Shown: positions 1-64,000 of the stretch, piece after piece | Numbering within the stretch: position 1 is the first letter of the stretch | How the letters are laid out: every line of letters starts with the position of its first letter | Origin: Patescibacteria group bacterium | GTDB lineage: Bacteria > Patescibacteriota > Patescibacteriia > UBA1558 > GWA2-36-10 | Length of the DNA: 64,000 nucleotides | Direction of reading: 5' to 3' | NCBI GenBank assembly: GCA_041650755.1 | Contig: JBAZKN010000001.1 | Location: forward strand, 136,080 to 200,079 | The notes under the pieces: model-generated | Databases searched by the model: none | What the model was told of the DNA's origin: nothing | The model's input: only the letters and a program-made list of their open reading frames with translations | Program-made: the position numbers and the translations under genes

Positions 1-1
1 T

Positions 2-1051
2 TATCTGACAGACTTATTCCAGCCTATTATCAAAGCCATCGAAACAATCAGTGGCCATAAATATGAGGATAACTTAAAAGCTTTTCGAGTAATTGCCGAC
101 CATATTCGCAGCGCTGTTTTTATCATGGGTGACGACAAGGGTTTTGGGCCGTCAAACAAAGACCATGGCTATGTTTTACGTCGTTTGATCAGGCGCGCTA
201 TACGTTTTGGAAAAAACATTGATATTAATCACAACTTTACTCAAGATTTATCTAAGGTTATCATTGAACATTACCAAGATGACTACCCGGAGCTAAAAGC
301 CAACCAAGTATTTATTTTGGAAGAGGTAGATAAAGAGGAAACTAAGTTTAATCTCACCCTAAACAAAGGCTTAAGGCAGCTGGAAAAAGTGCTCAAAGCC
401 AATCAGCTATCAGAGAAGACGGCTTTTGAACTCTATACTACTTATGGTTTTCCTTTGGAAATGACCTTGGAGCTAGCCGCAGAAAAAGGCCTCAAATTAT
501 CCAAAGAAAAATATCAAATTGAATTCAAAAAACATCAAGATTTATCTCGAACTGCTTCAGCTGGCATGTTTAAGGGCGGGCTAGCCGACGATAAGGAAAC
601 CACCAAAAAACACCATACTGCTGCCCATCTTATGCTGCAAGCCCTTCGCCAGGTACTCAATGACAGTGTCCGACAAAAAGGCAGCAATATCAATGCCGAA
701 CGCATTCGCTTTGATTTTTCTTATCCGGAAAAAATGACGCCCGAGCAGATTAAAAAAGTAGAGAACATAGTCAACCAACAAATCCAAAAAAAACTGCCGG
801 TCACTTGGCAGGAAATGACTTTGGCTGAGGCCAAACAATACGGTGCCGTAGGATCTTTTGAACATAAATACGGTGATAAAGTAAAGGTGTATACAATTGG
901 CGACCCTTCGCTAGCTTCAGAGCCTGCTTTTAGTCGGGAGATATGCGGCGGACCTCACGTAGAAAATACCAGCGAGCTGGGGCATTTTAAAATATTAAAA
1001 GAGGAATCATCTTCTGCCGGAGTGCGTAGAATCAAAGCAATTTTGGAATAG
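2..1051 (+). CDS. alaS: alanyl-tRNA synthetase, 3' portion (5' end outside window); ends without a long C-Ala domain
   Basis: Open frame from window edge; motifs FRVIADHIRSAVF, editing-domain HxxxH (HHTAAHLM) and CGGPH. Confidence 0.85.
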   Translation, partial: YLTDLFQPIIKAIETISGHKYEDNLKAFRVIADHIRSAVFIMGDDKGFGPSNKDHGYVLRRLIRRAIRFGKNIDINHNFTQDLSKVIIEHYQDDYPELKANQVFILEEVDKEETKFNLTLNKGLRQLEKVLKANQLSEKTAFELYTTYGFPLEMTLELAAEKGLKLSKEKYQIEFKKHQDLSRTASAGMFKGGLADDKETTKKHHTAAHLMLQALRQVLNDSVRQKGSNINAERIRFDFSYPEKMTPEQIKKVENIVNQQIQKKLPVTWQEMTLAEAKQYGAVGSFEHKYGDKVKVYTIGDPSLASEPAFSREICGGPHVENTSELGHFKILKEESSSAGVRRIKAILE

Positions 1052-1062
1052 CTGTTTGTCAT

Positions 1063-1135
1063 TGCGAGTCCCGTGAAAAGGGACGCGGCAATCCACAATT
1101 TTTGGATTGTTTCGCTACGCTCGCAATGACATGAA
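1063..1135. other. Structured intergenic element: 11-bp perfect outer stem (GTCATTGCGAG/CTCGCAATGAC) enclosing two inner hairpins
   Basis: Inverted repeats read directly between alaS stop and hpf start; not tRNA-like. Confidence 0.5.
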
Positions 1136-1174
1136 TAAAAATAATAAAATATAATTAATTTAATTTCTAACAGG

Positions 1175-1537
1175 ATGAATATTCAAATTTACAAAAACAA
1201 TTTTGATTTAACCGACCCTTTTAAGCAATATTTGGAAGAAAAATTCAGCGCCCTAAGCAAATATCACGAAAATATCCTTTCTTTTAAAGTAGAGCTCAAT
1301 CGGGATCAAAAACATAACAAGGGAGACGTTTTTACTATTGAGGCTCATCTGCAGCTGCCGCATCACAAAAGCTTAATAGTCAGAGAAAAGCACATTGATG
1401 CCCGAGCAGCGGTTGATATTGCCCAAGAAAAATTGGCCAGACAATTATTAAAAATAAAAGATAAGCAAAACAGTCGAATTAAAAAAACATCTAGACTATT
1501 AAGATCAATGCGATTTTGGAATAAAAATCAGGAATAA
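1175..1537 (+). CDS. hpf: ribosome hibernation promoting factor / RaiA family
   Basis: MNIQIYKNNFDLTDP...KY N-terminus and size typical of HPF/YfiA; AGGA RBS upstream. Confidence 0.75.
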   Translation: MNIQIYKNNFDLTDPFKQYLEEKFSALSKYHENILSFKVELNRDQKHNKGDVFTIEAHLQLPHHKSLIVREKHIDARAAVDIAQEKLARQLLKIKDKQNSRIKKTSRLLRSMRFWNKNQE

Positions 1538-1541
1538 ATTT

Positions 1542-4313
1542 ATGGGAATTTTGCAGAAGATATTTGGCGATGCCAATCAAAAATACATCGACAGCCTCAA
1601 GCCTCTAGTCAAACAAATCAATGACCTGGAGCCGACTTTGGAAAAATTATCCGATCAGGAGCTCAAAGAAAAAAGCTTGGCTCTAAAAGCAGAGGTACAG
1701 GCCGGTAAAAATCTGGATGATGTCCTGGTGTCGGCTTTTGCTTTGGTTCGAGAAGCAGCCAAACGCACCCTCAAACTGCGCCATTTTGATGTCCAACTTC
1801 TTGGTGGCATAGTATTGCATCGCGGCCAGATTGCTGAAATGAAAACCGGTGAAGGCAAAACCTTGACTGCGCCACTGGCCCTTTATCTCAATGCTTTGTC
1901 AGGCAAAGGCGCTCACTTAGTAACAGTTAATGACTATTTGGCTAAGCGCGACGCTACTTGGATGGGCCAAATTTATCATTTTTTGGGCTTAACAACGGCC
2001 GCCATCCAGCACGAGGCTTCTTTTATCTATGATCCGACTCATACTGGCGAACAAAAAGATGAATTGCGTGATCGGGGCGTCAAAGTAGTCATGGATTATC
2101 TACGGCCAGTCACTCGCCAAGAAGCCTATAGCGCTGATATTACCTATGGCACCAACAATGAGTTTGGTTTTGACTATTTGCGCGACAATATGGCTCAAGA
2201 TGCTACTTATCAAGTGCAGCGCGGTTTGCACTATGCCATTGTCGATGAAGTGGATAGCATTTTGATTGATGAAGCTCGGACGCCTTTGATTATTTCTGCG
2301 CCAGCCGAAGAATCAACCAGTCGCTATCAACAATTTGCTCTACTAATAAGCAATCTGCAAGAAAATACCGATTATAATATTGATGAAAAAATGAAGGCCG
2401 CCACCCTGACTGAAGAGGGCATCAAAAAGATGGAAAAGCTCCTGGGTGTCGATAATATTTATGAAAGCCACGGCTTGGACATAGTCCATCATCTTGAGCA
2501 GGCCTTGCGAGCCAAGACTTTGTTCATTCGCGATCGCGACTATATCGTACGCGATAACGAAGTAATCATCATCGATGAATTTACCGGCCGGATGATGCCC
2601 GGGCGCAGATACAGTGAAGGCTTGCATCAGGCTATTGAGGCCAAAGAAAATGTGGAAGTGCAAAGAGAAAGTATGACTTTAGCTACCATTACTTTCCAGA
2701 ATTATTTTAGGATGTATGAAAAACTTGCTGGTATGACTGGTACAGCGGCTACTGAAGCCGAGGAAATGGCCAAAATTTATAATTTAGATGTCACTGTCGT
2801 CCCAACCAACAAGCCATTTATCAGGGCCGATCTAAAAGACAGAGTCTATAAAAATGAACGCGGCAAATACAAAGCCATTGTCCAAGAAATAGAAACTTTG
2901 CACAAAAAAGGTCAGCCGGTTTTGGTTGGCACTATTTCCATAGAAAAAAATGAGCTCCTGGGCTCATACTTAGAAAAGGCCGGTATACCTTTCCAACTCT
3001 TGAATGCAAAATTCCACGAAAAAGAAGCTGAAATCATCGCTCAAGCCGGCCGCAAAGGAGCAGTCACCATTGCCACCAATATGGCTGGACGTGGCGTTGA
3101 CATCATCTTAGGCGGTGCACCGTTTAATCAAGCTTCCTACGAGGAAATAAAGGCTTTAGGCGGCCTGCATATCCTGGGCACCGAGCGACATGAGTCACGT
3201 CGCATTGATAATCAGCTAAGAGGTCGAGCTGGCCGTCAAGGCGATCCGGGCTCTTCTCAATTTTATATTTCCATGGAAGATGACCTGATGCGCATATTTG
3301 GTTCGGAACGCATGAAAGGCATGATGGAGCGCCTGGGCGTACCAGATGACATGCCAATAGAAAATCAGCTGATTTCCAATTCCATTGAATCTGCCCAAAA
3401 GAAAGTGGAGGGCCATAACTTTGATATCCGCAAACACTTAGTAGAGTATGATGATGTTATTAATAAACACCGTCAGGTAATCTACAAACTGCGGCAAAAT
3501 ATCCTGGATATTTTTAGGGAAAAATCCGATAAGCCTGCCGAACAATCAAGCCAGGACATTATTCTTGATTATGTAAACCAGGAAATTCAAAATGTGATTT
3601 CTTTTCACACTTTGAGTCAAAAAAATGTCGGTGATTTTAATCCCAAAGAAATCATTGAAACTATAAAATCTATTTTCCCTTTGAGCACGGATGAGGAAAA
3701 CAAAGTCCTAGAGCTTTTGGATAATAACAAAAAAAATAATTCACATGCTGAGCGCAGCGAAGTGATTGATTATCTGGACAGTCTGGCTAAAAATAAATAT
3801 GAAATTTTAGAAAAAGAAATAAATAGCCAGGTGACTTTGGAAAACTCAGCTTGGACGCCGATGCAGATGATCGAACGCGGGATTATGCTGCGCAGCATCG
3901 ACACGCTCTGGGTGGAGCATCTGACCTCTATGGACAAACTGCGCACCGGCATCGGTCTGCAAGGCTATGGCCAGCGCGATCCGCTGGTAGAGTACAAGCG
4001 CGAGGCTTTTGGCTTATTTAATACTTTGATGGCTGCCATTCGCCAGCAAATAGTCTATTCTGTGTACAAGATTGGCATTGCCCGCAAAATGGCCGCTCCT
4101 GGACAACAAAGACAGCGCCAGTTTACTGAGCAAAAAGCCGGCTTCCAGCCATTCCAAAAAGAAGTAAAGGACAGAGAGCAGGCTAATCAAATATTGCCAT
4201 CGAAGCCCAGAGATGCTTCTGGGCACAAGATAGGCCGCAATGATCCTTGTCCTTGTGGAGCTAAGACAAAAGACGGTATGCCAATAAAATATAAGAATTG
4301 CCATGGAAAATAA
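1542..4313 (+). CDS. secA: preprotein translocase ATPase SecA
   Basis: 923 aa, DEAD-like motor motifs, C-terminal zinc-binding CPCGAK...C. Confidence 0.95.
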   Translation: MGILQKIFGDANQKYIDSLKPLVKQINDLEPTLEKLSDQELKEKSLALKAEVQAGKNLDDVLVSAFALVREAAKRTLKLRHFDVQLLGGIVLHRGQIAEMKTGEGKTLTAPLALYLNALSGKGAHLVTVNDYLAKRDATWMGQIYHFLGLTTAAIQHEASFIYDPTHTGEQKDELRDRGVKVVMDYLRPVTRQEAYSADITYGTNNEFGFDYLRDNMAQDATYQVQRGLHYAIVDEVDSILIDEARTPLIISAPAEESTSRYQQFALLISNLQENTDYNIDEKMKAATLTEEGIKKMEKLLGVDNIYESHGLDIVHHLEQALRAKTLFIRDRDYIVRDNEVIIIDEFTGRMMPGRRYSEGLHQAIEAKENVEVQRESMTLATITFQNYFRMYEKLAGMTGTAATEAEEMAKIYNLDVTVVPTNKPFIRADLKDRVYKNERGKYKAIVQEIETLHKKGQPVLVGTISIEKNELLGSYLEKAGIPFQLLNAKFHEKEAEIIAQAGRKGAVTIATNMAGRGVDIILGGAPFNQASYEEIKALGGLHILGTERHESRRIDNQLRGRAGRQGDPGSSQFYISMEDDLMRIFGSERMKGMMERLGVPDDMPIENQLISNSIESAQKKVEGHNFDIRKHLVEYDDVINKHRQVIYKLRQNILDIFREKSDKPAEQSSQDIILDYVNQEIQNVISFHTLSQKNVGDFNPKEIIETIKSIFPLSTDEENKVLELLDNNKKNNSHAERSEVIDYLDSLAKNKYEILEKEINSQVTLENSAWTPMQMIERGIMLRSIDTLWVEHLTSMDKLRTGIGLQGYGQRDPLVEYKREAFGLFNTLMAAIRQQIVYSVYKIGIARKMAAPGQQRQRQFTEQKAGFQPFQKEVKDREQANQILPSKPRDASGHKIGRNDPCPCGAKTKDGMPIKYKNCHGK

Positions 4314-4318
4314 AAATA

Positions 4319-5056
4319 ATGGAAATAATTGAAACGAAATCATTTAAACTTGCCAGTTTTTCAAAGGGTGATAAAAATTCATCTAAGTTAGCTATTCTAT
4401 TGCCAGGCAGACTCGATACCAAAGATTATATTAATTTCATAAGCCATGCCAATCTACTCTCTAATCATGGTTATTATGTACTAGCCATAGATCCCCCCGG
4501 CACTTGGCAAAGCCCCGGTTCAATTGAATTATTCACTACTACAAATTACATAAGAGCCATAAACGAATTGATAGACTATTTTGGCAATAGGCCAACTTTA
4601 TTATTGGGCCACAGCCGTGGCGCTGCAACCGCTATCCTTGTGAGTGACAATCCATCGGTATTGGGCGTAATTGCAATCATGGCAAATTTTGGCAGTCCGA
4701 CTAATCCCAAACGGGATTCTTTAAAAAAAGGTTTTGAACAGACCTATAGGGATATGCCTCCTGGTAATATCAAAAGCAAAGATCAGATGGAATTCGCCTT
4801 GCCAATTGCTTATTGGGAAGACGGAAAACATTATGATGTAAAGAACTCGTTGATTCATTGTGCAAAACCAAAATTAATAATCTATGGTACAAATGATAAG
4901 TTTACACCTACTCAAGAAGTAGAGGAATTGTACAAAATAATCCCCCAACCAAAAATGTTAAAGAAAATTTATTCCGTTCATGATTACAGATACTCTGTAA
5001 AAGCAATAAAAGAAATTGAAGGTGACATAAATCAATTTTTGAAAAAGTATTTATAA
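4319..5056 (+). CDS. alpha/beta-fold hydrolase
   Basis: GHSRG nucleophile elbow (GxSxG); start placed at MEIIET after secA stop. Confidence 0.6.
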   Translation: MEIIETKSFKLASFSKGDKNSSKLAILLPGRLDTKDYINFISHANLLSNHGYYVLAIDPPGTWQSPGSIELFTTTNYIRAINELIDYFGNRPTLLLGHSRGAATAILVSDNPSVLGVIAIMANFGSPTNPKRDSLKKGFEQTYRDMPPGNIKSKDQMEFALPIAYWEDGKHYDVKNSLIHCAKPKLIIYGTNDKFTPTQEVEELYKIIPQPKMLKKIYSVHDYRYSVKAIKEIEGDINQFLKKYL

Positions 5057-5062
5057 AATTTT

Positions 5063-5515
5063 TTGTATATGGAACAAGAAATCAAGAAAAAAGTTGGTGT
5101 TGGATTCGGAATAATGATTATGAAGGATGGAAAAATGCTTCTCGGAAAAAGGCATGTTGATCCTGAAAAGGCTGATTCCGAATTACGTGGGGAGGGAACC
5201 TGGACCATGCCCGGTGGCAAATTGGAATATGGTGAGTCGTTTGAAGAAGGCGCTAGACGCGAGCTTAAGGAAGAAACCGACCTGGACTTAATAGATGCAA
5301 AAATCATTTGTGTAAATAATGACAAAAATGACTTTGCGCATTTTGTCACCATTGGATTATTTTCTGATAATTTCAGCGGAGAACCAAAGGTAATGGAGCC
5401 AGATGAAATTGTTGAATGGAAATGGTTTAAGCTTGATGATCTGCCGACACCAATGTATTTTCCCAGCGCAAAAATAATAAAAAACTATCAAAAAAAATCG
5501 TTCTATATCAAATAG
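5063..5515 (+). CDS. NUDIX hydrolase
   Basis: Nudix box GGKLEYGESFEEGARRELKEETDL. Confidence 0.8.
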   Translation: MYMEQEIKKKVGVGFGIMIMKDGKMLLGKRHVDPEKADSELRGEGTWTMPGGKLEYGESFEEGARRELKEETDLDLIDAKIICVNNDKNDFAHFVTIGLFSDNFSGEPKVMEPDEIVEWKWFKLDDLPTPMYFPSAKIIKNYQKKSFYIK

Positions 5516-5537
5516 AATCTCTGTTAGACATATCATT

Positions 5538-6362
5538 ATGACCAATAAATTTGAGGATATAAAAAATAAACCAGAATTTCCGCCTGATTTATTTGACAAT
5601 CATGATGTTGTCGCACTAGCTGAAAATGCGCATGGAGAGCACGATGAAACAATATTAAAATTTCTAGATCAATTTATAGACCAAATCAATGAAATTTTTA
5701 TTGAATTGCCAATAGATTATCAGCAATCCATCGATGCTTACCTTAAAGATGGGCAGATTGATCAGGCCTTAGAAGAATTATTCGCTGGTGCAGAAAAAGA
5801 GGGAAAAAATATTAGAGGATTATTATTGATTATAGATAAAATAAAACAAGCGAAAAAATCAGTCATTTGTTTTGACTCTGCCAAAAACCCTCAAGGAGCA
5901 TACAAAAATCCCTCCAGCTATGGTCGATATTTTTTAGCCGGTGAATCTAGAGATGAGGATATGTTTGGTTTAATTATTGATAGAATAAAAATTAAACCTG
6001 GCAAATATTTGCTAATTGGTGGAGCAAACCATTATCAACCTGGGAAACATCAAAGAAGCGGTGAGGATACCTTGGGACAAAGATTGGCTGATAAATTAGG
6101 GGATAAATATAGGGGCATTTTCATGGAAAATAAAGAACCACAATTTACAGCACCGGAACAAGAAACAAAAATCATTAACGGCAAGTTGTGCCGCAAAGTT
6201 TTTAGCGGCTATACTGTCAGGCAGTATTTTTCCCATGAAACTCCGGAAGCAGGTCCTGGCCCGGGCTGGGATACTCGTTGGGACATATTAAAAGAGCATG
6301 GTGTCGATGAACCATCAGAATTGCCGGATGATCCTTATTATACTTGGGAACCAATAGAATAA
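5538..6362 (+). CDS. hypothetical protein (274 aa), no recognisable motif
   Basis: ORF only. Confidence 0.4.
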   Translation: MTNKFEDIKNKPEFPPDLFDNHDVVALAENAHGEHDETILKFLDQFIDQINEIFIELPIDYQQSIDAYLKDGQIDQALEELFAGAEKEGKNIRGLLLIIDKIKQAKKSVICFDSAKNPQGAYKNPSSYGRYFLAGESRDEDMFGLIIDRIKIKPGKYLLIGGANHYQPGKHQRSGEDTLGQRLADKLGDKYRGIFMENKEPQFTAPEQETKIINGKLCRKVFSGYTVRQYFSHETPEAGPGPGWDTRWDILKEHGVDEPSELPDDPYYTWEPIE

Positions 6363-6363
6363 A

Positions 6364-7038
6364 ATGAAAAAAATATTGTCCATCAAAAAGCCAATTTATG
6401 CGTTCATTGACGCTTCTAATTTGTTTTATGACGGCGAAAAAAGTTTGGGTTGGAAAATAGACTATAAAAAACTAGCCGATTATCTAAAAGATAAGTACAA
6501 AGTTAGAAGGATATATTATTATGGTGGCATTGAAATTCATAATTATCGATATTCTTCTCTGGATTATAAACCAATAGATTTGTCCCGGCTGATAACCCAC
6601 TTGGAAGATATGCTTCGTAATGATAGATTGAGCGAAACGGAAATACTCATACTGGGTATACATATAAAAAGAGCTAAATTTTATAAAAGATTAGGGGAAT
6701 TTGGCTATAATCTTCAATTAAAGCCAGTCAAAATTTATCACGACGAAAACGGCAACACTGTAAAAAAGGCCAATTGTGATGTTGATATGACGTTTGATTT
6801 AATGAAATATCTGAGCAAATATAGTGGCGTAGTTGTTTTATCCGGTGACGGTGATTTTGTCCCTGTGTTAAGTTATTTAAAACACAAAGGTAGGTCCGTG
6901 ACTATTCTAGCAAGACCAGAACGTACAGCAAAGGAAATTAAAAAATTAGCTGGCAGTAATTTTAGAGATTTCCATTATTTACGGGAAATATTAAAATATG
7001 ATAATAAATCTACAAATAAAAGAAAAGGACCCGTTTAG
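6364..7038 (+). CDS. NYN/LabA-like (PIN-like) domain protein
   Basis: IDASNL near N-terminus and SGDGDF acidic motif typical of NYN/DUF88. Confidence 0.6.
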   Translation: MKKILSIKKPIYAFIDASNLFYDGEKSLGWKIDYKKLADYLKDKYKVRRIYYYGGIEIHNYRYSSLDYKPIDLSRLITHLEDMLRNDRLSETEILILGIHIKRAKFYKRLGEFGYNLQLKPVKIYHDENGNTVKKANCDVDMTFDLMKYLSKYSGVVVLSGDGDFVPVLSYLKHKGRSVTILARPERTAKEIKKLAGSNFRDFHYLREILKYDNKSTNKRKGPV

Positions 7039-7114
7039 GATCCCTCTCATGTTTAGTGTTACTATATTAGCATAATTATAAAAAATAGTCAATGGTTATC
7101 CACAACCACTATAT

Positions 7115-8062
7115 ATGCCGACTAAAATTCTAAAATTCCGAGATTATTTAGTGCCCTTAATATTATCCGGTGAAAAGGATGTCACCTGGCGATTATTTGA
7201 TGATAAAAATTTACAGGCTGGTGATGAAATTGATTTAATCAACTGGAATAATGGGGAAAAATTTGCCACCGGCATCATATTGAAAATCAGAGAAAAAAAA
7301 TTAAACGAAATAGAGGATAATGATTTTCAAGGACACGAAAAATTTACTGATAAAGAAGCCATGCTCAAGACTTATCAGACCTACTATGGTGATAAAGTAA
7401 ACTGGGACACGGTCGTTAAAATAATAAAATTTAAAATCATAGATAATAATATCCGTTTGCAAGATACCTATAACAAAATTGCTGTGCGTTGGCACGCTGA
7501 TCACAGCAATGATGATTGGTGGGTAAAAGGTGTAAATAAATTTATTAATTACTGTAAAAAGGGGGCGTTAATTCTAGATGCTGGTTGTGGCGCCGGAACT
7601 AAATCTAAATATTTAACACAGCATGGCTTAAAGGTAATTGGCATTGATTTTGCCGAGAAAATGATTGCAATAGCGAAACGCGAAGTTCCCAATGCTAATT
7701 TTTTTACATTAGACATAAATAATGTTGATAAACTAGACTATTTATTTGATGGTATTTTTTTACAAGCTGTAATTATTCACTTCCCCAAAAACGAAATTAC
7801 TAATTCATTGAAAAAATTAGCCAGTAAATTAAAGAGATCTGGATTTATATACATAACTGTCAAGGAAAAAAAAATTAATGGGGTTGACCAGGAAATATTA
7901 AAAGAAAACGATTATGGCTATACCCATGAACGCTTTTTCTCTTATTTTACTACTGATGAAATTCGCACCTTTCTATTAAATAGCGGTTTTGAGGTGGTCT
8001 ATGAAAAAGTCATACCAAGCGGCAAAACCAGATGGATACAAATAATGGGAAAAAAGATTTAA
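7115..8062 (+). CDS. ASCH (PUA-like) domain fused to class I SAM-dependent methyltransferase
   Basis: N-terminal ASCH-like region; LDAGCGAG motif I and acidic motif II downstream. Confidence 0.6.
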   Translation: MPTKILKFRDYLVPLILSGEKDVTWRLFDDKNLQAGDEIDLINWNNGEKFATGIILKIREKKLNEIEDNDFQGHEKFTDKEAMLKTYQTYYGDKVNWDTVVKIIKFKIIDNNIRLQDTYNKIAVRWHADHSNDDWWVKGVNKFINYCKKGALILDAGCGAGTKSKYLTQHGLKVIGIDFAEKMIAIAKREVPNANFFTLDINNVDKLDYLFDGIFLQAVIIHFPKNEITNSLKKLASKLKRSGFIYITVKEKKINGVDQEILKENDYGYTHERFFSYFTTDEIRTFLLNSGFEVVYEKVIPSGKTRWIQIMGKKI

Positions 8063-8064
8063 AA

Positions 8065-8529
8065 ATGCCTAATAAAAAACCAAAAATCGTAGCGGTTTCC
8101 GGAGGCTTTGACCCGGTCCATATCGGCCATGTTAGATTGTTTACGGCCGCTAAAAAGTTGGCTGATAAATTAGTAGTTATTTTAAATAATGACAATTGGC
8201 TAAAAAAGAAAAAGGGTTATGTCTTTATGCATGAAAAAGAACGTAAAGAAATAATAGAGGCTTTTACGGTCGTAGATAAAGTCGTTATCACTAAACACCC
8301 CAAAAATCCCAAAGACATGAGTGTCTGCACGGCCTTACGCCAAGTCAAGCCAGATATCTTTGCCAACGGCGGCGATAGAAAATTAAATAACATACCAGAG
8401 GTGGCGACCTGCCGCAAAATAAATTGTAAAATGGTTTTTAATGTTGGCAAAGGTGGTAAAGTCCAGTCCAGCTCTTGGCTAGTCGATCAACAACTGCAGC
8501 GCAAAAATCACCGTCATGCCAAAAAATAA
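8065..8529 (+). CDS. HIGH-motif cytidylyl/adenylyltransferase (TagD/RfaE-II-like nucleotidyltransferase)
   Basis: VAVSGGFDPVHIGH motif; start at MPNKKPK just after upstream stop. Confidence 0.65.
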   Translation: MPNKKPKIVAVSGGFDPVHIGHVRLFTAAKKLADKLVVILNNDNWLKKKKGYVFMHEKERKEIIEAFTVVDKVVITKHPKNPKDMSVCTALRQVKPDIFANGGDRKLNNIPEVATCRKINCKMVFNVGKGGKVQSSSWLVDQQLQRKNHRHAKK

Positions 8530-9130
8530 CGAGCCACTGGTTGATATCAGGAAATATTGCCCGGGAATAAAAATCTCTTTGGATAAATACCGGCGAAAGA
8601 AAGAAAAAACAGCTTATGTGCGCTTGACAATAGCCAAAAAGGTAAATCAAGCACAGAAGTTATTGCCCAAAGGCTACCACTTTATGATCAGAGATGCTTG
8701 GCGATCGGTGGCTGTCCAAAAAAAGATTCACCAAAATTTCATTGCTCTTTTTAAAGGAAAGTATCCGCGTTGGCCACAAACTAAAATAGTCAGAGAAGTC
8801 AATAAATTTGTGGCTCCTTGGCAGGGCAAAATGGCTTCCGGACATTTGACCGGCGGGGCAGTAGATATCCGCATCGTTGATGCTCGTGGCCGGTGTCTGC
8901 CCATGAATTATCGGCAAATATCCTATCATGATAATGCTTCACCAAAAAGCCAAAATCTGCCAACCTATATTAGAAAAAATCGCGAATTACTGTTCAGGGT
9001 CTTAAGTAGAGTTGATTTTCATAATAATCCGCGGGAATATTGGCACTGGTCTTGGGGAGACTACTACTGGGCCAAAAATAAAAAGAAAAAAATAATTTAC
9101 AAAATAATATGGCCAGAGAAATCGAGGTAA
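8516..9130 (+). CDS. D-Ala-D-Ala dipeptidase-like M15 peptidase (VanX/DdpX family)
   Basis: SGHLTGGAVD (SxHxxGxAxD) and EYWHW motifs. Confidence 0.6.
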   Translation: MPKNNEPLVDIRKYCPGIKISLDKYRRKKEKTAYVRLTIAKKVNQAQKLLPKGYHFMIRDAWRSVAVQKKIHQNFIALFKGKYPRWPQTKIVREVNKFVAPWQGKMASGHLTGGAVDIRIVDARGRCLPMNYRQISYHDNASPKSQNLPTYIRKNRELLFRVLSRVDFHNNPREYWHWSWGDYYWAKNKKKKIIYKIIWPEKSR

Positions 9131-9672
9131 AAGCTAGAGTAAAAGACTTTGATCAAGTAATTGCTAAATTGCGTGATCTTGGCTGTGAAATAACAGAGCC
9201 GATTATTCAAGACGATAAGATATTTGTTCATAAAGATTATGGTGATTATGTGAAACTGCATATTGGCTCAAATGTTTTAAGAATACGCACCGTTAACAAT
9301 GAAAAATCTTTTTTTACATTAAAACAATCTGTAAAAAATGAGCTTGACTGCATAGAAAAACAGACCGAAGTAGCTAAGCCCCAAGAAATGCACGATGCCT
9401 TAATAATGATGGGCTATGAAAACGTTGTTTCAGTTTATAAGAAAAGACAGAAAATAAAATATCAAGACTACACCATATGCCTTGACCAGGTCAGGGATTT
9501 GGGAAATTTTATTGAAGTGGAAAGATTATTTGAAGATGATAAAGAGGCGAGTGGAATACAAGAAGAAATATTTGAGTTTTTAGAAACTCTAGGCGTTGAA
9601 GAGCAAGACAGAGTAACACACGGCTATGATACTTTAATGTATTTAAAATTAAACAATAAAATTAACAATTAA
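9109..9672 (+). CDS. CYTH domain protein (class IV adenylate cyclase / triphosphate tunnel metalloenzyme)
   Basis: N-terminal EIEVKARV (ExExK) signature. Confidence 0.65.
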   Translation: MAREIEVKARVKDFDQVIAKLRDLGCEITEPIIQDDKIFVHKDYGDYVKLHIGSNVLRIRTVNNEKSFFTLKQSVKNELDCIEKQTEVAKPQEMHDALIMMGYENVVSVYKKRQKIKYQDYTICLDQVRDLGNFIEVERLFEDDKEASGIQEEIFEFLETLGVEEQDRVTHGYDTLMYLKLNNKINN

Positions 9673-9685
9673 TCAATTAACCATT

Positions 9686-10081
9686 ATGTCGTATCAAAAA
9701 AACATTTTAGAAGCAACCAAAAATAACACAAACTTTCGCACAGTATTATTTACCGGCAAAAAAAGCCAACTAGTCGTGATGGACATTAAACCGGGCGAGG
9801 AGATTGGTTTGGAAACCCATGACAATGTAGAACAAACTCTTTTTTTCTTGACTGGTACAGGGAAAGCCGTTCTAAACGGCCAAGAATCAGTGGTCAATGC
9901 CGGCGATGCAGTGATAGTCACGCCTGGCACAGCCCACAATTTTATCAACACCGGCACGGAAACTTTGAAAGTTTATACTATTTACGCTCCAGCTAATCAT
10001 ATTGATGGTCGCATACACAAGACTCCGGCCGATGCTCAGGCTGATGAAGAGGATGAAGACTTTGGACACGGTGTGAAGTAA
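9686..10081 (+). CDS. cupin domain protein
   Basis: G(x)5HxH..E and GxxxH cupin motifs (GLETHDN, PGTAHNF). Confidence 0.6.
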   Translation: MSYQKNILEATKNNTNFRTVLFTGKKSQLVVMDIKPGEEIGLETHDNVEQTLFFLTGTGKAVLNGQESVVNAGDAVIVTPGTAHNFINTGTETLKVYTIYAPANHIDGRIHKTPADAQADEEDEDFGHGVK

Positions 10082-10085
10082 AAAA

Positions 10086-11579
10086 ATGCCCAGCAATTTT
10101 GAACAACCTAGAGAAGATAAGACGCCTTTTCATGAACAGCCGGAAACTATCCAGTCTGGTTCAAAATTTGATATTCTGAAATTGGGACGACCAAAATCCG
10201 TACAAGCGATAGACCAGGGGGAAATCAGAGAATTTGAACAAGCGTCTTTTGCTGTTACTGAATATTTTGTTGACAATGAAAAATATCTTGCCGAAGCTAC
10301 GGAGCTAAAAACATTTTTCCAGACCATCCAAGCTGAACTAGGCGAAACCATACCGACAACCTGGTTTGTGATTGGCCACCCGTCTGATCCAAAACGGAAA
10401 GGTGTTTCTTTGTATGCTATCCAGGATTTGGAACAATTTCAGGCTGAAGAGGGAGTGAAAACTTTACCAGAACTAAATCAAACCGAATTTTCTAAAAGTT
10501 TTTTGGAAAAACTTTTAGATATCCAACAGAAAATTTATCAACTACTTGAAAAGTTGGCCAAAGAAAATGACTTACCGATTGACAAACTTGATCCAGGGGC
10601 TTTGGACCCCAAGAGATTTAAAGAAGAGGTTGTTTATTCTCCGGATAGTGAAAATTTAGTGATTGCTAATTTATTTAATATTGATGCCAAAACCATCAAA
10701 GAAATTATCGGCAGTAAGGCTAAATTTGAAGGCACAAAATTATCCCAATTAAAATTAATAAAATTATTGGGCCTAGGCAGCATCGCAGAAAAAATAGATT
10801 GGTTTCTGGAAAGAAGCGCTGTTTTAGAATTTACTAAAAATAAACGTGCCCACAATCATCTCAATAAAGAAAAAATGCAAGCTCTTGGGCAAGAAGGCAA
10901 AAAGGCAATGGCCTTAACTTTTGATGATGGTCCCAATGAACAAACTGCCGAATTGCTGGACATTTTAAAGGCTGAAGGCGTCAAAGCTACATTCTTTTTA
11001 ACTGGTTCGATGATACCAGGACGAGAAGCTCTGGTGAAGCGTATGGTAGAGGAGGGCCACGAGGTTGGTGTACATGAATGGGGACACTTGACGCCCGACA
11101 TTAGTAAACTATTTACCGATCCAAAAAATTATGCAAAGGGGCGCTTTGTCGGCCCGAGGCCAGATTTGGGCGATATTCAAAAAACTTGCAACTTAATAGA
11201 ACAAATTACTGGTCAAAGGCCTACTATGGGTAGACTAGCCGGCGCGCATGGTACTTTAGATAGCTGGCGAGAATATGAACACATGGATTTAGATATTATT
11301 AACGCTCAAGCCTGGGACATCATGACTATGTTGCCACGTCGCAGATTAACTGCTAATATGCTGCTAAAAGCTGCCCTCTTGGGCAATAAACATGGCCAAA
11401 TCAGACTTTTTCATATTGGCTGCATGAAAGATAATAGCGAACCCCTAAGCCCAGACGAAATAAAGCGTGAAAAAGGCGAAGTTTATCCGCCAGAGGAAAC
11501 GGTAAAAATGATCCGAGAATACATCGAACGCAGCCGCCAGCAAGGATATGATTTTGTTGACTTAAGTGAAAATATATAA
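10086..11579 (+). CDS. two-domain protein: unknown N-terminal ~270 aa plus C-terminal NodB-type polysaccharide deacetylase
   Basis: TFDDGP, HEWGH motifs in C-terminal half. Confidence 0.65.
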   Translation: MPSNFEQPREDKTPFHEQPETIQSGSKFDILKLGRPKSVQAIDQGEIREFEQASFAVTEYFVDNEKYLAEATELKTFFQTIQAELGETIPTTWFVIGHPSDPKRKGVSLYAIQDLEQFQAEEGVKTLPELNQTEFSKSFLEKLLDIQQKIYQLLEKLAKENDLPIDKLDPGALDPKRFKEEVVYSPDSENLVIANLFNIDAKTIKEIIGSKAKFEGTKLSQLKLIKLLGLGSIAEKIDWFLERSAVLEFTKNKRAHNHLNKEKMQALGQEGKKAMALTFDDGPNEQTAELLDILKAEGVKATFFLTGSMIPGREALVKRMVEEGHEVGVHEWGHLTPDISKLFTDPKNYAKGRFVGPRPDLGDIQKTCNLIEQITGQRPTMGRLAGAHGTLDSWREYEHMDLDIINAQAWDIMTMLPRRRLTANMLLKAALLGNKHGQIRLFHIGCMKDNSEPLSPDEIKREKGEVYPPEETVKMIREYIERSRQQGYDFVDLSENI

Positions 11580-11581
11580 AA

Positions 11582-12691
11582 ATGTTCTACCAAAAAATAA
11601 TTCGGCCGATACTTTTTTTATTGTCCGCTGAAACGGCACACAACTTTACTATTGATTGTTTGCGTCTGTTTAACCGAAGTAAAATTTTATATAATTTTTT
11701 ATTTAAACTTTTAAATTATACTTCGCCGCGCCTAAAACAAAATTTGTTCGGCCAATATTTCCGAACTCCTTTGGGTTTGACTGCCGGCCTGGACAAAAAT
11801 GCCACCGTACCCAATGTCTGGTCAGCTTTTGATTTTGGCTTTACGGAAATTGGCTCAGTGACAGCCGTTGCCCAGCAAGGCAATCCTAAACCTCGCTTAT
11901 GGAGATTAAAAAAGGATTCGGCTCTGGTAGTTAATTATGGCCTGTCTAGTTTGGGCGCTGCCAAAATAGCCGAGCGTTTAAAAACCAGCCAAAAATATTA
12001 CAAAAACCGGGGAGTCAAAGTGATCAGTATAGCCAAAACTAGCTCTGTGCCCCCAGAGCAGGCGGCCGAGGATTATGCACAAAGTTTTGCTCTCCTGGCA
12101 CCGCTGGCTGATATTATCACCATCAATCTCAGCTGTCCGAATGTATCCGGTTTTTTGGGTTTGCAAAAAAAAGAATTATTGGAACCAGTCTTAAAAAAAA
12201 TTACCTCAATCAACAAAAAACAAAAACCCCTTTGGCTAAAGATCGGCCAGGATTTAAATAAACAAGAGCTGGATGATATTATTTATTTGGTAAAAAAATA
12301 CAGGATCGCTGCTATTATAGCGACCAATTTAGCCAAAGATAAAACTAAGCTCAATCTAATATCCGCCGCCAAAAATAATCCCGGCGGTATTTCCGGCCGG
12401 CCCATATCAGCTAGAGCCAACCAAATTATCGCTTATTTATATAAAAACAGCGACCACCAATACAAAATCATAGGCTGCGGCGGCATATTTTCAGGTAAGG
12501 ACGCTTATGATAAGATAAGAGCTGGCGCTGATTTATTACTATTAGCTACTGGTTTTATTTATGGCGGGCCAAATAGTATAAAAAAGATGAATCAAGACCT
12601 GGATAAATTGATTTCTCAAGATAATTTCTCTAACATTAGCCAAATAATCGGCATAAATGCACGCCAATATGAATTGGACGAGCGATCATAA
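11582..12691 (+). CDS. pyrD: dihydroorotate dehydrogenase (quinone), class 2
   Basis: NLSCPNV, GGISGRP, GCGGI motifs; N-terminal membrane-association helix. Confidence 0.85.
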   Translation: MFYQKIIRPILFLLSAETAHNFTIDCLRLFNRSKILYNFLFKLLNYTSPRLKQNLFGQYFRTPLGLTAGLDKNATVPNVWSAFDFGFTEIGSVTAVAQQGNPKPRLWRLKKDSALVVNYGLSSLGAAKIAERLKTSQKYYKNRGVKVISIAKTSSVPPEQAAEDYAQSFALLAPLADIITINLSCPNVSGFLGLQKKELLEPVLKKITSINKKQKPLWLKIGQDLNKQELDDIIYLVKKYRIAAIIATNLAKDKTKLNLISAAKNNPGGISGRPISARANQIIAYLYKNSDHQYKIIGCGGIFSGKDAYDKIRAGADLLLLATGFIYGGPNSIKKMNQDLDKLISQDNFSNISQIIGINARQYELDERS

Positions 12692-14192
12692 ACAATATTA
12701 CAATTATCGAATTTTGGAAATAATTCCGGGATTTTTGGTTTGGCTGACTTTTATTGGCTGCATACTATTGGCGCTTTTAAACCCGATTTGGGGAATTTAT
12801 TTGATTATCGCCTTTGACATTTATTGGGTACTGCGTATTTTATACATGATGCTCTTTTTATTAATCTCTTGGAGCAAATACCGACGGGCCATAAAAATTG
12901 ACTGGTGGTCAAAATTGCAGACCGATTATCCGCAGTGGTCGGAATATTATCATTTGATTTTTTTACCAACTGCCGGCGAGCCGTTGGAAATAGTGGATAA
13001 TACTTTTCATAACTTGAGCCAGATCAAATATAATACAAAAAAAATGATCATTATCCTGGCCGGCGAAGGGCGCTATCAAGATCACTTCATGCCCATTGCC
13101 CAAAGTATTGTGGAAAAATACCAACAATATTTTCATAAAATCATTATCACTGTGCATCCTGACAATATCCCTGGCGAAGTCAAGGGTAAGGGTTCAAATC
13201 TTTATCATGCCGGTCATGAAGTCAAGCGCTATGTAGATGAAAATAAACTGGATTATAAAAAATTAATTGTCTCCAGCTTCGACATTGATACCGTGACGCA
13301 TCCGGACTATTTCAGCTTCTTGACTTATAAATTTATCAGCACGCCCGACCCTCACCACGCCAGTTTTCAGCCAATGGCTTTTTATAATAATAATGTTTGG
13401 GAATCAGATATCATTACCCGAGTAGTAGCTAATTCCACTACTTTTTGGCTGATGACTGATTTAGCTAGACCCAGCCGCTTATTTACTTTTTCCTCACACA
13501 GCATGAGCTGGCAGGCTCTGGTTGATATTGGCTTTTGGCAAAATAATATCGTGACAGAAGATTCGAGAATATTCTTACAATGCTTGATACACTATGACGG
13601 AAATTATCGGGTCGAGCCAATGCATATACCGGTATCAATGAACACCGTATATGTCGGCGACTTATGGCGCAGCTTGAAAAATCAATACAAACAAATGCGG
13701 CGCTGGGCATATGGAGTAGAGCATTTTCCCTACATGGTCTGGCACTTTCGTAAAAGTAAAAGTATACCCACATCTGTCAAGGTGCGCTATACTTGGAACC
13801 AAACTGAAGGCGTCTATTCTTGGGCTACGGCGCCGGTCATTATCACTATCATGGGCTGGCTACCATTGAAAATGGCCGAACACTTGTCCCTAACTACGGT
13901 GGTGGCTCAAAACGCGCCGCTATTACTCGAAGGGCTGATGCGTTTTGGCATGATAGGCATTTTAGCTGTTGCGACCATGGGGGTTGTTATCTTACCGCCC
14001 ATGCCCGTACAGCTCAAAAATAATAAACTAGCCAAATATTATCGCTATCCGCTGATGTTTTTGCAATGGATTATTATACCATTTACCATGATTGCTTTTG
14101 GCTCTATACCGGCTATTGATGCCCAGACCAGGCTGATGATGGGTAAATACTTGGGTTTTTGGGTAACGGAAAAAAAGAAAGTTCAAATTTAA
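12657..14192 (+). CDS. membrane-embedded processive family-2 glycosyltransferase (cellulose/chitin synthase-like)
   Basis: QMRRW (QxxRW) motif, DxD-like motifs, multiple TM helices; true start probably a downstream Met. Confidence 0.6.
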   Translation: MHANMNWTSDHKQYYNYRILEIIPGFLVWLTFIGCILLALLNPIWGIYLIIAFDIYWVLRILYMMLFLLISWSKYRRAIKIDWWSKLQTDYPQWSEYYHLIFLPTAGEPLEIVDNTFHNLSQIKYNTKKMIIILAGEGRYQDHFMPIAQSIVEKYQQYFHKIIITVHPDNIPGEVKGKGSNLYHAGHEVKRYVDENKLDYKKLIVSSFDIDTVTHPDYFSFLTYKFISTPDPHHASFQPMAFYNNNVWESDIITRVVANSTTFWLMTDLARPSRLFTFSSHSMSWQALVDIGFWQNNIVTEDSRIFLQCLIHYDGNYRVEPMHIPVSMNTVYVGDLWRSLKNQYKQMRRWAYGVEHFPYMVWHFRKSKSIPTSVKVRYTWNQTEGVYSWATAPVIITIMGWLPLKMAEHLSLTTVVAQNAPLLLEGLMRFGMIGILAVATMGVVILPPMPVQLKNNKLAKYYRYPLMFLQWIIIPFTMIAFGSIPAIDAQTRLMMGKYLGFWVTEKKKVQI

Positions 14193-14210
14193 AAATTAAT
14201 TTTTAAAAAT

Positions 14211-15761
14211 ATGCAAAAGAAGATCTTTCTCCTGGCTAGCGCTTGCCTGCTAATAAGCCTTTGGGCGCATCAAGCACAGGCTCAAGTATTCACTATTATT
14301 GATCCAGAACCAATCAAAAACAGCTATGCTGGCAGCGTTATTTTGGTTGATAATGGCTTTGATAAGCAATATTGGTACATCAGCCCCAAAGCTGAACGCT
14401 ATTCTCTGGACGAAGTAGAGGATTTGCAAAAAATCACTGCCACCTGGCAAGCCAAAGTGACTACTGCACAATTAAATAAGCTGGCTACCAGCCCCAGCAG
14501 TGAAAAAGTTGATTATAATTTGGCGCACAGCCTGCAAGGAAAATTTTTGCAAGCCCCGGATAAAAAAATATGGTACCTCAACCCAATTGATGACATCCGT
14601 TATCAAATCACCTTGGATAACCAGGGTCTGGATGCTCTGAAAAATTTAGCTCTGGATTTTTCTGCTGACCGGCTAGTAGTCCTGCCCCAAGCTAGCGATG
14701 ATAATTTTGTCGCCAGTACCTCCACGCCAAATTTTAATCTTTATTGGCAGGTACGTGATATTTTAAAACGTGATTTTTACAAAGCTACTCAGCTGAATGA
14801 CAAAAACTTATTTTATGGTTCACTGGAAGGATTGGCGGCTGCTAGCGAAGATCCTTATACTCAATTTTTTACTCCGCAAGATAAAAAATCATTTGATGAT
14901 ACTTTGGCTAGTGCAGTTGAGGGGATTGGCGCTCAAGTAGATATCAAAAACGGACTTTTGACTATTATCAGCCCTTTAGATGATTCGCCCGCTCAAAAAG
15001 CAGGACTTTTACCCAATGACCAGGTCCTAATGGTCAATGGTACTGATATTAGCGGCTACACTCTTGATCAAGGAGTCAATCTGATCAAAGGCAAGGCCGG
15101 TACGCCTGTCACTTTAAAGATTTATCGACCAAATAATAAAACTACCTTTGAAGTCACGATTATCCGAGCCAGGATAAATCTAATAAATGTTTCAGCCAGT
15201 CAGCTATCTGATAATATTGGCTATATAAAAATAAACATGTTCACCCAAAATTTATTAGCTGAATTTAATCAAGTCAAAAATATAGCCATTAATAAAAACA
15301 CCAGAGGACTGGTCATTGATCTGCGCAACAACCCCGGCGGCTATACCGATAGCGCTTTGGCTTTAGCTGACCTATGGCTACCTCGAGGCAAATTAATCAT
15401 GCAGGAAAAATTTCCTGATTATACTAGCCAATATTATGCCGAAATAGACCCTAGCATCAATCTGCCAACTGTTATTTTGATAAATAATGGCACAGCTTCA
15501 GCTTCGGAAATATTTACTTCTGCTTTACGTGAAAATAATATTGCCAAAACCGTCGGCCAAACTAGCTTTGGCAAAGGCACTGGCCAAAGCATGACTTCTT
15601 TTACAGATGGCTCAGCTTTGAAGTATACTATCTTTGAGTGGCTGACGCCTAGCGGACGCTCGGTATCAAATACCGGCCTAAAACCAGATTATGAAATCGG
15701 TAATTTACTCGATAGCGCTACCGACAATCAATTAAATAAAGCTTTAGAATTATTGAAATAA
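14211..15761 (+). CDS. secreted carboxyl-terminal processing (S41) protease with PDZ domain and N-terminal extension
   Basis: Signal peptide; PDZ GLLPNDQVLMVNG; S41 motifs LVIDLRNNPGG and SASASE. Confidence 0.7.
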   Translation: MQKKIFLLASACLLISLWAHQAQAQVFTIIDPEPIKNSYAGSVILVDNGFDKQYWYISPKAERYSLDEVEDLQKITATWQAKVTTAQLNKLATSPSSEKVDYNLAHSLQGKFLQAPDKKIWYLNPIDDIRYQITLDNQGLDALKNLALDFSADRLVVLPQASDDNFVASTSTPNFNLYWQVRDILKRDFYKATQLNDKNLFYGSLEGLAAASEDPYTQFFTPQDKKSFDDTLASAVEGIGAQVDIKNGLLTIISPLDDSPAQKAGLLPNDQVLMVNGTDISGYTLDQGVNLIKGKAGTPVTLKIYRPNNKTTFEVTIIRARINLINVSASQLSDNIGYIKINMFTQNLLAEFNQVKNIAINKNTRGLVIDLRNNPGGYTDSALALADLWLPRGKLIMQEKFPDYTSQYYAEIDPSINLPTVILINNGTASASEIFTSALRENNIAKTVGQTSFGKGTGQSMTSFTDGSALKYTIFEWLTPSGRSVSNTGLKPDYEIGNLLDSATDNQLNKALELLK

Positions 15762-15766
15762 AAAAT

Positions 15767-16072
15767 ATGGGAAATCCAAACGAACAATTTCACCCCACTG
15801 CCGAAACTGGCCAGGACGGTAAATCAAAAAATATCGGCACGAATCAGCTGCGTTTAGATATGGCTGAAGGGCGTTTAGCTGAAGTAGAGGCCTATCTAGA
15901 CCATCGACATCAAAACCCAACACCAAACCAAAATGAACGATGGTGGGAAGGCATGATGGTCATTTTGTATCATAAATATGAAGACAGGGGTGATGCCGAT
16001 TCTCTACAACGTATAATGGATAAATTACCGGAAAACATTCAGGTTGCCTTGCAAAAACACGACGAACAATAA
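15767..16072 (+). CDS. hypothetical protein
   Basis: ORF only. Confidence 0.35.
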   Translation: MGNPNEQFHPTAETGQDGKSKNIGTNQLRLDMAEGRLAEVEAYLDHRHQNPTPNQNERWWEGMMVILYHKYEDRGDADSLQRIMDKLPENIQVALQKHDEQ

Positions 16073-16081
16073 ACAATCAGC

Positions 16082-16999
16082 TTATTTAGAAAAATAATGA
16101 CCGTAGCCGCGGACAAATTCTGCGGCAGTCATTATTTTTTTATTGGCCGGCTGCAGAGAAATGATTTCCAAAGCACCTGCTCCAGTACCAATATATAGCT
16201 TTCCCTCCCGAATCAAAACTTCTTGGGCGGCTAGATTTATGCTTGCCAGCCTAGCTTGGATTATTTTTAGCTCCAAATTATTTAATCTGGTATAACTAGT
16301 CGGCCAAACCCGAAAAGCCCTGATCTGATTCAAAATTTCCGTGGCTGGTTTGTGCCAATCTATTTCACCTTGTTCTTTGTTAATCAACTTACAAAAAGTA
16401 GCTTGGCTATCATCTTGGGCAGTAGCCGGCAAAACACCAGCCAAATATTTGATGATATTATCAGACAATAATTTTGCCCCAAGTGCTGCCAAGCGCTCGC
16501 TCAAGCTTAGATAATCATCATTGGGTTCTATCTTCAATTTTATTTGAGCTAAAATCGGACCATGATCCATTTGTGCATCAAGCTGCATCAAGCTTACACC
16601 GGTTTCTGATAAACCCTGCCGCAAGGCAGTCTGAATGGGCGATGGGCCACGCAAGGCAGGCAATATCGAGGGGTGAATGTTGATAGTCGGCCTAGCCGAT
16701 AAATCAAGCACCGCTTGTTTGATAATTTTTCCATAAGCCACAACCACAAAAGTGGCCGGTAGATATTTCTTTAGTTCAGACACAAAATCATCATCCAATT
16801 TTAGTGGGCTAATAACGGGCAATTGATGTTTTTGAGCAAATTGTTTTATTGGCGAAGACTTGGGTTGCCGATTACGCCCGGCTGGCTTATCAGCTTGGGT
16901 AACTACGGCTGCCACCAAACCCAAAGAAAACAAGCTCTCAATGCTGGGCAGGGAAAATTGGGGCGTGCCCCAAAAGATAATTTTTTTATTTTCCTCCAT
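16082..16999 (-). CDS. fmt: methionyl-tRNA formyltransferase
   Basis: IIFWGTPQFS N-terminus, formyltransferase core, downstream of def. Confidence 0.85.
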   Translation of the reverse strand: MEENKKIIFWGTPQFSLPSIESLFSLGLVAAVVTQADKPAGRNRQPKSSPIKQFAQKHQLPVISPLKLDDDFVSELKKYLPATFVVVAYGKIIKQAVLDLSARPTINIHPSILPALRGPSPIQTALRQGLSETGVSLMQLDAQMDHGPILAQIKLKIEPNDDYLSLSERLAALGAKLLSDNIIKYLAGVLPATAQDDSQATFCKLINKEQGEIDWHKPATEILNQIRAFRVWPTSYTRLNNLELKIIQARLASINLAAQEVLIREGKLYIGTGAGALEIISLQPANKKIMTAAEFVRGYGHYFSK

Positions 17000-17477
17000 T
17001 TCTTAAAGTTGCTAAAATATCTGCGCCCCGGCTGATCTTTTCTGCGCGATCAATAAATAAAATACCAGACAGATGATCGATCTCATGCTGCAGAATTACT
17101 GCATCCAAGCCGCTAAATTTTTCTTTGTAAATTTTGCCCTTGATGTCCTGATACTTCAGGTGGATTTTCTTTGGCCTGCGCACCCAGCCAAAAATTTCCG
17201 GTAAAGACAAGCAGCCCTCTTCATTTAGTTTTTTATCTTTGGAGGAAAAGGTGATCTCCGGATTAATATAAGCTTTGTAGCCCCGACCATTTTCATTGCC
17301 AATGACCACTATGCTTTGGCTGACATTTACTTGTGGAGCAGCCAAACCAATGCCGTCATCCCGGTACATAATTTCAGCCATTTGTTCAACGAGTTTTTCT
17401 AAAGCAGCATCAAACACCAAGACTGGCTTGGCAATTTTTCTTAATATTGAATCGGGATATTTGATTATTTTTAACAT
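16986..17477 (-). CDS. def: peptide deformylase
   Basis: GIGLAAPQ, EGCLS, HEIDHL motifs. Confidence 0.9.
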   Translation of the reverse strand: MLKIIKYPDSILRKIAKPVLVFDAALEKLVEQMAEIMYRDDGIGLAAPQVNVSQSIVVIGNENGRGYKAYINPEITFSSKDKKLNEEGCLSLPEIFGWVRRPKKIHLKYQDIKGKIYKEKFSGLDAVILQHEIDHLSGILFIDRAEKISRGADILATLRNGGK

Positions 17478-17496
17478 ATAACATATTATAATAATT

Positions 17497-17525
17497 TATT
17501 TACTTTTTGTCAAATACATAGTAAT
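17497..17525 (+). promoter_or_regulatory. sigma70-like promoter TTGTCA-17-TATAAT
   Basis: Read directly in def/17542 divergent spacer. Confidence 0.5.
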
Positions 17526-17541
17526 TTGCTATAATAAATTT

Positions 17542-17811
17542 ATGCAAAAAATAGGAGACATTTTTTCCCAAAAAAAGACCATCAAGCCGCCGGCTTATGA
17601 GTGGCAGGATTTGGCTTTGAAGATTATCCATGATCTAGCTGTGCCAAATTTCAAACGCAGTGCAGTTTTTAAAGTTTGCAAAGAAAATCCGCGCGCCTTT
17701 GTAGAAAAATGCTTTGACGAAACTAAGGAATTAGCTCACAGCGGTGAATCGTGGCGCTACTTTTTTAAATTAATTGACCAGGGCAATAGCAAAACTTATG
17801 AAAAGAAATAA
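17542..17811 (+). CDS. hypothetical protein
   Basis: ORF only. Confidence 0.35.
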   Translation: MQKIGDIFSQKKTIKPPAYEWQDLALKIIHDLAVPNFKRSAVFKVCKENPRAFVEKCFDETKELAHSGESWRYFFKLIDQGNSKTYEKK

Positions 17812-18010
17812 AATTTGGATCCTAGTATTACTAGCTTTATTTTTAGCCGGCTGCCAAAAATCAAATTCTATTCAGACAGGCGAAAGACAGAACGATGGTG
17901 AAAGGTATATTAATATGAATCAATATCAATTTTATATGGATAGTATCGACAAGGCTAAAAATGCTCGTGAACAATTGGAAAATATAAGTACTGACGTCAA
18001 CCAAGAATAA
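17798..18010 (+). CDS. small lipoprotein
   Basis: MKRNKIWILVLLALFLAGC lipobox. Confidence 0.5.
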   Translation: MKRNKIWILVLLALFLAGCQKSNSIQTGERQNDGERYINMNQYQFYMDSIDKAKNAREQLENISTDVNQE

Positions 18011-18048
18011 AATAGCAGGGTGAAACGCCCCGTTATTTTTTATAAACA
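18011..18048. terminator. bidirectional intrinsic terminator (GGGTG-AAA-CGCCC hairpin + T-run)
   Basis: Hairpin plus TTATTTTTT between convergent genes. Confidence 0.45.
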
Positions 18049-18065
18049 AATTTTATTTACAAATT

Positions 18066-18854
18066 CTATCTTATCTTAAATTGCTCCACTAGATAGCCGA
18101 TACCAAAAGGGGCCTGATAACTAAGCTTGACTGGAGTATAATCCAACTCTTTGATGGTGCTTAATAATATTAAGATTGAACGCCAGGCGCATTCACCGGC
18201 TTCTTTTACCAGCTCACTGTCGAGCTTGATAAGGCCCTCTAGATCTCTATTAGCCAGTAAATTAATAATTTTTTGATCAAACTCCTGACCGCGCGGAGAA
18301 AATCCAGCCGGCGAATCCTGATGCAAACGATGCGATAAATCGCCAGAAGCAACCAGGGCTACTCGTTGCCCATAGCTATCAATTTGCTCTTTGATGATTT
18401 CACCGAATTTAAGATGCACCTCCGGAGTCAAAGTAGAATAGTTGATGACCACAATCTTTACTTGAGGCAGATGCTGGGTCAGATAATACAAAGGTACGCC
18501 GCTGCTATACGTCACCTGCTCTTCAGCATTCAAATTGACCGGCAAGGCTGTCTCGCAGGCCTCTTTTATTTTGTAACCTAGCGATATCTCATTTTTAAAC
18601 TCTAAGTTGGTAACCAAATCGCCAAATCTTTTGAAATTTACTTTAAGCATTGGCCGCTGGTTTATAGTAAAGGTCTCACCTGGAGTGTTGGCGTGTGATG
18701 ACAATAAAATTATTATTTCTGGCTTAGCAACATAAAGCTCGGCCTCCAAAAAACGGTAAGCTTCTACGGTTTCTTTTAAATGTTGGAGATTGTCTTGTCC
18801 CACCTCTGGTATAAGCAGAGGAGCATGGGGGACTAGACAAGCAAAAGTAATCAT
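18066..18854 (-). CDS. LigB-family class III extradiol dioxygenase-like (YgiD/DODA-like)
   Basis: N-terminal VPHAPLL...SSHA and SGDLSH patterns. Confidence 0.5.
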   Translation of the reverse strand: MITFACLVPHAPLLIPEVGQDNLQHLKETVEAYRFLEAELYVAKPEIIILLSSHANTPGETFTINQRPMLKVNFKRFGDLVTNLEFKNEISLGYKIKEACETALPVNLNAEEQVTYSSGVPLYYLTQHLPQVKIVVINYSTLTPEVHLKFGEIIKEQIDSYGQRVALVASGDLSHRLHQDSPAGFSPRGQEFDQKIINLLANRDLEGLIKLDSELVKEAGECAWRSILILLSTIKELDYTPVKLSYQAPFGIGYLVEQFKIR

Positions 18855-18857
18855 ATT

Positions 18858-20312
18858 TTATAGACTTATAGGCTGATCAGCTTCATGTAAATTTAAAACT
18901 CTGTCAGAGACTACTTTTATATTGGCCCAGCTATAGCCAAGCTTTTTGAAAGTAGCCTCATCGGCAATGTGGCGACGCATACCGTTACTAATGACATAAA
19001 CCATGGGATTGGCCTTAGTCATGATTAAATTACCATCTTTCAACAAAATTGGTAAACCATTATTATATTTATCTAGGGCGGTTGGTGTAGCTACAGTAAT
19101 TTTCATATTAGGAAAGTTGATGCTAAGAATATTGGGATCGACTATCGGATATTTGATGTTATCCTTGATATAATATACGCCCTTAGATTTGCTATCTCTG
19201 ACCAGCTTCTCAAATGGATCGTGATTTTCTTTGGTCAAACTCGGACCATCACTGATTTCTGCCAAATCGGCAGCCGTGACTTCAATAATTTCATCTACGC
19301 TAAAGCCCAGCTGACGAAAGACCTCTTGGCTGGCAATCAGACGCTTTTGCAGACCATCTATCAAATAGCGCTGACCATCTGAACCCTGTAAAATAGAATA
19401 GTTTGGATATTTTATTACTGGGCCGGAAGTATATTTACTGATTTCACTAGCCTCGACAGACTGCACTTTCTTGATATCAAAACGCGATACCAGAGCAGTC
19501 AAACTATCAAACAGCCATCGTTTTTTATCATAAATTAAATAAATTGAATTCGTGTCATTGCCGTCTGCCGCCTTAACCAAAGAGCCGTCGGGTATTATGC
19601 CGCGGATTATAGAAGCCAGCGCACCGCCAAAGCTATATCGTTGCCAGATAGAGGAAAACAATTTATTACCGTGCAAGTGCGGAGTATAAACATACATGGC
19701 TGCTGTAATGCGATTGACTGGCACTACTGTCTGCCCATCAATAGTAGAAGCTATGCCTGGCTTATAGGGGCGTGATTCAATATTATCTATATAATCTCTA
19801 AATTGCAGAGCAGCCGCTCGAACCTGTTTGCCAAAACCCTGCCAAGCAGGATTGCAGGCCTGACCATCAAAACAATAATAACCCATGGCATAATCAAGTG
19901 CTCGCTGATCCAATTCAGACTTCTCTATCAACCCCTGTTCTTTTTGTAATGTAGTCAACAAAAACCTAGGATTAATCCTTGCCTCATAAGCAGCATTATA
20001 AATAATCTCAGCAGCCGTACGGGCTCTAGTGTATTGTAGCTTGATAGCGTCATCCGTGCTAATCGGCTCGCCGGGACCAGGATTGTAGCCGGAATATATA
20101 TAAACCTGCAAATAACTATTTTTGGACTGCAAAAAGCTTTGGATTTCAGCCATTGACATAGAGTCATAATCTTGCGCTTCTTCGTCGGACAATAAATTAT
20201 TGTAATCGACAGTGGTGGTGCTAGTATCAGTTTGCGCTAAAATTGGCTGCAAATTGAGGGCAAAAGGCAAGCAAAAGATAATGATGATTATTTTTATATA
20301 AAACTTAAACAT
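18858..20312 (-). CDS. secreted hypothetical protein (484 aa)
   Basis: Hydrophobic signal peptide; no recognised catalytic motif. Confidence 0.45.
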   Translation of the reverse strand: MFKFYIKIIIIIFCLPFALNLQPILAQTDTSTTTVDYNNLLSDEEAQDYDSMSMAEIQSFLQSKNSYLQVYIYSGYNPGPGEPISTDDAIKLQYTRARTAAEIIYNAAYEARINPRFLLTTLQKEQGLIEKSELDQRALDYAMGYYCFDGQACNPAWQGFGKQVRAAALQFRDYIDNIESRPYKPGIASTIDGQTVVPVNRITAAMYVYTPHLHGNKLFSSIWQRYSFGGALASIIRGIIPDGSLVKAADGNDTNSIYLIYDKKRWLFDSLTALVSRFDIKKVQSVEASEISKYTSGPVIKYPNYSILQGSDGQRYLIDGLQKRLIASQEVFRQLGFSVDEIIEVTAADLAEISDGPSLTKENHDPFEKLVRDSKSKGVYYIKDNIKYPIVDPNILSINFPNMKITVATPTALDKYNNGLPILLKDGNLIMTKANPMVYVISNGMRRHIADEATFKKLGYSWANIKVVSDRVLNLHEADQPISL

Positions 20313-20451
20313 AAATATGTAAAAATATTTTTTAGTGCTTATATTATAGCAAAAACTGACAAAAAATGGAAAATTTTATCCACATTCAAAAACAGCGACT
20401 AATTATTGATTTCTGGTTGCCTTATTGGCCTTTTTAAGATAAAATCAAGTC

Positions 20452-21003
20452 ATGGATAGACCCCGATTATTCATTGGTATCCCTATAGACAGGTCTTTAG
20501 CCAAAAAATTGATGGCTGATTTATCTGGGTTTGCTTTGCCCTGGCCAAAACTCAAGACCGTCCTACCAGAACAAATGCATTTGACCCTCAAATTCTTGGG
20601 GGAAACACCCTTAGAGCAACTACCCCAGATTATCTCTGTTTTAGATAATTTAAAAAACAAGACAGGACCCTTAGATTTAATCATAGACCGGGCTATCACC
20701 ATCAGTCCCCAGCACCCAAAAGTTATTGCCTTGAGTTTAGAAAAGAATCCTAGGCTAGAGAAATTACAGCAGAGGATTGAACAAACTCTATGGCAAGCGG
20801 GTTTAGCTGACAAGGAAATGCGCAAAGCTCTGCCCCACCTGACTCTGGCCAGAATAAAACAGGCGACCAGGATAGAGGAGCTCAAAATTTTAAACACTTG
20901 GCTAGTAAAAAAGCTAATTACCGTAAATTATTTTGAGCTGATAGAAAGTGTATTATTACCGCGTGGACCGCAATATACCACCCTGCAAACTTTTGACTTA
21001 TGA
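20452..21003 (+). CDS. thpR: RNA 2',3'-cyclic phosphodiesterase (2H phosphoesterase LigT/ThpR)
   Basis: Two HxT/S motifs: HLTLKFLG and HLTLAR. Confidence 0.75.
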   Translation: MDRPRLFIGIPIDRSLAKKLMADLSGFALPWPKLKTVLPEQMHLTLKFLGETPLEQLPQIISVLDNLKNKTGPLDLIIDRAITISPQHPKVIALSLEKNPRLEKLQQRIEQTLWQAGLADKEMRKALPHLTLARIKQATRIEELKILNTWLVKKLITVNYFELIESVLLPRGPQYTTLQTFDL

Positions 21004-21749
21004 TAAAGGAGTATCACATTTTAGGAATCAAAATACAAAGCATACCAGAACACCTGATCAAAGAATTATTGCGTTCTTTTTTAAATTCTGACCAGCAAAA
21101 TCAGATTGTCACCGTCAATCCTGAATTTGTCGTAGCCGCCCAGAAAAATAAAAAGTTTGCCAGCGTGATCAATGAAGCCAGTCTAGCCACAATCGATGGT
21201 ACCGGATTAGTCCAAGCCCTGCAAATATTGGGCTACAAAGTATCGCTAGATGATCGTCTGACTGGAGTAAAATTAATGGAAAAACTGCTGGAAATTGCCC
21301 AGCACGACCAGCTCAAAGTCCTATTTTGTTTATACCATCATGGCCTGACTTCGCATCATGCTTTGGCCGCCAAATTAAAAGATAAATATCCCAAACTGAA
21401 TTTTTATCTAGCCGATGAAAATAATTGCCTGACTATCACCGACGTCAAACAGCCGGATATTATATTTTCTACTCTGGGTGCGCCACGACAAGATGTCTGG
21501 CTGGCCGAAAATATCCACAAAATGCCCAGTGTCAAAATAGCTGTCGGCGTAGGCGGAGCAGTGGACTTTTTGTCCGGAGCCATCAGGCGAGCACCAAAAA
21601 TATTCCGCTCCTTGGGCCTAGAATGGTTATGGCGCTTGTTTCGCCAGCCTCGCAGGCTGCCCCGCATCTGGCGAGCAATCATTATTTTTTATGCTTTAGT
21701 TTTAAAATATAAATGGCAAAACAAAAATTATGCCCAAAGTAAGAACTAG
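21000..21749 (+). CDS. WecB/TagA/CpsF-family glycosyltransferase (GT26)
   Basis: VNPEF and DGTGL motifs. Confidence 0.7.
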   Translation: MIKEYHILGIKIQSIPEHLIKELLRSFLNSDQQNQIVTVNPEFVVAAQKNKKFASVINEASLATIDGTGLVQALQILGYKVSLDDRLTGVKLMEKLLEIAQHDQLKVLFCLYHHGLTSHHALAAKLKDKYPKLNFYLADENNCLTITDVKQPDIIFSTLGAPRQDVWLAENIHKMPSVKIAVGVGGAVDFLSGAIRRAPKIFRSLGLEWLWRLFRQPRRLPRIWRAIIIFYALVLKYKWQNKNYAQSKN

Positions 21750-23202
21750 ATTCGCGCCCAGTCCAACCGGCTCCCTACATATTGGCGGCTTACGCACCGC
21801 ATTATTTGACTATCTGCTGGCCAAAAAACACAGAGGTAATTTTATCTTGAGGATAGAGGACACAGATCAAACGCGAGAAATAAAAGGAGCCACAGAAGAG
21901 CTAATCAGCGTCCTAAATAAAGTTGGACTAAATCCCGACGAGGGAGTAGTACTTGATAAAAACCAAAAGCTTCACGATTTTGGCAAATGCGGCCCCTATA
22001 CCCAGTCCCAACGCTTAAGCCTTTATCGGACAGCTGCTGAAAAATTGGTGGAGCAGAATCAAGCCTATTATTGTTTTTGTTCTAACGAACGTCTGGCTAA
22101 ATTGCGCGAAGAACAGCAGGCCAAAAAACAAGTGCCAAAATATGACGGCCATTGTCGAAATTTAAGCAAAGACGAGGCTCTGAAAAAAATAAAAAATGGC
22201 CAGGCGGCTGTTGTCAGATTTAAGATACCTGAATATACTCTGGTTGAAGCTACCGACCTGGTTTATGGAGATATCAAAGTCAAGTCGGAAGATTTGGATG
22301 ATTTTGTGATTTTAAAATCTGACGGCTTTCCTACTTATCATCTAGCCCATGTGGTGGATGATTCGGCTATGAAAATATCTCACGTGATCAGAGGCGAGGA
22401 ATGGCTGCCTTCGCTCCCGAAACATGTTTTACTATTCCAAGCCTTGGGCTATGACTTGCCTATCTTTGTGCATCTGCCCCTAATACTCAATCCTGACAAA
22501 TCAAAATTATCCAAGCGCCAAGGCGACGTGGCCGCCGAAGATTTTCTAGCCAAAGGATATTTGCCTGAAGCACTGCTAAACTATATTGCGCTTCTTGGCT
22601 GGAATCCTGGCACTGACCAAGAAATATTTTCCCTGGATCAATTGATTAAAAGTTTCTCTTTGGAAAAAATAAATAAATCTGGAGCAATTTTTGACAGCCA
22701 AAAATTACAATGGCTAAACGCCCATTATATAAAAAATATAATTGCGGCAAATAAAAAACGTTATCGCGATTTAATAGAGGAGACTAAAAAGTTTTTACCT
22801 GGACATGAAGACAAAGCAGAGGACATGCTTAAGCTTTTCGGTGGCCGACTAAACTATCTGGCCGAAATCAAAGATTTAAGCGGTTTTATTTTTGCTTTGC
22901 CAGACTACCCAAAGGGTCTGTTGATTTTCAAAAAGAGCGACCGAACAAAAACCAAACAAGGTCTAGAATCTGCCAAAAAACTGCTAGAAGGCCTAAAAGA
23001 CAAGGATTGGACTATTGCCGGCCTTAATAAGGCCTTGGAGAACCTCGTTAAAGCCCAAAATCTGGCTCCTGGCGATGTTTTCTGGCCTATTAGGGTATCT
23101 CTTTCCGGCCTGGAAAAAAGCCCTTCTCCGGCTGAAATATTGGCAGTTCTTGGAAAAGAGGAGAGTTTGAAAAGGATTGAACAAGGTTTAACAAAATTAT
23201 AA
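21730..23202 (+). CDS. gltX: glutamyl-tRNA synthetase
   Basis: PSPTGSLHIGGLRTAL HIGH region and KLSKRQG. Confidence 0.9.
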   Translation: MPKVRTRFAPSPTGSLHIGGLRTALFDYLLAKKHRGNFILRIEDTDQTREIKGATEELISVLNKVGLNPDEGVVLDKNQKLHDFGKCGPYTQSQRLSLYRTAAEKLVEQNQAYYCFCSNERLAKLREEQQAKKQVPKYDGHCRNLSKDEALKKIKNGQAAVVRFKIPEYTLVEATDLVYGDIKVKSEDLDDFVILKSDGFPTYHLAHVVDDSAMKISHVIRGEEWLPSLPKHVLLFQALGYDLPIFVHLPLILNPDKSKLSKRQGDVAAEDFLAKGYLPEALLNYIALLGWNPGTDQEIFSLDQLIKSFSLEKINKSGAIFDSQKLQWLNAHYIKNIIAANKKRYRDLIEETKKFLPGHEDKAEDMLKLFGGRLNYLAEIKDLSGFIFALPDYPKGLLIFKKSDRTKTKQGLESAKKLLEGLKDKDWTIAGLNKALENLVKAQNLAPGDVFWPIRVSLSGLEKSPSPAEILAVLGKEESLKRIEQGLTKL

Positions 23203-23206
23203 ATTA

Positions 23207-23235
23207 ATTTGCAAAAAAAGTTTAAATATGCTATA
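23207..23235 (+). promoter_or_regulatory. sigma70-like promoter TTGCAA-17-TATAAT
   Basis: Read directly upstream of 23264 gene. Confidence 0.5.
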
Positions 23236-23263
23236 ATTATACATTAAGCAAATCTATCTATGC

Positions 23264-24532
23264 TTGTCAATCATGCTTGTCCAAAAACCAAAACAAAATA
23301 GAATAAAATATCTTATCATAAGCTCATTTGTTTTGGGCTTTGTTTTTTTTGTCGGGCATGCCCTAGCCGTAGAGTACACTCTGGATAATCTAGACAATGT
23401 GGAAACCTGGCGTATCAATCAAGATATAAACGATAAGCGCTCTCAAATTCAGGATCTGAATAAACAAGTGGAAATCTACCAAAAAAATATTCAGGCCAAA
23501 CAAAAAGAAATATCCAATCTATCCAGCCAGCTTAGCATTCTTAATAATAATATAGCTAAGATAAACTTAGAAATAAAAACTGCTGAATTAGAGATAGAGA
23601 CCACCAACTTAAAAATAGAAAATGTTCAGCTAAAAATTCAGGCTAAAGAAAGGGAAATATCTGATCAAAAAGAAACGGTAGCTGAAATCCTGCGCACCTT
23701 ACACCGACAACAGCAGCAGAGCAGCGTGATTGAGGTGCTCTTGCTCAACGACAACTTCAGCGGCTTTATGGCCGAGCTCGATAATCTGGAAAAAATACAA
23801 AGTTCGGTAGTCAATCAAGTCAATGACCTAAAAAATATCAAATTGGCCATGACCCAGGATCAGGCGTCTTTGGAGGACAATAAAGATGAGCTGGCTGCTT
23901 TACAAAATATTTTAGAAAATAAAAAAGGCTCTTTAAGCGAGCAAAAAACCGCCAAGGCTTCTATCATCAAGGTGACGCAAGGGCAGGAAAGCAAATTTCA
24001 AACCATGCTTGAACAGGCTAAAAAAGAGCAGGAACAAATTAATAGCGACATTATCTATTTGGAAAAAATTGCTCGCGAAAAACTCAATCGTCAATTACAG
24101 CAAAATCAAGCTGCCGAATCTACCCCGGGCCTGATGTGGCCGGTCAGCTCTCGAGTGATCACTGCCTATTTTCATGATCCCGATTATCCCTATCGTTATA
24201 TTTTTGAACATCCGGCTATTGATATCGCCACTGCCCAGGGCACGGCTGTCAAAGCAGCTGAAACCGGCTATGTAGCCAAAGTCAAAAATGGAGGCAAAAC
24301 TGGCTATAGCTATATCATGATAGTCCATGCCAACAATCTATCCACTGTCTATGGCCATGTCAACCAAATAAATATCAGCGAAGGCCAATTTGTCAGTAAA
24401 GGACAGGTGATTGCTTATTCGGGCGGTATGCCGGGTACTAGTGGCGCCGGGCCATTTTCTACTGGACCGCATCTGCACTTAGAGATTCGCTTAAACGGCC
24501 TGCCAGTCAATCCACTAAACTATTTGCCCTAA
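23264..24532 (+). CDS. coiled-coil M23 family metallopeptidase (EnvC-like murein hydrolase activator)
   Basis: N-terminal TM, long coiled coil, C-terminal M23 motif GPHLHLEIR. Confidence 0.7.
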   Translation: MSIMLVQKPKQNRIKYLIISSFVLGFVFFVGHALAVEYTLDNLDNVETWRINQDINDKRSQIQDLNKQVEIYQKNIQAKQKEISNLSSQLSILNNNIAKINLEIKTAELEIETTNLKIENVQLKIQAKEREISDQKETVAEILRTLHRQQQQSSVIEVLLLNDNFSGFMAELDNLEKIQSSVVNQVNDLKNIKLAMTQDQASLEDNKDELAALQNILENKKGSLSEQKTAKASIIKVTQGQESKFQTMLEQAKKEQEQINSDIIYLEKIAREKLNRQLQQNQAAESTPGLMWPVSSRVITAYFHDPDYPYRYIFEHPAIDIATAQGTAVKAAETGYVAKVKNGGKTGYSYIMIVHANNLSTVYGHVNQINISEGQFVSKGQVIAYSGGMPGTSGAGPFSTGPHLHLEIRLNGLPVNPLNYLP

Positions 24533-24551
24533 TTACCCCAAAAAGTTTATT

Positions 24552-24586
24552 TTTCCCTCTCGATTATTGAGAGGGATTTTTGTAAC
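24552..24586 (+). terminator. intrinsic terminator CCCTCTCG-ATTATT-GAGAGGG + T-run
   Basis: Hairpin followed by ATTTTTG after M23 gene. Confidence 0.55.
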
Positions 24587-24860
24587 AAAAAAACGGAGGG
24601 TGCCGTCTAAAGGCCGAAACCTTCACGTACACCCCCCTTAGAGCTTGCTCACACGGACCGATCCCGGCCACAACGTGCCTTGTAGGCATTCGTGCTGCTG
24701 AAACAGCGAGAGGCGTGCCAGCCACTAGGTGGGGGCTTCCCCTGTGTTTCACGACAGCTTGCGTGAACTGGGATCTTCTCCGTGACCCTCCGTGGAGAGC
24801 AGGCAAGCTCTGGAACAATTGGATGAGCTGGGTTTTGGGGCAAATCCAGACCATCACAAA
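24583..24860 (-). ncRNA. GC-rich structured ncRNA candidate (~270 nt), family unresolved (RNase P RNA / 6S / SRP RNA are candidates)
   Basis: ~60% GC block in AT-rich intergenic DNA; 9-bp terminal helix ACGGAGGGT/ACCCTCCGT enclosing ~200 nt of nested hairpins; U7 tract on minus strand after the 3' helix strand; overlapping minus ORFs lack coding signal. Confidence 0.55.
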
Positions 24861-24911
24861 AATAGCCTATCATATATGATATATTTTGTCAACACCTTTT
24901 TGTTTTATTAT

Positions 24912-24945
24912 ATTAAAATAAAAATTGGCTAATATTAGCCAATTT
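24912..24945. terminator. bidirectional terminator: A-run, palindrome TTGGCTAATATTAGCCAA, T-run
   Basis: Perfect 18-bp palindrome flanked by AAAAA and TTTTT; same palindrome recurs at 43334-43351. Confidence 0.5.
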
Positions 24946-25004
24946 TTATATATAACATCTGCAAGGTGGCCACAACCTCGCAGGTGCCCTAATTTTTAAA
25001 CAAA

Positions 25005-25240
25005 AAGAAAAAAGGCTCGGGGTAGGACGGGGTCCAACCCACGAGCCCGGATGGTCGCCTCGACGGAGCCAGGCTTCATGGCCCTACGGCCTCGAATGCG
25101 CCTGAACGGCGCTGGTCATCGAGCATCCAACGGGGATGCGGCCCGAGAGTCGTTCTCATCGGGATCTTGGCTCCAAGTAGGCGCCACCCTCGCCGGGACA
25201 GGGACGTGATACAGGAGCACCAGTCTAGGCCAGGCAATAG
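25005..25240 (-). ncRNA. second GC-rich structured ncRNA candidate (~235 nt) with own promoter and terminator, family unresolved
   Basis: Minus-strand TTGACA-15/16-TATTAT promoter at 25244-25270; multiple GC hairpins; 3' hairpin GGCUCG...CGAGCC followed by UUUUUUCUUUUU. Confidence 0.55.
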
Positions 25241-25243
25241 GTA

Positions 25244-25270
25244 TAATATCATATATAAAAAAATTGTCAA
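25244..25270 (-). promoter_or_regulatory. sigma70-like promoter (minus) TTGACA-15/16-TATTAT driving ncRNA candidate
   Basis: Read directly. Confidence 0.5.
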
Positions 25271-25327
25271 TACTAAAAAACAGCCTGTGGATAAAGGCAA
25301 AAAAATATTTTTTAAAAATAATATGTT

Positions 25328-26284
25328 TTATTGTCTCAAAGGATGAAATTTGGTATGAATTTTTTCAGCATACTTATCAGAGGCATGCACATAGCGAGTA
25401 GTGGTGTCTAGCGACTCATGCCCCAAAAGTATTTGGATAGCAGCCGGATTAGCGCCATTTTCTGCCAAATAAGTCGCAAAGCCATGGCGCAGTGAGTGAG
25501 CGGAAATAGGTATATTGATGCCCAAGAGCTCGCGATAGCGCTTTATCTTGTATTGTAAATAATTAGGCGAGATCCTTTTGGCGCGCTCTGGATTATTACG
25601 ACCGCGATAAGGCACAAACATAAAGGGCGAATTGTCTGTCCGAGTATTGAGATAATTGTGCAAATATTTGATCGAGCGAGGAGTCAGATAAACAAAGCGT
25701 TGTTTTTTTCCCTTACCCATGATATAGATGCGGCCCGAAGCATCTAGCTGTTCTCGGCGCAAGGATAATAATTCGGAAATACGCATGCCAGTAGCAAACA
25801 AGGTCTCAAGCATGGCCCGATTGCGCAACTTGATGTTCTTATCAGTTTCAAATTTTTCTGGTGCTTCGATAATTCTGATGAGCTCGTTCATTTCTGGCAC
25901 TTGGCCGTGTTTTTTTTCGGTCTTTAGGAGCTTGACGGCATCGGCCGAGATCGGTGTTTTATAATCCATGTCCAATAAAAATTTCAAATAGGAACGCAGA
26001 GCGGATAATATTCGATTGATACTAAAACTGGATAATTTCTTACCACCCAAGACTTTGGCGGCTGTCTTACGCGAAGTAGAGGAGAGATAGGCCTTAAACT
26101 TGATTAAAGACCTTTTATCAAGATTTTTGAAATCCGTCTTAATATCTTCGTTCAAAAAATCTTCAAAAGTTTTCAAGTCCCGTTCATAATTATAAACCGT
26201 CTCTAAAGAGTAGTTATTGGATTGAATATTTTCCAAATATTCATCCAAGAGGGGGAGATAGTGCTTGAGTTTGCTTTTTGCCAT
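25328..26284 (-). CDS. tyrosine site-specific recombinase XerC/XerD family
   Basis: LRHGFATYL and GHESLDTTTRYVH catalytic motifs. Confidence 0.85.
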   Translation of the reverse strand: MAKSKLKHYLPLLDEYLENIQSNNYSLETVYNYERDLKTFEDFLNEDIKTDFKNLDKRSLIKFKAYLSSTSRKTAAKVLGGKKLSSFSINRILSALRSYLKFLLDMDYKTPISADAVKLLKTEKKHGQVPEMNELIRIIEAPEKFETDKNIKLRNRAMLETLFATGMRISELLSLRREQLDASGRIYIMGKGKKQRFVYLTPRSIKYLHNYLNTRTDNSPFMFVPYRGRNNPERAKRISPNYLQYKIKRYRELLGINIPISAHSLRHGFATYLAENGANPAAIQILLGHESLDTTTRYVHASDKYAEKIHTKFHPLRQ

Positions 26285-26407
26285 AAATACATTATACCTT
26301 GGGGATTTGGCCTTGTCAAATTGAGTGTAAGAGATATTATACTCAATTCAATACATACGTAAATAAGAGCTTGCTTGGCCCGCACATACTGCCCTCTACC
26401 GATTTTA

Positions 26408-27241
26408 TCACTTAAAAAAGATTTTATCGGCAAACCTAACATCAATATAACTGATATCTGTGCCACTAATGTTCCCTGCTGTCAGGACATTATAAAGATT
26501 ATCCATCTGCTGGGCTATATCCCCCTGACCATCCAACTTTACATAATAACCTCGGTCGGTCTGCAGCTCCAGCTGACGCCAATCATCTGTAATGACTATG
26601 CCCAACAAAGCGGCCCTGGAGGCAATTTTTGCCTGCCAAATCTCAGAAATGCTCTGAATAGCCATTAGTTCGTCAGACCTAAAAACGTCTTGATTTTCGG
26701 CTGGTTTATAACTGCGCCGGTCATCTAAAACTAAATGCTTATTATCATTGGCCTCTATTTGGCGATTTAAGGCCCCTTTGGCGTCCATTAGGTAATATGT
26801 ACCATCTTTCTGCCAAATAAATTGAGAAGTTTTTTCTTTGAGCACAATCTCCAGACTATTGGGAAATTTTTTCTTGACTGTGACTGCACTAAGATTATAT
26901 TGCTGACCCAAAGCATCGGCCAACGCATCACTAGATGCTAAAAAATAATTATCATTCTTAAAAATAAGATATTTATGAGTATGCAGCTTGCTGGCCACCA
27001 ATAATTTGACTTCCTGCGGGTCAATATCCTGATTGCCGGAAACATTTATATTTTTAATCTGTAAAAATGGCAATTGAAAAATACTTTGCCCCAATAATAA
27101 AATTGCGATCAGCCAGATAATTCTAATCAGGCGCTGTCGCCGTTTTTTTTGATATTCACCATAATAACTGCCATATAGGCGTTGCGGCCTATTGGGCACG
27201 TGGCGCTGCCAATTTTTATGAGTTTTAATCCGGCCAATCAT
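26408..27241 (-). CDS. ftsQ: cell division protein FtsQ/DivIB-like (POTRA)
   Basis: N-terminal TM then INVSGN POTRA start. Confidence 0.55.
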   Translation of the reverse strand: MIGRIKTHKNWQRHVPNRPQRLYGSYYGEYQKKRRQRLIRIIWLIAILLLGQSIFQLPFLQIKNINVSGNQDIDPQEVKLLVASKLHTHKYLIFKNDNYFLASSDALADALGQQYNLSAVTVKKKFPNSLEIVLKEKTSQFIWQKDGTYYLMDAKGALNRQIEANDNKHLVLDDRRSYKPAENQDVFRSDELMAIQSISEIWQAKIASRAALLGIVITDDWRQLELQTDRGYYVKLDGQGDIAQQMDNLYNVLTAGNISGTDISYIDVRFADKIFFK

Positions 27242-27289
27242 ACTCTCTCCTCCACCAGAGCATTAGATATTATGTGTCGTATTATATTA

Positions 27290-28402
27290 CTAAATTATTA
27301 TCCGCTCAATATTTTGATTTAGTCTGGCAACAATTTCATAATTAATAGTTTGCGCCCAGACAGCCAGCTCTTCAGCGCTAATTCTATCCTTGCCAAAACC
27401 GCCCAGTAGCACCACCTCTTCCCCCAAGGTCAGATCCAGATCAATCGGCACTTCAACCATCATCAGGTTCATGCAAATATTGCCGCGCACCGGATAACGC
27501 TTGTCTCTGATCAGAACTTGGCCATGATTTGACAGCAGGCGGCTATAGCCCTCATAATATCCGACTGGCAAAACTGCCAACTGACAATCCTGCTCACAAA
27601 ACCAGGTACGATTATAGCCCACGCTTTCGCCAGCTCTTATCTTTTTTAGCTGAATTATTTTGGTAGTCCAAGCCAAAACTGGCCGCAAATCTATGCCTAA
27701 GTCTTGTCCGCGCTTTCTAGTCGGCTCTGATGGCCACAGCCCATATAGCGATAAACCCAGACGGATGATATCCATCTGCGCCTCTCTTAGGCTGACGGCC
27801 GCGGCTGAACAGGCAATGTGCCGTTTTACTTGGGGAAAATTCTTGGCCAAATCTGCTAGAGCTCTCACCTGCTCTTTAGAAAAATGCAAGTCTTCTGATT
27901 CTGATTCTGCCAGATGACTATAAATACTAAACAATTTTAAATTGGCTTGCTGTAAAACAAAATTGATTAGTTCTTCCGCCTCCTCTAGCCTTACCCCCAA
28001 GCGGGACGTGCCGGTATCAATCTTTATATTCACGGTCAAGGTCTGACCCAATAAGCTAGCCTGTGCCTGCAAGTACTGAGCAGTTGCCAAATCATAAATC
28101 GGCAAATAAATATTTTTGGCAATAGCTACTCGGACAGGTTCCGGATCAGCTACAAAATAGCTCAAAACCATGATTGGTTTTTTGGTCAAAACTCGAACTT
28201 GTAGAGCTTCGTCAAAATTCACCACCAAGAAACCTCTACAATCTTCTGCATAGTTTAAAATACTCACTACTTCTTTGAGGCCGTGCCCATAGGCGTTACT
28301 TTTGACTACCGGCCAAAACTGGCTATGGGGCGCTATATTTTTAAATTGCTGTAAATTGTGTAGTAAGCTCTGTTTGTTTATCTGCAAGCGGCTAGCGGAC
28401 AT
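27290..28402 (-). CDS. alr: alanine racemase
   Basis: PLP-lysine motif VVKSNAYGHG. Confidence 0.85.
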   Translation of the reverse strand: MSASRLQINKQSLLHNLQQFKNIAPHSQFWPVVKSNAYGHGLKEVVSILNYAEDCRGFLVVNFDEALQVRVLTKKPIMVLSYFVADPEPVRVAIAKNIYLPIYDLATAQYLQAQASLLGQTLTVNIKIDTGTSRLGVRLEEAEELINFVLQQANLKLFSIYSHLAESESEDLHFSKEQVRALADLAKNFPQVKRHIACSAAAVSLREAQMDIIRLGLSLYGLWPSEPTRKRGQDLGIDLRPVLAWTTKIIQLKKIRAGESVGYNRTWFCEQDCQLAVLPVGYYEGYSRLLSNHGQVLIRDKRYPVRGNICMNLMMVEVPIDLDLTLGEEVVLLGGFGKDRISAEELAVWAQTINYEIVARLNQNIERIII

Positions 28403-29646
28403 TATTTTTTCTTTATTTCAGTAAAATGCAGATAGGATTTTAAAACTTTAGGCATGCGTATTGAGCCTTCTTTGGTTTGATAATTTTCCATCAAGGCAAT
28501 TATAGTCCTGCCCATAGCCATAGCTGTACCATTGAGCGTATGGCAATAATCTTTTTTATCGCCGTTTTTGTACTTGATGTTGAGCCGGCGACTCTGATAA
28601 TCGGTGGTATTGGAACAAGAGGTTATCTCTCGATAACAATTTTGTCCGGGCAACCAGGCCTCGATATCATATTTTTTGGCAGCCACCGGACCCAAATCAC
28701 CGCTGCAGATATTGACCACATGATAAGGCAGATCCAGCTCCTGATAAATCTCCTCCTCAATGGATAACAATTCTTGGTGCATCTCCTCGCTCTCCTCCGG
28801 CTTCACTAAAGCTACCATTTCTATTTTATCAAATTGATGACCGCGCAAGATGCCTTTGGTGTCTTTGCCATAGCTACCAGCCTCCCGACGAAAACAGGTG
28901 GAAAAGGCAAAATATTTTTTGGGCTTGCTAAGATCTAAAACCTGATTGGCATGATAGCTAATCAAAGGTACTTCAGCGGTGCCAATCAAATACAAGTCGT
29001 CCTCGCCGGGATTGACTTTATAGATCTCGTTTTTCTCTGCTGGGAAAAAACCCGTACCAAACATGGCCGGCTCTTTGACCAGTTGCGGGACGCTCAAGGC
29101 TTTGAATCCTTTTTTTATTAATTTATTGAAAAGATAATGAATCAAAGCCATTTCTAATTCCACCAGCTCATTTTTTAAATACCAGAATCTGGCTCCGGAA
29201 ACTTGCGCGCCCTGCTCAATATCAAGCAAATCAAGGCTGGTCCCCAGCTCCACATGATCTAAGGCGGGAAATCCTAAGTTTGTCATTTCGCCGACAATCC
29301 GCTCTACTTTATTATCTGCTTCAGAGGCGCCAATCGGCGTATCATGGCTATTGATATTTGGCAATTGATAAAGCAAAGCATTGAGCTCGTCTTCGACCAC
29401 TTTGAGATCTAATTCTAAATTTTTTATCTCATCCCCTACTGCTCTAAATTTGGCTATCAGGTCGGGAGTCGGCTTGGCCTTGGAACCGCTCTTGAGCTGG
29501 CGTCGTTTTTCTTCTATTGCCTGAAGCAAATCTTTTTGGCGTTCATATAATGCCAGTAGCTGATCAATATCAACCTTGAAACCGCGGCTGGCTGTATTTT
29601 TCTTTACTAAATCTATGTTGTCTTTAACAAATTTTATATCTAGCAT
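28402..29646 (-). CDS. serS: seryl-tRNA synthetase
   Basis: N-terminal coiled coil, class II aaRS motifs. Confidence 0.9.
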   Translation of the reverse strand: MLDIKFVKDNIDLVKKNTASRGFKVDIDQLLALYERQKDLLQAIEEKRRQLKSGSKAKPTPDLIAKFRAVGDEIKNLELDLKVVEDELNALLYQLPNINSHDTPIGASEADNKVERIVGEMTNLGFPALDHVELGTSLDLLDIEQGAQVSGARFWYLKNELVELEMALIHYLFNKLIKKGFKALSVPQLVKEPAMFGTGFFPAEKNEIYKVNPGEDDLYLIGTAEVPLISYHANQVLDLSKPKKYFAFSTCFRREAGSYGKDTKGILRGHQFDKIEMVALVKPEESEEMHQELLSIEEEIYQELDLPYHVVNICSGDLGPVAAKKYDIEAWLPGQNCYREITSCSNTTDYQSRRLNIKYKNGDKKDYCHTLNGTAMAMGRTIIALMENYQTKEGSIRMPKVLKSYLHFTEIKKK

Positions 29647-29650
29647 ATAT

Positions 29651-31144
29651 TTATTTACCTTTTGGTCTCATGGTGGGAAATAAAATTACTTCTTTGACAT
29701 TTTCCTGGTCGGTCAAAAGCATTACCAAGCGGTCAATGCCTAGGCCCAGGCCAGCTGTCGGCGGCATGCCGTGCTTTAAGGCTTCAACAAAATCGGCATC
29801 AGCACCAAAGGCCTCATCGTCCCCTGCTTTGCGCAAACGGGATTGCTCTTTGAATCTGGCTTCCTGATCCATAGGATCATTGAGCTCGGAAAAAGCGTTG
29901 CAAATTTCCGCTCCTTTGACCACCAGCTGAAACCTTTCTACATAATTCTGTCTATCGGGCAAGCGCTTGGCTAGCGGCGACAACTCCAATGGATGATTGA
30001 TAATAAAGGTGGGTTTGACAATATTTTTGCGTACAAATTTTTTGTACAATTCGTCCAAAAGCTTTCCCCTGCCCCAAGATTTGTCCACGGCAATTTGCGC
30101 TTGTTTGGCTAACTTTTGCAGGGTTTCATAGCTGGATTTATCAATGTCGTGTTTAATGGCTTGGTTGAGCGCTTGTCTGAAATCAAGGCGCGGATAGGGC
30201 GGCTTGAAATCCAAAACATCGTGGCCGTTTTTTATCTTTAAGCTACCATGATTTATATTTTTGACCAGCCAAGACAAATATTTTTCTATAAAGGTCATCA
30301 AAAACTGATAATCCTTGTAGGCCCAATAAGCCTCTACTTGGGTAAACTCTGGATTATGTTGATGATCTATGCCCTCATTACGAAAACATCTGCCCAATTC
30401 ATAAACCTGTTCATAGCCACCAATTATTAAGCGCTTCAAATAAAGCTCTGGTGCAACCCGCAAATATAGATCCATCTTGAGAGTCTGATGATGAGTGACA
30501 AATGGTTTGGCAGCCGCCCCACCGGCTACAGTCTGCAAAATCGGAGTGTCCACTTCGATAAAACCCTGCTCATCAAACCATTGGCGCGTAAGTTTTATAA
30601 TTTGGCTGCGCTGCAAAAAAACTTTTTTAATAGCTGGATTAACCAAAATATCCAGGTGCCGCTTGCGATAACGCAGATCAGCATCTTTGAGGCCATAATA
30701 TTCGTCTGGCAAAGACAACAAAGTTTTTGCCAAAATCTTTATTGATACGGCCATCAGCGTAGGCTCTTTGGTCTTAGTCAAAAAAGCTGTACCAGATAAT
30801 TCTACGAAATCCCCCTGATCAAAATTATTTTTAAACAAACTATAATTTTTTTCACCCACCACATCTTTGCGCAACCAAATCTGAACCTTACCATTAGCAT
30901 CGCTTAGGTGCATAAAGCAAGAACCACCCTGTAACCTGATACTCAACAACCGGCCATGCAAAATTACTTTTTTCTTATTTTTCAATAACTGCTTAAATTG
31001 GGACAAAAAATCCGCTGTACTCAAACTAGGCTTAGTTTGACTGGGATAAGGATCGACTTTAGCTAAACGCAAATTTTTGAGCTTACTGGCACGCTGTTGG
31101 TATTCATCGTTGATATCAAGCGCTGGTTTGGCTTTGGATTGCAT
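29651..31144 (-). CDS. lysS: lysyl-tRNA synthetase (class II)
   Basis: OB-fold N-term, ELGRCFRNEGID, GLGIDRL motifs. Confidence 0.9.
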   Translation of the reverse strand: MQSKAKPALDINDEYQQRASKLKNLRLAKVDPYPSQTKPSLSTADFLSQFKQLLKNKKKVILHGRLLSIRLQGGSCFMHLSDANGKVQIWLRKDVVGEKNYSLFKNNFDQGDFVELSGTAFLTKTKEPTLMAVSIKILAKTLLSLPDEYYGLKDADLRYRKRHLDILVNPAIKKVFLQRSQIIKLTRQWFDEQGFIEVDTPILQTVAGGAAAKPFVTHHQTLKMDLYLRVAPELYLKRLIIGGYEQVYELGRCFRNEGIDHQHNPEFTQVEAYWAYKDYQFLMTFIEKYLSWLVKNINHGSLKIKNGHDVLDFKPPYPRLDFRQALNQAIKHDIDKSSYETLQKLAKQAQIAVDKSWGRGKLLDELYKKFVRKNIVKPTFIINHPLELSPLAKRLPDRQNYVERFQLVVKGAEICNAFSELNDPMDQEARFKEQSRLRKAGDDEAFGADADFVEALKHGMPPTAGLGLGIDRLVMLLTDQENVKEVILFPTMRPKGK

Positions 31145-31255
31145 AATTTCACAAATAAAATAATTTATAGCTTTGGCTAAGTTAACTTAATCATAACTAA
31201 TTTTAGCCCAAAAAGCAAGAAAAAATCCTTATTTTACCGATCTAGCCAAGGCAGA

Positions 31256-32062
31256 TTAACCAACTTTTGGCAAGCTTTGGCCTCTGAATTTCCATAAGTA
31301 TTTGGCAAAGCTGACAATGTGGTGGCGAGCAGATTTATTGAATAAACTTTTGGGTAAATTATCAGCAGCTGACTGACGGCGATGCAGGTGGATCACTTCT
31401 GCCCGGCCTATGTAGGCCACTTTATAACCAGCCTGCCAAAAACGCCGCGACCAATCCAGATCTTCCATATACATAAAATATCGTTCATCAAGCAAACCAA
31501 CCCTATCCAATGCTTGCCTACGAATAAGTAAACAGGCGCCAAACAAAGCTGGCACAAAAACGTTTTGCAGGTGATCAAGGTCTTTCATTAAATATTTGTC
31601 CAGCCAGATTTGACCGCCAGATCTTTCACCAAAAGGAGTACGGCGGTAAATAGGTAAGCGCCAATCCGGAAAAGTAGTGCAAGAATATTGAATGCTCTTA
31701 TCGGCATTGACTAAACGTGGACCGGATAAACCCACTTCCGGATGCTGCTCCAGATAATCATACATGGTTTGAATAGCTGGCGATAAAAAAGCCAAATCGG
31801 GATTGCATAATAAAATATATTTCCCCTGGGCTCTCTTCATGCCTAGATTATTACCATAAGCAAAACCGCCGTTAAACTGGCTTTGAATAAATTTGACTTG
31901 GGGAAATTGCTTGGCCACAATCTCTGCCAAACCATCGTATGAAGCATTATCTACCACGATTACTTCAAAATCATAGGGCAGGTGTAGATCAAATAAATTA
32001 TCCAATAGCTCCTTGGTCAGATTTTTATTGCGATAATTCAAAATAATAATTGACAAATCCAT
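31256..32062 (-). CDS. family 2 glycosyltransferase
   Basis: IIILNYRN...VVDNASYDG GT-A signature. Confidence 0.7.
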   Translation of the reverse strand: MDLSIIILNYRNKNLTKELLDNLFDLHLPYDFEVIVVDNASYDGLAEIVAKQFPQVKFIQSQFNGGFAYGNNLGMKRAQGKYILLCNPDLAFLSPAIQTMYDYLEQHPEVGLSGPRLVNADKSIQYSCTTFPDWRLPIYRRTPFGERSGGQIWLDKYLMKDLDHLQNVFVPALFGACLLIRRQALDRVGLLDERYFMYMEDLDWSRRFWQAGYKVAYIGRAEVIHLHRRQSAADNLPKSLFNKSARHHIVSFAKYLWKFRGQSLPKVG

Positions 32063-32065
32063 AAT

Positions 32066-33061
32066 TTATCTAAACCATTGATAAATATCGCCGGCCTTGA
32101 GGCGGCTATATTTATGAATAAAGCGTCTTTTTTTGGTCATAATCGGTATCAGCCTGATAAATTCACCTAAACCCGTTAAAGTACTGGGCTCAAAAATCAA
32201 CAAATAAATAAACTTCTTTATTTCATACCAGGCTATCTGCCAAAAATCTCGCCAGTTGTTCCGGCAAAAAGAATTTTTGTATAATAGGCAAAAATGATTG
32301 CGATAAGACATTTTGCTGGCCAAACCCCGATACTGCCGGCGCTGCCTCAGCGATTGCCGACCAGACAAGCTGCGATGATGGTAAGCCTTGGTTTTTGGTT
32401 CAAGCCAATTTTCCCAAGCCGCAAGAAGCAAGCGCCAAGCCAAATCAACATCTTCTTTGTAAGCAAAAAAATCTTCATCAAAATATTCTGACTCATTATG
32501 CCCGCGTACCCACTTCACGCTCTCTAGAGCCTGCCGGCGATAAAGCGTGGCCACAGCAGATAAACCAAACACTGCCTGCCTGGGTACTTCCCTATCCTCT
32601 TCTCCTTGGGCAATATCTTTGGCTTCGCGTTGACGATTTATTTTTAATCCCAAGGAATCTATAATATTTGTCTTTTTGTGCTCGGCAAAATCCCAATGCA
32701 AAACTTTGCCGGCCACACTGGCAGCCTCGCTGTGTTGATCCAAAAACTTGACCAAAGTCTGTATATAGTCCGGCTCCAAAATCACATCCTGGTTTAAGAC
32801 CAAAACATAATCTGATTTTGACCACTTGATCAAGAGATTGTGCCCTTTGGCAAAACCCAAATTTTGCTTTTGTTTTATAATAGTAGCTTGAGGGAAATAT
32901 TCCTCCACCACAGCCACCGAATTATCATAAGAAGCATTATCCAAAACCAACAATTCCCAATCTTTATAAATCTGATCGTGCAAACTATTTAAAAGCATGG
33001 GCAAATATTTGGCGCCGTTCCAGGTCAATAAACTAATGGTTAATTTTGACTTATCACTCAT
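32066..33061 (-). CDS. family 2 glycosyltransferase
   Basis: SLLTWNG...LDNASYDNS. Confidence 0.7.
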   Translation of the reverse strand: MSDKSKLTISLLTWNGAKYLPMLLNSLHDQIYKDWELLVLDNASYDNSVAVVEEYFPQATIIKQKQNLGFAKGHNLLIKWSKSDYVLVLNQDVILEPDYIQTLVKFLDQHSEAASVAGKVLHWDFAEHKKTNIIDSLGLKINRQREAKDIAQGEEDREVPRQAVFGLSAVATLYRRQALESVKWVRGHNESEYFDEDFFAYKEDVDLAWRLLLAAWENWLEPKTKAYHHRSLSGRQSLRQRRQYRGLASKMSYRNHFCLLYKNSFCRNNWRDFWQIAWYEIKKFIYLLIFEPSTLTGLGEFIRLIPIMTKKRRFIHKYSRLKAGDIYQWFR

Positions 33062-34500
33062 ATAGCTGCTGTTTGATTACTTGGCCCCCGACCAATTATC
33101 ACCGTTATAAGCATCAAGATGCCCAAGCCTAAGGGGTGGTTTAAATATGGGCTAAAAACATGGATTAAAACAAGCCCAAATAAAACAGCCAAACATACCA
33201 AATAATCCAAATTTTGTTTAATTATAGCATAAGCTCGCCAGTATATTAAAATCAGCCACCACAATACCCCAAAGACCAGGATAATACCGCCCTTAATAAA
33301 CATATCCAGCCAACCCCACTCAAAAGCATGGGTAGTGGTGATGCCGCTGGGGTTAGCGGCGTTTTTTATTCTGGGATCGCTAGAATAATAAGTCAAACTA
33401 TAGCCAAAACCATGGCCAAAAACCGGTGCCTGAGAAATCGCCTTAAGCATTGGCGAAAGCAATGCCTGACGACTAGAAATGCCCGGCTCTTGACCTGAAA
33501 AAGAACGGAACCCAAAAATATTGACTGTATGATACTTTGGCACATTGTACAAAAGTAAAACAAGACTGAAGCTAATAATCGCCACCAAAACCACCACTCG
33601 CCAAAACCGGCCAGTCAATATTTTTTTGTTAAACAGCAAAATATTAATAAACAAAAACACAAAAGCAGCCGCTCCACCCAGCCAAAAACTGCGCGACAGA
33701 CTAAGCAGCAAAGCAGCGGAAAATAAGACCAAATAAAATATGTTTTTTATTCTGCCGGGAAAATTGATTTCCTGCCACCAAACCAGTAGCCACGCCAAAA
33801 TAAGATATATTTGCGACTGACTAAAAATACGATAAAAATTATCCGGTAAGGGAGTGATCTCGCCCCAACGTGTATCACGCAGCCATTTATAAAAATCTAT
33901 CAGCTGGATATAATTGCCTTGAGAAAAAACATAAAAAACCATCAAAGTCTTGACTGCCAAAAAAGCCGACGTAATTTTCAACAAACGCCAAATATCAGCC
34001 TTGTATCGGCTATCATATACCTGCCACCAGATCGGCAGATATAATAAATAAAAATAAGCGTTGGCATCATATAAAATATTTGGCAGCGGCCGTTGGTAAT
34101 AGAAAGCCAACAATATGTCAGCTAATATAATAACAAAAAATATTAATAAGCCATACCAAATTTTACGATCCTTAATAATTTTTAAGGTAAATTTCCGGCT
34201 AAGCAAATTAATCGAAAACCAAAGCAAAATTACTAGCCAGATCACTAAGCGCAAATTAAAAAATCCATAACTAAAACTATGCCCCATTGCCCCCCAAACT
34301 AGCTCTATCAAAGGCAAATATAGGGCATAAATTGCTTTTCTGTTTATCAGATAAAAAGTCAGGCCAACTAGCAACAATAAAATAATAATATTCAAAAACG
34401 GCCAGTGCCAAGCCGGGACGGTCAATAATTCCAAGGCCAGTAGAGACAAAAAAATCTTAATGCTAGAAGGCAGTCGGTTTATTCTTGAAAGCCAAAACAT
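33058..34500 (-). CDS. polytopic membrane protein, O-antigen polymerase/ligase (Wzy)-like
   Basis: ~10+ TM helices, embedded between GT genes. Confidence 0.5.
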   Translation of the reverse strand: MFWLSRINRLPSSIKIFLSLLALELLTVPAWHWPFLNIIILLLLVGLTFYLINRKAIYALYLPLIELVWGAMGHSFSYGFFNLRLVIWLVILLWFSINLLSRKFTLKIIKDRKIWYGLLIFFVIILADILLAFYYQRPLPNILYDANAYFYLLYLPIWWQVYDSRYKADIWRLLKITSAFLAVKTLMVFYVFSQGNYIQLIDFYKWLRDTRWGEITPLPDNFYRIFSQSQIYLILAWLLVWWQEINFPGRIKNIFYLVLFSAALLLSLSRSFWLGGAAAFVFLFINILLFNKKILTGRFWRVVVLVAIISFSLVLLLYNVPKYHTVNIFGFRSFSGQEPGISSRQALLSPMLKAISQAPVFGHGFGYSLTYYSSDPRIKNAANPSGITTTHAFEWGWLDMFIKGGIILVFGVLWWLILIYWRAYAIIKQNLDYLVCLAVLFGLVLIHVFSPYLNHPLGLGILMLITVIIGRGPSNQTAAI

Positions 34501-35338
34501 AAATAATAGTTAAGCATAAATTGATTGGCACCAGCAAAGTAAGTACCAGAGCCTGATACCAGGGCCTATTTTTCCAAAAATAATAAACTAGGCTGCGGTC
34601 AAAAATCCATTGCTTGCCCAAAGAGTTTGCCAATTTGAAACTGGCGCCACCATGATGGATGATCTGCAGTTGCGGCACGTATCTGATGTCAAGGCCCGCT
34701 TTTTTTACTCGATAGCACAAATCAACTTCTTCAAACCAGACAAAAAAATGCTCATCAAACAACCCGATTTTATCAAATAAATCTCGCCGGCAGATCATAG
34801 CCGCGCCCATAATCTGATCCACTGATTGCTCACGACTATAGTCAAAGTCAGCTGCCAAATAATTGGCTAAATATTTGTGCTGGGGCAGGATATTTTTTAA
34901 TTTAAATAAAATCAAAATCTGCGACTTGAGATCAGGCAAGCGACGGATGGAGGCTTGCGGGGAACCATCCGGATTCAATAACTTTGGCCCCAATAAAGAA
35001 ACTTCCGAGTGCTCCTGAAAATACTTTAAAACACCGGGGAAAAAATTTGGCATAAGCTCTGTGTCTGGATTCAACAAGCAAATAATCTCACCGGCCGCTT
35101 GCTTAATGGCTAGATTAGTAGCTTTGGCAAAACCACAATTTTTATCCAAACCGACAAATTTGACATCGGGGAAATCCATCATCAGCATCTCTGCCAGATT
35201 ATCCCGAGAATCATTGTCCACTACAATAATTTCTATATTGATGCCGTCCGAATAAGCCAAAATACTTTTTAGGCATTGCTCTACCAAGCGGCGCACCCGC
35301 CAATTGACGATAATAACGGAAATTTCTGGCTTCAGCAT
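34463..35338 (-). CDS. family 2 glycosyltransferase
   Basis: VIIVNWRV...VVDNDSRDN. Confidence 0.7.
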   Translation of the reverse strand: MLKPEISVIIVNWRVRRLVEQCLKSILAYSDGINIEIIVVDNDSRDNLAEMLMMDFPDVKFVGLDKNCGFAKATNLAIKQAAGEIICLLNPDTELMPNFFPGVLKYFQEHSEVSLLGPKLLNPDGSPQASIRRLPDLKSQILILFKLKNILPQHKYLANYLAADFDYSREQSVDQIMGAAMICRRDLFDKIGLFDEHFFVWFEEVDLCYRVKKAGLDIRYVPQLQIIHHGGASFKLANSLGKQWIFDRSLVYYFWKNRPWYQALVLTLLVPINLCLTIIYVLAFKNKPTAF

Positions 35339-35342
35339 AAAA

Positions 35343-36512
35343 CTAATTTAATTTATTATTAATCAGCTCCAGCATCTTATTGACAGTATTGAGCCAAGAA
35401 TATTTTTTGACAAAATCTTGACGAGCTGCCTCTTGCTGAGGGTCATCAGCCTGCAGGGCTTCATTTACCAATTTATTAAATTCTTCATAGGTTTTGCCTA
35501 CTTTGATGATTTTATCCAAATTTTCCGTGCCAACATTGGCGGTAGACACCACCGGCTTGCCGCAGGCCAAATACTCATATATTTTCATGGGATTGGTGCT
35601 GGCAGAAAAATCGCTGCTCTTATGGGGCACAATGCCCAGATCAAACTGTTGGATATACATCGGAGCTTCGGCATAGGTTTTGTAACCCAAAAAATGAACA
35701 TTGGCATAGTTTGCCAATCTAGTCCTAGACGGATCCTGCTCGTCCCAAACCGGGCCGACCATAACAATTGATTTGTCTGGATTATTTTTAGCCAAAAATT
35801 CAACTAAGTCCAGATCAACTTTTTCCTGAATAACCCCGATATAGCCAATAATCGGCTTTTTGATGTCGGCGATGTCGCGATTCAGCAAAGCAAAATTTTG
35901 ATTATAGTGCAAAAGATCTACTCCATTTGGTATCCAATAAACATTTGCTTGGTCTTCAAAAAAATTAAGCAAATTTTTGGATACCGTAAAAATCAGGTCT
36001 GCTTGGCTTTTGATTATTTCATAGGACCTTTTCAGGCGCTCCTGCTGTTTTTGATAAGAGGAATGCAAAAGCCAGTTGTCCACTGCATCGAAAACTATTA
36101 ATTTCTGGCCCATTTTTTGCCAATAAGGGGCAATAAAAGGGAAAAATGACCACAAGACATAATCGCCAAAATTAAGCTCTATGGCTAATTTCCTAATCTG
36201 CTTCATGGTCCGATTTGGTCGCCAGAACCAATTAATATCAGTATAAACATACAGCTTTTCTGATACTTTGGTCAGCTTACTGCCCAGACGCCGCCGCACC
36301 ACTTCGCCTTCTTTTAAATTTAAAACTAAGTCTTCCTTGTAGATGCGCAAGGCGCGTTTCATGGTCAGGGGCAAATAATCAATTGCCAAAATTTTGCCAA
36401 TTTCCGGACAAGCTTGCAACTGGCGCAAAACATGATAATTACGATTTGATACGCCCTCCTCCCATTCAGAATAATTGGACATATTAAACATCACCACATC
36501 AAATTGCTTCAT
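35343..36512 (-). CDS. GT4/GT1-family glycosyltransferase
   Basis: C-terminal E..P.KIYEYLACGKPVV motif. Confidence 0.6.
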   Translation of the reverse strand: MKQFDVVMFNMSNYSEWEEGVSNRNYHVLRQLQACPEIGKILAIDYLPLTMKRALRIYKEDLVLNLKEGEVVRRRLGSKLTKVSEKLYVYTDINWFWRPNRTMKQIRKLAIELNFGDYVLWSFFPFIAPYWQKMGQKLIVFDAVDNWLLHSSYQKQQERLKRSYEIIKSQADLIFTVSKNLLNFFEDQANVYWIPNGVDLLHYNQNFALLNRDIADIKKPIIGYIGVIQEKVDLDLVEFLAKNNPDKSIVMVGPVWDEQDPSRTRLANYANVHFLGYKTYAEAPMYIQQFDLGIVPHKSSDFSASTNPMKIYEYLACGKPVVSTANVGTENLDKIIKVGKTYEEFNKLVNEALQADDPQQEAARQDFVKKYSWLNTVNKMLELINNKLN

Positions 36513-36516
36513 ATTT

Positions 36517-37617
36517 TTATAAAATATCTTTTAGTTTTTTACTTTGCTCGACATCGCTCAAAAAATCACGACTGCGCAACCGAGCTTGTTCACCCAATTT
36601 TTTGGCTAGTTCGGCATTGCCCAAAATAGTGGTCAAGGCTAATTTTAACTGGGCCAAGCTATCGCTGTCAACTAGCAGAGCGCTTTGTTTATCAGTCAGA
36701 ATTTCCAGCACTCCTCCGCTCTTACCGGCAATAATCGGCAGGCCATATTGGGCTGCTTCCAAAAAAACCATGCCAAAACCCTCAACATCAGCTGCTCGAT
36801 AGCGGTTGGGCAGAACAAAAATATCAGCCAATCCATAAACTGCTGCTAATGCTTGATCGGAAATTTCACTACAAAAAATTATCTGCTGATCTAATTTTTT
36901 TTGAGCCACTAGCTGCTTCAAACTAGCCAATCCATATCCTTGGCCGACTATCAAATATTTTACATCCGTCCTCTTGAGATCAGCTAGGGCTCTGATCACC
37001 AAATCATGTCCTTTGCGGTAAACCAAGCGCCCGACTGTCAACAAAATTCTATCACTACTTTTAATGTGATATTTTTCTTTTAGCTGACTTTGGAGCTGGA
37101 CATCGGGTTTGGGCAAAACAGCCACACTAGGATAAATGACAATTATTTTTTCTGGTGACAAATTCAAGCCCTGTATTAAACTGGCGGTGTATTTGGTGTT
37201 AACTATTATCTTATCGGCTGCAGCCAAAATACTCTTAGCCAGCTTTGGCTTATGTTTCAAGGCCAAATTGATATCCAGACCATGCAGAGAAACAATATAA
37301 GGAATTTTATAAAGCTTATAAAACATATAAGCTATTGTGCCTAAGGGCAAAATATTGGGTGTAAAAATCTGCTCTATTTTATTCTGGCGGATAATTTTTC
37401 TCAGTCTAAAGAAAGCCAACAGCCAGCTGGGCCAGATCAGATTATCTTTTAGCTGTAGATGAATAATATTGGCTCGACTGACAACCTGGGGATGATCACA
37501 GACTACTAGATAATCCGTGGTAGGAAAATACTTGAATAAATTATAACAATAGCGGGCTACACCGCCGGCAAAAGGATAATATTCATGAGTCAATAACAAA
37601 GTCTTACGCATCCCCAC
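36517..37617 (-). CDS. GT4 family glycosyltransferase
   Basis: YPFAGGVA N-term and EGFGMVFLEA C-term motifs. Confidence 0.7.
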   Translation of the reverse strand: MGMRKTLLLTHEYYPFAGGVARYCYNLFKYFPTTDYLVVCDHPQVVSRANIIHLQLKDNLIWPSWLLAFFRLRKIIRQNKIEQIFTPNILPLGTIAYMFYKLYKIPYIVSLHGLDINLALKHKPKLAKSILAAADKIIVNTKYTASLIQGLNLSPEKIIVIYPSVAVLPKPDVQLQSQLKEKYHIKSSDRILLTVGRLVYRKGHDLVIRALADLKRTDVKYLIVGQGYGLASLKQLVAQKKLDQQIIFCSEISDQALAAVYGLADIFVLPNRYRAADVEGFGMVFLEAAQYGLPIIAGKSGGVLEILTDKQSALLVDSDSLAQLKLALTTILGNAELAKKLGEQARLRSRDFLSDVEQSKKLKDIL

Positions 37618-39052
37618 CCCTCTTTTTTAAAGCCGACTTTAAGTACTGCCAATCGGCCTTACCAATATTGCCAAAAATTATCATTAATAATAGATATGTG
37701 ATAATAGCTAAAGCAATATTTATAAATACTGATACCAGATCGCTCATACTCCAAACAAGTAAGGCCATCAGACCGGCAGCAATAATGCTCAATAATACCG
37801 GCCGCCAAACGGAAAATCCCAATTTTATGACTTGACAGACAGCTGTTAAATTTAAAATGAACAGCAAAATTGTGCTTAGTGAAGAGGCTAGACTGGCACC
37901 TACTGCCCCCCAAGATTTGAGTAAAAACAAATTCAATATAATATTGCTGAGCATGACTAAACCCAAGTTGCGGGTATTGATAATCTGTCGGTCAGTAGCA
38001 TTGAGAAAGTATGACAAGGCAAAATTAACAAACAAAAACGGCAAACTTAAAATCAATATTTGCAAAGGTAAAATAGAATTTAAATAATGAACCGTATAAA
38101 GCTTGGTGATGATCACGCCCCCTAGGCTGGTAATGCCCAAGGCTATCGGCCAAGCTATAAAAGACAAATAGTGTATTGCCTTGGTCAGAGCTTGAGCCAA
38201 GCGATCCTTATCGTTTTGCCAATAATGCGACAAGGCCGGATACAGAGCTGCCACAAAAGCCAGAGGTATAAACTGAAAAGCAAAAGTAATTTTGTAAGCT
38301 ACGCTATAATAACCTAATTGCGTTGCGCCCCGCATACCCTCTAGCAACAAGCTGTCTATATAGGCGTAAATCTTGGCAAAGACAGCCGATAAGGCAAACG
38401 GCCAGGTGATTAAAAAGATTTCCTTAACAAATGGCCTATCCAAATATAGCTTGAGTCGCAGATGATATTTTTTGAATAACAAATAAGCTGAAAAAATAAG
38501 ATTAAAGGTGCTGGCTGATAAAATGACCAGAATAAAAGGATAAAGCTGGCTATTGAAACGCATTACCAGCAAACCGGCAATCATAATAATTAGCTGAAAG
38601 AGCATGGTGCCGATTGACTCATAAAACAAATTCTGTCGGCCACGAATAAAACCGTAAAATGTCAAAGTAAAACTATCAATAATAACTATCAAAGTAGTTA
38701 AATAAATCAACGGTCGCACAATATTATTGGCATACAGTAGCCAATCCAAACCAATAATAATAATTGCCGTCAATAAACCCAGGATTAGTTTCAGAGAAAA
38801 AATTTGGCTGAATAATCTATGCTCATCAATCTGCTTTTTGGCAATTTCTCTGATTAAGACGGCTGACAAGCCAAAATCACTAATCACTGACAACATCATG
38901 GCAAAACTGAGTGCTAGCTGATATTGGCCGTAGTGGGTCGGCCCCAAATGCCTGGCTAGTAAAGTAAAATAAATAAAAGAAAAAAGCTTTTGGATAATCA
39001 AAGCCAATAAGTACCAGGTAGTATTGGAGGTGATTTTTTGACCAGTCACCAT
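37604..39052 (-). CDS. oligosaccharide flippase (Wzx/MOP superfamily)
   Basis: 12-14 TM, polysaccharide biosynthesis protein-like N-terminus. Confidence 0.6.
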   Translation of the reverse strand: MVTGQKITSNTTWYLLALIIQKLFSFIYFTLLARHLGPTHYGQYQLALSFAMMLSVISDFGLSAVLIREIAKKQIDEHRLFSQIFSLKLILGLLTAIIIIGLDWLLYANNIVRPLIYLTTLIVIIDSFTLTFYGFIRGRQNLFYESIGTMLFQLIIMIAGLLVMRFNSQLYPFILVILSASTFNLIFSAYLLFKKYHLRLKLYLDRPFVKEIFLITWPFALSAVFAKIYAYIDSLLLEGMRGATQLGYYSVAYKITFAFQFIPLAFVAALYPALSHYWQNDKDRLAQALTKAIHYLSFIAWPIALGITSLGGVIITKLYTVHYLNSILPLQILILSLPFLFVNFALSYFLNATDRQIINTRNLGLVMLSNIILNLFLLKSWGAVGASLASSLSTILLFILNLTAVCQVIKLGFSVWRPVLLSIIAAGLMALLVWSMSDLVSVFINIALAIITYLLLMIIFGNIGKADWQYLKSALKKRGGDA

Positions 39053-39102
39053 GAGCTCATTATAACAAAATGTTTAGCTTTTTACCATACCCATAAACAC
39101 CA

Positions 39103-39132
39103 AAAAACCCCGTAAAATAAGGGTTTTTTTAT
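39103..39132. terminator. bidirectional intrinsic terminator AAAAAACCC-loop-GGGTTTTTTT
   Basis: Read directly downstream of rpsI. Confidence 0.6.
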
Positions 39133-39175
39133 AAAAAATAAATTTTGCTTTTGGATTTTTTGGATATTTCGCAAA

Positions 39176-39583
39176 CTAGCGTTTGCTCCATTGTGGAGCA
39201 CGGCGGGCTTTTTTCAGACCCGGTTTCTTTCTTTCTTTGATGCGGGAATCTCTAGTCAATAAGCCCTCTTTGCGTAAAGTAGTGCGTAAATTTTCATCCA
39301 TCTCAACTAGAGCTTTGGCAATTGCATGTTTGATGCTATCCACCTGGCCACGAATACCACCGCCCAAAACTCTGATAGAAACAGCTATCTTGTCTTTGCC
39401 TACAGCTCTTAGAGGGTGCAGGATCATTTCTTGCCACTCAAAATAGGGAAAATATTCTTTAAAATCTTTACCGTTGATGGTAATTTTGATCTCATTGACT
39501 TTTTCCGGCAAAAGCCTGGCTCGGGCAATAGCGGCTTTTCTCTTGCCAACAGCGTGGATATATTTGGGGCTTGCGTGTACCAT
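39176..39583 (-). CDS. rpsI: 30S ribosomal protein S9
   Basis: GKRKAAIARARL ... KKARRAPQWSKR. Confidence 0.9.
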   Translation of the reverse strand: MVHASPKYIHAVGKRKAAIARARLLPEKVNEIKITINGKDFKEYFPYFEWQEMILHPLRAVGKDKIAVSIRVLGGGIRGQVDSIKHAIAKALVEMDENLRTTLRKEGLLTRDSRIKERKKPGLKKARRAPQWSKR

Positions 39584-39588
39584 AATAA

Positions 39589-39936
39589 TTAGCTAATAGT
39601 TAATCTTTTTAACATCTTTGGTCTTAATTTGTTTTTGGGCAGCATATTGTATACTGTCTTGCGCAAAACTTCGGCCGGGTTTGAGGCCATCAAGTCTTTT
39701 AGCTTGGTAGTGCGAATACCGCCCGGATACATGGTGGTACGATGATAGACTTTGCTGTCCAATTTGTTTCGAGAAAATTTGAGGCCTTTAATATTGCTTA
39801 CTTCTACATAGTCACCGCAATCAACATGCGACTGGTAACTCGTCTTATTTTTGCCTTGCAATAAAATAGCAATCCGGGAAGCCAGTCTTCCGGCAATTTG
39901 TCCATTAGCATCAATTTGATGTATCTTTCTTTCCAT
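39589..39936 (-). CDS. rplM: 50S ribosomal protein L13 (short form)
   Basis: L13 family N-terminus; position upstream of rpsI. Confidence 0.8.
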   Translation of the reverse strand: MERKIHQIDANGQIAGRLASRIAILLQGKNKTSYQSHVDCGDYVEVSNIKGLKFSRNKLDSKVYHRTTMYPGGIRTTKLKDLMASNPAEVLRKTVYNMLPKNKLRPKMLKRLTIS

Positions 39937-39940
39937 ATAT

Positions 39941-39984
39941 ATTTGCTTATGTCAATAGCTTATAGCATATAGCAATTATGCTTG
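39941..39984. repeat. heptad tandem repeat ((T)ATAWGC / CCATAWG-type) filling rplQ-rplM spacer
   Basis: GCTTATGTCAATAGCTTATAGCATATAGCAATTATGCTTG read directly. Confidence 0.6.
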
Positions 39985-40335
39985 TTAAACTAATTCTATT
40001 TGAGCCAAAGGCGCTCCATCGCCCTGACGCTGATGCATCTTGATAATACGGCAGTAGCCACCTTTGCGATCTTTATATTTAGGCCCCAGAACATCCAAAA
40101 TCTTTTGCACGGCTTTTTTATCATGCAAAAATCTGCCTAATTGCTGCTTGGTGTGGACAGATTTGACTTTGCCTTTGGTTATCAATCTCTCAACTTTTGG
40201 CTTAACAGTTTTAGCTTTGCTTTCAGTAGTCACTACTTTTTCATACAAAATAACCGAAGTGACCAAGTTGTCGAGCAAAGCTCGACGCGGGCCGGTCAAA
40301 CGTCTTAATTTTTTACCTACTTTGCGGTGTCTCAT
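39985..40335 (-). CDS. rplQ: 50S ribosomal protein L17
   Basis: MRHRKVGKKLRRLTGPRRALL. Confidence 0.9.
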   Translation of the reverse strand: MRHRKVGKKLRRLTGPRRALLDNLVTSVILYEKVVTTESKAKTVKPKVERLITKGKVKSVHTKQQLGRFLHDKKAVQKILDVLGPKYKDRKGGYCRIIKMHQRQGDGAPLAQIELV

Positions 40336-40344
40336 GGCAATAAA

Positions 40345-41115
40345 TTATTTAGTCTTTTTAGCGCGAGTGGCTCTTTTCTTGGGAGCGGCCGGAGCTTCGC
40401 TATCAACTGCCGCCTCCTCTGACTTGCTTTCTTCGCCAATCAAAAATTCAAAATGATCTTTCAAAATCTGAGCGGCTCTGGTCACAGCTTGGCGACCATC
40501 AACAGTACCATCAGTCACAATATCCAAAGTTACCTTTTCATAGTTGGTCATTTCGCCGACGCGGACATTGACCATTTCGTAGCCGACGTTTAGTACCGGA
40601 GAAAAGCTGGCGTCAATGGCAATAGTGCCAATGGGCAATTTTGATTTGTCGCCGCGTTGTTCGACAGTCACATAACCCAAGCCCTTATCAACGGTAATTT
40701 CCATATTAAATTTGGCCTGCTTGTCGGTCAAAGTGGCAATCACCAAATCAGTATTGATGATTTCAACAGCTGAATTTTTTTTGATATCAGCTGCTGTCAC
40801 TACTTTTTCACCCTTGGCCTCAATGGTCAAAATGGTTGGCTCATCAGCAAAAAGCTTCAAGCGCAATTTTTTCAAATTCAACATTATTTCCACCAAATCT
40901 TCCTTGACGTGATCAACTGAATCAAATTCATGTTGGGCGCCTTCAATCTTGAAGGAAGTCACGGCTGCTCCGGGCAGAGCCGACAACAATACCCGGCGCA
41001 AAGAATTACCTAAAGTAACGCCAAAACCAGGATAGCAAGGCTCAATCACTACCGTGTAGTGATTATCCCCCTGATCATGGACACTAATTTTTTCTGGTAA
41101 TGTAATTTGGGTCAT
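40345..41115 (-). CDS. rpoA: DNA-directed RNA polymerase alpha subunit, N-terminal domain only (256 aa, no alpha-CTD)
   Basis: alpha-NTD motifs; ends in Lys/Ala-rich tail instead of ~80-aa CTD. Confidence 0.85.
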   Translation of the reverse strand: MTQITLPEKISVHDQGDNHYTVVIEPCYPGFGVTLGNSLRRVLLSALPGAAVTSFKIEGAQHEFDSVDHVKEDLVEIMLNLKKLRLKLFADEPTILTIEAKGEKVVTAADIKKNSAVEIINTDLVIATLTDKQAKFNMEITVDKGLGYVTVEQRGDKSKLPIGTIAIDASFSPVLNVGYEMVNVRVGEMTNYEKVTLDIVTDGTVDGRQAVTRAAQILKDHFEFLIGEESKSEEAAVDSEAPAAPKKRATRAKKTK

Positions 41116-41171
41116 GTTTTTATAAATAAATTTTTATTTTAGTTCCGCTTTCAGCAGAGTAAAATTTAAAA

Positions 41172-41786
41172 TTAACGTGAATAAAAGTCAACAATTAGGT
41201 TGGTAGCGATATTCTTGGGCAAATCGCTGCTATTGGGCAAACTGTTGACGGTGATGCTGAAATTCTTTTTATCCAAAGTCAACCAGCCGGCTGATTCTAC
41301 TTTTTCTATTTTTTCGGCCATATTTTTCCAATAGCCCTTATTGACTTTATTCTCTTTGACTTTGACTACCTGTCCGGGTCTGACTGGAAAAGATGGGACA
41401 TCTACCTTTTTACCATCAATGGTGAAATGGCCATGATTTACCAATTGTCTGGCCAAACGTCTGGTCTGAGCCAGGCCGGAACGGAAAATGACGTTATCCA
41501 AACGGGTTTCTAAATTAATCAAAAGATTTTCACCCACATCGCCGGTCATTTTTTTGGCGCGGTTGAAAGTCAATAAAAATTGTTTTTCCAGCAAACCATA
41601 AATCGCTTTGGCTTTTTGCTTTTCCAAAAGCTGTTTACCATATTCGGAGGTTTTGCTGAATGTTTTTTTTGGTCCGTGGACACCAGCCGGATAATTGCGC
41701 TTGGCTAAAGGAGACTTCAAAGTATCGGCAACGTTTTCTCCGAATCGGCGGCTAGCTTTATGTCTTGGCTCTAGATTTCTACCCAT
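41172..41786 (-). CDS. rpsD: 30S ribosomal protein S4
   Basis: S4 N-terminus and S4 RNA-binding domain. Confidence 0.9.
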   Translation of the reverse strand: MGRNLEPRHKASRRFGENVADTLKSPLAKRNYPAGVHGPKKTFSKTSEYGKQLLEKQKAKAIYGLLEKQFLLTFNRAKKMTGDVGENLLINLETRLDNVIFRSGLAQTRRLARQLVNHGHFTIDGKKVDVPSFPVRPGQVVKVKENKVNKGYWKNMAEKIEKVESAGWLTLDKKNFSITVNSLPNSSDLPKNIATNLIVDFYSR

Positions 41787-41793
41787 ATAAATT

Positions 41794-41856
41794 GCTTATG
41801 GCTTATGGCCTATAGCTTATGGCATATGGCATATGGCCACAGGCTATAAACCATAT
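41794..41856. repeat. heptad tandem repeat (CCATAWG)n in rpsK-rpsD spacer, abutting rpsD start
   Basis: TTATGGC TTATGGC CTATAGC TTATGGC ATATGGC ATATGGC read directly. Confidence 0.65.
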
Positions 41857-41878
41857 GTGTTTAATTATAAAATATTAA

Positions 41879-42262
41879 TTATACCCTTCTAGTTTTCTTA
41901 GGACGACAACCATTATGTGGAATTGGCGTCATATCTTTAATAGAAGTAATAGTCAAACCTTGGCTATGCAAAGCACGAATAGCTGCCTCGCGACCAGCTC
42001 CAACGCCCTTGATAAAAACATCAACCTCGGCCAAACCATAATCTTTGACCTTGTCTATGGCACTTTTCACAATAATACCAGCGGCATAAGGAGTGGCTTT
42101 TTTGGGGCCCTTGAAGCCGTTTAAACCAGCTGAAGACCAAGCCAAAACATTGCCCACCGGATCAGTCAAAGTTACCATGGTATTGTTATAAGTAGCCTGG
42201 ATATGGGCCTGACCTTTTTTGACTATCTTTTTTACTTTCTTTTTAGATTTTACTGCTTTCAT
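41879..42262 (-). CDS. rpsK: 30S ribosomal protein S11
   Basis: S11 family; C-term PKKTRRV. Confidence 0.9.
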
Positions 42263-42274
42263 ATAAACTCTGCT

Positions 42275-42664
42275 TTAGGTTTTTTGAGCGGCTGGCGCCC
42301 GGCCACTGCCCATAGTGACACGCTTGTTACCACGCACAGTGCGAGAATTTGTCTTGGTGCGCTGACCGCGTACTGGCAAACCCTTGGTGTGCCGCACGCC
42401 GCGGTAACACTTGATTTCGCGCAAACGCTTGATGTTGGTCATACGCTCACGGCGCAATTCGCCTTCAACTCGATAATCTTTTTCAATCTTTTGGCGTAAG
42501 CGATTTACTTCCTCTTCAGTAAGATCTTTGACCCTGGTATCGGGATTGATCTTCAGGCTGTGTAATATCTTTTGGGAAGTAGACAGGCCTAAACCATAAA
42601 TATAAGTAAGAGCAATCTCTGCCCGCTTATTGTTTGGTAGGTTGACTCCAGCAATTCTAGCCAT
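42275..42664 (-). CDS. rpsM: 30S ribosomal protein S13
   Basis: [11 protein letters not shown]-terminus. Confidence 0.9.
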
Positions 42665-42711
42665 CTTATTAATTTAATTGATAATTGTTAATTGGTAATT
42701 GATCTATTTTA

Positions 42712-42825
42712 TTAGCCTTGTCTTTGTTTGTGCTTAGGGTTTTTACAAATACAAACTACCCGGTTTTGACGCCGGATTATTTTACAATCTTTGCAAATCT
42801 TTTTTACCGATGACCTAACTTTCAT
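42712..42825 (-). CDS. rpmJ: 50S ribosomal protein L36 (37 aa; below ORF-track cutoff)
   Basis: Manual translation [37 protein letters not shown] with CxxC...CxxxH zinc ribbon. Confidence 0.85.
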
Positions 42826-42867
42826 CTTGTTAGAAATTTACTTATTAAATTTTACTGCTCAAGTAAT

Positions 42868-43104
42868 TTATTGTCTAAATATGATCCGGCCCTTACTCAT
42901 GTCATAGGGGCTCATTTCTACCAGCACTTTATCGCCCGGCAAAATCCTGATCTTATACATGCGCATTTTACCGGAAAGGTGAGCCAAAATTTCGTGGCCG
43001 TTATTTAGAACGACCTTAAAATTTGCATTGGGCAACAGCTCTGTCACCTCGCCATCGATCTCTAAAAAACCCTTTTTATTGACCTTAGCTTGATTTTCCG
43101 CCAT
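42868..43104 (-). CDS. infA: translation initiation factor IF-1
   Basis: S1-like OB fold, 78 aa, canonical IF-1 sequence. Confidence 0.9.
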
Positions 43105-43213
43105 TCTAATAACAAAAAAATGAATTCACTATATAATAATGAAGATTATATAATATTTTGGCTTAAATTACCAAAAAACTCACTATAATTAAATGTTTAA
43201 TTAACGCCCCTAT

Positions 43214-43241
43214 ATTATACAGATTTTTTTCTATTTGTCAA
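43214..43241 (-). promoter_or_regulatory. near-consensus sigma70 promoter TTGACA-16-TATAAT for infA-rpmJ-rpsM operon
   Basis: Read directly on minus strand. Confidence 0.6.
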
Positions 43242-43247
43242 CGATTT

Positions 43248-43303
43248 ATGGCGTATGGCATATAGCTTATGGCATATAGCTTATGGCATATGGACAATGG
43301 GCA
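43248..43303. repeat. heptad tandem repeat (CCATAWG/CTATATG)n immediately upstream of infA promoter -35
   Basis: GGCGTATGGCATATAGCTTATGGCATATAGCTTATGGCATATGGAC read directly. Confidence 0.65.
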
Positions 43304-43329
43304 TTAATTAAATTACGAATTTTGGTTTA

Positions 43330-43356
43330 TATTTTGGCTAATATTAGCCAATAAAT
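43330..43356. terminator. palindrome TTGGCTAATATTAGCCAA (second copy) overlapping murB stop; probable terminator
   Basis: Identical 18-bp palindrome to 24917-24934. Confidence 0.45.
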
Positions 43357-44264
43357 TGTATCTCTTCCTGTAGCTGAATACCATATTTATCCCTAATCTG
43401 CTGCTTGATAAAGCTAATCAGCATAATCACCTGTTCGGCTGTTGCTGTACCGGTATTAATAATATAATTAGCGTGAATTTTGGAAACTTGCGCTCCGCCA
43501 ATCGTATGCCCTTTGAGACCGGCTATATCAATCAAATAAGATGCCGGGATCTTTTTATTTTGTTCAAATTTTTCTATATCTAAACCGCGGTTTTTTAGCT
43601 TAGCCAAATCAACTGTGCTGAATTCAACATTTTTAAACACACAGCCAGCTGATGGCTCTCTGGGCTGAGTACCTTGGCGATATTTTAATCTTTCATTGAC
43701 TAAATTTTTGGCTAGCGTCAAATCCCCTTTTTCCAGCTTTAATTTAGCTTCTATTATTATGGCCTTAATTTCTTTGAAGATACTATGGCGGTAAGTAAAA
43801 TGACAATCGCTGCCCTGACAAATTTTCAGCTGATAATTTTCATCAAAATAAGTGATCTCCTGAACTACATTGGACATAGCCAGGCCATAAGTACCGGCAT
43901 TGCCTCTGATAGCACCACCAACTGTGCCGGGCACGCCAGCTATAAATTCTAAACCCGTCAGACCCTGCTCTAAGGATTTATTTAATAGATAGGCAAGTAA
44001 AACTCCGGCGCCAACCACCACCTCTTGATCATGATACTCTAATTTTTGCAAATCAAGCTTGATAACCAAGCCCCTAAAGCCCTGATCTGAAATTAATAAA
44101 TTACTGCCTCCGCCCAAAGCCAAAATCGGTATTTTCTTGTCTTGGGCAAATTTAACAGCTTCTTGCACTTCTTCTTTGGTCATTGCTACGACAAAATAAT
44201 CTGCCGGGCCGCCAATTTTAAAAGTAGTGTAGTCCTTTATTAATATATTTTGCTTTATTTCCAT
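43344..44264 (-). CDS. murB: UDP-N-acetylenolpyruvoylglucosamine reductase
   Basis: FAD-binding N-term GGGSNLL; MurB C-terminal domain. Confidence 0.85.
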   Translation of the reverse strand: MEIKQNILIKDYTTFKIGGPADYFVVAMTKEEVQEAVKFAQDKKIPILALGGGSNLLISDQGFRGLVIKLDLQKLEYHDQEVVVGAGVLLAYLLNKSLEQGLTGLEFIAGVPGTVGGAIRGNAGTYGLAMSNVVQEITYFDENYQLKICQGSDCHFTYRHSIFKEIKAIIIEAKLKLEKGDLTLAKNLVNERLKYRQGTQPREPSAGCVFKNVEFSTVDLAKLKNRGLDIEKFEQNKKIPASYLIDIAGLKGHTIGGAQVSKIHANYIINTGTATAEQVIMLISFIKQQIRDKYGIQLQEEIQFIG

Positions 44265-44303
44265 ATATTATTTTTTATGACTTTAAACTTGCTAACTTTC
44301 AAA

Positions 44304-45671
44304 CTACTTAGCCAGCTCGCGAGCTAAAGTATCAATATCGCCCGCGCCGATAAACAAAATCACTGCTTTGCTTGGATTAATCTGACGCAAAACTTTTTTG
44401 ATATCAGTAGTTTTTGGCGCATAATTAACCGGCGCATCCTTTATAAGGGCCACCAGATCCTGGCTGGAAACAGCCTCGTGCGCCTTGTCTTCCCGGCCAG
44501 CCACTTGATAAATATCAGTAATCACTACTTGATCTGCTTGCCTAAAACTAGCGGCAAATTCATGGAGCAGTGTCTGGGTGCGATTATGATGATGGGGCTG
44601 AAAAATAGCAATTATTTTTTTATTTGGATAAAATTCTTTTGTTGCTTGGAGTAGTCCCCGTATAGCATCCGGATGATGAGCATAATCAGAAATAATAATA
44701 TTGTTTTTCCATTGACCGACTGGCTCAAATCTGCGCCAGATGCCGCTAAAATCATGCAGGGCATTCCAGATTTGATGCTTGTTGATGCCTAAAGTGTCAG
44801 CCACAGCCACGGCTTGCAGGGCATTGTAAATATTATAGATGCCTGGCACAGCCAAATCAAAATCCGCTAAAAGTTTACGCTGATGATTGACGGAAAAATG
44901 CTGCTGGCCAGCTTGGCTAACTGGCGCTGAAAAATTATAATGAGCCGAATTTTCCCGGCCAACAGTGATGAGCTTGCCCGGCCAAACAATAGAGCGGCTG
45001 TTTTTATCGTCAGCATTTTTGACCAGCCAGCCGCCTTTGGGCAACTTATTGACGAACTTTTGAAAATGCTTTTTGATGTCACTTAAATCCCGAAAATAAT
45101 CCAGGTGATCCTCGGCAATATTGGTCAAAACTATGATCTGGGGATTTATCTCCAGCATATGCGCTTGCCACTCGCAAGCCTCAACCACCAGCCACTCACC
45201 CCTGCCAAAGCGAAAATTACTGCCCCACTGCGGCACCAGGCTGCCGACAATGACCATTGGGTCAAGACCGGCTTTTTCCATGATAAGACCTAGCATAGCT
45301 GTAGTGGTGGTCTTGCCATTAGTGCCGGCAACAGCGATGGTTTTATATTGTTTGCTCAAATAGCCTAAAAATTCAAAATAGCTTAAAACCGGAATTTTAA
45401 GTTTGCGGGCTTTTAAAAACTCCGGATGATCATCGGGCAGAGCTGAAGTATAAACAAACAAATCAATGTCGTTCGTAATATTGCTAGCTTTTTGCTTATA
45501 GTCCACCAGCACTCCCCGCTCTTCCAGTCGCCTGGTCACTTCGGATTTAAACAGATCAGAGCCCAGCACCTGCTTTTGCAATTGCAAAAAATAATAAGCC
45601 AGAGATGACAAACCAATGCCACCAATGCCGGATAGATAAACTTTATTTATTTTTTGGATGTCTAGATTCAT
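44304..45671 (-). CDS. murC: UDP-N-acetylmuramate--L-alanine ligase
   Basis: GIGGIGLS and GTNGKTTTTAM Mur ligase motifs. Confidence 0.9.
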   Translation of the reverse strand: MNLDIQKINKVYLSGIGGIGLSSLAYYFLQLQKQVLGSDLFKSEVTRRLEERGVLVDYKQKASNITNDIDLFVYTSALPDDHPEFLKARKLKIPVLSYFEFLGYLSKQYKTIAVAGTNGKTTTTAMLGLIMEKAGLDPMVIVGSLVPQWGSNFRFGRGEWLVVEACEWQAHMLEINPQIIVLTNIAEDHLDYFRDLSDIKKHFQKFVNKLPKGGWLVKNADDKNSRSIVWPGKLITVGRENSAHYNFSAPVSQAGQQHFSVNHQRKLLADFDLAVPGIYNIYNALQAVAVADTLGINKHQIWNALHDFSGIWRRFEPVGQWKNNIIISDYAHHPDAIRGLLQATKEFYPNKKIIAIFQPHHHNRTQTLLHEFAASFRQADQVVITDIYQVAGREDKAHEAVSSQDLVALIKDAPVNYAPKTTDIKKVLRQINPSKAVILFIGAGDIDTLARELAK

Positions 45672-45731
45672 TTATATGAGCCACACTATAATCATTATAC
45701 TAATATAGTAATAAACAAGCAACCAGAATCA

Positions 45732-46883
45732 TCATAATGATTTTTGGAATAAATTTAAAATTTTATAAGCTACTATTTCCCACGAATAATTATAAAAATT
45801 GCCGTTACCTTTAATATCATTTAATAGTATGGCTTTTTTTATTCCATAAGCCAATTCAGTGGGCGATGCCGATTCAACTACAATGATTTTATTATATTTT
45901 TTTAATACCTCATTAGATCCGACGGATTTGGTTGTTATTATTGTTTTATTTAAAATAGCTGCCTGGATATTAATCATACCAAATGGTTCATATAAGGAGG
46001 GTGAAATAACGATGGAAGATATATTCAGTAACTTAAACATATTAAATTGATTTATGTGGCCAATGAATCGTATCCTGTCATTAAGATTGTTTGTTTCTAT
46101 ACATTTTTTAATTGATTCAAAATATAAAAAATCAAATACCTTGCCGGCAACCAATAAATAAAAATTGATATCTTCTTCTAATAAACTCAAAGATTGAATC
46201 AGATATATCAAACCTTTTTGTGGCACAATTCTACCAGCATAAACCAAAACACAATCCTTAGAATCTATTAAATATTTCTTTTTTAAATAATTTATTTCTG
46301 TTGCGGAGGATATTTTTCTGAAATCTTGAGTATCTATGCCACCACATACTACCTTAATCTTATTGGTTTGAATATTGTAAAATTTCACCAACTCTTCTGC
46401 CATTAAGTTTGACTTGACAAAAACATTAGTACAATAATGTAATAATCTTTTTTCTAAAATAATTAATGGTATATTAACCATTTTTTTAATAAAACCGATC
46501 CTTAAGTCATACCATCTGTAACAATTGGAGATACCTCTAATTGTGCTACGACTAAAATAAAAAAGTGGAGTTTTAATTTTTGTAAAATTTAATAGACCAA
46601 ATTCTAGTGATTGAATATAGATTATGTCATAATTATTTAAATTATTTTTATCGGAAAAATTTTTTAGTTTAAAGTAATAATCAATAATGTCAAGAAATGG
46701 TTTATCTATTTTTGGTAAATAAACAAATTTAATTTTATTATTTAAGATAACACTATCTTCTTTATGTGCGCACACAACTGTCACATTGTGTCCTTTTTTA
46801 AAAAATTCATCTGCCTCTTTATATGCTGAATATCCCAAACCATAACCAGAGCCATAAAAAGAAGTAAAAATAATTATATTCAT
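45732..46883 (-). CDS. GT4-family glycosyltransferase (very AT-rich gene)
   Basis: GT-B two-domain pattern with C-terminal EPFGM motif; ~25% GC. Confidence 0.55.
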   Translation of the reverse strand: MNIIIFTSFYGSGYGLGYSAYKEADEFFKKGHNVTVVCAHKEDSVILNNKIKFVYLPKIDKPFLDIIDYYFKLKNFSDKNNLNNYDIIYIQSLEFGLLNFTKIKTPLFYFSRSTIRGISNCYRWYDLRIGFIKKMVNIPLIILEKRLLHYCTNVFVKSNLMAEELVKFYNIQTNKIKVVCGGIDTQDFRKISSATEINYLKKKYLIDSKDCVLVYAGRIVPQKGLIYLIQSLSLLEEDINFYLLVAGKVFDFLYFESIKKCIETNNLNDRIRFIGHINQFNMFKLLNISSIVISPSLYEPFGMINIQAAILNKTIITTKSVGSNEVLKKYNKIIVVESASPTELAYGIKKAILLNDIKGNGNFYNYSWEIVAYKILNLFQKSL

Positions 46884-47545
46884 TTTTTCATAAAATGATT
46901 AAGCATGTGAATGCGAAGTAGTTCCGCTATTTCGTTTAACTTTTCAATAGATAAATTTTTCTTTTGTAAAGCTTTGGCTGGTTTTAATTCGGGACATTTT
47001 TTAAGAATATTGATCAGCCCTGATTTAAAATTTAAATCAAAATCTCCGTATAAAAACAATACCTCTAATAAAGCAACCTTTAACCAACTTCTATATTTTT
47101 CACGCCAAAAATCATCATTTTTGTTATTTATATACACACCCCTAATACCTTGCGAAAGATCAACTATCCTTTTATAAATGTCTATGGGTTTAGCATCTTT
47201 TATATTTACATTTCGGATCACATCCTCACCCCAAAGCAATTCATTAACTAATTTGATACCAATAAAATATGTCGGCGGACGATAAATATGCCAACGCCTT
47301 ATAAACTCACTGTAAAACACCACATTAATGTCTGTCTTGGTATTTATTTTTCTTGCTTTTATTTTAATCTTTTTTAAAAAATGATGGGGTTCTTCTATGT
47401 CTTTACAAATAAACAAAACATCTATGTCGCTTTTCCCTTCTCTAAACCTATCACTCAAGACACTACCATATATATAGGCTGACTTAATTTCGTGAAAAGC
47501 AACATAATTTTTTTTAAGCTCTTTTTTCAAATTGTTGAGATCCAT
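46880..47545 (-). CDS. Pol-beta superfamily nucleotidyltransferase, ANT/Lnu-like (aminoglycoside/lincosamide nucleotidyltransferase-like)
   Basis: YIYGSVLSD...GKSDIDVLF (GS..D.D) motif; start reassigned to MDLNNL at 47545, 1 nt after upstream stop. Confidence 0.6.
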   Translation of the reverse strand: MDLNNLKKELKKNYVAFHEIKSAYIYGSVLSDRFREGKSDIDVLFICKDIEEPHHFLKKIKIKARKINTKTDINVVFYSEFIRRWHIYRPPTYFIGIKLVNELLWGEDVIRNVNIKDAKPIDIYKRIVDLSQGIRGVYINNKNDDFWREKYRSWLKVALLEVLFLYGDFDLNFKSGLINILKKCPELKPAKALQKKNLSIEKLNEIAELLRIHMLNHFMKK

Positions 47546-47546
47546 A

Positions 47547-48407
47547 TTAAATTTGCTTAAACATAAAATAAATTTTTTTATGTTCTTCTTTATCATTATA
47601 ATAGCTAAGTAGCAGGGGTTTAAATAAAATAAAATATTGTTTTTCCCAAAATTCAACCGTGTCTTTTAACAATTTTTTGTGGGGGTGTTTTTTTATTCTT
47701 TCAATATATATTTTTAAATTGTGAAATTTGTTATTAATAATGCTATCTATAAATTTATAACTTAATCCATTTTTTTCCGCAATAACAATGTTATTATAAG
47801 AATTTTTTACAAAATCCTCTTCGGTGGTCATTATGTCATCAAGCAAGTCCCGCAGTCTTTGGAATTCATTAAAAAATAATTTTGCATTATGTAAATCTTC
47901 GACAGATAGAACGCTGCCAAATTTATTAATTATCTCGTCTACTAGTAAAAAATAATCGCTGGGTCTAATTTCTATTATCTTGCGTAATTTATTTTCAAAA
48001 TTATGGTCTTTTTTAATATGTAAATCTAGTTCCAGTTTAAATAAGCTGGCAATCTCTTTAAATTTTTTATCTGCTTTTTCAAAATTATTTATTTGTTCTT
48101 TAATTTTACTTATTGGCAGGGGATTCTTTTTATATAATTTTTCATCTAAAATATCATCAACATTTCTTATTTTACAATCCATCTCTATTAAATAATAAAT
48201 GTCGGGATAATTTTTTTTAATCTCATTAAGGCTATCGACTAAGGGGGTAATTAGTAGTGAGCTATAATCATAGGGCATATTGGCTCCTAAATAAAAAATC
48301 GCTTTTTTTATGGATCCCCTAACTGTTTTTAAAACCTTATTCAAATTACTTTTATAAATATTATTTTGCGTAACCATGTAACTTAAACGAATTAATTGTT
48401 GATCCAT
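47547..48407 (-). CDS. hypothetical protein (286 aa), translationally coupled to downstream nucleotidyltransferase
   Basis: ORF only; stop 1 nt from NTase start codon. Confidence 0.4.
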   Translation of the reverse strand: MDQQLIRLSYMVTQNNIYKSNLNKVLKTVRGSIKKAIFYLGANMPYDYSSLLITPLVDSLNEIKKNYPDIYYLIEMDCKIRNVDDILDEKLYKKNPLPISKIKEQINNFEKADKKFKEIASLFKLELDLHIKKDHNFENKLRKIIEIRPSDYFLLVDEIINKFGSVLSVEDLHNAKLFFNEFQRLRDLLDDIMTTEEDFVKNSYNNIVIAEKNGLSYKFIDSIINNKFHNLKIYIERIKKHPHKKLLKDTVEFWEKQYFILFKPLLLSYYNDKEEHKKIYFMFKQI

Positions 48408-49218
48408 TTTTGATATATCCTAATTTTTTATTATTATTTTCTTCATAGCTATGAAAATCAGAGCCGCCTGTAAAATACCAATTATTCTTTTGCGCCAGGT
48501 TTTTTAGAATATTGATTTGTTCATCGCTCAATTCTGGATGGTATATTTCTATGCCGTCAAGCCCCAGACCAACTAGCTGCTTTATACTGGTAACGTCCAG
48601 AGGCTTAGCAAACTTATTAACAGGATTAAAAGGATGGGCCAAAATCAAATCCTCAGTTATTTTTCTAAAATTATCTATAATCCACTCAACTTCAACACCA
48701 CCTCGACGCACATAACATGGAGCACCAGGTGCCTGATAGGTATTATAAAATTGTTCCGGTGATTGTCCGCTTATTTTATCTAAATTTTTCGGATTATTAT
48801 ATATATCTAGCGCTATGGTCAATCCGACCGGCTGTTCTTTTTTTATTTTTAACCCATTGTTTACCGTAAAACCATTTTGTTTAAAAAGTTTTTTAGCCAA
48901 TTCAAACTCACTAAATTTTTTCTGTTCAGTAATCTTTTGTTTTTTCTGCAAAATTCCTTTAATCTCAGTAATTTTAAAATTATAAGCTAAGATATGCACT
49001 ACTTTCTGTTTATATAAAGCCATTAATTCCACCCCCGGAATCACTATGATATCCTGGCCTTTTAGATATTTTTTTAATTCAGTAATACCAGCCACCGTAT
49101 CATGATCAGTTAATGAACAATATTTAAGTTTACTCTTTTTTATTAGGGCCGCCAGCTCTGATGTGGTTAGTTTTCCATCTGAATAAATAGAATGAAAATG
49201 TAAATCAATTTTAGACAT
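48361..49218 (-). CDS. PHP-domain phosphoesterase
   Basis: DLHFHSIYSDG and TDHD metal-binding motifs. Confidence 0.7.
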   Translation of the reverse strand: MSKIDLHFHSIYSDGKLTTSELAALIKKSKLKYCSLTDHDTVAGITELKKYLKGQDIIVIPGVELMALYKQKVVHILAYNFKITEIKGILQKKQKITEQKKFSEFELAKKLFKQNGFTVNNGLKIKKEQPVGLTIALDIYNNPKNLDKISGQSPEQFYNTYQAPGAPCYVRRGGVEVEWIIDNFRKITEDLILAHPFNPVNKFAKPLDVTSIKQLVGLGLDGIEIYHPELSDEQINILKNLAQKNNWYFTGGSDFHSYEENNNKKLGYIKNGSTINSFKLHGYAK

Positions 49219-49235
49219 GGTGATTAAATAAAAAG

Positions 49236-50264
49236 TTATTTTTCGTAAGTATTACTTAAAAAAGTCCGCAGACTATCAAGCTCTTCGTTGAGACCATTTC
49301 TTACTCTAATATAAAATTGCTCTTCAGTAGTTGAGTGCTCTTGATTTGGTATATTGTTTAATACTCGCAATCTCCACAAGATTGAATTAACAAGCACTAG
49401 TGTTTCATAAACACTAAGTCGATCTTTAAAATATTTATCTTTTTTAGGAAGTCTTTTTTCATATTCGACAAGAAATTCTTCTCTCTGTTCATCATTAAAA
49501 TTAAGTTTTAGAAATAACTTAGCAATATCCATGGCACTATCCCCGGCAGAGGCCTGCGCCCAATCAATAAAAATAATTTTACCAGAATTCTTTGACCGTA
49601 AGATGTTATTACGATTCAAATCAAAATGAATGAGCGTAAAATTATTATTTTGGAAAGTATCCGCTTTTTCTTCAGCTTCGTTTTTTGCTTGATCAATGGC
49701 TTGCTCAATAAGTGGTGTTATCTCTGGAAAATTTGGTAAAGAAGATAAAGATTCGCGCAATTTATCAATTCCATCATTAAGGCAATCCTTTTGCGTGCCT
49801 TTTTTCCTTTGCGTTAATGGCTTACCATAGGCGTGTAATTCTATTGAATGAATCTTGGCAATAGTTTCTGCTAATTGAGCAATGGTAATTTTATCAAAAA
49901 TATCTATGGGGCTTCCTTCAATTTCTTCCTCAAAAATAATATTAGTCGATTTTAAATATCCCATCAAACGAGGTGTTTCTTCAAAGCCGCGCACACGCAA
50001 TAAACGCAAGGCCACATTTTCATGTTTTGCACGGTCAACGTCCTGTTTTGGATTTTTCCAAACTTTGGCAATTACTCGCTGCTCACTATTTGGCAATTCA
50101 AAAATCAAGGCGGAGCTGCCTTCGGCAAAAGGATGACCACTAAGTAACTTACTTAGGTCTTCCGACGTTAAACCAAGATCATTAATGGTCTTTATTTCAC
50201 TCTCAGTTAGACCTAAATTTTTAACCGAATCTTTTGTTTCTGGTGGTTTATAATACTCGTTCAT
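49236..50264 (-). CDS. APH/choline-kinase-like phosphotransferase (protein-kinase fold)
   Basis: Brenner motif HFDLNRNN and IDW (DFG-equivalent). Confidence 0.6.
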   Translation of the reverse strand: MNEYYKPPETKDSVKNLGLTESEIKTINDLGLTSEDLSKLLSGHPFAEGSSALIFELPNSEQRVIAKVWKNPKQDVDRAKHENVALRLLRVRGFEETPRLMGYLKSTNIIFEEEIEGSPIDIFDKITIAQLAETIAKIHSIELHAYGKPLTQRKKGTQKDCLNDGIDKLRESLSSLPNFPEITPLIEQAIDQAKNEAEEKADTFQNNNFTLIHFDLNRNNILRSKNSGKIIFIDWAQASAGDSAMDIAKLFLKLNFNDEQREEFLVEYEKRLPKKDKYFKDRLSVYETLVLVNSILWRLRVLNNIPNQEHSTTEEQFYIRVRNGLNEELDSLRTFLSNTYEK

Positions 50265-50316
50265 ATCAATGTTTAAAGAACATTTTTTTAGTTTCTGGGT
50301 TCATTTATTATTATAG

Positions 50317-51129
50317 CTATTTTATATCCCTGGTAAAAACACCAGCGCCATACAATTGTTCAACAAGTTCAGTGCGATCAGGATTTAAAACCAACATTTG
50401 TTCGTAAATTTCTTGACCACTCAAGGCTCGCTTCACGCCATGCTTATCATTAATACGGTGCAAAGCATCATAAACATCAGCTAAGGCCAAAACCCTACCA
50501 TACTCTTTTATCAATCCCACTGTGTCCTCTCCGTATTTATGAAGATAATCCGGCAGTTCTGTTGGATATGGTTTAGCTTGAGAAAGATGATGCCGCAACA
50601 CCACTTCAGCAGTAAAGTCAAATTCATCACGTAGTAATTCATAACTTTTTTTCACATGACCCTGAACAAGAGCCGTATCTTGATCAGTCCAACCTTCAGT
50701 TTTTGCCAAAGTAGAAATGGGCACTGCCGCTTTACCAATATCATGCAACAAACCAGCATAAAGCAGAGCCTTTTCATCAATGCCCATGAATTTTGCAATT
50801 TGTCGCGCTATCAAGCCCACCCTAAGAGAATGTTCATACGAACCTTGGTGTTTGACTTTAATAAGATCTAAATAGATTTGGACGGCTTGCCGTTTATCTG
50901 GTCCGATTTGTAGTTCATCCATATCTGCCAAAACACGGTCTTCTAAACTCATACTTGGATCAAAATAAGCCACAAATTCCGGGGTCACCGGTTTATCCTT
51001 AGTCCCAATATCATGAGCCCTTATCATAAGTTCTCTTTGTCCGGCAAAACTTTGCTGATCAAGAGCATCTATGATTGGCTCAACTTGTTTTACTGGCACT
51101 CCAGTATTATGATCAAATGATTCTGTCAT
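50317..51129 (-). CDS. HD-domain phosphohydrolase, HD-GYP-like with degenerate GYP
   Basis: HSLRV...LLHDIGK...RHHL(x5)YP. Confidence 0.6.
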   Translation of the reverse strand: MTESFDHNTGVPVKQVEPIIDALDQQSFAGQRELMIRAHDIGTKDKPVTPEFVAYFDPSMSLEDRVLADMDELQIGPDKRQAVQIYLDLIKVKHQGSYEHSLRVGLIARQIAKFMGIDEKALLYAGLLHDIGKAAVPISTLAKTEGWTDQDTALVQGHVKKSYELLRDEFDFTAEVVLRHHLSQAKPYPTELPDYLHKYGEDTVGLIKEYGRVLALADVYDALHRINDKHGVKRALSGQEIYEQMLVLNPDRTELVEQLYGAGVFTRDIK

Positions 51130-51132
51130 ATT

Positions 51133-51300
51133 TTAACAAATAATTTTCTTAATCACCTTAATATAATTTTCCGTCGCTTGAGGAGGAAATAAATTATGCA
51201 AATTTTCACCCAAAGCTGTCCGCCAAGTATCGTTGACCATCAATTTATAAATATATCGATCCATAATCTGGTGATTGCCCTGACGGACATAGGCGGCCGC
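51133..51300 (-). pseudogene. detached duplicate of murG 3' end (last ~56 codons) with altered tail
   Basis: 146 bp identical to 54589-54734 inside murG; frame continues to stop at 51133. Confidence 0.7.
51155..51300. repeat. 146-bp perfect direct repeat, copy A
   Basis: Exact match to 54589-54734. Confidence 0.85.
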
Positions 51301-51447
51301 TTGCGAATGAACAAAAAAATTAAAAAAATCACGGCCAGCACCAGAATAGAAATTAAAATATAAATTTGCCCTGTATTCATAATGTTTTATTATATTACAA
51401 ACTTTTATTTATAATAACACAATTTTAATATTTTGCTAATTATAATA

Positions 51448-52113
51448 CTACGGATATTTTAAAGATGACACACTGCTAATTATCTGATCAACCAAGGCAT
51501 CAATATCAAAATCTTGCCTTTCGTCAACGCAGGCGGTCTGCTCCGGCTCGAAATAATTTTGACATTGCGGATAGCGTAAGGTAAAAGTGATATTTAAAAG
51601 CTTGCTCTTCCAAGGAGTCGTATATCTATAGCTAGTATACACCGAGCCCACTGCACCCTCGCTAGACATGGCAATACAATAAGTGCGATTATTAATCTTG
51701 CGCTCTATTGTCCTGGCAGCTAAACTGCTGGTCTGGTCAGTAGGCTGACAAGTATACGGCTGATTAATAACGCTGACTATTGGCGGCCAATCTTCAGTAA
51801 AAATATATTTTTTACCCAAATCCTTTGGGTATCTAAAACTAATATTTTTCTCTCGATCAGTATCAGTGTAGCTTAGCCAATTCGTAGGCGTGGTATCCCC
51901 AGGACAAGGCGCAAATTCACAGGCGGGTGGAACGCGACCCACAAATGATCCATCTGGGCACTCCTTGACTTCTGCAGTACAGTACACTTCTTGATTTTTA
52001 GAATTATTTTTGTCGCTTTGATTTATCGGCGGTTTTTTATTTCGCAAAAAATAAAACGCAGCGCTGGCTATCAGGGCCAAAATTATTATAATAATAAATA
52101 TATTGTTTTTCAT
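51448..52113 (-). CDS. secreted/membrane-anchored Cys-rich hypothetical protein
   Basis: N-terminal TM/signal, several CxxC-like pairs. Confidence 0.45.
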   Translation of the reverse strand: MKNNIFIIIIILALIASAAFYFLRNKKPPINQSDKNNSKNQEVYCTAEVKECPDGSFVGRVPPACEFAPCPGDTTPTNWLSYTDTDREKNISFRYPKDLGKKYIFTEDWPPIVSVINQPYTCQPTDQTSSLAARTIERKINNRTYCIAMSSEGAVGSVYTSYRYTTPWKSKLLNITFTLRYPQCQNYFEPEQTACVDERQDFDIDALVDQIISSVSSLKYP

Positions 52114-52130
52114 GTTTTACTTTTAAAATT

Positions 52131-52496
52131 TTATTTATTTCTAATATTTGTCTTGGGAAAATCCAGCAAGCAATCACAGGGCTTTTTCTTGAGAATCTGT
52201 TTTTGTTCGGCAATGGTGTTTAAAAAAACTTTTTGTCCACCCGAGCCAGTGGCTAAGCGCTTGTCCAGTGGGGAGAGATGTTGATATCCTCGTCTCTTAA
52301 ATTCTGTTACCAAGGCTTTGTGTCTCTGATAAAGCGCCTTATTTTTACCAACCCAGCGCAAGGTTTCGGGATGACGCGAATATCCGCCCCTGCCTTTGTG
52401 CTTTGTCAAAATATTCCACAAACCATGCAGCTCGCGGTGTTCAGCCAGCAGATGCTTGCGGCATAACTGTTTTGGGTGAATGTCCCAAACGCGCAT
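52131..52496 (-). CDS. pyrimidine dimer DNA glycosylase (T4 endonuclease V / Pdg family)
   Basis: HLLAEHRELHGLW resembles T4 endoV HLMAEYRELPRVFG active-site region. Confidence 0.55.
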   Translation of the reverse strand: MRVWDIHPKQLCRKHLLAEHRELHGLWNILTKHKGRGGYSRHPETLRWVGKNKALYQRHKALVTEFKRRGYQHLSPLDKRLATGSGGQKVFLNTIAEQKQILKKKPCDCLLDFPKTNIRNK

Positions 52497-52499
52497 GAG

Positions 52500-52874
52500 T
52501 TATTTTATAATTTCTATTTTAAAATATTTTTCTTGAAAATCAATTAATTTTTTGATTTCTTCCACGCTAAAATCCATGCCGTCTGGCGCAAGTACTAGCT
52601 TATCCTCGTTATCATCAAGTCGATGAATTATGGCAATGCATTTACCCGTAAAAGTCGGCAAGGCACGATCAACACCTAAAACATAAACATCAACCGGCTC
52701 GCCATTGCCTGCCTTGGTATCGGGTAAATACCCATAGTTTATGGGATAAACAGTTTCAGGATAATCGGGATGTATGAAGCCAAACGGCCTATCTATAACT
52801 ACTGTTATTTTTTTACCCAAGTATTGGCTATAATCCATTTTAAATTTTAATGATTTTACGCGTGTCTTCAGCAT
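52500..52874 (-). CDS. truncated family I inorganic pyrophosphatase-like protein
   Basis: YPINYGYLPDT...GEPVDVYVLG matches PPase YP.NYG.IP.T..DGDP.DVLV core. Confidence 0.5.
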   Translation of the reverse strand: MLKTRVKSLKFKMDYSQYLGKKITVVIDRPFGFIHPDYPETVYPINYGYLPDTKAGNGEPVDVYVLGVDRALPTFTGKCIAIIHRLDDNEDKLVLAPDGMDFSVEEIKKLIDFQEKYFKIEIIK

Positions 52875-53421
52875 TAGTAAATAAATAAGCTTTTATACCC
52901 AGCTCTTTAGCCGCCTCAACATTCTCCTGCGAATTATCAAAATAAAAACAATCTTCTGGCCGCAAATTATTTTCTGTCAAAATATTCTCATAGGCCTGCT
53001 TGTCTGGTTTGACAAAACCAGTGTTCCAAGAATAATAAACCTTAATAAAAAGCTCATCTAAAAATGGGAGGGTCTTTTTATAATACTCGGCTCGTTCGAC
53101 AAAATTATTGGACAAAACAAATAATCTATAGCCTGCTGCTTTTAATTCTCTGGCTAAGGCCACCATTTCTGTGTTTTCTTTTTCTGCGGAAAACCAAAAA
53201 TCAAAAAATTGTTGTTCGCTCATTTCTAGACCCAATTTTTTTAAATACGGCTGCCAGTACTGAAAACTAATGGCTGTTTTAGAAATACGGGCTTTGGCTA
53301 GGACATCTTTTAGGGCTGGTAAAAATTCTTCGGGGCCGATACCAAGTTCATTGGCAAATCTTTCACTAAGCAGTTGACCCTGAATTAAAATACCATTGAG
53401 ATCAAAAATAATTGTAGTCAT
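52840..53421 (-). CDS. HAD-superfamily hydrolase
   Basis: N-terminal IIFDLNGIL motif I and C-terminal acidic motif. Confidence 0.6.
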   Translation of the reverse strand: MTTIIFDLNGILIQGQLLSERFANELGIGPEEFLPALKDVLAKARISKTAISFQYWQPYLKKLGLEMSEQQFFDFWFSAEKENTEMVALARELKAAGYRLFVLSNNFVERAEYYKKTLPFLDELFIKVYYSWNTGFVKPDKQAYENILTENNLRPEDCFYFDNSQENVEAAKELGIKAYLFTNAEDTRKIIKI

Positions 53422-53425
53422 GTGA

Positions 53426-53887
53426 TTATTTTTTAGGCTTGTCTTTTTCGACTAACTCCAATAGATATTTCAAGATTTCGTAATCCCTAAAATCTTCGTA
53501 CGTAGACCAGTCTATGAAATTATAAGCAGCGAAGCATACGACTAAACAAAAAAAGAAAATTAATAGATCTAATGGCCAACTAATACCCAAAATGTATTTT
53601 GTTATGATTGAAGCCGCAATACCTCCAAATATACCGAGGATTAAACCCAAAAAAAGAGAACCAGCGTTTATTCTATTTTGTTTAATGTCGCTAAAAACAT
53701 TCTGTATCCCCCTACTCTTGATTTCCATTAAATCATGATACTTGTCAATAACACTTCTGCGCTGTTCTAGAGAAAGTTTGCGCCACAAATTATTGTTAGA
53801 CATCTTCAAGGCTTTAGCTAATTGCTTTTGATATTGATATTGTTGATTTTTAGAATGCATAATAATTATTTTACACCCAAAAGTCAA
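53426..53887 (-). CDS. small membrane protein, hypothetical
   Basis: Two predicted TM helices. Confidence 0.4.
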   Translation of the reverse strand: MTFGCKIIIMHSKNQQYQYQKQLAKALKMSNNNLWRKLSLEQRRSVIDKYHDLMEIKSRGIQNVFSDIKQNRINAGSLFLGLILGIFGGIAASIITKYILGISWPLDLLIFFFCLVVCFAAYNFIDWSTYEDFRDYEILKYLLELVEKDKPKK

Positions 53888-53928
53888 AAAACTTTTGAAC
53901 TTTAAACTTGCTAACCTTTTAACTGGTT

Positions 53929-54537
53929 CTATCTATTCTTTGGTGTCCAGACATTTTCCCACCACTCTGAAACTTTACCGGACAGTATAGCTTTGCCCAA
54001 TTTTTTGGCTGACTCGGTTTTTAAATTCTGATACTGCACATTCTCCTTATTATCAGCCCCCTTGCCTGTGAGCCAAATTTCTGCCTCTTTATTGCCTTGA
54101 TGCGCATATTCTTTGAGTAAAAGCATCTGATCAATCAGGTCAGCATCTTTGGCTATGATAGCTACTTGGCTCTGACGAGCTTCATACTCTTCATTCAATT
54201 CATAAAGGTCGGTAAAAGGCAAAGAGCCTAGCTGATCTTTAGCAATTTCTTCTTCAAAAATCTTGACGTATTTTTTGTGCACATAATTATGATCACCGCT
54301 TCTCACTTCTTTGATATCATGAAGCAGACCCATCGTAACTGCTTTATAAGGATCAGAGTTTTCCATCTTGGCCAAAAACCAAGCAATCACTGCCACCCGA
54401 TAAGAGTGTGAAGCAATATTATCAGACAAGTCTTGTGATAAAAGCATCTGCTGGTGAATGCGCGGCAATTTTTTCATTGTGCCAATTTCAAAAAGAAAAT
54501 CGATAATTGTCTTGAGATCTTTTTCTGATGCACTCAT
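53929..54537 (-). CDS. HD-domain 5'-deoxynucleotidase-like (YfbR family)
   Basis: HSYRVAVIAW...LLHDIKEVRSGD. Confidence 0.6.
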   Translation of the reverse strand: MSASEKDLKTIIDFLFEIGTMKKLPRIHQQMLLSQDLSDNIASHSYRVAVIAWFLAKMENSDPYKAVTMGLLHDIKEVRSGDHNYVHKKYVKIFEEEIAKDQLGSLPFTDLYELNEEYEARQSQVAIIAKDADLIDQMLLLKEYAHQGNKEAEIWLTGKGADNKENVQYQNLKTESAKKLGKAILSGKVSEWWENVWTPKNR

Positions 54538-54563
54538 AATTTTACAATAATAATTAAAAATAA

Positions 54564-55583
54564 TTATTTATTAAGTACTGACCTTATTACCTTAATATAA
54601 TTTTCCGTCGCTTGAGGAGGAAATAAATTATGCAAATTTTCACCCAAAGCTGTCCGCCAAGTATCGTTGACCATCAATTTATAAATATATCGATCCATAA
54701 TCTGGTGATTGCCCTGACGGACATAGGCGGCCGCATTGTGTTTGGCAAAAAATTCGGCATTTTTTTCTTGATGGCTGCCGGGGATTGGCACCAATACTAG
54801 AGCCTTGCACAAAGCCGCCGCTTCAGTAATCAAAGACATACCAGCCCGAGAAATAATAATGTCAGCCCTGGCCAAAAGATCCAGCATGCTGCCAGCAACA
54901 AAACGATGCGCTATATAGCCAGGCAGATCCAATCTTTGCTCCCAGTTGTCATTGCCCAAAATATGATGCACTTCATATTTTTCTAAGATTTTTGGGATAA
55001 AGCTGGCTACAAAATCATTTAAACCCCGCGCGCCCAATCCTCCGCCAGTAATAACTACGAGAGGCTTCTCATTGCTAGCAGATTGGCAACGGCGCACTGG
55101 ATTGCCGGTCAAGACTGCTTTTTTTATAGGAAAATATTTTAGCTGCTCGGCAAAAGTCACGGTAACCTTGGTAGCCAAAGTAGCCATAATCTTATTGGCT
55201 AAACCCAATTTGATATCTTGCTGATGAACTACCACTGGCACGCCGCTCAATTTGGCAGCCAGCGCTACCGGAACAGCCACAAAGCTGCCGGCAGTAAGAA
55301 CAATATCAGGCTTAAATTGACGGATTATTTTCAGACTCTGCCAGATGCCAACTTTGGTTTTATATATATCACGAAAATTCTGCCAGCTAAAATAACGCCG
55401 CCACTTGCCAGCGGCAATAGCTCGAAAGGCAATGTTCTGCCGCAAAACTACTTCTTTTTCCGGGCCAGTTTGGCTACCGACAAATAAATACCGGGTCGGC
55501 AATTGTTCGGCAATACTAAGTAATGGACTCACTGAACCTAGTGTCCCGCCGCCAGCTAATATGATGCGCAAATCATCGGTCAT
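54564..55583 (-). CDS. murG: UDP-N-acetylglucosamine--N-acetylmuramyl-(pentapeptide) pyrophosphoryl-undecaprenol N-acetylglucosamine transferase
   Basis: ILAGGGTLGS N-term, GT28 C-terminal domain; dcw context. Confidence 0.85.
   Translation of the reverse strand: MTDDLRIILAGGGTLGSVSPLLSIAEQLPTRYLFVGSQTGPEKEVVLRQNIAFRAIAAGKWRRYFSWQNFRDIYKTKVGIWQSLKIIRQFKPDIVLTAGSFVAVPVALAAKLSGVPVVVHQQDIKLGLANKIMATLATKVTVTFAEQLKYFPIKKAVLTGNPVRRCQSASNEKPLVVITGGGLGARGLNDFVASFIPKILEKYEVHHILGNDNWEQRLDLPGYIAHRFVAGSMLDLLARADIIISRAGMSLITEAAALCKALVLVPIPGSHQEKNAEFFAKHNAAAYVRQGNHQIMDRYIYKLMVNDTWRTALGENLHNLFPPQATENYIKVIRSVLNK
54589..54734. repeat. 146-bp perfect direct repeat, copy B (within murG 3' end)
   Basis: Exact match to 51155-51300. 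Confidence 0.85.
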
Positions 55584-55585
55584 AT

Positions 55586-56740
55586 TTATCTATTGGTAAA
55601 TTTAGATATATTAGCTAGAATCCCCAAACTTAGCAAGGTGACCGTCAGATTTGAGCCACCCAAAGAAATCAAGGGCAAAGGCACGCCGGTCAAAGGCAAA
55701 AGCTGCATCATGCCAGCAATATTTATAAAGACCTGGGCCAGCAGCCAAATGACAATTCCTAGAGCCGTCAATTTAGAAAAATTGTCGGGCGCTTGCTTGA
55801 CCAGCAAAAAACCTCGCCACAGTAAAATCATAAATAGAACTATCAAACCAGTCGTGAAAATAAAACCAACCTCTTCGGCTATAATAGCAAAAATAGAGTC
55901 ATTGGCCGGCATGGGCACATAAGACTTTTGTTTGGACATGCCTAAACCCACTCCAAAAAGCCCGCCTGAGCCAATGGCAATCAAAGACTGCTTGATCTGC
56001 CAGCCAATGCCTCGAGGATCAAAATCTGGATTCAACCAGGCAACAAAGCGGTTCATCCGGTAAGGCGCCATTTTGATCATGGCCGCAAAAGCTATAGCGC
56101 CAGCAGCTACCATAGTCAACAAATGCCGCCAATTTGCGCCAGCCACAAAATACATGCTCAAAGCCACTGCCAAAATAATGCTCAAGGTACCAAAGTCAGG
56201 CTGCTTGATTATTAAGACGCTAATAATGCCGACAATAATTAAAAATGTCCAAGCTATCTTTCTGGTAGCCACTTCGGTCTGTTTATTGTCCAGCCAGCCG
56301 GCTAAAAACAAAATAAATAATAATTTCACCAATTCGCTAGGCTGAAAGGAAATATTGCCAAACACAATCCAAGATTGAGCAGTGCCATATTGGTTGCCAA
56401 AATTAGAGCCGATTACCAAGATCAATAAAATCAAGGACAGGATTAAAAATAATCTGTAAAAACGCTTATAAACCTGATAGTCTATGCGCAAAGCCAAATA
56501 AAATAAAACCAGTCCGGGCAGCAGTCCATGCAAAATCTGCTGTTTCACAAAACGATAGGTGTCATGGTATTGATAAAAAGCCAGAGTAGATGAAGCTGAT
56601 GATAAAAACAAGAGACCCAAAAAAAGCAAAATGCCGATGATAGCTAGCATCAACAAATCTGGCTGATGGCCCAGGCCTCGCTGCGACAAAAATGGCCGCA
56701 AAAACCAATTGGCTAAATTGTGTCTACTTCTTCTGACCAT
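55586..56740 (-). CDS. ftsW: SEDS family peptidoglycan polymerase FtsW/RodA
   Basis: 10-TM SEDS pattern between murD and murG. Confidence 0.8.
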   Translation of the reverse strand: MVRRSRHNLANWFLRPFLSQRGLGHQPDLLMLAIIGILLFLGLLFLSSASSTLAFYQYHDTYRFVKQQILHGLLPGLVLFYLALRIDYQVYKRFYRLFLILSLILLILVIGSNFGNQYGTAQSWIVFGNISFQPSELVKLLFILFLAGWLDNKQTEVATRKIAWTFLIIVGIISVLIIKQPDFGTLSIILAVALSMYFVAGANWRHLLTMVAAGAIAFAAMIKMAPYRMNRFVAWLNPDFDPRGIGWQIKQSLIAIGSGGLFGVGLGMSKQKSYVPMPANDSIFAIIAEEVGFIFTTGLIVLFMILLWRGFLLVKQAPDNFSKLTALGIVIWLLAQVFINIAGMMQLLPLTGVPLPLISLGGSNLTVTLLSLGILANISKFTNR

Positions 56741-58124
56741 GAATTATTCGACTAAAAGTTTTAGCTCGATCAAATTCGTGAATAAACATATTGAAGCTGG
56801 CAGCTGCCGGAGAAAACAAAATACAATTTATACCAGACTGCCGACGAGCTATCTGCCAGGCCTTATCCAGAGATTTGACATCAGCTACAATCTGCTTGAA
56901 TGGATATTTTACTTTTTTCAATTCGCCTAATAATTTTTGGCTGCCGCTGCCTGACAATAAAACCACAAAACTCACCTGTTTTTTGATCTGCCGAGCCAAA
57001 TTTTTATAATCAAGCTCTTTATCCACTCCGCCGGCCAGCAACAAAATTTTCTGTCCGGCCAAAGCTTGGATGGCGGCTATAGCCGCATCCGGAGTAGTCG
57101 AGGTAGCGTCATTGTAGATATTCACGCCTCTCTGTCTGCCTTCATACTGCAGGCGAAAAGGAATGCCGCGAAACTTACCTAAAACTTTAGCGATATTAGC
57201 TGTCGGCACTTTTAGCAATTTAGCCACAGTCACCGCCGCCAAAACATTGGCTATGTTGTGCTGGCCTTTGACTTTCAGCTGGTCAATACCCAAAATATTT
57301 TCAGTATGGCGGCCGTCATTAAAGTAAATCTGCTGATTTTTTAAATACGCTCCCTTGACTTTATTCTGCAGAGAAAACCAATAAACACAAGCTTTGGTTT
57401 TTTTGGCAAAGTTGCGCGTGTGGATATTGTCATAATTTAAAACCACCAGATCAGTCGGCTTTTGCCATTTGGTAATGGCAAATTTAGCCTGCCGATAAGC
57501 GGCCAGATTTTTGTAGCGGTTCAAGTGGTCAACCAAAACATTGGTAACAACCGCTATCTTCGGCGAGACATGGTATTCGTCTAAATTTTCCAGATGCCAG
57601 CTGGATAACTCCAGGACCGGCCAAGTTTTGGCAGATAATCTATCCAAAACAGACAACATGGGCGTGGTGGCAATATTGCCGGCTAAAACATTATTTTTTA
57701 TCTGGCTGCTTAAAAGCTGATGGATTAAGGTAGCGGTGGTGGATTTGCCTCTGGTGCCAGTCACACCCACTACTGGTCCCTTAAACAAGCCAAAAAACAA
57801 AACTGCCTCATTGACAATCGGGGTCTGGTGCTGGCGAGCAATCTGCAAAAATGGTGAATCAGCCGGCACACCCGGATTCTGAACCACCAAATCCTGATCC
57901 AAAAAATCATCTGCCTGATGGCCGGCTAAAGAAAACTTTATCAGTGAAAACCCGGAAACTTTTTTTAATTTGTCTAGGCTGGGTTTTAACTGTGCGCCAG
58001 TTTTGATATCGGTAATAGTCAACCTGGCTCCTCTTTTCAAAAACCATTTAGTTACGGCTACTCCTCCGCCGTGCAGACCCAAGCCCATAATTAATATTTT
58101 TTTGCCCCGAAACTTATTTACCAT
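56724..58124 (-). CDS. murD: UDP-N-acetylmuramoylalanine--D-glutamate ligase
   Basis: GVTGTRGKSTT Mur ligase P-loop; dcw order. Confidence 0.85.
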   Translation of the reverse strand: MVNKFRGKKILIMGLGLHGGGVAVTKWFLKRGARLTITDIKTGAQLKPSLDKLKKVSGFSLIKFSLAGHQADDFLDQDLVVQNPGVPADSPFLQIARQHQTPIVNEAVLFFGLFKGPVVGVTGTRGKSTTATLIHQLLSSQIKNNVLAGNIATTPMLSVLDRLSAKTWPVLELSSWHLENLDEYHVSPKIAVVTNVLVDHLNRYKNLAAYRQAKFAITKWQKPTDLVVLNYDNIHTRNFAKKTKACVYWFSLQNKVKGAYLKNQQIYFNDGRHTENILGIDQLKVKGQHNIANVLAAVTVAKLLKVPTANIAKVLGKFRGIPFRLQYEGRQRGVNIYNDATSTTPDAAIAAIQALAGQKILLLAGGVDKELDYKNLARQIKKQVSFVVLLSGSGSQKLLGELKKVKYPFKQIVADVKSLDKAWQIARRQSGINCILFSPAAASFNMFIHEFDRAKTFSRIIHGQKK

Positions 58125-59170
58125 AAGCGCAAATCAATAATCGCCAAGATTAGTCCGGCTACAGCAAAAACCGCCGAAATAATCCAGAAGCGCATGACTA
58201 CTTTGGTTTCCGGCCAACCTTTGGCTTCAAAATGATGATGGATAGGGGCAGACAAAAACACTTTTTTCTTTCTGATTTTTTTTGATAAAATTTGGATAAT
58301 CACCGACAAAGATTCAACCAGTGGTACAAAAGCTATCAGAATCAATAAAAGCGGGTAGCCAGTCAGCATGGCTACAATGCCCAAAGAAATACCCAAAGAC
58401 ATCGCACCGGTATCACCCATAAAAAATCTAGCTGGATTAATATTAAACCACAAAAAGGCCAATAAGGCTCCGGAAATTGCTCCGCAAAAAGCCGTTAGAT
58501 TATAATTACCTTGGACAAAAGCAATGGTGCCATAAGCGGCAAAAGCAGCCAACATCACGCCGCCGACCAGGCCATCCAAACCATCAGTCTCGTTGACAGA
58601 AAAAGCGGTAGCTACCAAAACAAAAATGAGAAAAGGTATAAACCACCAACCCATGTGCCACAGGCCGACAAAAGGTATACGCACCACTTCCCAATCAAGC
58701 TTAAAATAAAACCACCAAGCGCCAACCAAAGCGACCAGGGTATACATCAATAAGCGGTGTTTGACAGTCAAACCGCCACCTTTGCCGCCGCCTTGTCTCC
58801 TAATGTTGAACCAATCGTCTAGTAAGCCTATCAAGGCTGAAGCCAGTAAAGCCGCCAAAGGTAAATAGGTTTCGCGGCGAGTCACAAAATTTAAGTGAGC
58901 CAAAAGAGAATCTGGCCAAATAAAAGCTACTAGAAAAAATAAAGCCGCCAAGAGCATAACTGTCAGCCAAATAAGCACCCCGCCCATAGTCGGCGTGCCG
59001 GATTTTATTTTGTGCAACTGGGAAAAGATCGGCGTTTGGCCGTCATCGCGGATACTTTTACCTAATTTATATTTATACAAAATATTGGTCCAAATCGGCG
59101 TCAAAGCAAAAGCCAAAGCAAAAGCAATAGTAGACAATGACAAGATTTTGATAATTTCTTTTTCAGGCAT
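58118..59170 (-). CDS. mraY: phospho-N-acetylmuramoyl-pentapeptide transferase
   Basis: MraY polytopic pattern, position upstream of murD. Confidence 0.85.
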   Translation of the reverse strand: MPEKEIIKILSLSTIAFALAFALTPIWTNILYKYKLGKSIRDDGQTPIFSQLHKIKSGTPTMGGVLIWLTVMLLAALFFLVAFIWPDSLLAHLNFVTRRETYLPLAALLASALIGLLDDWFNIRRQGGGKGGGLTVKHRLLMYTLVALVGAWWFYFKLDWEVVRIPFVGLWHMGWWFIPFLIFVLVATAFSVNETDGLDGLVGGVMLAAFAAYGTIAFVQGNYNLTAFCGAISGALLAFLWFNINPARFFMGDTGAMSLGISLGIVAMLTGYPLLLILIAFVPLVESLSVIIQILSKKIRKKKVFLSAPIHHHFEAKGWPETKVVMRFWIISAVFAVAGLILAIIDLRLW

Positions 59171-59537
59171 GAAGGTTATAATTCAAAATATTATATAGGT
59201 AAATAAGCATCATCATCTGTGATAAAAAAATGGTGGCCAGCAGCCAATAGCTCAAAACACTCCGCTTGGCAAACAAAACAACGCTCACGATAAAATTAAC
59301 TATGCTTAAAAATAAAACTGCCAGCGGTATGCCCCAAAGCCAATGCCACGAACCCAGGAGGTCTATGCCAGAATAAATATTATAGTGCAGAGCCGCCAGA
59401 TTAGTGAAAGCCAAATCTTTCAATCTAATAAAAAACAATACCCAAACCATCAGAGTTATAAGAAGCGATAAATTAATCAGCCAGGCCGACCATTTATCTT
59501 TATAAACAACCTTAATTTTAATCCACAGTCTTCTCAT
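59163..59537 (-). CDS. small membrane protein, hypothetical
   Basis: 3 predicted TM helices. Confidence 0.4.
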   Translation of the reverse strand: MRRLWIKIKVVYKDKWSAWLINLSLLITLMVWVLFFIRLKDLAFTNLAALHYNIYSGIDLLGSWHWLWGIPLAVLFLSIVNFIVSVVLFAKRSVLSYWLLATIFLSQMMMLIYLYNILNYNLHA

Positions 59538-59635
59538 TGGATTTTCTAAGATTTATTTTAACACAAAAAAAAACCTTTATCTAGGCCTTTTTTATATAAA
59601 TTGATATTTTATTATGATAAATTTGTCTAAAAAAG

Positions 59636-59869
59636 TCAAGATTTGACTATTTTTACTTCCTTAATGCTGGGCATTTTGGCCTTTAGCTCAGCCTCAATCA
59701 CATATTTGGCAGTAAAATCAGCCAATTGGCAATGGGCACAAGCCCCCTGCAAGACAATGCTGACTATCCCCTTTTTAGCATCATAATCGACTAAATTCAA
59801 ATTACCGCCATCGGCTACCAGCCCGGGGCGGATGCTATCCAAAATTTTCTCTAATTTTTCACGATTCAT
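59636..59869 (-). CDS. NifU/Nfu-like Fe-S cluster domain protein
   Basis: CAHC (CxxC) in 77-aa Nfu-like fold. Confidence 0.6.
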   Translation of the reverse strand: MNREKLEKILDSIRPGLVADGGNLNLVDYDAKKGIVSIVLQGACAHCQLADFTAKYVIEAELKAKMPSIKEVKIVKS

Positions 59870-60273
59870 TTGATTTTCCCCTGTAGTTTGGCAAAAGTCT
59901 GCTCCAAATCATCCTTGGCTGCTTGGCTGCAAGACCAGTGCACCAAGCCATCATCATCCCAACGGGGAATAATGTGCCAATGCACATGATCAACCAATTG
60001 CCCGGCCACCCGACCATTATTTAGCCCCAAATTATAGCCACGAACGCCCAAAATATCAATAATCTGCGGCGCCAACCTATGTACTATCTTAACAAAATCA
60101 GCTGCCTGCTCGTCTGTCAGGCTGGTAAAATCCGCCACATGCTCTTTGGGAATTACCAGGGCATGCCCACGGGTATTGGGGTTGATATCCAAAATAGAAA
60201 TATATTTTTCATCTTCATAGATGATTTTGGCTGGAATTTTTTTGGCAATAATTTGGCAAAAAATGCAATCCAT
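59866..60273 (-). CDS. HIT family hydrolase
   Basis: Histidine triad HVHWHIIPR and N-terminal CIFC. Confidence 0.8.
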   Translation of the reverse strand: MDCIFCQIIAKKIPAKIIYEDEKYISILDINPNTRGHALVIPKEHVADFTSLTDEQAADFVKIVHRLAPQIIDILGVRGYNLGLNNGRVAGQLVDHVHWHIIPRWDDDGLVHWSCSQAAKDDLEQTFAKLQGKIK

Positions 60274-60295
60274 ATGTTTAGCTCGTTAAATAAAT

Positions 60296-61891
60296 TTAAT
60301 TATGAATTTTATATAAGAAAAAGCCGTTGGCGATTTCTATTTTATCTGATAACTGCAGACCGCTTTGCGCAGCCGCTGCCTGCTCGGCAGCCAAAGCGTT
60401 TTGATCTTTATCGCTATAATAATAAATCGGCACTTGTTCTACAATTTTAGCTAAACGCGGCCAAAGTGGCAAATCACCCTGCGGCACTACTACTTTATAA
60501 TAAGGAAAAAATATCTTATCCGCCCGCTCAGTTACTATCACGGATCCTTGGGGCGCTAAATTTTTCACCAAACTAAACTCCTGCCAATAACCAGCTAGAT
60601 ACTGCTGGTGTTTAAATAGGCCATCGTATTTTGCGCCATAAGCCGAATAAAGGGAAAAAGCAGCCAAAATGATAAGCAGCGGCCAGACCAACACTTTTGG
60701 CCAGCGCGCATGCTTTGACCAAACAGACAAAGCATGGGCCGCCCAAGGCAAGAGCAGAATATATAAGGGCAAAAAATAACGCACATAAGAGCTGCTGATA
60801 AAATTCAGATTCTTGACCAAGGGATCTGCCAAATCCCAACTGCCATAAAACAAAAGGATAAAGACAAAAATAATAATGTTTAGCACTAGATAGCCAGACC
60901 ACAATTTTTCCGAGCGGCGATTTTTGAACCAATAAAATAATCCGAACAAAGCCAAAATAATGTAAGGCCAGACCAGTTTGACAAAATATTTGGCAAAATT
61001 ATAAACAATTAATTTGAGATTGAAACCAAACGGAATAAAAATAGCTTTCAGCCAAGCAAAAACATTTGTTTGGCGATCAAGTATCTCGGTCGGCAGAGTC
61101 TTGTCCTGAAAATTGATATAGCCAAAAGAAAAATAGCTGCCATAAACAATTTTATTAAGATACAGACCGGCCAACACAACGGCCGCAAAAACCAGCACAC
61201 TAGAAATCAGCTGCTGTCTGGAAAATTGGCGACGCTGCCAATAAAATAAACAAACAAAGCTAAGCAGCAGCCAAACTAGTTCTGTCGGCCGGCACATAAG
61301 ACTCAAGCTCAAAAACAAGCTAGCTGACCAATAAGACTTTTTGGCAAAAAGAAAAGCGGCCAGCACCACTAAAAAAATAAACAGTATATTGGTCAACATG
61401 GCCAGCTGACTAAAATAAAACCAAGGAGCCAAGGGCCAAAACAATAAGCTGGCAAAAAAAGCTAGCCGTTTATCCTGAAAAACCAGCTCTAATATTTTAT
61501 AGACCAAAAAGACAATAGCGGCTGACAAGAGTGGTGTGAGCAATAAAACGCCAAAAGCGCCAAGTAAAGCAAAAAATAGGGCGAAAATAGCTATATTGGG
61601 CAACCAAGTCATAGGCAATAAAAATCCATCAATCACATTTAAGCTGCGGGTGTGCAAGAGATTATCAGTCGACAGATTCAACGGCTCAAATACTTTGAAG
61701 GTGTGCTCCTCGGCCAAAACTTTTGCTGAAAAATAATTGGCATTGGCATCCGGCCAATTGAAAATCAGCTGCTGTCCGCTACCGGCTTGCCACTGGGGCC
61801 ACCAGACAGTCCAGACTGTCAAACTATAAATAATAGCAAACAACAAACTGCCAACTAAAATAGATAAATTATATTTATTGTTTATTTTCAT
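60296..61891 (-). CDS. large polytopic membrane protein, GT-C-like (ArnT/PMT-type glycosyltransferase candidate)
   Basis: ~12 TM helices, flanked by GT4 genes. Confidence 0.4.
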   Translation of the reverse strand: MKINNKYNLSILVGSLLFAIIYSLTVWTVWWPQWQAGSGQQLIFNWPDANANYFSAKVLAEEHTFKVFEPLNLSTDNLLHTRSLNVIDGFLLPMTWLPNIAIFALFFALLGAFGVLLLTPLLSAAIVFLVYKILELVFQDKRLAFFASLLFWPLAPWFYFSQLAMLTNILFIFLVVLAAFLFAKKSYWSASLFLSLSLMCRPTELVWLLLSFVCLFYWQRRQFSRQQLISSVLVFAAVVLAGLYLNKIVYGSYFSFGYINFQDKTLPTEILDRQTNVFAWLKAIFIPFGFNLKLIVYNFAKYFVKLVWPYIILALFGLFYWFKNRRSEKLWSGYLVLNIIIFVFILLFYGSWDLADPLVKNLNFISSSYVRYFLPLYILLLPWAAHALSVWSKHARWPKVLVWPLLIILAAFSLYSAYGAKYDGLFKHQQYLAGYWQEFSLVKNLAPQGSVIVTERADKIFFPYYKVVVPQGDLPLWPRLAKIVEQVPIYYYSDKDQNALAAEQAAAAQSGLQLSDKIEIANGFFLYKIHN

Positions 61892-63101
61892 TCAATAAAT
61901 CCAAAATTGTTTGAATATAATTTTCTCTGCTGAAGCCAGCCACGCTAGCGCGGCAATTATCTGCCATGAGAGACAGGCGATCGCGCTGAGCATATAAAGA
62001 AATGATTTTTTTGTTCAAAGCGGCAAAATCACCAGCCGGAAAAACCCAGCCATTGACGCCTTCTCTTATCAGCTCGCTCACGCCGCCTATATCGCTAGCC
62101 AAAACCGGCAGACCCATGCCCAAGGCTTCATATATCACGGTGGGCGAATTTTCATAACACAAAGACGGCACCACCAAAATATCCATGCTGCCCAAAAGCT
62201 CCATCAGCTTAGGGTGCGTCATCCAGCCATGAAAAACAATCCGCTTATCAGCTTGAGCGGCTGACTGGGCAGCTACCAAATCAGAACCCACTCCCACGAT
62301 GTGCAGGCGGGCATCCGGCAGCTCTAAAGCACGCCAGGCTTTGATCAATCCCAAGACACCTTTGGCGAGCTGCACTTGACCAAGATATAAAACTTCCAAA
62401 TTGTAGCTGGATTTTTTACTGACCCCAATATCAGCGCCAATCGGGTTGGGTAAAACTATTTTTTTTGATTTGGGGAAAAAATCATATTGCTTATAAAAAT
62501 CCAATAAAAATTTGGATGGTGAAATCACAATCTGGGGCGAAGCAAAAAGTTTGCGCATCAATCGTGGATAGCCAATCGATTTAAAAAATTTATGCTGCCA
62601 GGCATCCTCTGCCCCCTTGATAATCAGGCCGGACGGCGTGACTAGTTGCACGTCGTGCAGGGTATGGATATGAGTGATGTGTAATTTCCTAAATAGCAGT
62701 GGCAACAAAAATCCTAGGCCCATCAAATTATGAGTGATCACTACATCTGGTTTTTCTTCCAATAATATTTTTTTGACTTGAAAATAAGAATGCCAATTGA
62801 AAATATCCAAAAAATGCCAAAGCAAACGCAAAATAGCGGGATATTTATAATCATTCAAATAATAATAAACATTAAAAGGGGTGATCCGATAAACTGAAAC
62901 ACTATTAACTTCGTCTTGCCAAACCAGCTCATTATCAGCCCGGACATCAACGCCGTTGACATTCATTTTTCTGGGCTTAGTGGCAATCACAAAAACATGC
63001 TGCCAGGCGGCTTTCAGGCCCTCGGCTTCAGTGGCAGCTATCATCTCTGCCCCGCCCCTGACCAGCGGCGGATATAAATTACTAATAACAGCAAACTTCA
63101 T
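61875..63101 (-). CDS. GT4 family glycosyltransferase
   Basis: LVRGGAE N-term; ENSPTVIYEALGMGLPV C-term. Confidence 0.7.
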   Translation of the reverse strand: MKFAVISNLYPPLVRGGAEMIAATEAEGLKAAWQHVFVIATKPRKMNVNGVDVRADNELVWQDEVNSVSVYRITPFNVYYYLNDYKYPAILRLLWHFLDIFNWHSYFQVKKILLEEKPDVVITHNLMGLGFLLPLLFRKLHITHIHTLHDVQLVTPSGLIIKGAEDAWQHKFFKSIGYPRLMRKLFASPQIVISPSKFLLDFYKQYDFFPKSKKIVLPNPIGADIGVSKKSSYNLEVLYLGQVQLAKGVLGLIKAWRALELPDARLHIVGVGSDLVAAQSAAQADKRIVFHGWMTHPKLMELLGSMDILVVPSLCYENSPTVIYEALGMGLPVLASDIGGVSELIREGVNGWVFPAGDFAALNKKIISLYAQRDRLSLMADNCRASVAGFSRENYIQTILDLLNENKQ

Positions 63102-63105
63102 CCCG

Positions 63106-64000
63106 TTACAAATTAGTAATCAAATCGTCAAGCTGCCGGCCAATATGCTCCCAAGTATAGCTTTCCAAAACTCGCTGCCGGCCAGCCTGCCCATAAGCTC
63201 TGGCTATCCGCGGATTTTTTAATAAATAATCCAACATATCAGCTAAATTTTGCACGCTACCTGGCTTTACTAGCAGCCCAGTTTCTTTCTTTTTGACCAC
63301 CGACCTGACGCCAGCCAGATCAGAAGCAATCACCGGCACGCCAGATGACATGGCCTCCAAAGCCACTATGCCAAAAGCTTCTGACTTATCTATTGATGGC
63401 AAGACAAATATGTCAGCTAAAGAATAAAGTTTAGGCAAAATATTCTCCTCTACTCGGCCCAGAAAAATAATTTTTTTGCCTAAGCCCAAAGTATCAACCA
63501 GGCTCTGATAGCTGGCCAATAATTCACCGCCCCCCGCAATCAAAACCCGAAAATTATCATTATCGTTTAAGTGGCTGATAGCTTGGATCAAAATATTTAC
63601 TCCTTTAAAATAATGCGGCCTATCCAAAGCTCCTACGAACAAAACAATTTGCTTGTTATACAAATCGTATTTGGTCATCAACTCTTTGTCGCGATAACGT
63701 GGTTTGAAAAGTAAATGATTGACACCGCAAGGAATTTCAGCAAATTTTTCCGGTTCAGCCGCCAGCCTTTCGGCTAAAGTAGAATTTTTGGCATAGTCCC
63801 AAGAAGTGACTATGATCTTATCTGCCTGATCCAAAATCTTTGGCATGATAAAATTGGTGTGCCATTTAAAAACTTTGGACAGCAAACCACTGCCCACCAC
63901 ATCCATATGATAAGTGATGACTAATTTTAAATCTTTGATCTGCTCCAGAAAATAAATAATTTCTGCGCCGCCAAAAAATGGATAATGCAAATGAATCACA
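63106..64000 (-). CDS. GT4 family glycosyltransferase, 5' end beyond window
   Basis: EAFGIVALEAMSSGVPV motif; ORF runs to window edge. Confidence 0.65.
   Translation of the reverse strand, partial: VIHLHYPFFGGAEIIYFLEQIKDLKLVITYHMDVVGSGLLSKVFKWHTNFIMPKILDQADKIIVTSWDYAKNSTLAERLAAEPEKFAEIPCGVNHLLFKPRYRDKELMTKYDLYNKQIVLFVGALDRPHYFKGVNILIQAISHLNDNDNFRVLIAGGGELLASYQSLVDTLGLGKKIIFLGRVEENILPKLYSLADIFVLPSIDKSEAFGIVALEAMSSGVPVIASDLAGVRSVVKKKETGLLVKPGSVQNLADMLDYLLKNPRIARAYGQAGRQRVLESYTWEHIGRQLDDLITNL

Follow-up and report, generated by a model that had tools for sequence, protein, structure and literature searches.

Two identical pieces of murG lie 3.4 kb apart in an uncultured Patescibacteria genome, the downstream one detached from any murG body. 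We asked whether this orphan marks the attachment site of an integrative element, a displaced gene end, an assembly error or a local rearrangement.

The repeat and the genes it brackets

In the window (the whole 64-kb stretch of DNA analysed), direct sequence comparison showed positions 51155-51300 to be base-for-base identical to 54589-54734 over exactly 146 bp, with both copies in the same orientation and mismatches directly flanking the match at both ends. No other exact direct repeat of at least 30 nt occurs in the window; the one further exact match that long is a palindrome at ~24918, and no third copy of the murG segment was found, even a degenerate one. A chance origin is excluded. A simple tandem duplication was rejected because the identity is limited to 146 bp and the flanks are unrelated on both sides. 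The features of the locus are as follows.

54564..55583, minus strand: murG, 339 aa, with Pfam PF03033 and PF04101 (Glyco_transf_28 N and C domains)
54589..54734, minus strand: repeat copy B, starting at codon 284 of the intact murG and reaching the second base of codon 332 (146-bp identity)
54564..54588, minus strand: tail B, the last 7 codons and stop of the functional murG (V-IRSVLNK-stop), followed by a 26-nt spacer and HD_YfbR
53929..54537, minus strand: HD_YfbR, a YfbR-like HD phosphohydrolase (Pfam HD_3 and YfbR-like)
53426..53887, minus strand: membrane protein, listed at 153 aa and called by ENA at 144 aa, no family assigned
52840..53421, minus strand: HAD-IA family phosphatase (Pfam/NCBIfam)
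52500..52874, minus strand: short inorganic-pyrophosphatase-like protein (Pfam PF00719)
52131..52496, minus strand: Pdg, pyrimidine-dimer DNA glycosylase of the endonuclease V type (Pfam PF03013)
51448..52113, minus strand: secr221, N-terminally anchored secreted protein (homologues in relatives)
51301..51380, minus strand: smp81, a truncated small membrane-protein gene of which the 5' 26 codons and 2 nt are left (homology to an 81-aa protein of relative L058)
51155..51300, minus strand: repeat copy A, orphan murG 3' fragment lacking an upstream murG body (146-bp identity)
51133..51154, minus strand: tail A, the 22 nt past the orphan repeat (V-IKKIIC-stop), its stop 3 nt before the HDIG ATG
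50317..51129, minus strand: HDIG / HD-GYP-like phosphohydrolase (Pfam/NCBIfam), the first gene past the orphan
45732..50264, minus strand: rest of the array, with APH/choline-kinase-like, PHP phosphoesterase, 286-aa protein, nucleotidyltransferase and GT1 glycosyltransferase genes
44304..45671, minus strand: murC, which adjoins murG in most relatives

The perfect repeat reported by a sequence-only reading is thus real. Its copy B is indeed continuous with murG, within the 339-aa MurG ORF, and copy A is an orphan in which the murG frame runs to a new stop at 51133-51135 through a different tail. The repeat had been described as the last ~50 codons of murG; it actually stops at the second base of codon 332 out of 339, and the last 7 murG codons differ from the orphan (NYIKV-IRSVLNK-stop in murG vs NYIKV-IKKIIC-stop). 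Copy A contains a 43-aa ORF that PGAP calls a hypothetical protein (MFA5126549.1) and that falls into a cluster with MurG. The six genes enclosed by the repeats were recovered as first described by Pfam and NCBIfam; the 53426..53887 membrane protein had no match in Pfam, PHROG or NCBIfam, and secr221 had no family match in Pfam.

Gene order in relatives and the truncated smp81

A variable array of 8.9 kb separates murG from murC within an otherwise tight dcw cluster, a context missed in the sequence-only reading. The gene order before murG is mraY-murD-ftsW, and murG and murC are adjacent in relatives L003, L006, L007, L010, L026-L035 and others. The order murG-HD_YfbR-secr221 is the chromosomal order in L056/L057, from another Parcubacteria lineage whose MurG is 59% identical, with the same layout of murG, short spacer (31 nt) and HD_YfbR. 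HD_YfbR itself is strongly conserved in Patescibacteria, with 881 homologues at E<=1e-20, of which the best 120 are 69-84% identical. Homologues of the other enclosed genes were found near murG or in varied settings: secr221 follows HD_YfbR in L056/L057 (68%) and HAD in L046 (86%), where the HAD homologue (68% over the 76 aa present on the contig) lies directly upstream; a PPase-like homologue (54%) is the sole gene between murG and murC in L004/L025; and Pdg homologues (82-83%) occur in unrelated contexts in L047-L051 and, ahead of HDIG, in the L061 array.

In L058 and L061, HD_YfbR, Pdg, smp81, HDIG, murC and murB share the order and orientation seen in the window. Between smp81 or Pdg and HDIG, these two relatives carry a p95-GDSL-AT3-x-Band_7 block, whose genes are missing throughout the window. 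Band_7 directly precedes HDIG in L058, L059, L060 and L061, the upstream sequence of L062/L063 is the same as that of L061, and Band_7 lies upstream of HDIG in every relative examined that has an HDIG homologue. HDIG is followed directly by murC in L061/L062 and by one intervening 549-aa gene in L058; the genes at 45732..50264, with GC3 of 0.21-0.28, are absent between HDIG and murC in L061/L062. No murG fragment was present at the Band_7-HDIG site in the relatives examined, nor was an orphan murG fragment found in any of them, and relatives with small inserts between murG and murC had no repeats there.

The far end of the segment falls within a gene. Over 28 aa, the smp81 remnant shares 64% identity with the N-terminus of the L058 81-aa two-TM protein (pairwise E 8e-12), and at the DNA level 75% over 79 nt; its homology to the intact L058 gene ends at the 51300/51301 junction. 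From there the ORF runs on into the repeat, out of frame, generating a 46-aa ORF at 51240-51380. The mini-ORF noticed earlier does cross this junction, but it shares the minus strand with murG and uses a different frame, rather than lying on the opposite strand. The junction between the smp81 remnant and the repeat is illegitimate; set against the L058 sequence, it seems to allow no more than 1 nt of microhomology.

Origin of the orphan copy

With not quite an even chance, we tentatively consider the orphan to be a scar of illegitimate recombination in an old hypervariable murG-murC array and not the att site of a mobile element; it looks like an ordinary kind of feature. From synteny we infer an ancestral order of murG - HD_YfbR - ... 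- Pdg - secr221 - smp81 - (some four or five genes, the last being Band_7) - HDIG - ... - murC, which is not secure, as the relatives are distant (MurG at most 71% identical, with none above 71% in the collections searched) and their arrays differ greatly. Since the further genes of L058/L061 (four or five, ending in Band_7) are absent from the window, the orphan would sit on a deletion seam. A single recent local event may have removed all sequence from smp81 codon 27 up to just before HDIG, and the same event would have set at the seam a 146-bp copy of murG, taken in the same orientation from a source 3.4 kb upstream. Template switching during replication or repair, with two switches and little or no microhomology, is the mechanism we would favour; an equivalent route would be a tandem duplication of 3.4 kb by unequal illegitimate crossover and then a deletion.

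Several observations speak against such a local event. It requires two novel junctions; no microhomology is demonstrable without the pre-event sequence; and the available assemblies do not prove that a single molecule carries all four junctions. Tail A, moreover, resembles real MurG C-terminal tails, those of many homologues among them, in register and length, and if it is a true MurG tail, a local copy of the present murG should carry tail B instead. Tail A matches the MurG tails of L001, L002 and L056 at 13-14/21 nt in register (P 0.0005-0.003), and its stop falls at the same codon as in the closest relatives, with a similar length. The 21 nt before HDIG in the window also align to the end of Band_7 and the spacer before HDIG in L058/L061 (19/23 columns, P ~0.002-0.006). 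Judged from these alignments, tail A could derive from an old MurG tail or be left over from the 3' end of Band_7 together with the HDIG leader.

Recombination between two alleles, whether by Rhs-type 3'-tip displacement or by homology-facilitated illegitimate recombination (HFIR), would account for tail A as a MurG tail. Very closely related genomes would have carried murG(tail B)-HD_YfbR...smp81... and murG(tail A)-HDIG...murC, joined through one homologous anchor (within murG, or towards murC) and one illegitimate end in smp81, or a circularised fragment would have entered through one crossover within the 146 bp; by either route the displaced murG 3' end (146 bp with its own tail and stop) would stay at the seam. 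The architecture matches that of rhs loci (PMC2935791) and the HFIR model (PMC5361080), and just one novel junction is needed. The register and stop of tail A fit, the 3-nt stop-to-ATG gap after the orphan resembles the native murG-murC junctions of L003 and L006, and the GC3 of the genes after HDIG looks foreign. We nevertheless regard this origin as unlikely. It requires a conspecific genome with murG next to HDIG, whereas the HDIG-bearing relatives all have Band_7 there and the collections searched hold no genome closer than 71% MurG identity; the HDIG leader sequence explains the similarity of tail A equally well; and as the "tips" are only 6-7 residues without a function, nothing would select for their exchange. 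The displaced end could instead be old, kept identical to murG by gene conversion and fused to smp81 by a later deletion. Conversion tracts are limited by heterology, so sharp ends of identity are expected, and identity does stop sharply where homology ends (at the smp81 remnant) or becomes very low (at the tails). This history appears very unlikely, given that no relative keeps an orphan, that lasting 100% identity of a 146-bp non-functional fragment is an extra assumption, and that a deletion event would still be required.

The sequence-only reading had kept both a recent recombination and an assembly ambiguity in play, and both stay live options. Three MEGAHIT k141 contigs (ERZ27247363) have 0 mismatches to the window and end exactly 141 nt into the repeat: two large ones of 250 kb and 215 kb end inside it, and one of 3,570 bp comprises 3,288 bp of unique sequence bounded on either side by 141 nt of the repeat. 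In the Logan k31 assembly (SRR8542065), two contigs that flank the repeats break off exactly 30 nt into the repeat. As the independent MEGAHIT contigs reach into the repeat, all four junctions of repeat and unique sequence exist as sequence, with linkage in the MEGAHIT and Logan graphs ambiguous between an integrated unit and a 3.4-kb circle plus an empty site. The chromosome could then read murG-repeat-tail A-HDIG (an empty site) alongside a separate 3,434-bp circle, or filled and empty forms could be mixed, as this topology fits both arrangements; short Illumina reads are typically ~150 nt, hardly longer than the 146-bp repeat, so few would span it. Yet no function for replication or integration is encoded in the unit, and a circle unable to replicate would not last at a coverage sufficient for assembly. 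The continuity of murG and HD_YfbR is the conserved chromosomal arrangement of L056/L057, the junction of the smp81 remnant and the repeat must exist on some molecule, and a 405-kb NCBI/JGI contig runs through both copies, which together make an assembly loop quite unlikely.

An integrative element bringing a replacement murG 3' end, as the sequence-only reading had suggested, or a cis-mobilisable remnant with the 146 bp as attL/attR and a recombinase acting in trans, is highly improbable and largely refuted. In its favour, the segment is flanked by direct repeats derived from the putative target gene, and murG keeps an intact, altered 3' end with the displaced copy downstream. The segment was correctly said to lack an integrase (Pfam, PHROGs and NCBIfam scans), and the same three collections returned no recombinase, Rep or transposase among the genes from 45732 to 55583, so that integrase, excisionase, Rep and transposase are all absent from the segment and the 8.9-kb region, though a recombinase could be encoded elsewhere in the genome. 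No phage or plasmid DNA matched the segment, no tRNA or known RNA was found at the locus, and there is no third repeat copy. In place of a clean attP, the distal end cuts smp81, intact in L058, after 26 codons. The cargo does not travel as a unit: its genes stand in chromosomal order beside murG or occur singly or otherwise combined in relatives, whose small same-site inserts lack repeats.

Under the local deletion that we tentatively prefer, murG itself was left intact and smp81 would have been destroyed. The orphan is probably non-functional, and its 43-aa ORF and the 46-aa chimeric ORF are likely by-products. The identical copies could allow RecA to delete or amplify the 3.4-kb unit, in keeping with the earlier suggestion that the segment is excisable by homologous recombination.

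Comparison with known systems

Genomic islands and integrative elements, including integrase-less cis-mobilisable ones, insert at the 3' ends of genes. The locus resembles them in that direct repeats drawn from the target gene's 3' portion enclose a multi-gene segment while the gene stays intact. It differs in the missing recombinase, in a repeat that stops 22-25 nt before the gene end, in a distal end that truncates a resident gene, and in a cargo that is a conserved chromosomal neighbourhood and not a transferable unit. Template switching (MMBIR-type models) yields templated insertions at deletion junctions, or a tandem duplication followed by deletion. Here, too, a short direct-orientation stretch from a few kb away would lie exactly at a deletion seam, with no mobile-element genes, whereas one templated patch of 146 bp would be long.

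HFIR has been described during natural transformation by de Vries & Wackernagel 2002, Prudhomme et al. 2002 and Meier & Wackernagel 2003, as cited in PMC5361080 (also PMC3240628). One junction of the locus could have formed by homology, either in register inside murG or towards murC, and the other is illegitimate and gene-truncating, with little or no microhomology. The canonical outcome is an insertion plus a deletion without a direct repeat, unlike the arrangement here, unless the incoming fragment began inside murG.

At rhs loci, a full gene is followed by a fragment with an identical partial core and a different tip, in a low-GC trough (Jackson et al. 2009, PMC2935791), and orphan modules are described for CDI/T6SS loci (Kirchberger et al. 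2017, PMC5361080). The mechanisms proposed for these systems are homologous recombination with circular intermediates or HFIR (PMC2935791, PMC5361080). The locus shares with them a fragment downstream of a full gene, a direct repeat, a different tail, a lower-GC region and no recombinase; the fragment is identical to the upstream gene for 146 bp and then reads IKKIIC-stop vs IRSVLNK-stop, the status of tail A as a MurG tip being ambiguous. No toxin tips with immunity genes were seen, the tails being of 6-7 residues and the downstream genes encoding phosphohydrolases, a glycosylase and membrane or secreted proteins, and in place of orphan arrays or displaced tips there is one orphan in the window and none in relatives. 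Unlike the genes of those systems, murG is a housekeeping glycosyltransferase gene, and synteny here favours a local deletion seam over the acquisition of a new tip.

The repeat at the murG 3' end

The 146-bp direct repeat proposed from the sequence alone was confirmed: positions 51155-51300 match 54589-54734 base for base, and the bases outside mismatch at both ends. No other exact direct repeat in the 64-kb window reaches 30 nt; the one further exact match of at least that length is a palindrome near 24918, where ~36 nt of near-perfect AT-rich palindrome (24914-24951, AAAATAAAAATTGGCTAATATTAGCCAATTTTTAT) lie intergenically between ORFs and look like a bidirectional terminator hairpin. All genes of the murG-murC region are carried on the minus strand, including the following.

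54564-55583, minus strand: murG, 339 aa, with Pfam Glyco_transf_28 N and C domains
51240-51380, minus strand: 46-aa mini-ORF, in a frame different from that of murG and spanning the 51300/51301 junction
51133-51264: MFA5126549.1, a 43-aa hypothetical protein (PGAP) with the sequence of the orphan murG fragment

The copy within intact murG (copy B) had been described as the last ~50 codons of the gene; its limits are codon 284 and the second base of codon 332, 7 codons short of the stop. The other copy (copy A) is indeed an orphan, with no murG body upstream and with the murG frame running to a stop at 51133. This frame adds 6 codons (..NYIKV-IKKIIC, then the stop), with 3 nt left to the following gene; the intact protein ends ..NYIKV-IRSVLNK. 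The mini-ORF, placed by the sequence-only reading "on the other strand frame", is on the same strand as murG, and only its frame is different. A 26-nt similarity (20/26) between the signal-anchor coding region of the secreted-protein gene secr221 and murG at the repeat edge was dropped, being no better than a dozen chance matches. The 100% identity across 146 bp only says how old the event is, namely younger than roughly 1% divergence.

The orphan, the 43-aa ORF and the 46-aa ORF are probably by-products of a rearrangement and not genes; murG appears intact with a slightly different 7-residue tail, and the small membrane-protein gene cut at the junction (smp81) would be inactivated. Among 90% protein clusters, the 43-aa fragment represents the cluster containing full-length MurG, so the latter is missing from homology search listings; an exact look-up of MurG returned no record.

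The accessory array between murG and murC

The source is a Parcubacteria-like MAG (405,237-bp contig; proteins NCBI MFA51265xx; locus tags WC465_), and the window order is mraY, murD, ftsW, murG, 8.9 kb of accessory genes, murC, murB, rpsM, rpsK. The accessory array reads as follows.

Part 1: HD_YfbR, membrane protein, HAD phosphatase, short PPase-like protein, Pdg, secr221
Part 2: mini-ORF and orphan murG piece, HDIG hydrolase, APH-like kinase, PHP phosphoesterase
Part 3: unknown protein, nucleotidyltransferase, GT1 glycosyltransferase

In a sliding window, GC lay at 0.42-0.46 over the genes from murG to mraY and at 0.23-0.45 in the array; GC3 lay at 0.31-0.48 in the six genes that the repeats enclose and at 0.21-0.30 in those after the orphan. 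The block at 45732-48407 (GT1 glycosyltransferase, nucleotidyltransferase and the unknown 286-aa protein) has a GC of 0.25-0.28 and a GC3 of 0.21-0.28, against ~0.42 for most other window genes. It looks like a separate, more foreign insertion, probably together with the APH-like kinase and PHP genes, since murC directly abuts the HDIG gene in two relatives (L061/L062). Within the block, the ORFs listed at 46880-47656 and 47547-48407 share 110 nt; in the ENA gene call the nucleotidyltransferase has a later start (221 aa), and the long TTG-start ORF has therefore probably been called too long.

In about 25 related loci murC begins 0-40 nt after murG, with two exceptions, and none of these loci has a duplicated murG end. 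One exception (L001/L002) has a single gene inserted between murG and murC (about 11017-11656), whose translation reads like a histidine-phosphatase of the PGAM type; the other (L004/L025) has a lone PPase-like gene (L004 11008-11343). These repeated insertions indicate that the murG-murC junction is a recurrent gene-insertion site in the clade, and that the window array is unusually large. The cargo at this junction is rich in small phosphohydrolases (YfbR-like HD, HAD, PPase-like, HDIG and PHP in the window, 45732-54537; the PGAM-like gene of L001/L002 and the lone PPase-like gene of L004/L025 elsewhere), and L058 and L061 1-10000 represent the same hotspot. The cargo genes share the strand of the mur genes. 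Neither Rfam nor tRNA scans gave a hit in the region, and promoter and terminator scans gave weak consensus matches only.

Flanking gene orders and a putative deletion seam

On the murG side, HD_YfbR (53929-54537) is very conserved in Patescibacteria: a search gave 881 homologues with E<=1e-20, of which the best 120 share 69-84% identity with it, far above the neighbouring cell-wall enzymes (<=71% for MurG). Among the matches listed, the closest HD_YfbR (84%) occurs in L056/L057, in the order mraY-murD-ftsW-murG (339 aa)-31 nt-HD_YfbR-secr221 homologue, which is collinear with window 60280-53929 and 51972-51482 at a MurG identity of just 59%. This collinearity indicates that murG, its own 3' tail (tail B, the last 7 codons and stop), HD_YfbR and secr221 stand in an old chromosomal order and were not delivered by a recent element. 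The L056/L057 layout of the same tail, a ~30-nt spacer and HD_YfbR also led us to reject the idea that tail B is the tail of the orphan (tail A) plus a ~27-nt insertion.

Other contexts are more varied: HD_YfbR follows murG (L056/L057), dnaA-dnaN (P0019 contig) or a Fic gene (L058), HAD adjoins secr221 in L046, Pdg was found alone in L047-L051, and the PPase-like gene alone in L004/L025. The 302-aa secr221 homologue of L056/L057 (L056 10637-11545) carries a C-terminal domain (..IKGGESL..WWFDANL..CxPACVV..INWRC) that in L046 (245-913, 929-1564) stands as a gene of its own (211 aa, N-terminally anchored) immediately downstream. The difference amounts to a fusion or fission of genes within a family of secreted proteins that is uncharacterised.

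On the HDIG side, the mini-ORF starts with 26-28 residues (MNTGQIYILISILVLAVIFLIFLFIRK) that share 64% identity with the N-terminus of an L058 protein of 81 aa and two TM segments (E 8e-12), and the DNA is 75% identical over 79 nt. The homology ends where the repeat begins, indicating that the mini-ORF is the 5' stump of a truncated smp81. Alternative assignments, as the 5' end of a secr221 paralogue or of the L046 211-aa gene, gave alignments at chance level; the true homologue is the L058 protein. The closest HDIG homologues (62-68%) have a Band_7 gene upstream in L058, L059, L060 and L061, and the sequence upstream of HDIG in L062/L063 is the same as in L061. The genes murC-murB-infA-rpsM come immediately after HDIG in L061/L062, and in L058 one 549-aa gene lies between HDIG and murC. 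The two informative orders are as follows.

L058: Fic-HD_YfbR-...-p384-PQ-loop-smp81-p95-GDSL-AT3-C39-Band_7-HDIG-p549-murC
L061: ...p384-Pdg (82% to the window Pdg)-p96-GDSL-AT3-p289-Band_7-HDIG-murC

HD_YfbR, Pdg, the smp81 stump, HDIG and murC keep this order and orientation in the window. The 64-kb window was found to lack, over its whole length, the remaining 3' two-thirds of smp81 as well as the four or five genes that extend to Band_7, and no relative examined has a murG fragment upstream of HDIG. Judged by gene order, the orphan lies exactly on a putative deletion seam. The L058 contig (Ga0376277_0000288, 295 kb, positions 1-510) begins only ~500 nt upstream of Fic-HD_YfbR, without murG. 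A repeat or rearrangement at its murG end might have caused the assembly of that genome to break at the corresponding place.

Assembly evidence and the origin of the orphan

In the ENA MEGAHIT assembly ERZ27247363 (k=141), a 3,570-bp contig reproduces window 51160-54729 without a mismatch; it consists of 3,288 bp of unique sequence flanked on either side by exactly 141 nt of repeat. Of two longer contigs, one of 250 kb stops at 51295 and one of 215 kb at 54594. In Logan (k=31, run SRR8542065), two contigs, one per outer side of the repeats, end 30 nt into the repeat. Taken together, these contig ends indicate that all four unique/repeat junctions, including that between the smp81 stump and the repeat, are real k-mer paths. 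The graph consists of a chromosome path and a loop (the 3.3-kb six-gene segment between the copies), is compatible in both assemblies with an integrated or a non-integrated loop, and is threaded through the loop only by the 405-kb contig. The repeat has about the length of a typical short read, as assumed for this run; a repeat of that length leaves a loop in short-read graphs, which assemblers resolve differently. Users of the MAG should therefore regard this join as unverified. The integrated two-copy form is most likely, as the loop has no replication or integration function and murG followed by HD_YfbR is conserved on chromosomes elsewhere; a 3.4-kb circle, or a mixed population, is very unlikely.

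The segment had also been likened to an integrative element carrying a replacement 3' end. Its lack of an integrase held true, with no integrase, excisionase, transposase or Rep among the 13 genes, and so did the repeat itself; the integrative-element part of the interpretation was not supported. The segment had no DNA similarity to 50,697 phage and 72,556 plasmid records, the PHROGs matches were limited to general HD, HAD and endonuclease V families, and a degenerate third repeat copy, expected for accreted elements, was not found at the murC end of the array. With no recombinase or Rep, tRNA, Rfam hit, third copy or phage/plasmid match, a truncated distal gene and a non-unitary cargo, the defining features of such an element are lacking, and the segment should not enter catalogues as a mobile element. 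A search for near-conspecific genomes (GTDB representative genomes, JGI metagenome contigs, 90% protein clusters and a 5.8-billion-protein search with MurG) found nothing above 71% MurG identity.

The repeat is probably a scar of illegitimate recombination in an old hypervariable array and not a mobile element. Recombination scars that hold an orphan gene fragment are nothing out of the ordinary, and the setting is interesting, not unprecedented. It would offer a dated snapshot of the dcw cluster being broken open in ultra-small Patescibacteria. The array appears to be fast-turnover and rich in small phosphohydrolases, with turnover driven by illegitimate recombination rather than mobile elements. 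As a RecA substrate, the identical copies could allow deletion or amplification of the 3.4-kb unit, and deletion would leave murG with tail A.

Any account of how the scar arose is tentative, mainly because the 22 nt past the orphan repeat (tail A, 51133-51154) can be read in two ways on short AT-rich sequence. We tentatively favor a local event, which may well have been template switching during replication or repair or, by another local route, an unequal illegitimate crossover giving a 3.4-kb tandem duplication and then a deletion. Such an event would delete smp81 from codon 27 through Band_7 and leave at the seam a 146-bp copy of a murG segment from 3.4 kb upstream. It would require no hypothetical donor, and descent would account for every shared gene order. 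Tail A could then be the Band_7 3' end and spacer before HDIG of L058/L061 (19/23 columns for its 21 nt, P about 0.002-0.006); it could equally be a true MurG tail, since it agrees in register with those of L001, L002 and L056 at 13-14/21 nt and has its stop codon at an identical position (P 0.0005-0.003 when compared with random 21-mers from the region). The P values are similar on 21-25 AT-rich bases, the family pattern of about 100 MurG homologues fits both tails A and B, and the choice is ambiguous. Less probability is given to an old orphan that gene conversion has homogenised, an assembly loop, and a recombinase acting in trans.

A genuine MurG tail would be explained if two alleles of the array had recombined, one of them with murG (tail A) directly upstream of HDIG; the join would have been made either by homology-facilitated illegitimate recombination or through a circularised fragment that integrated. 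One novel junction would suffice, but the murG-HDIG adjacency it requires is seen in no relative, and we consider this unlikely. More doubtful still is that the murG-murC junction of the clade is a dedicated exchange hotspot, at which recombination with its anchor in the murG 3' end exchanges or stacks arrays that each bring their own few-codon murG tail. If so, this would be Rhs-like tip displacement on a housekeeping cell-wall gene without a recombinase, and the orphan its first caught intermediate. For the recombination of two alleles, the pattern would be that of the "C-terminal displacement" known from rhs and T6SS loci (PMC2935791; PMC5361080).
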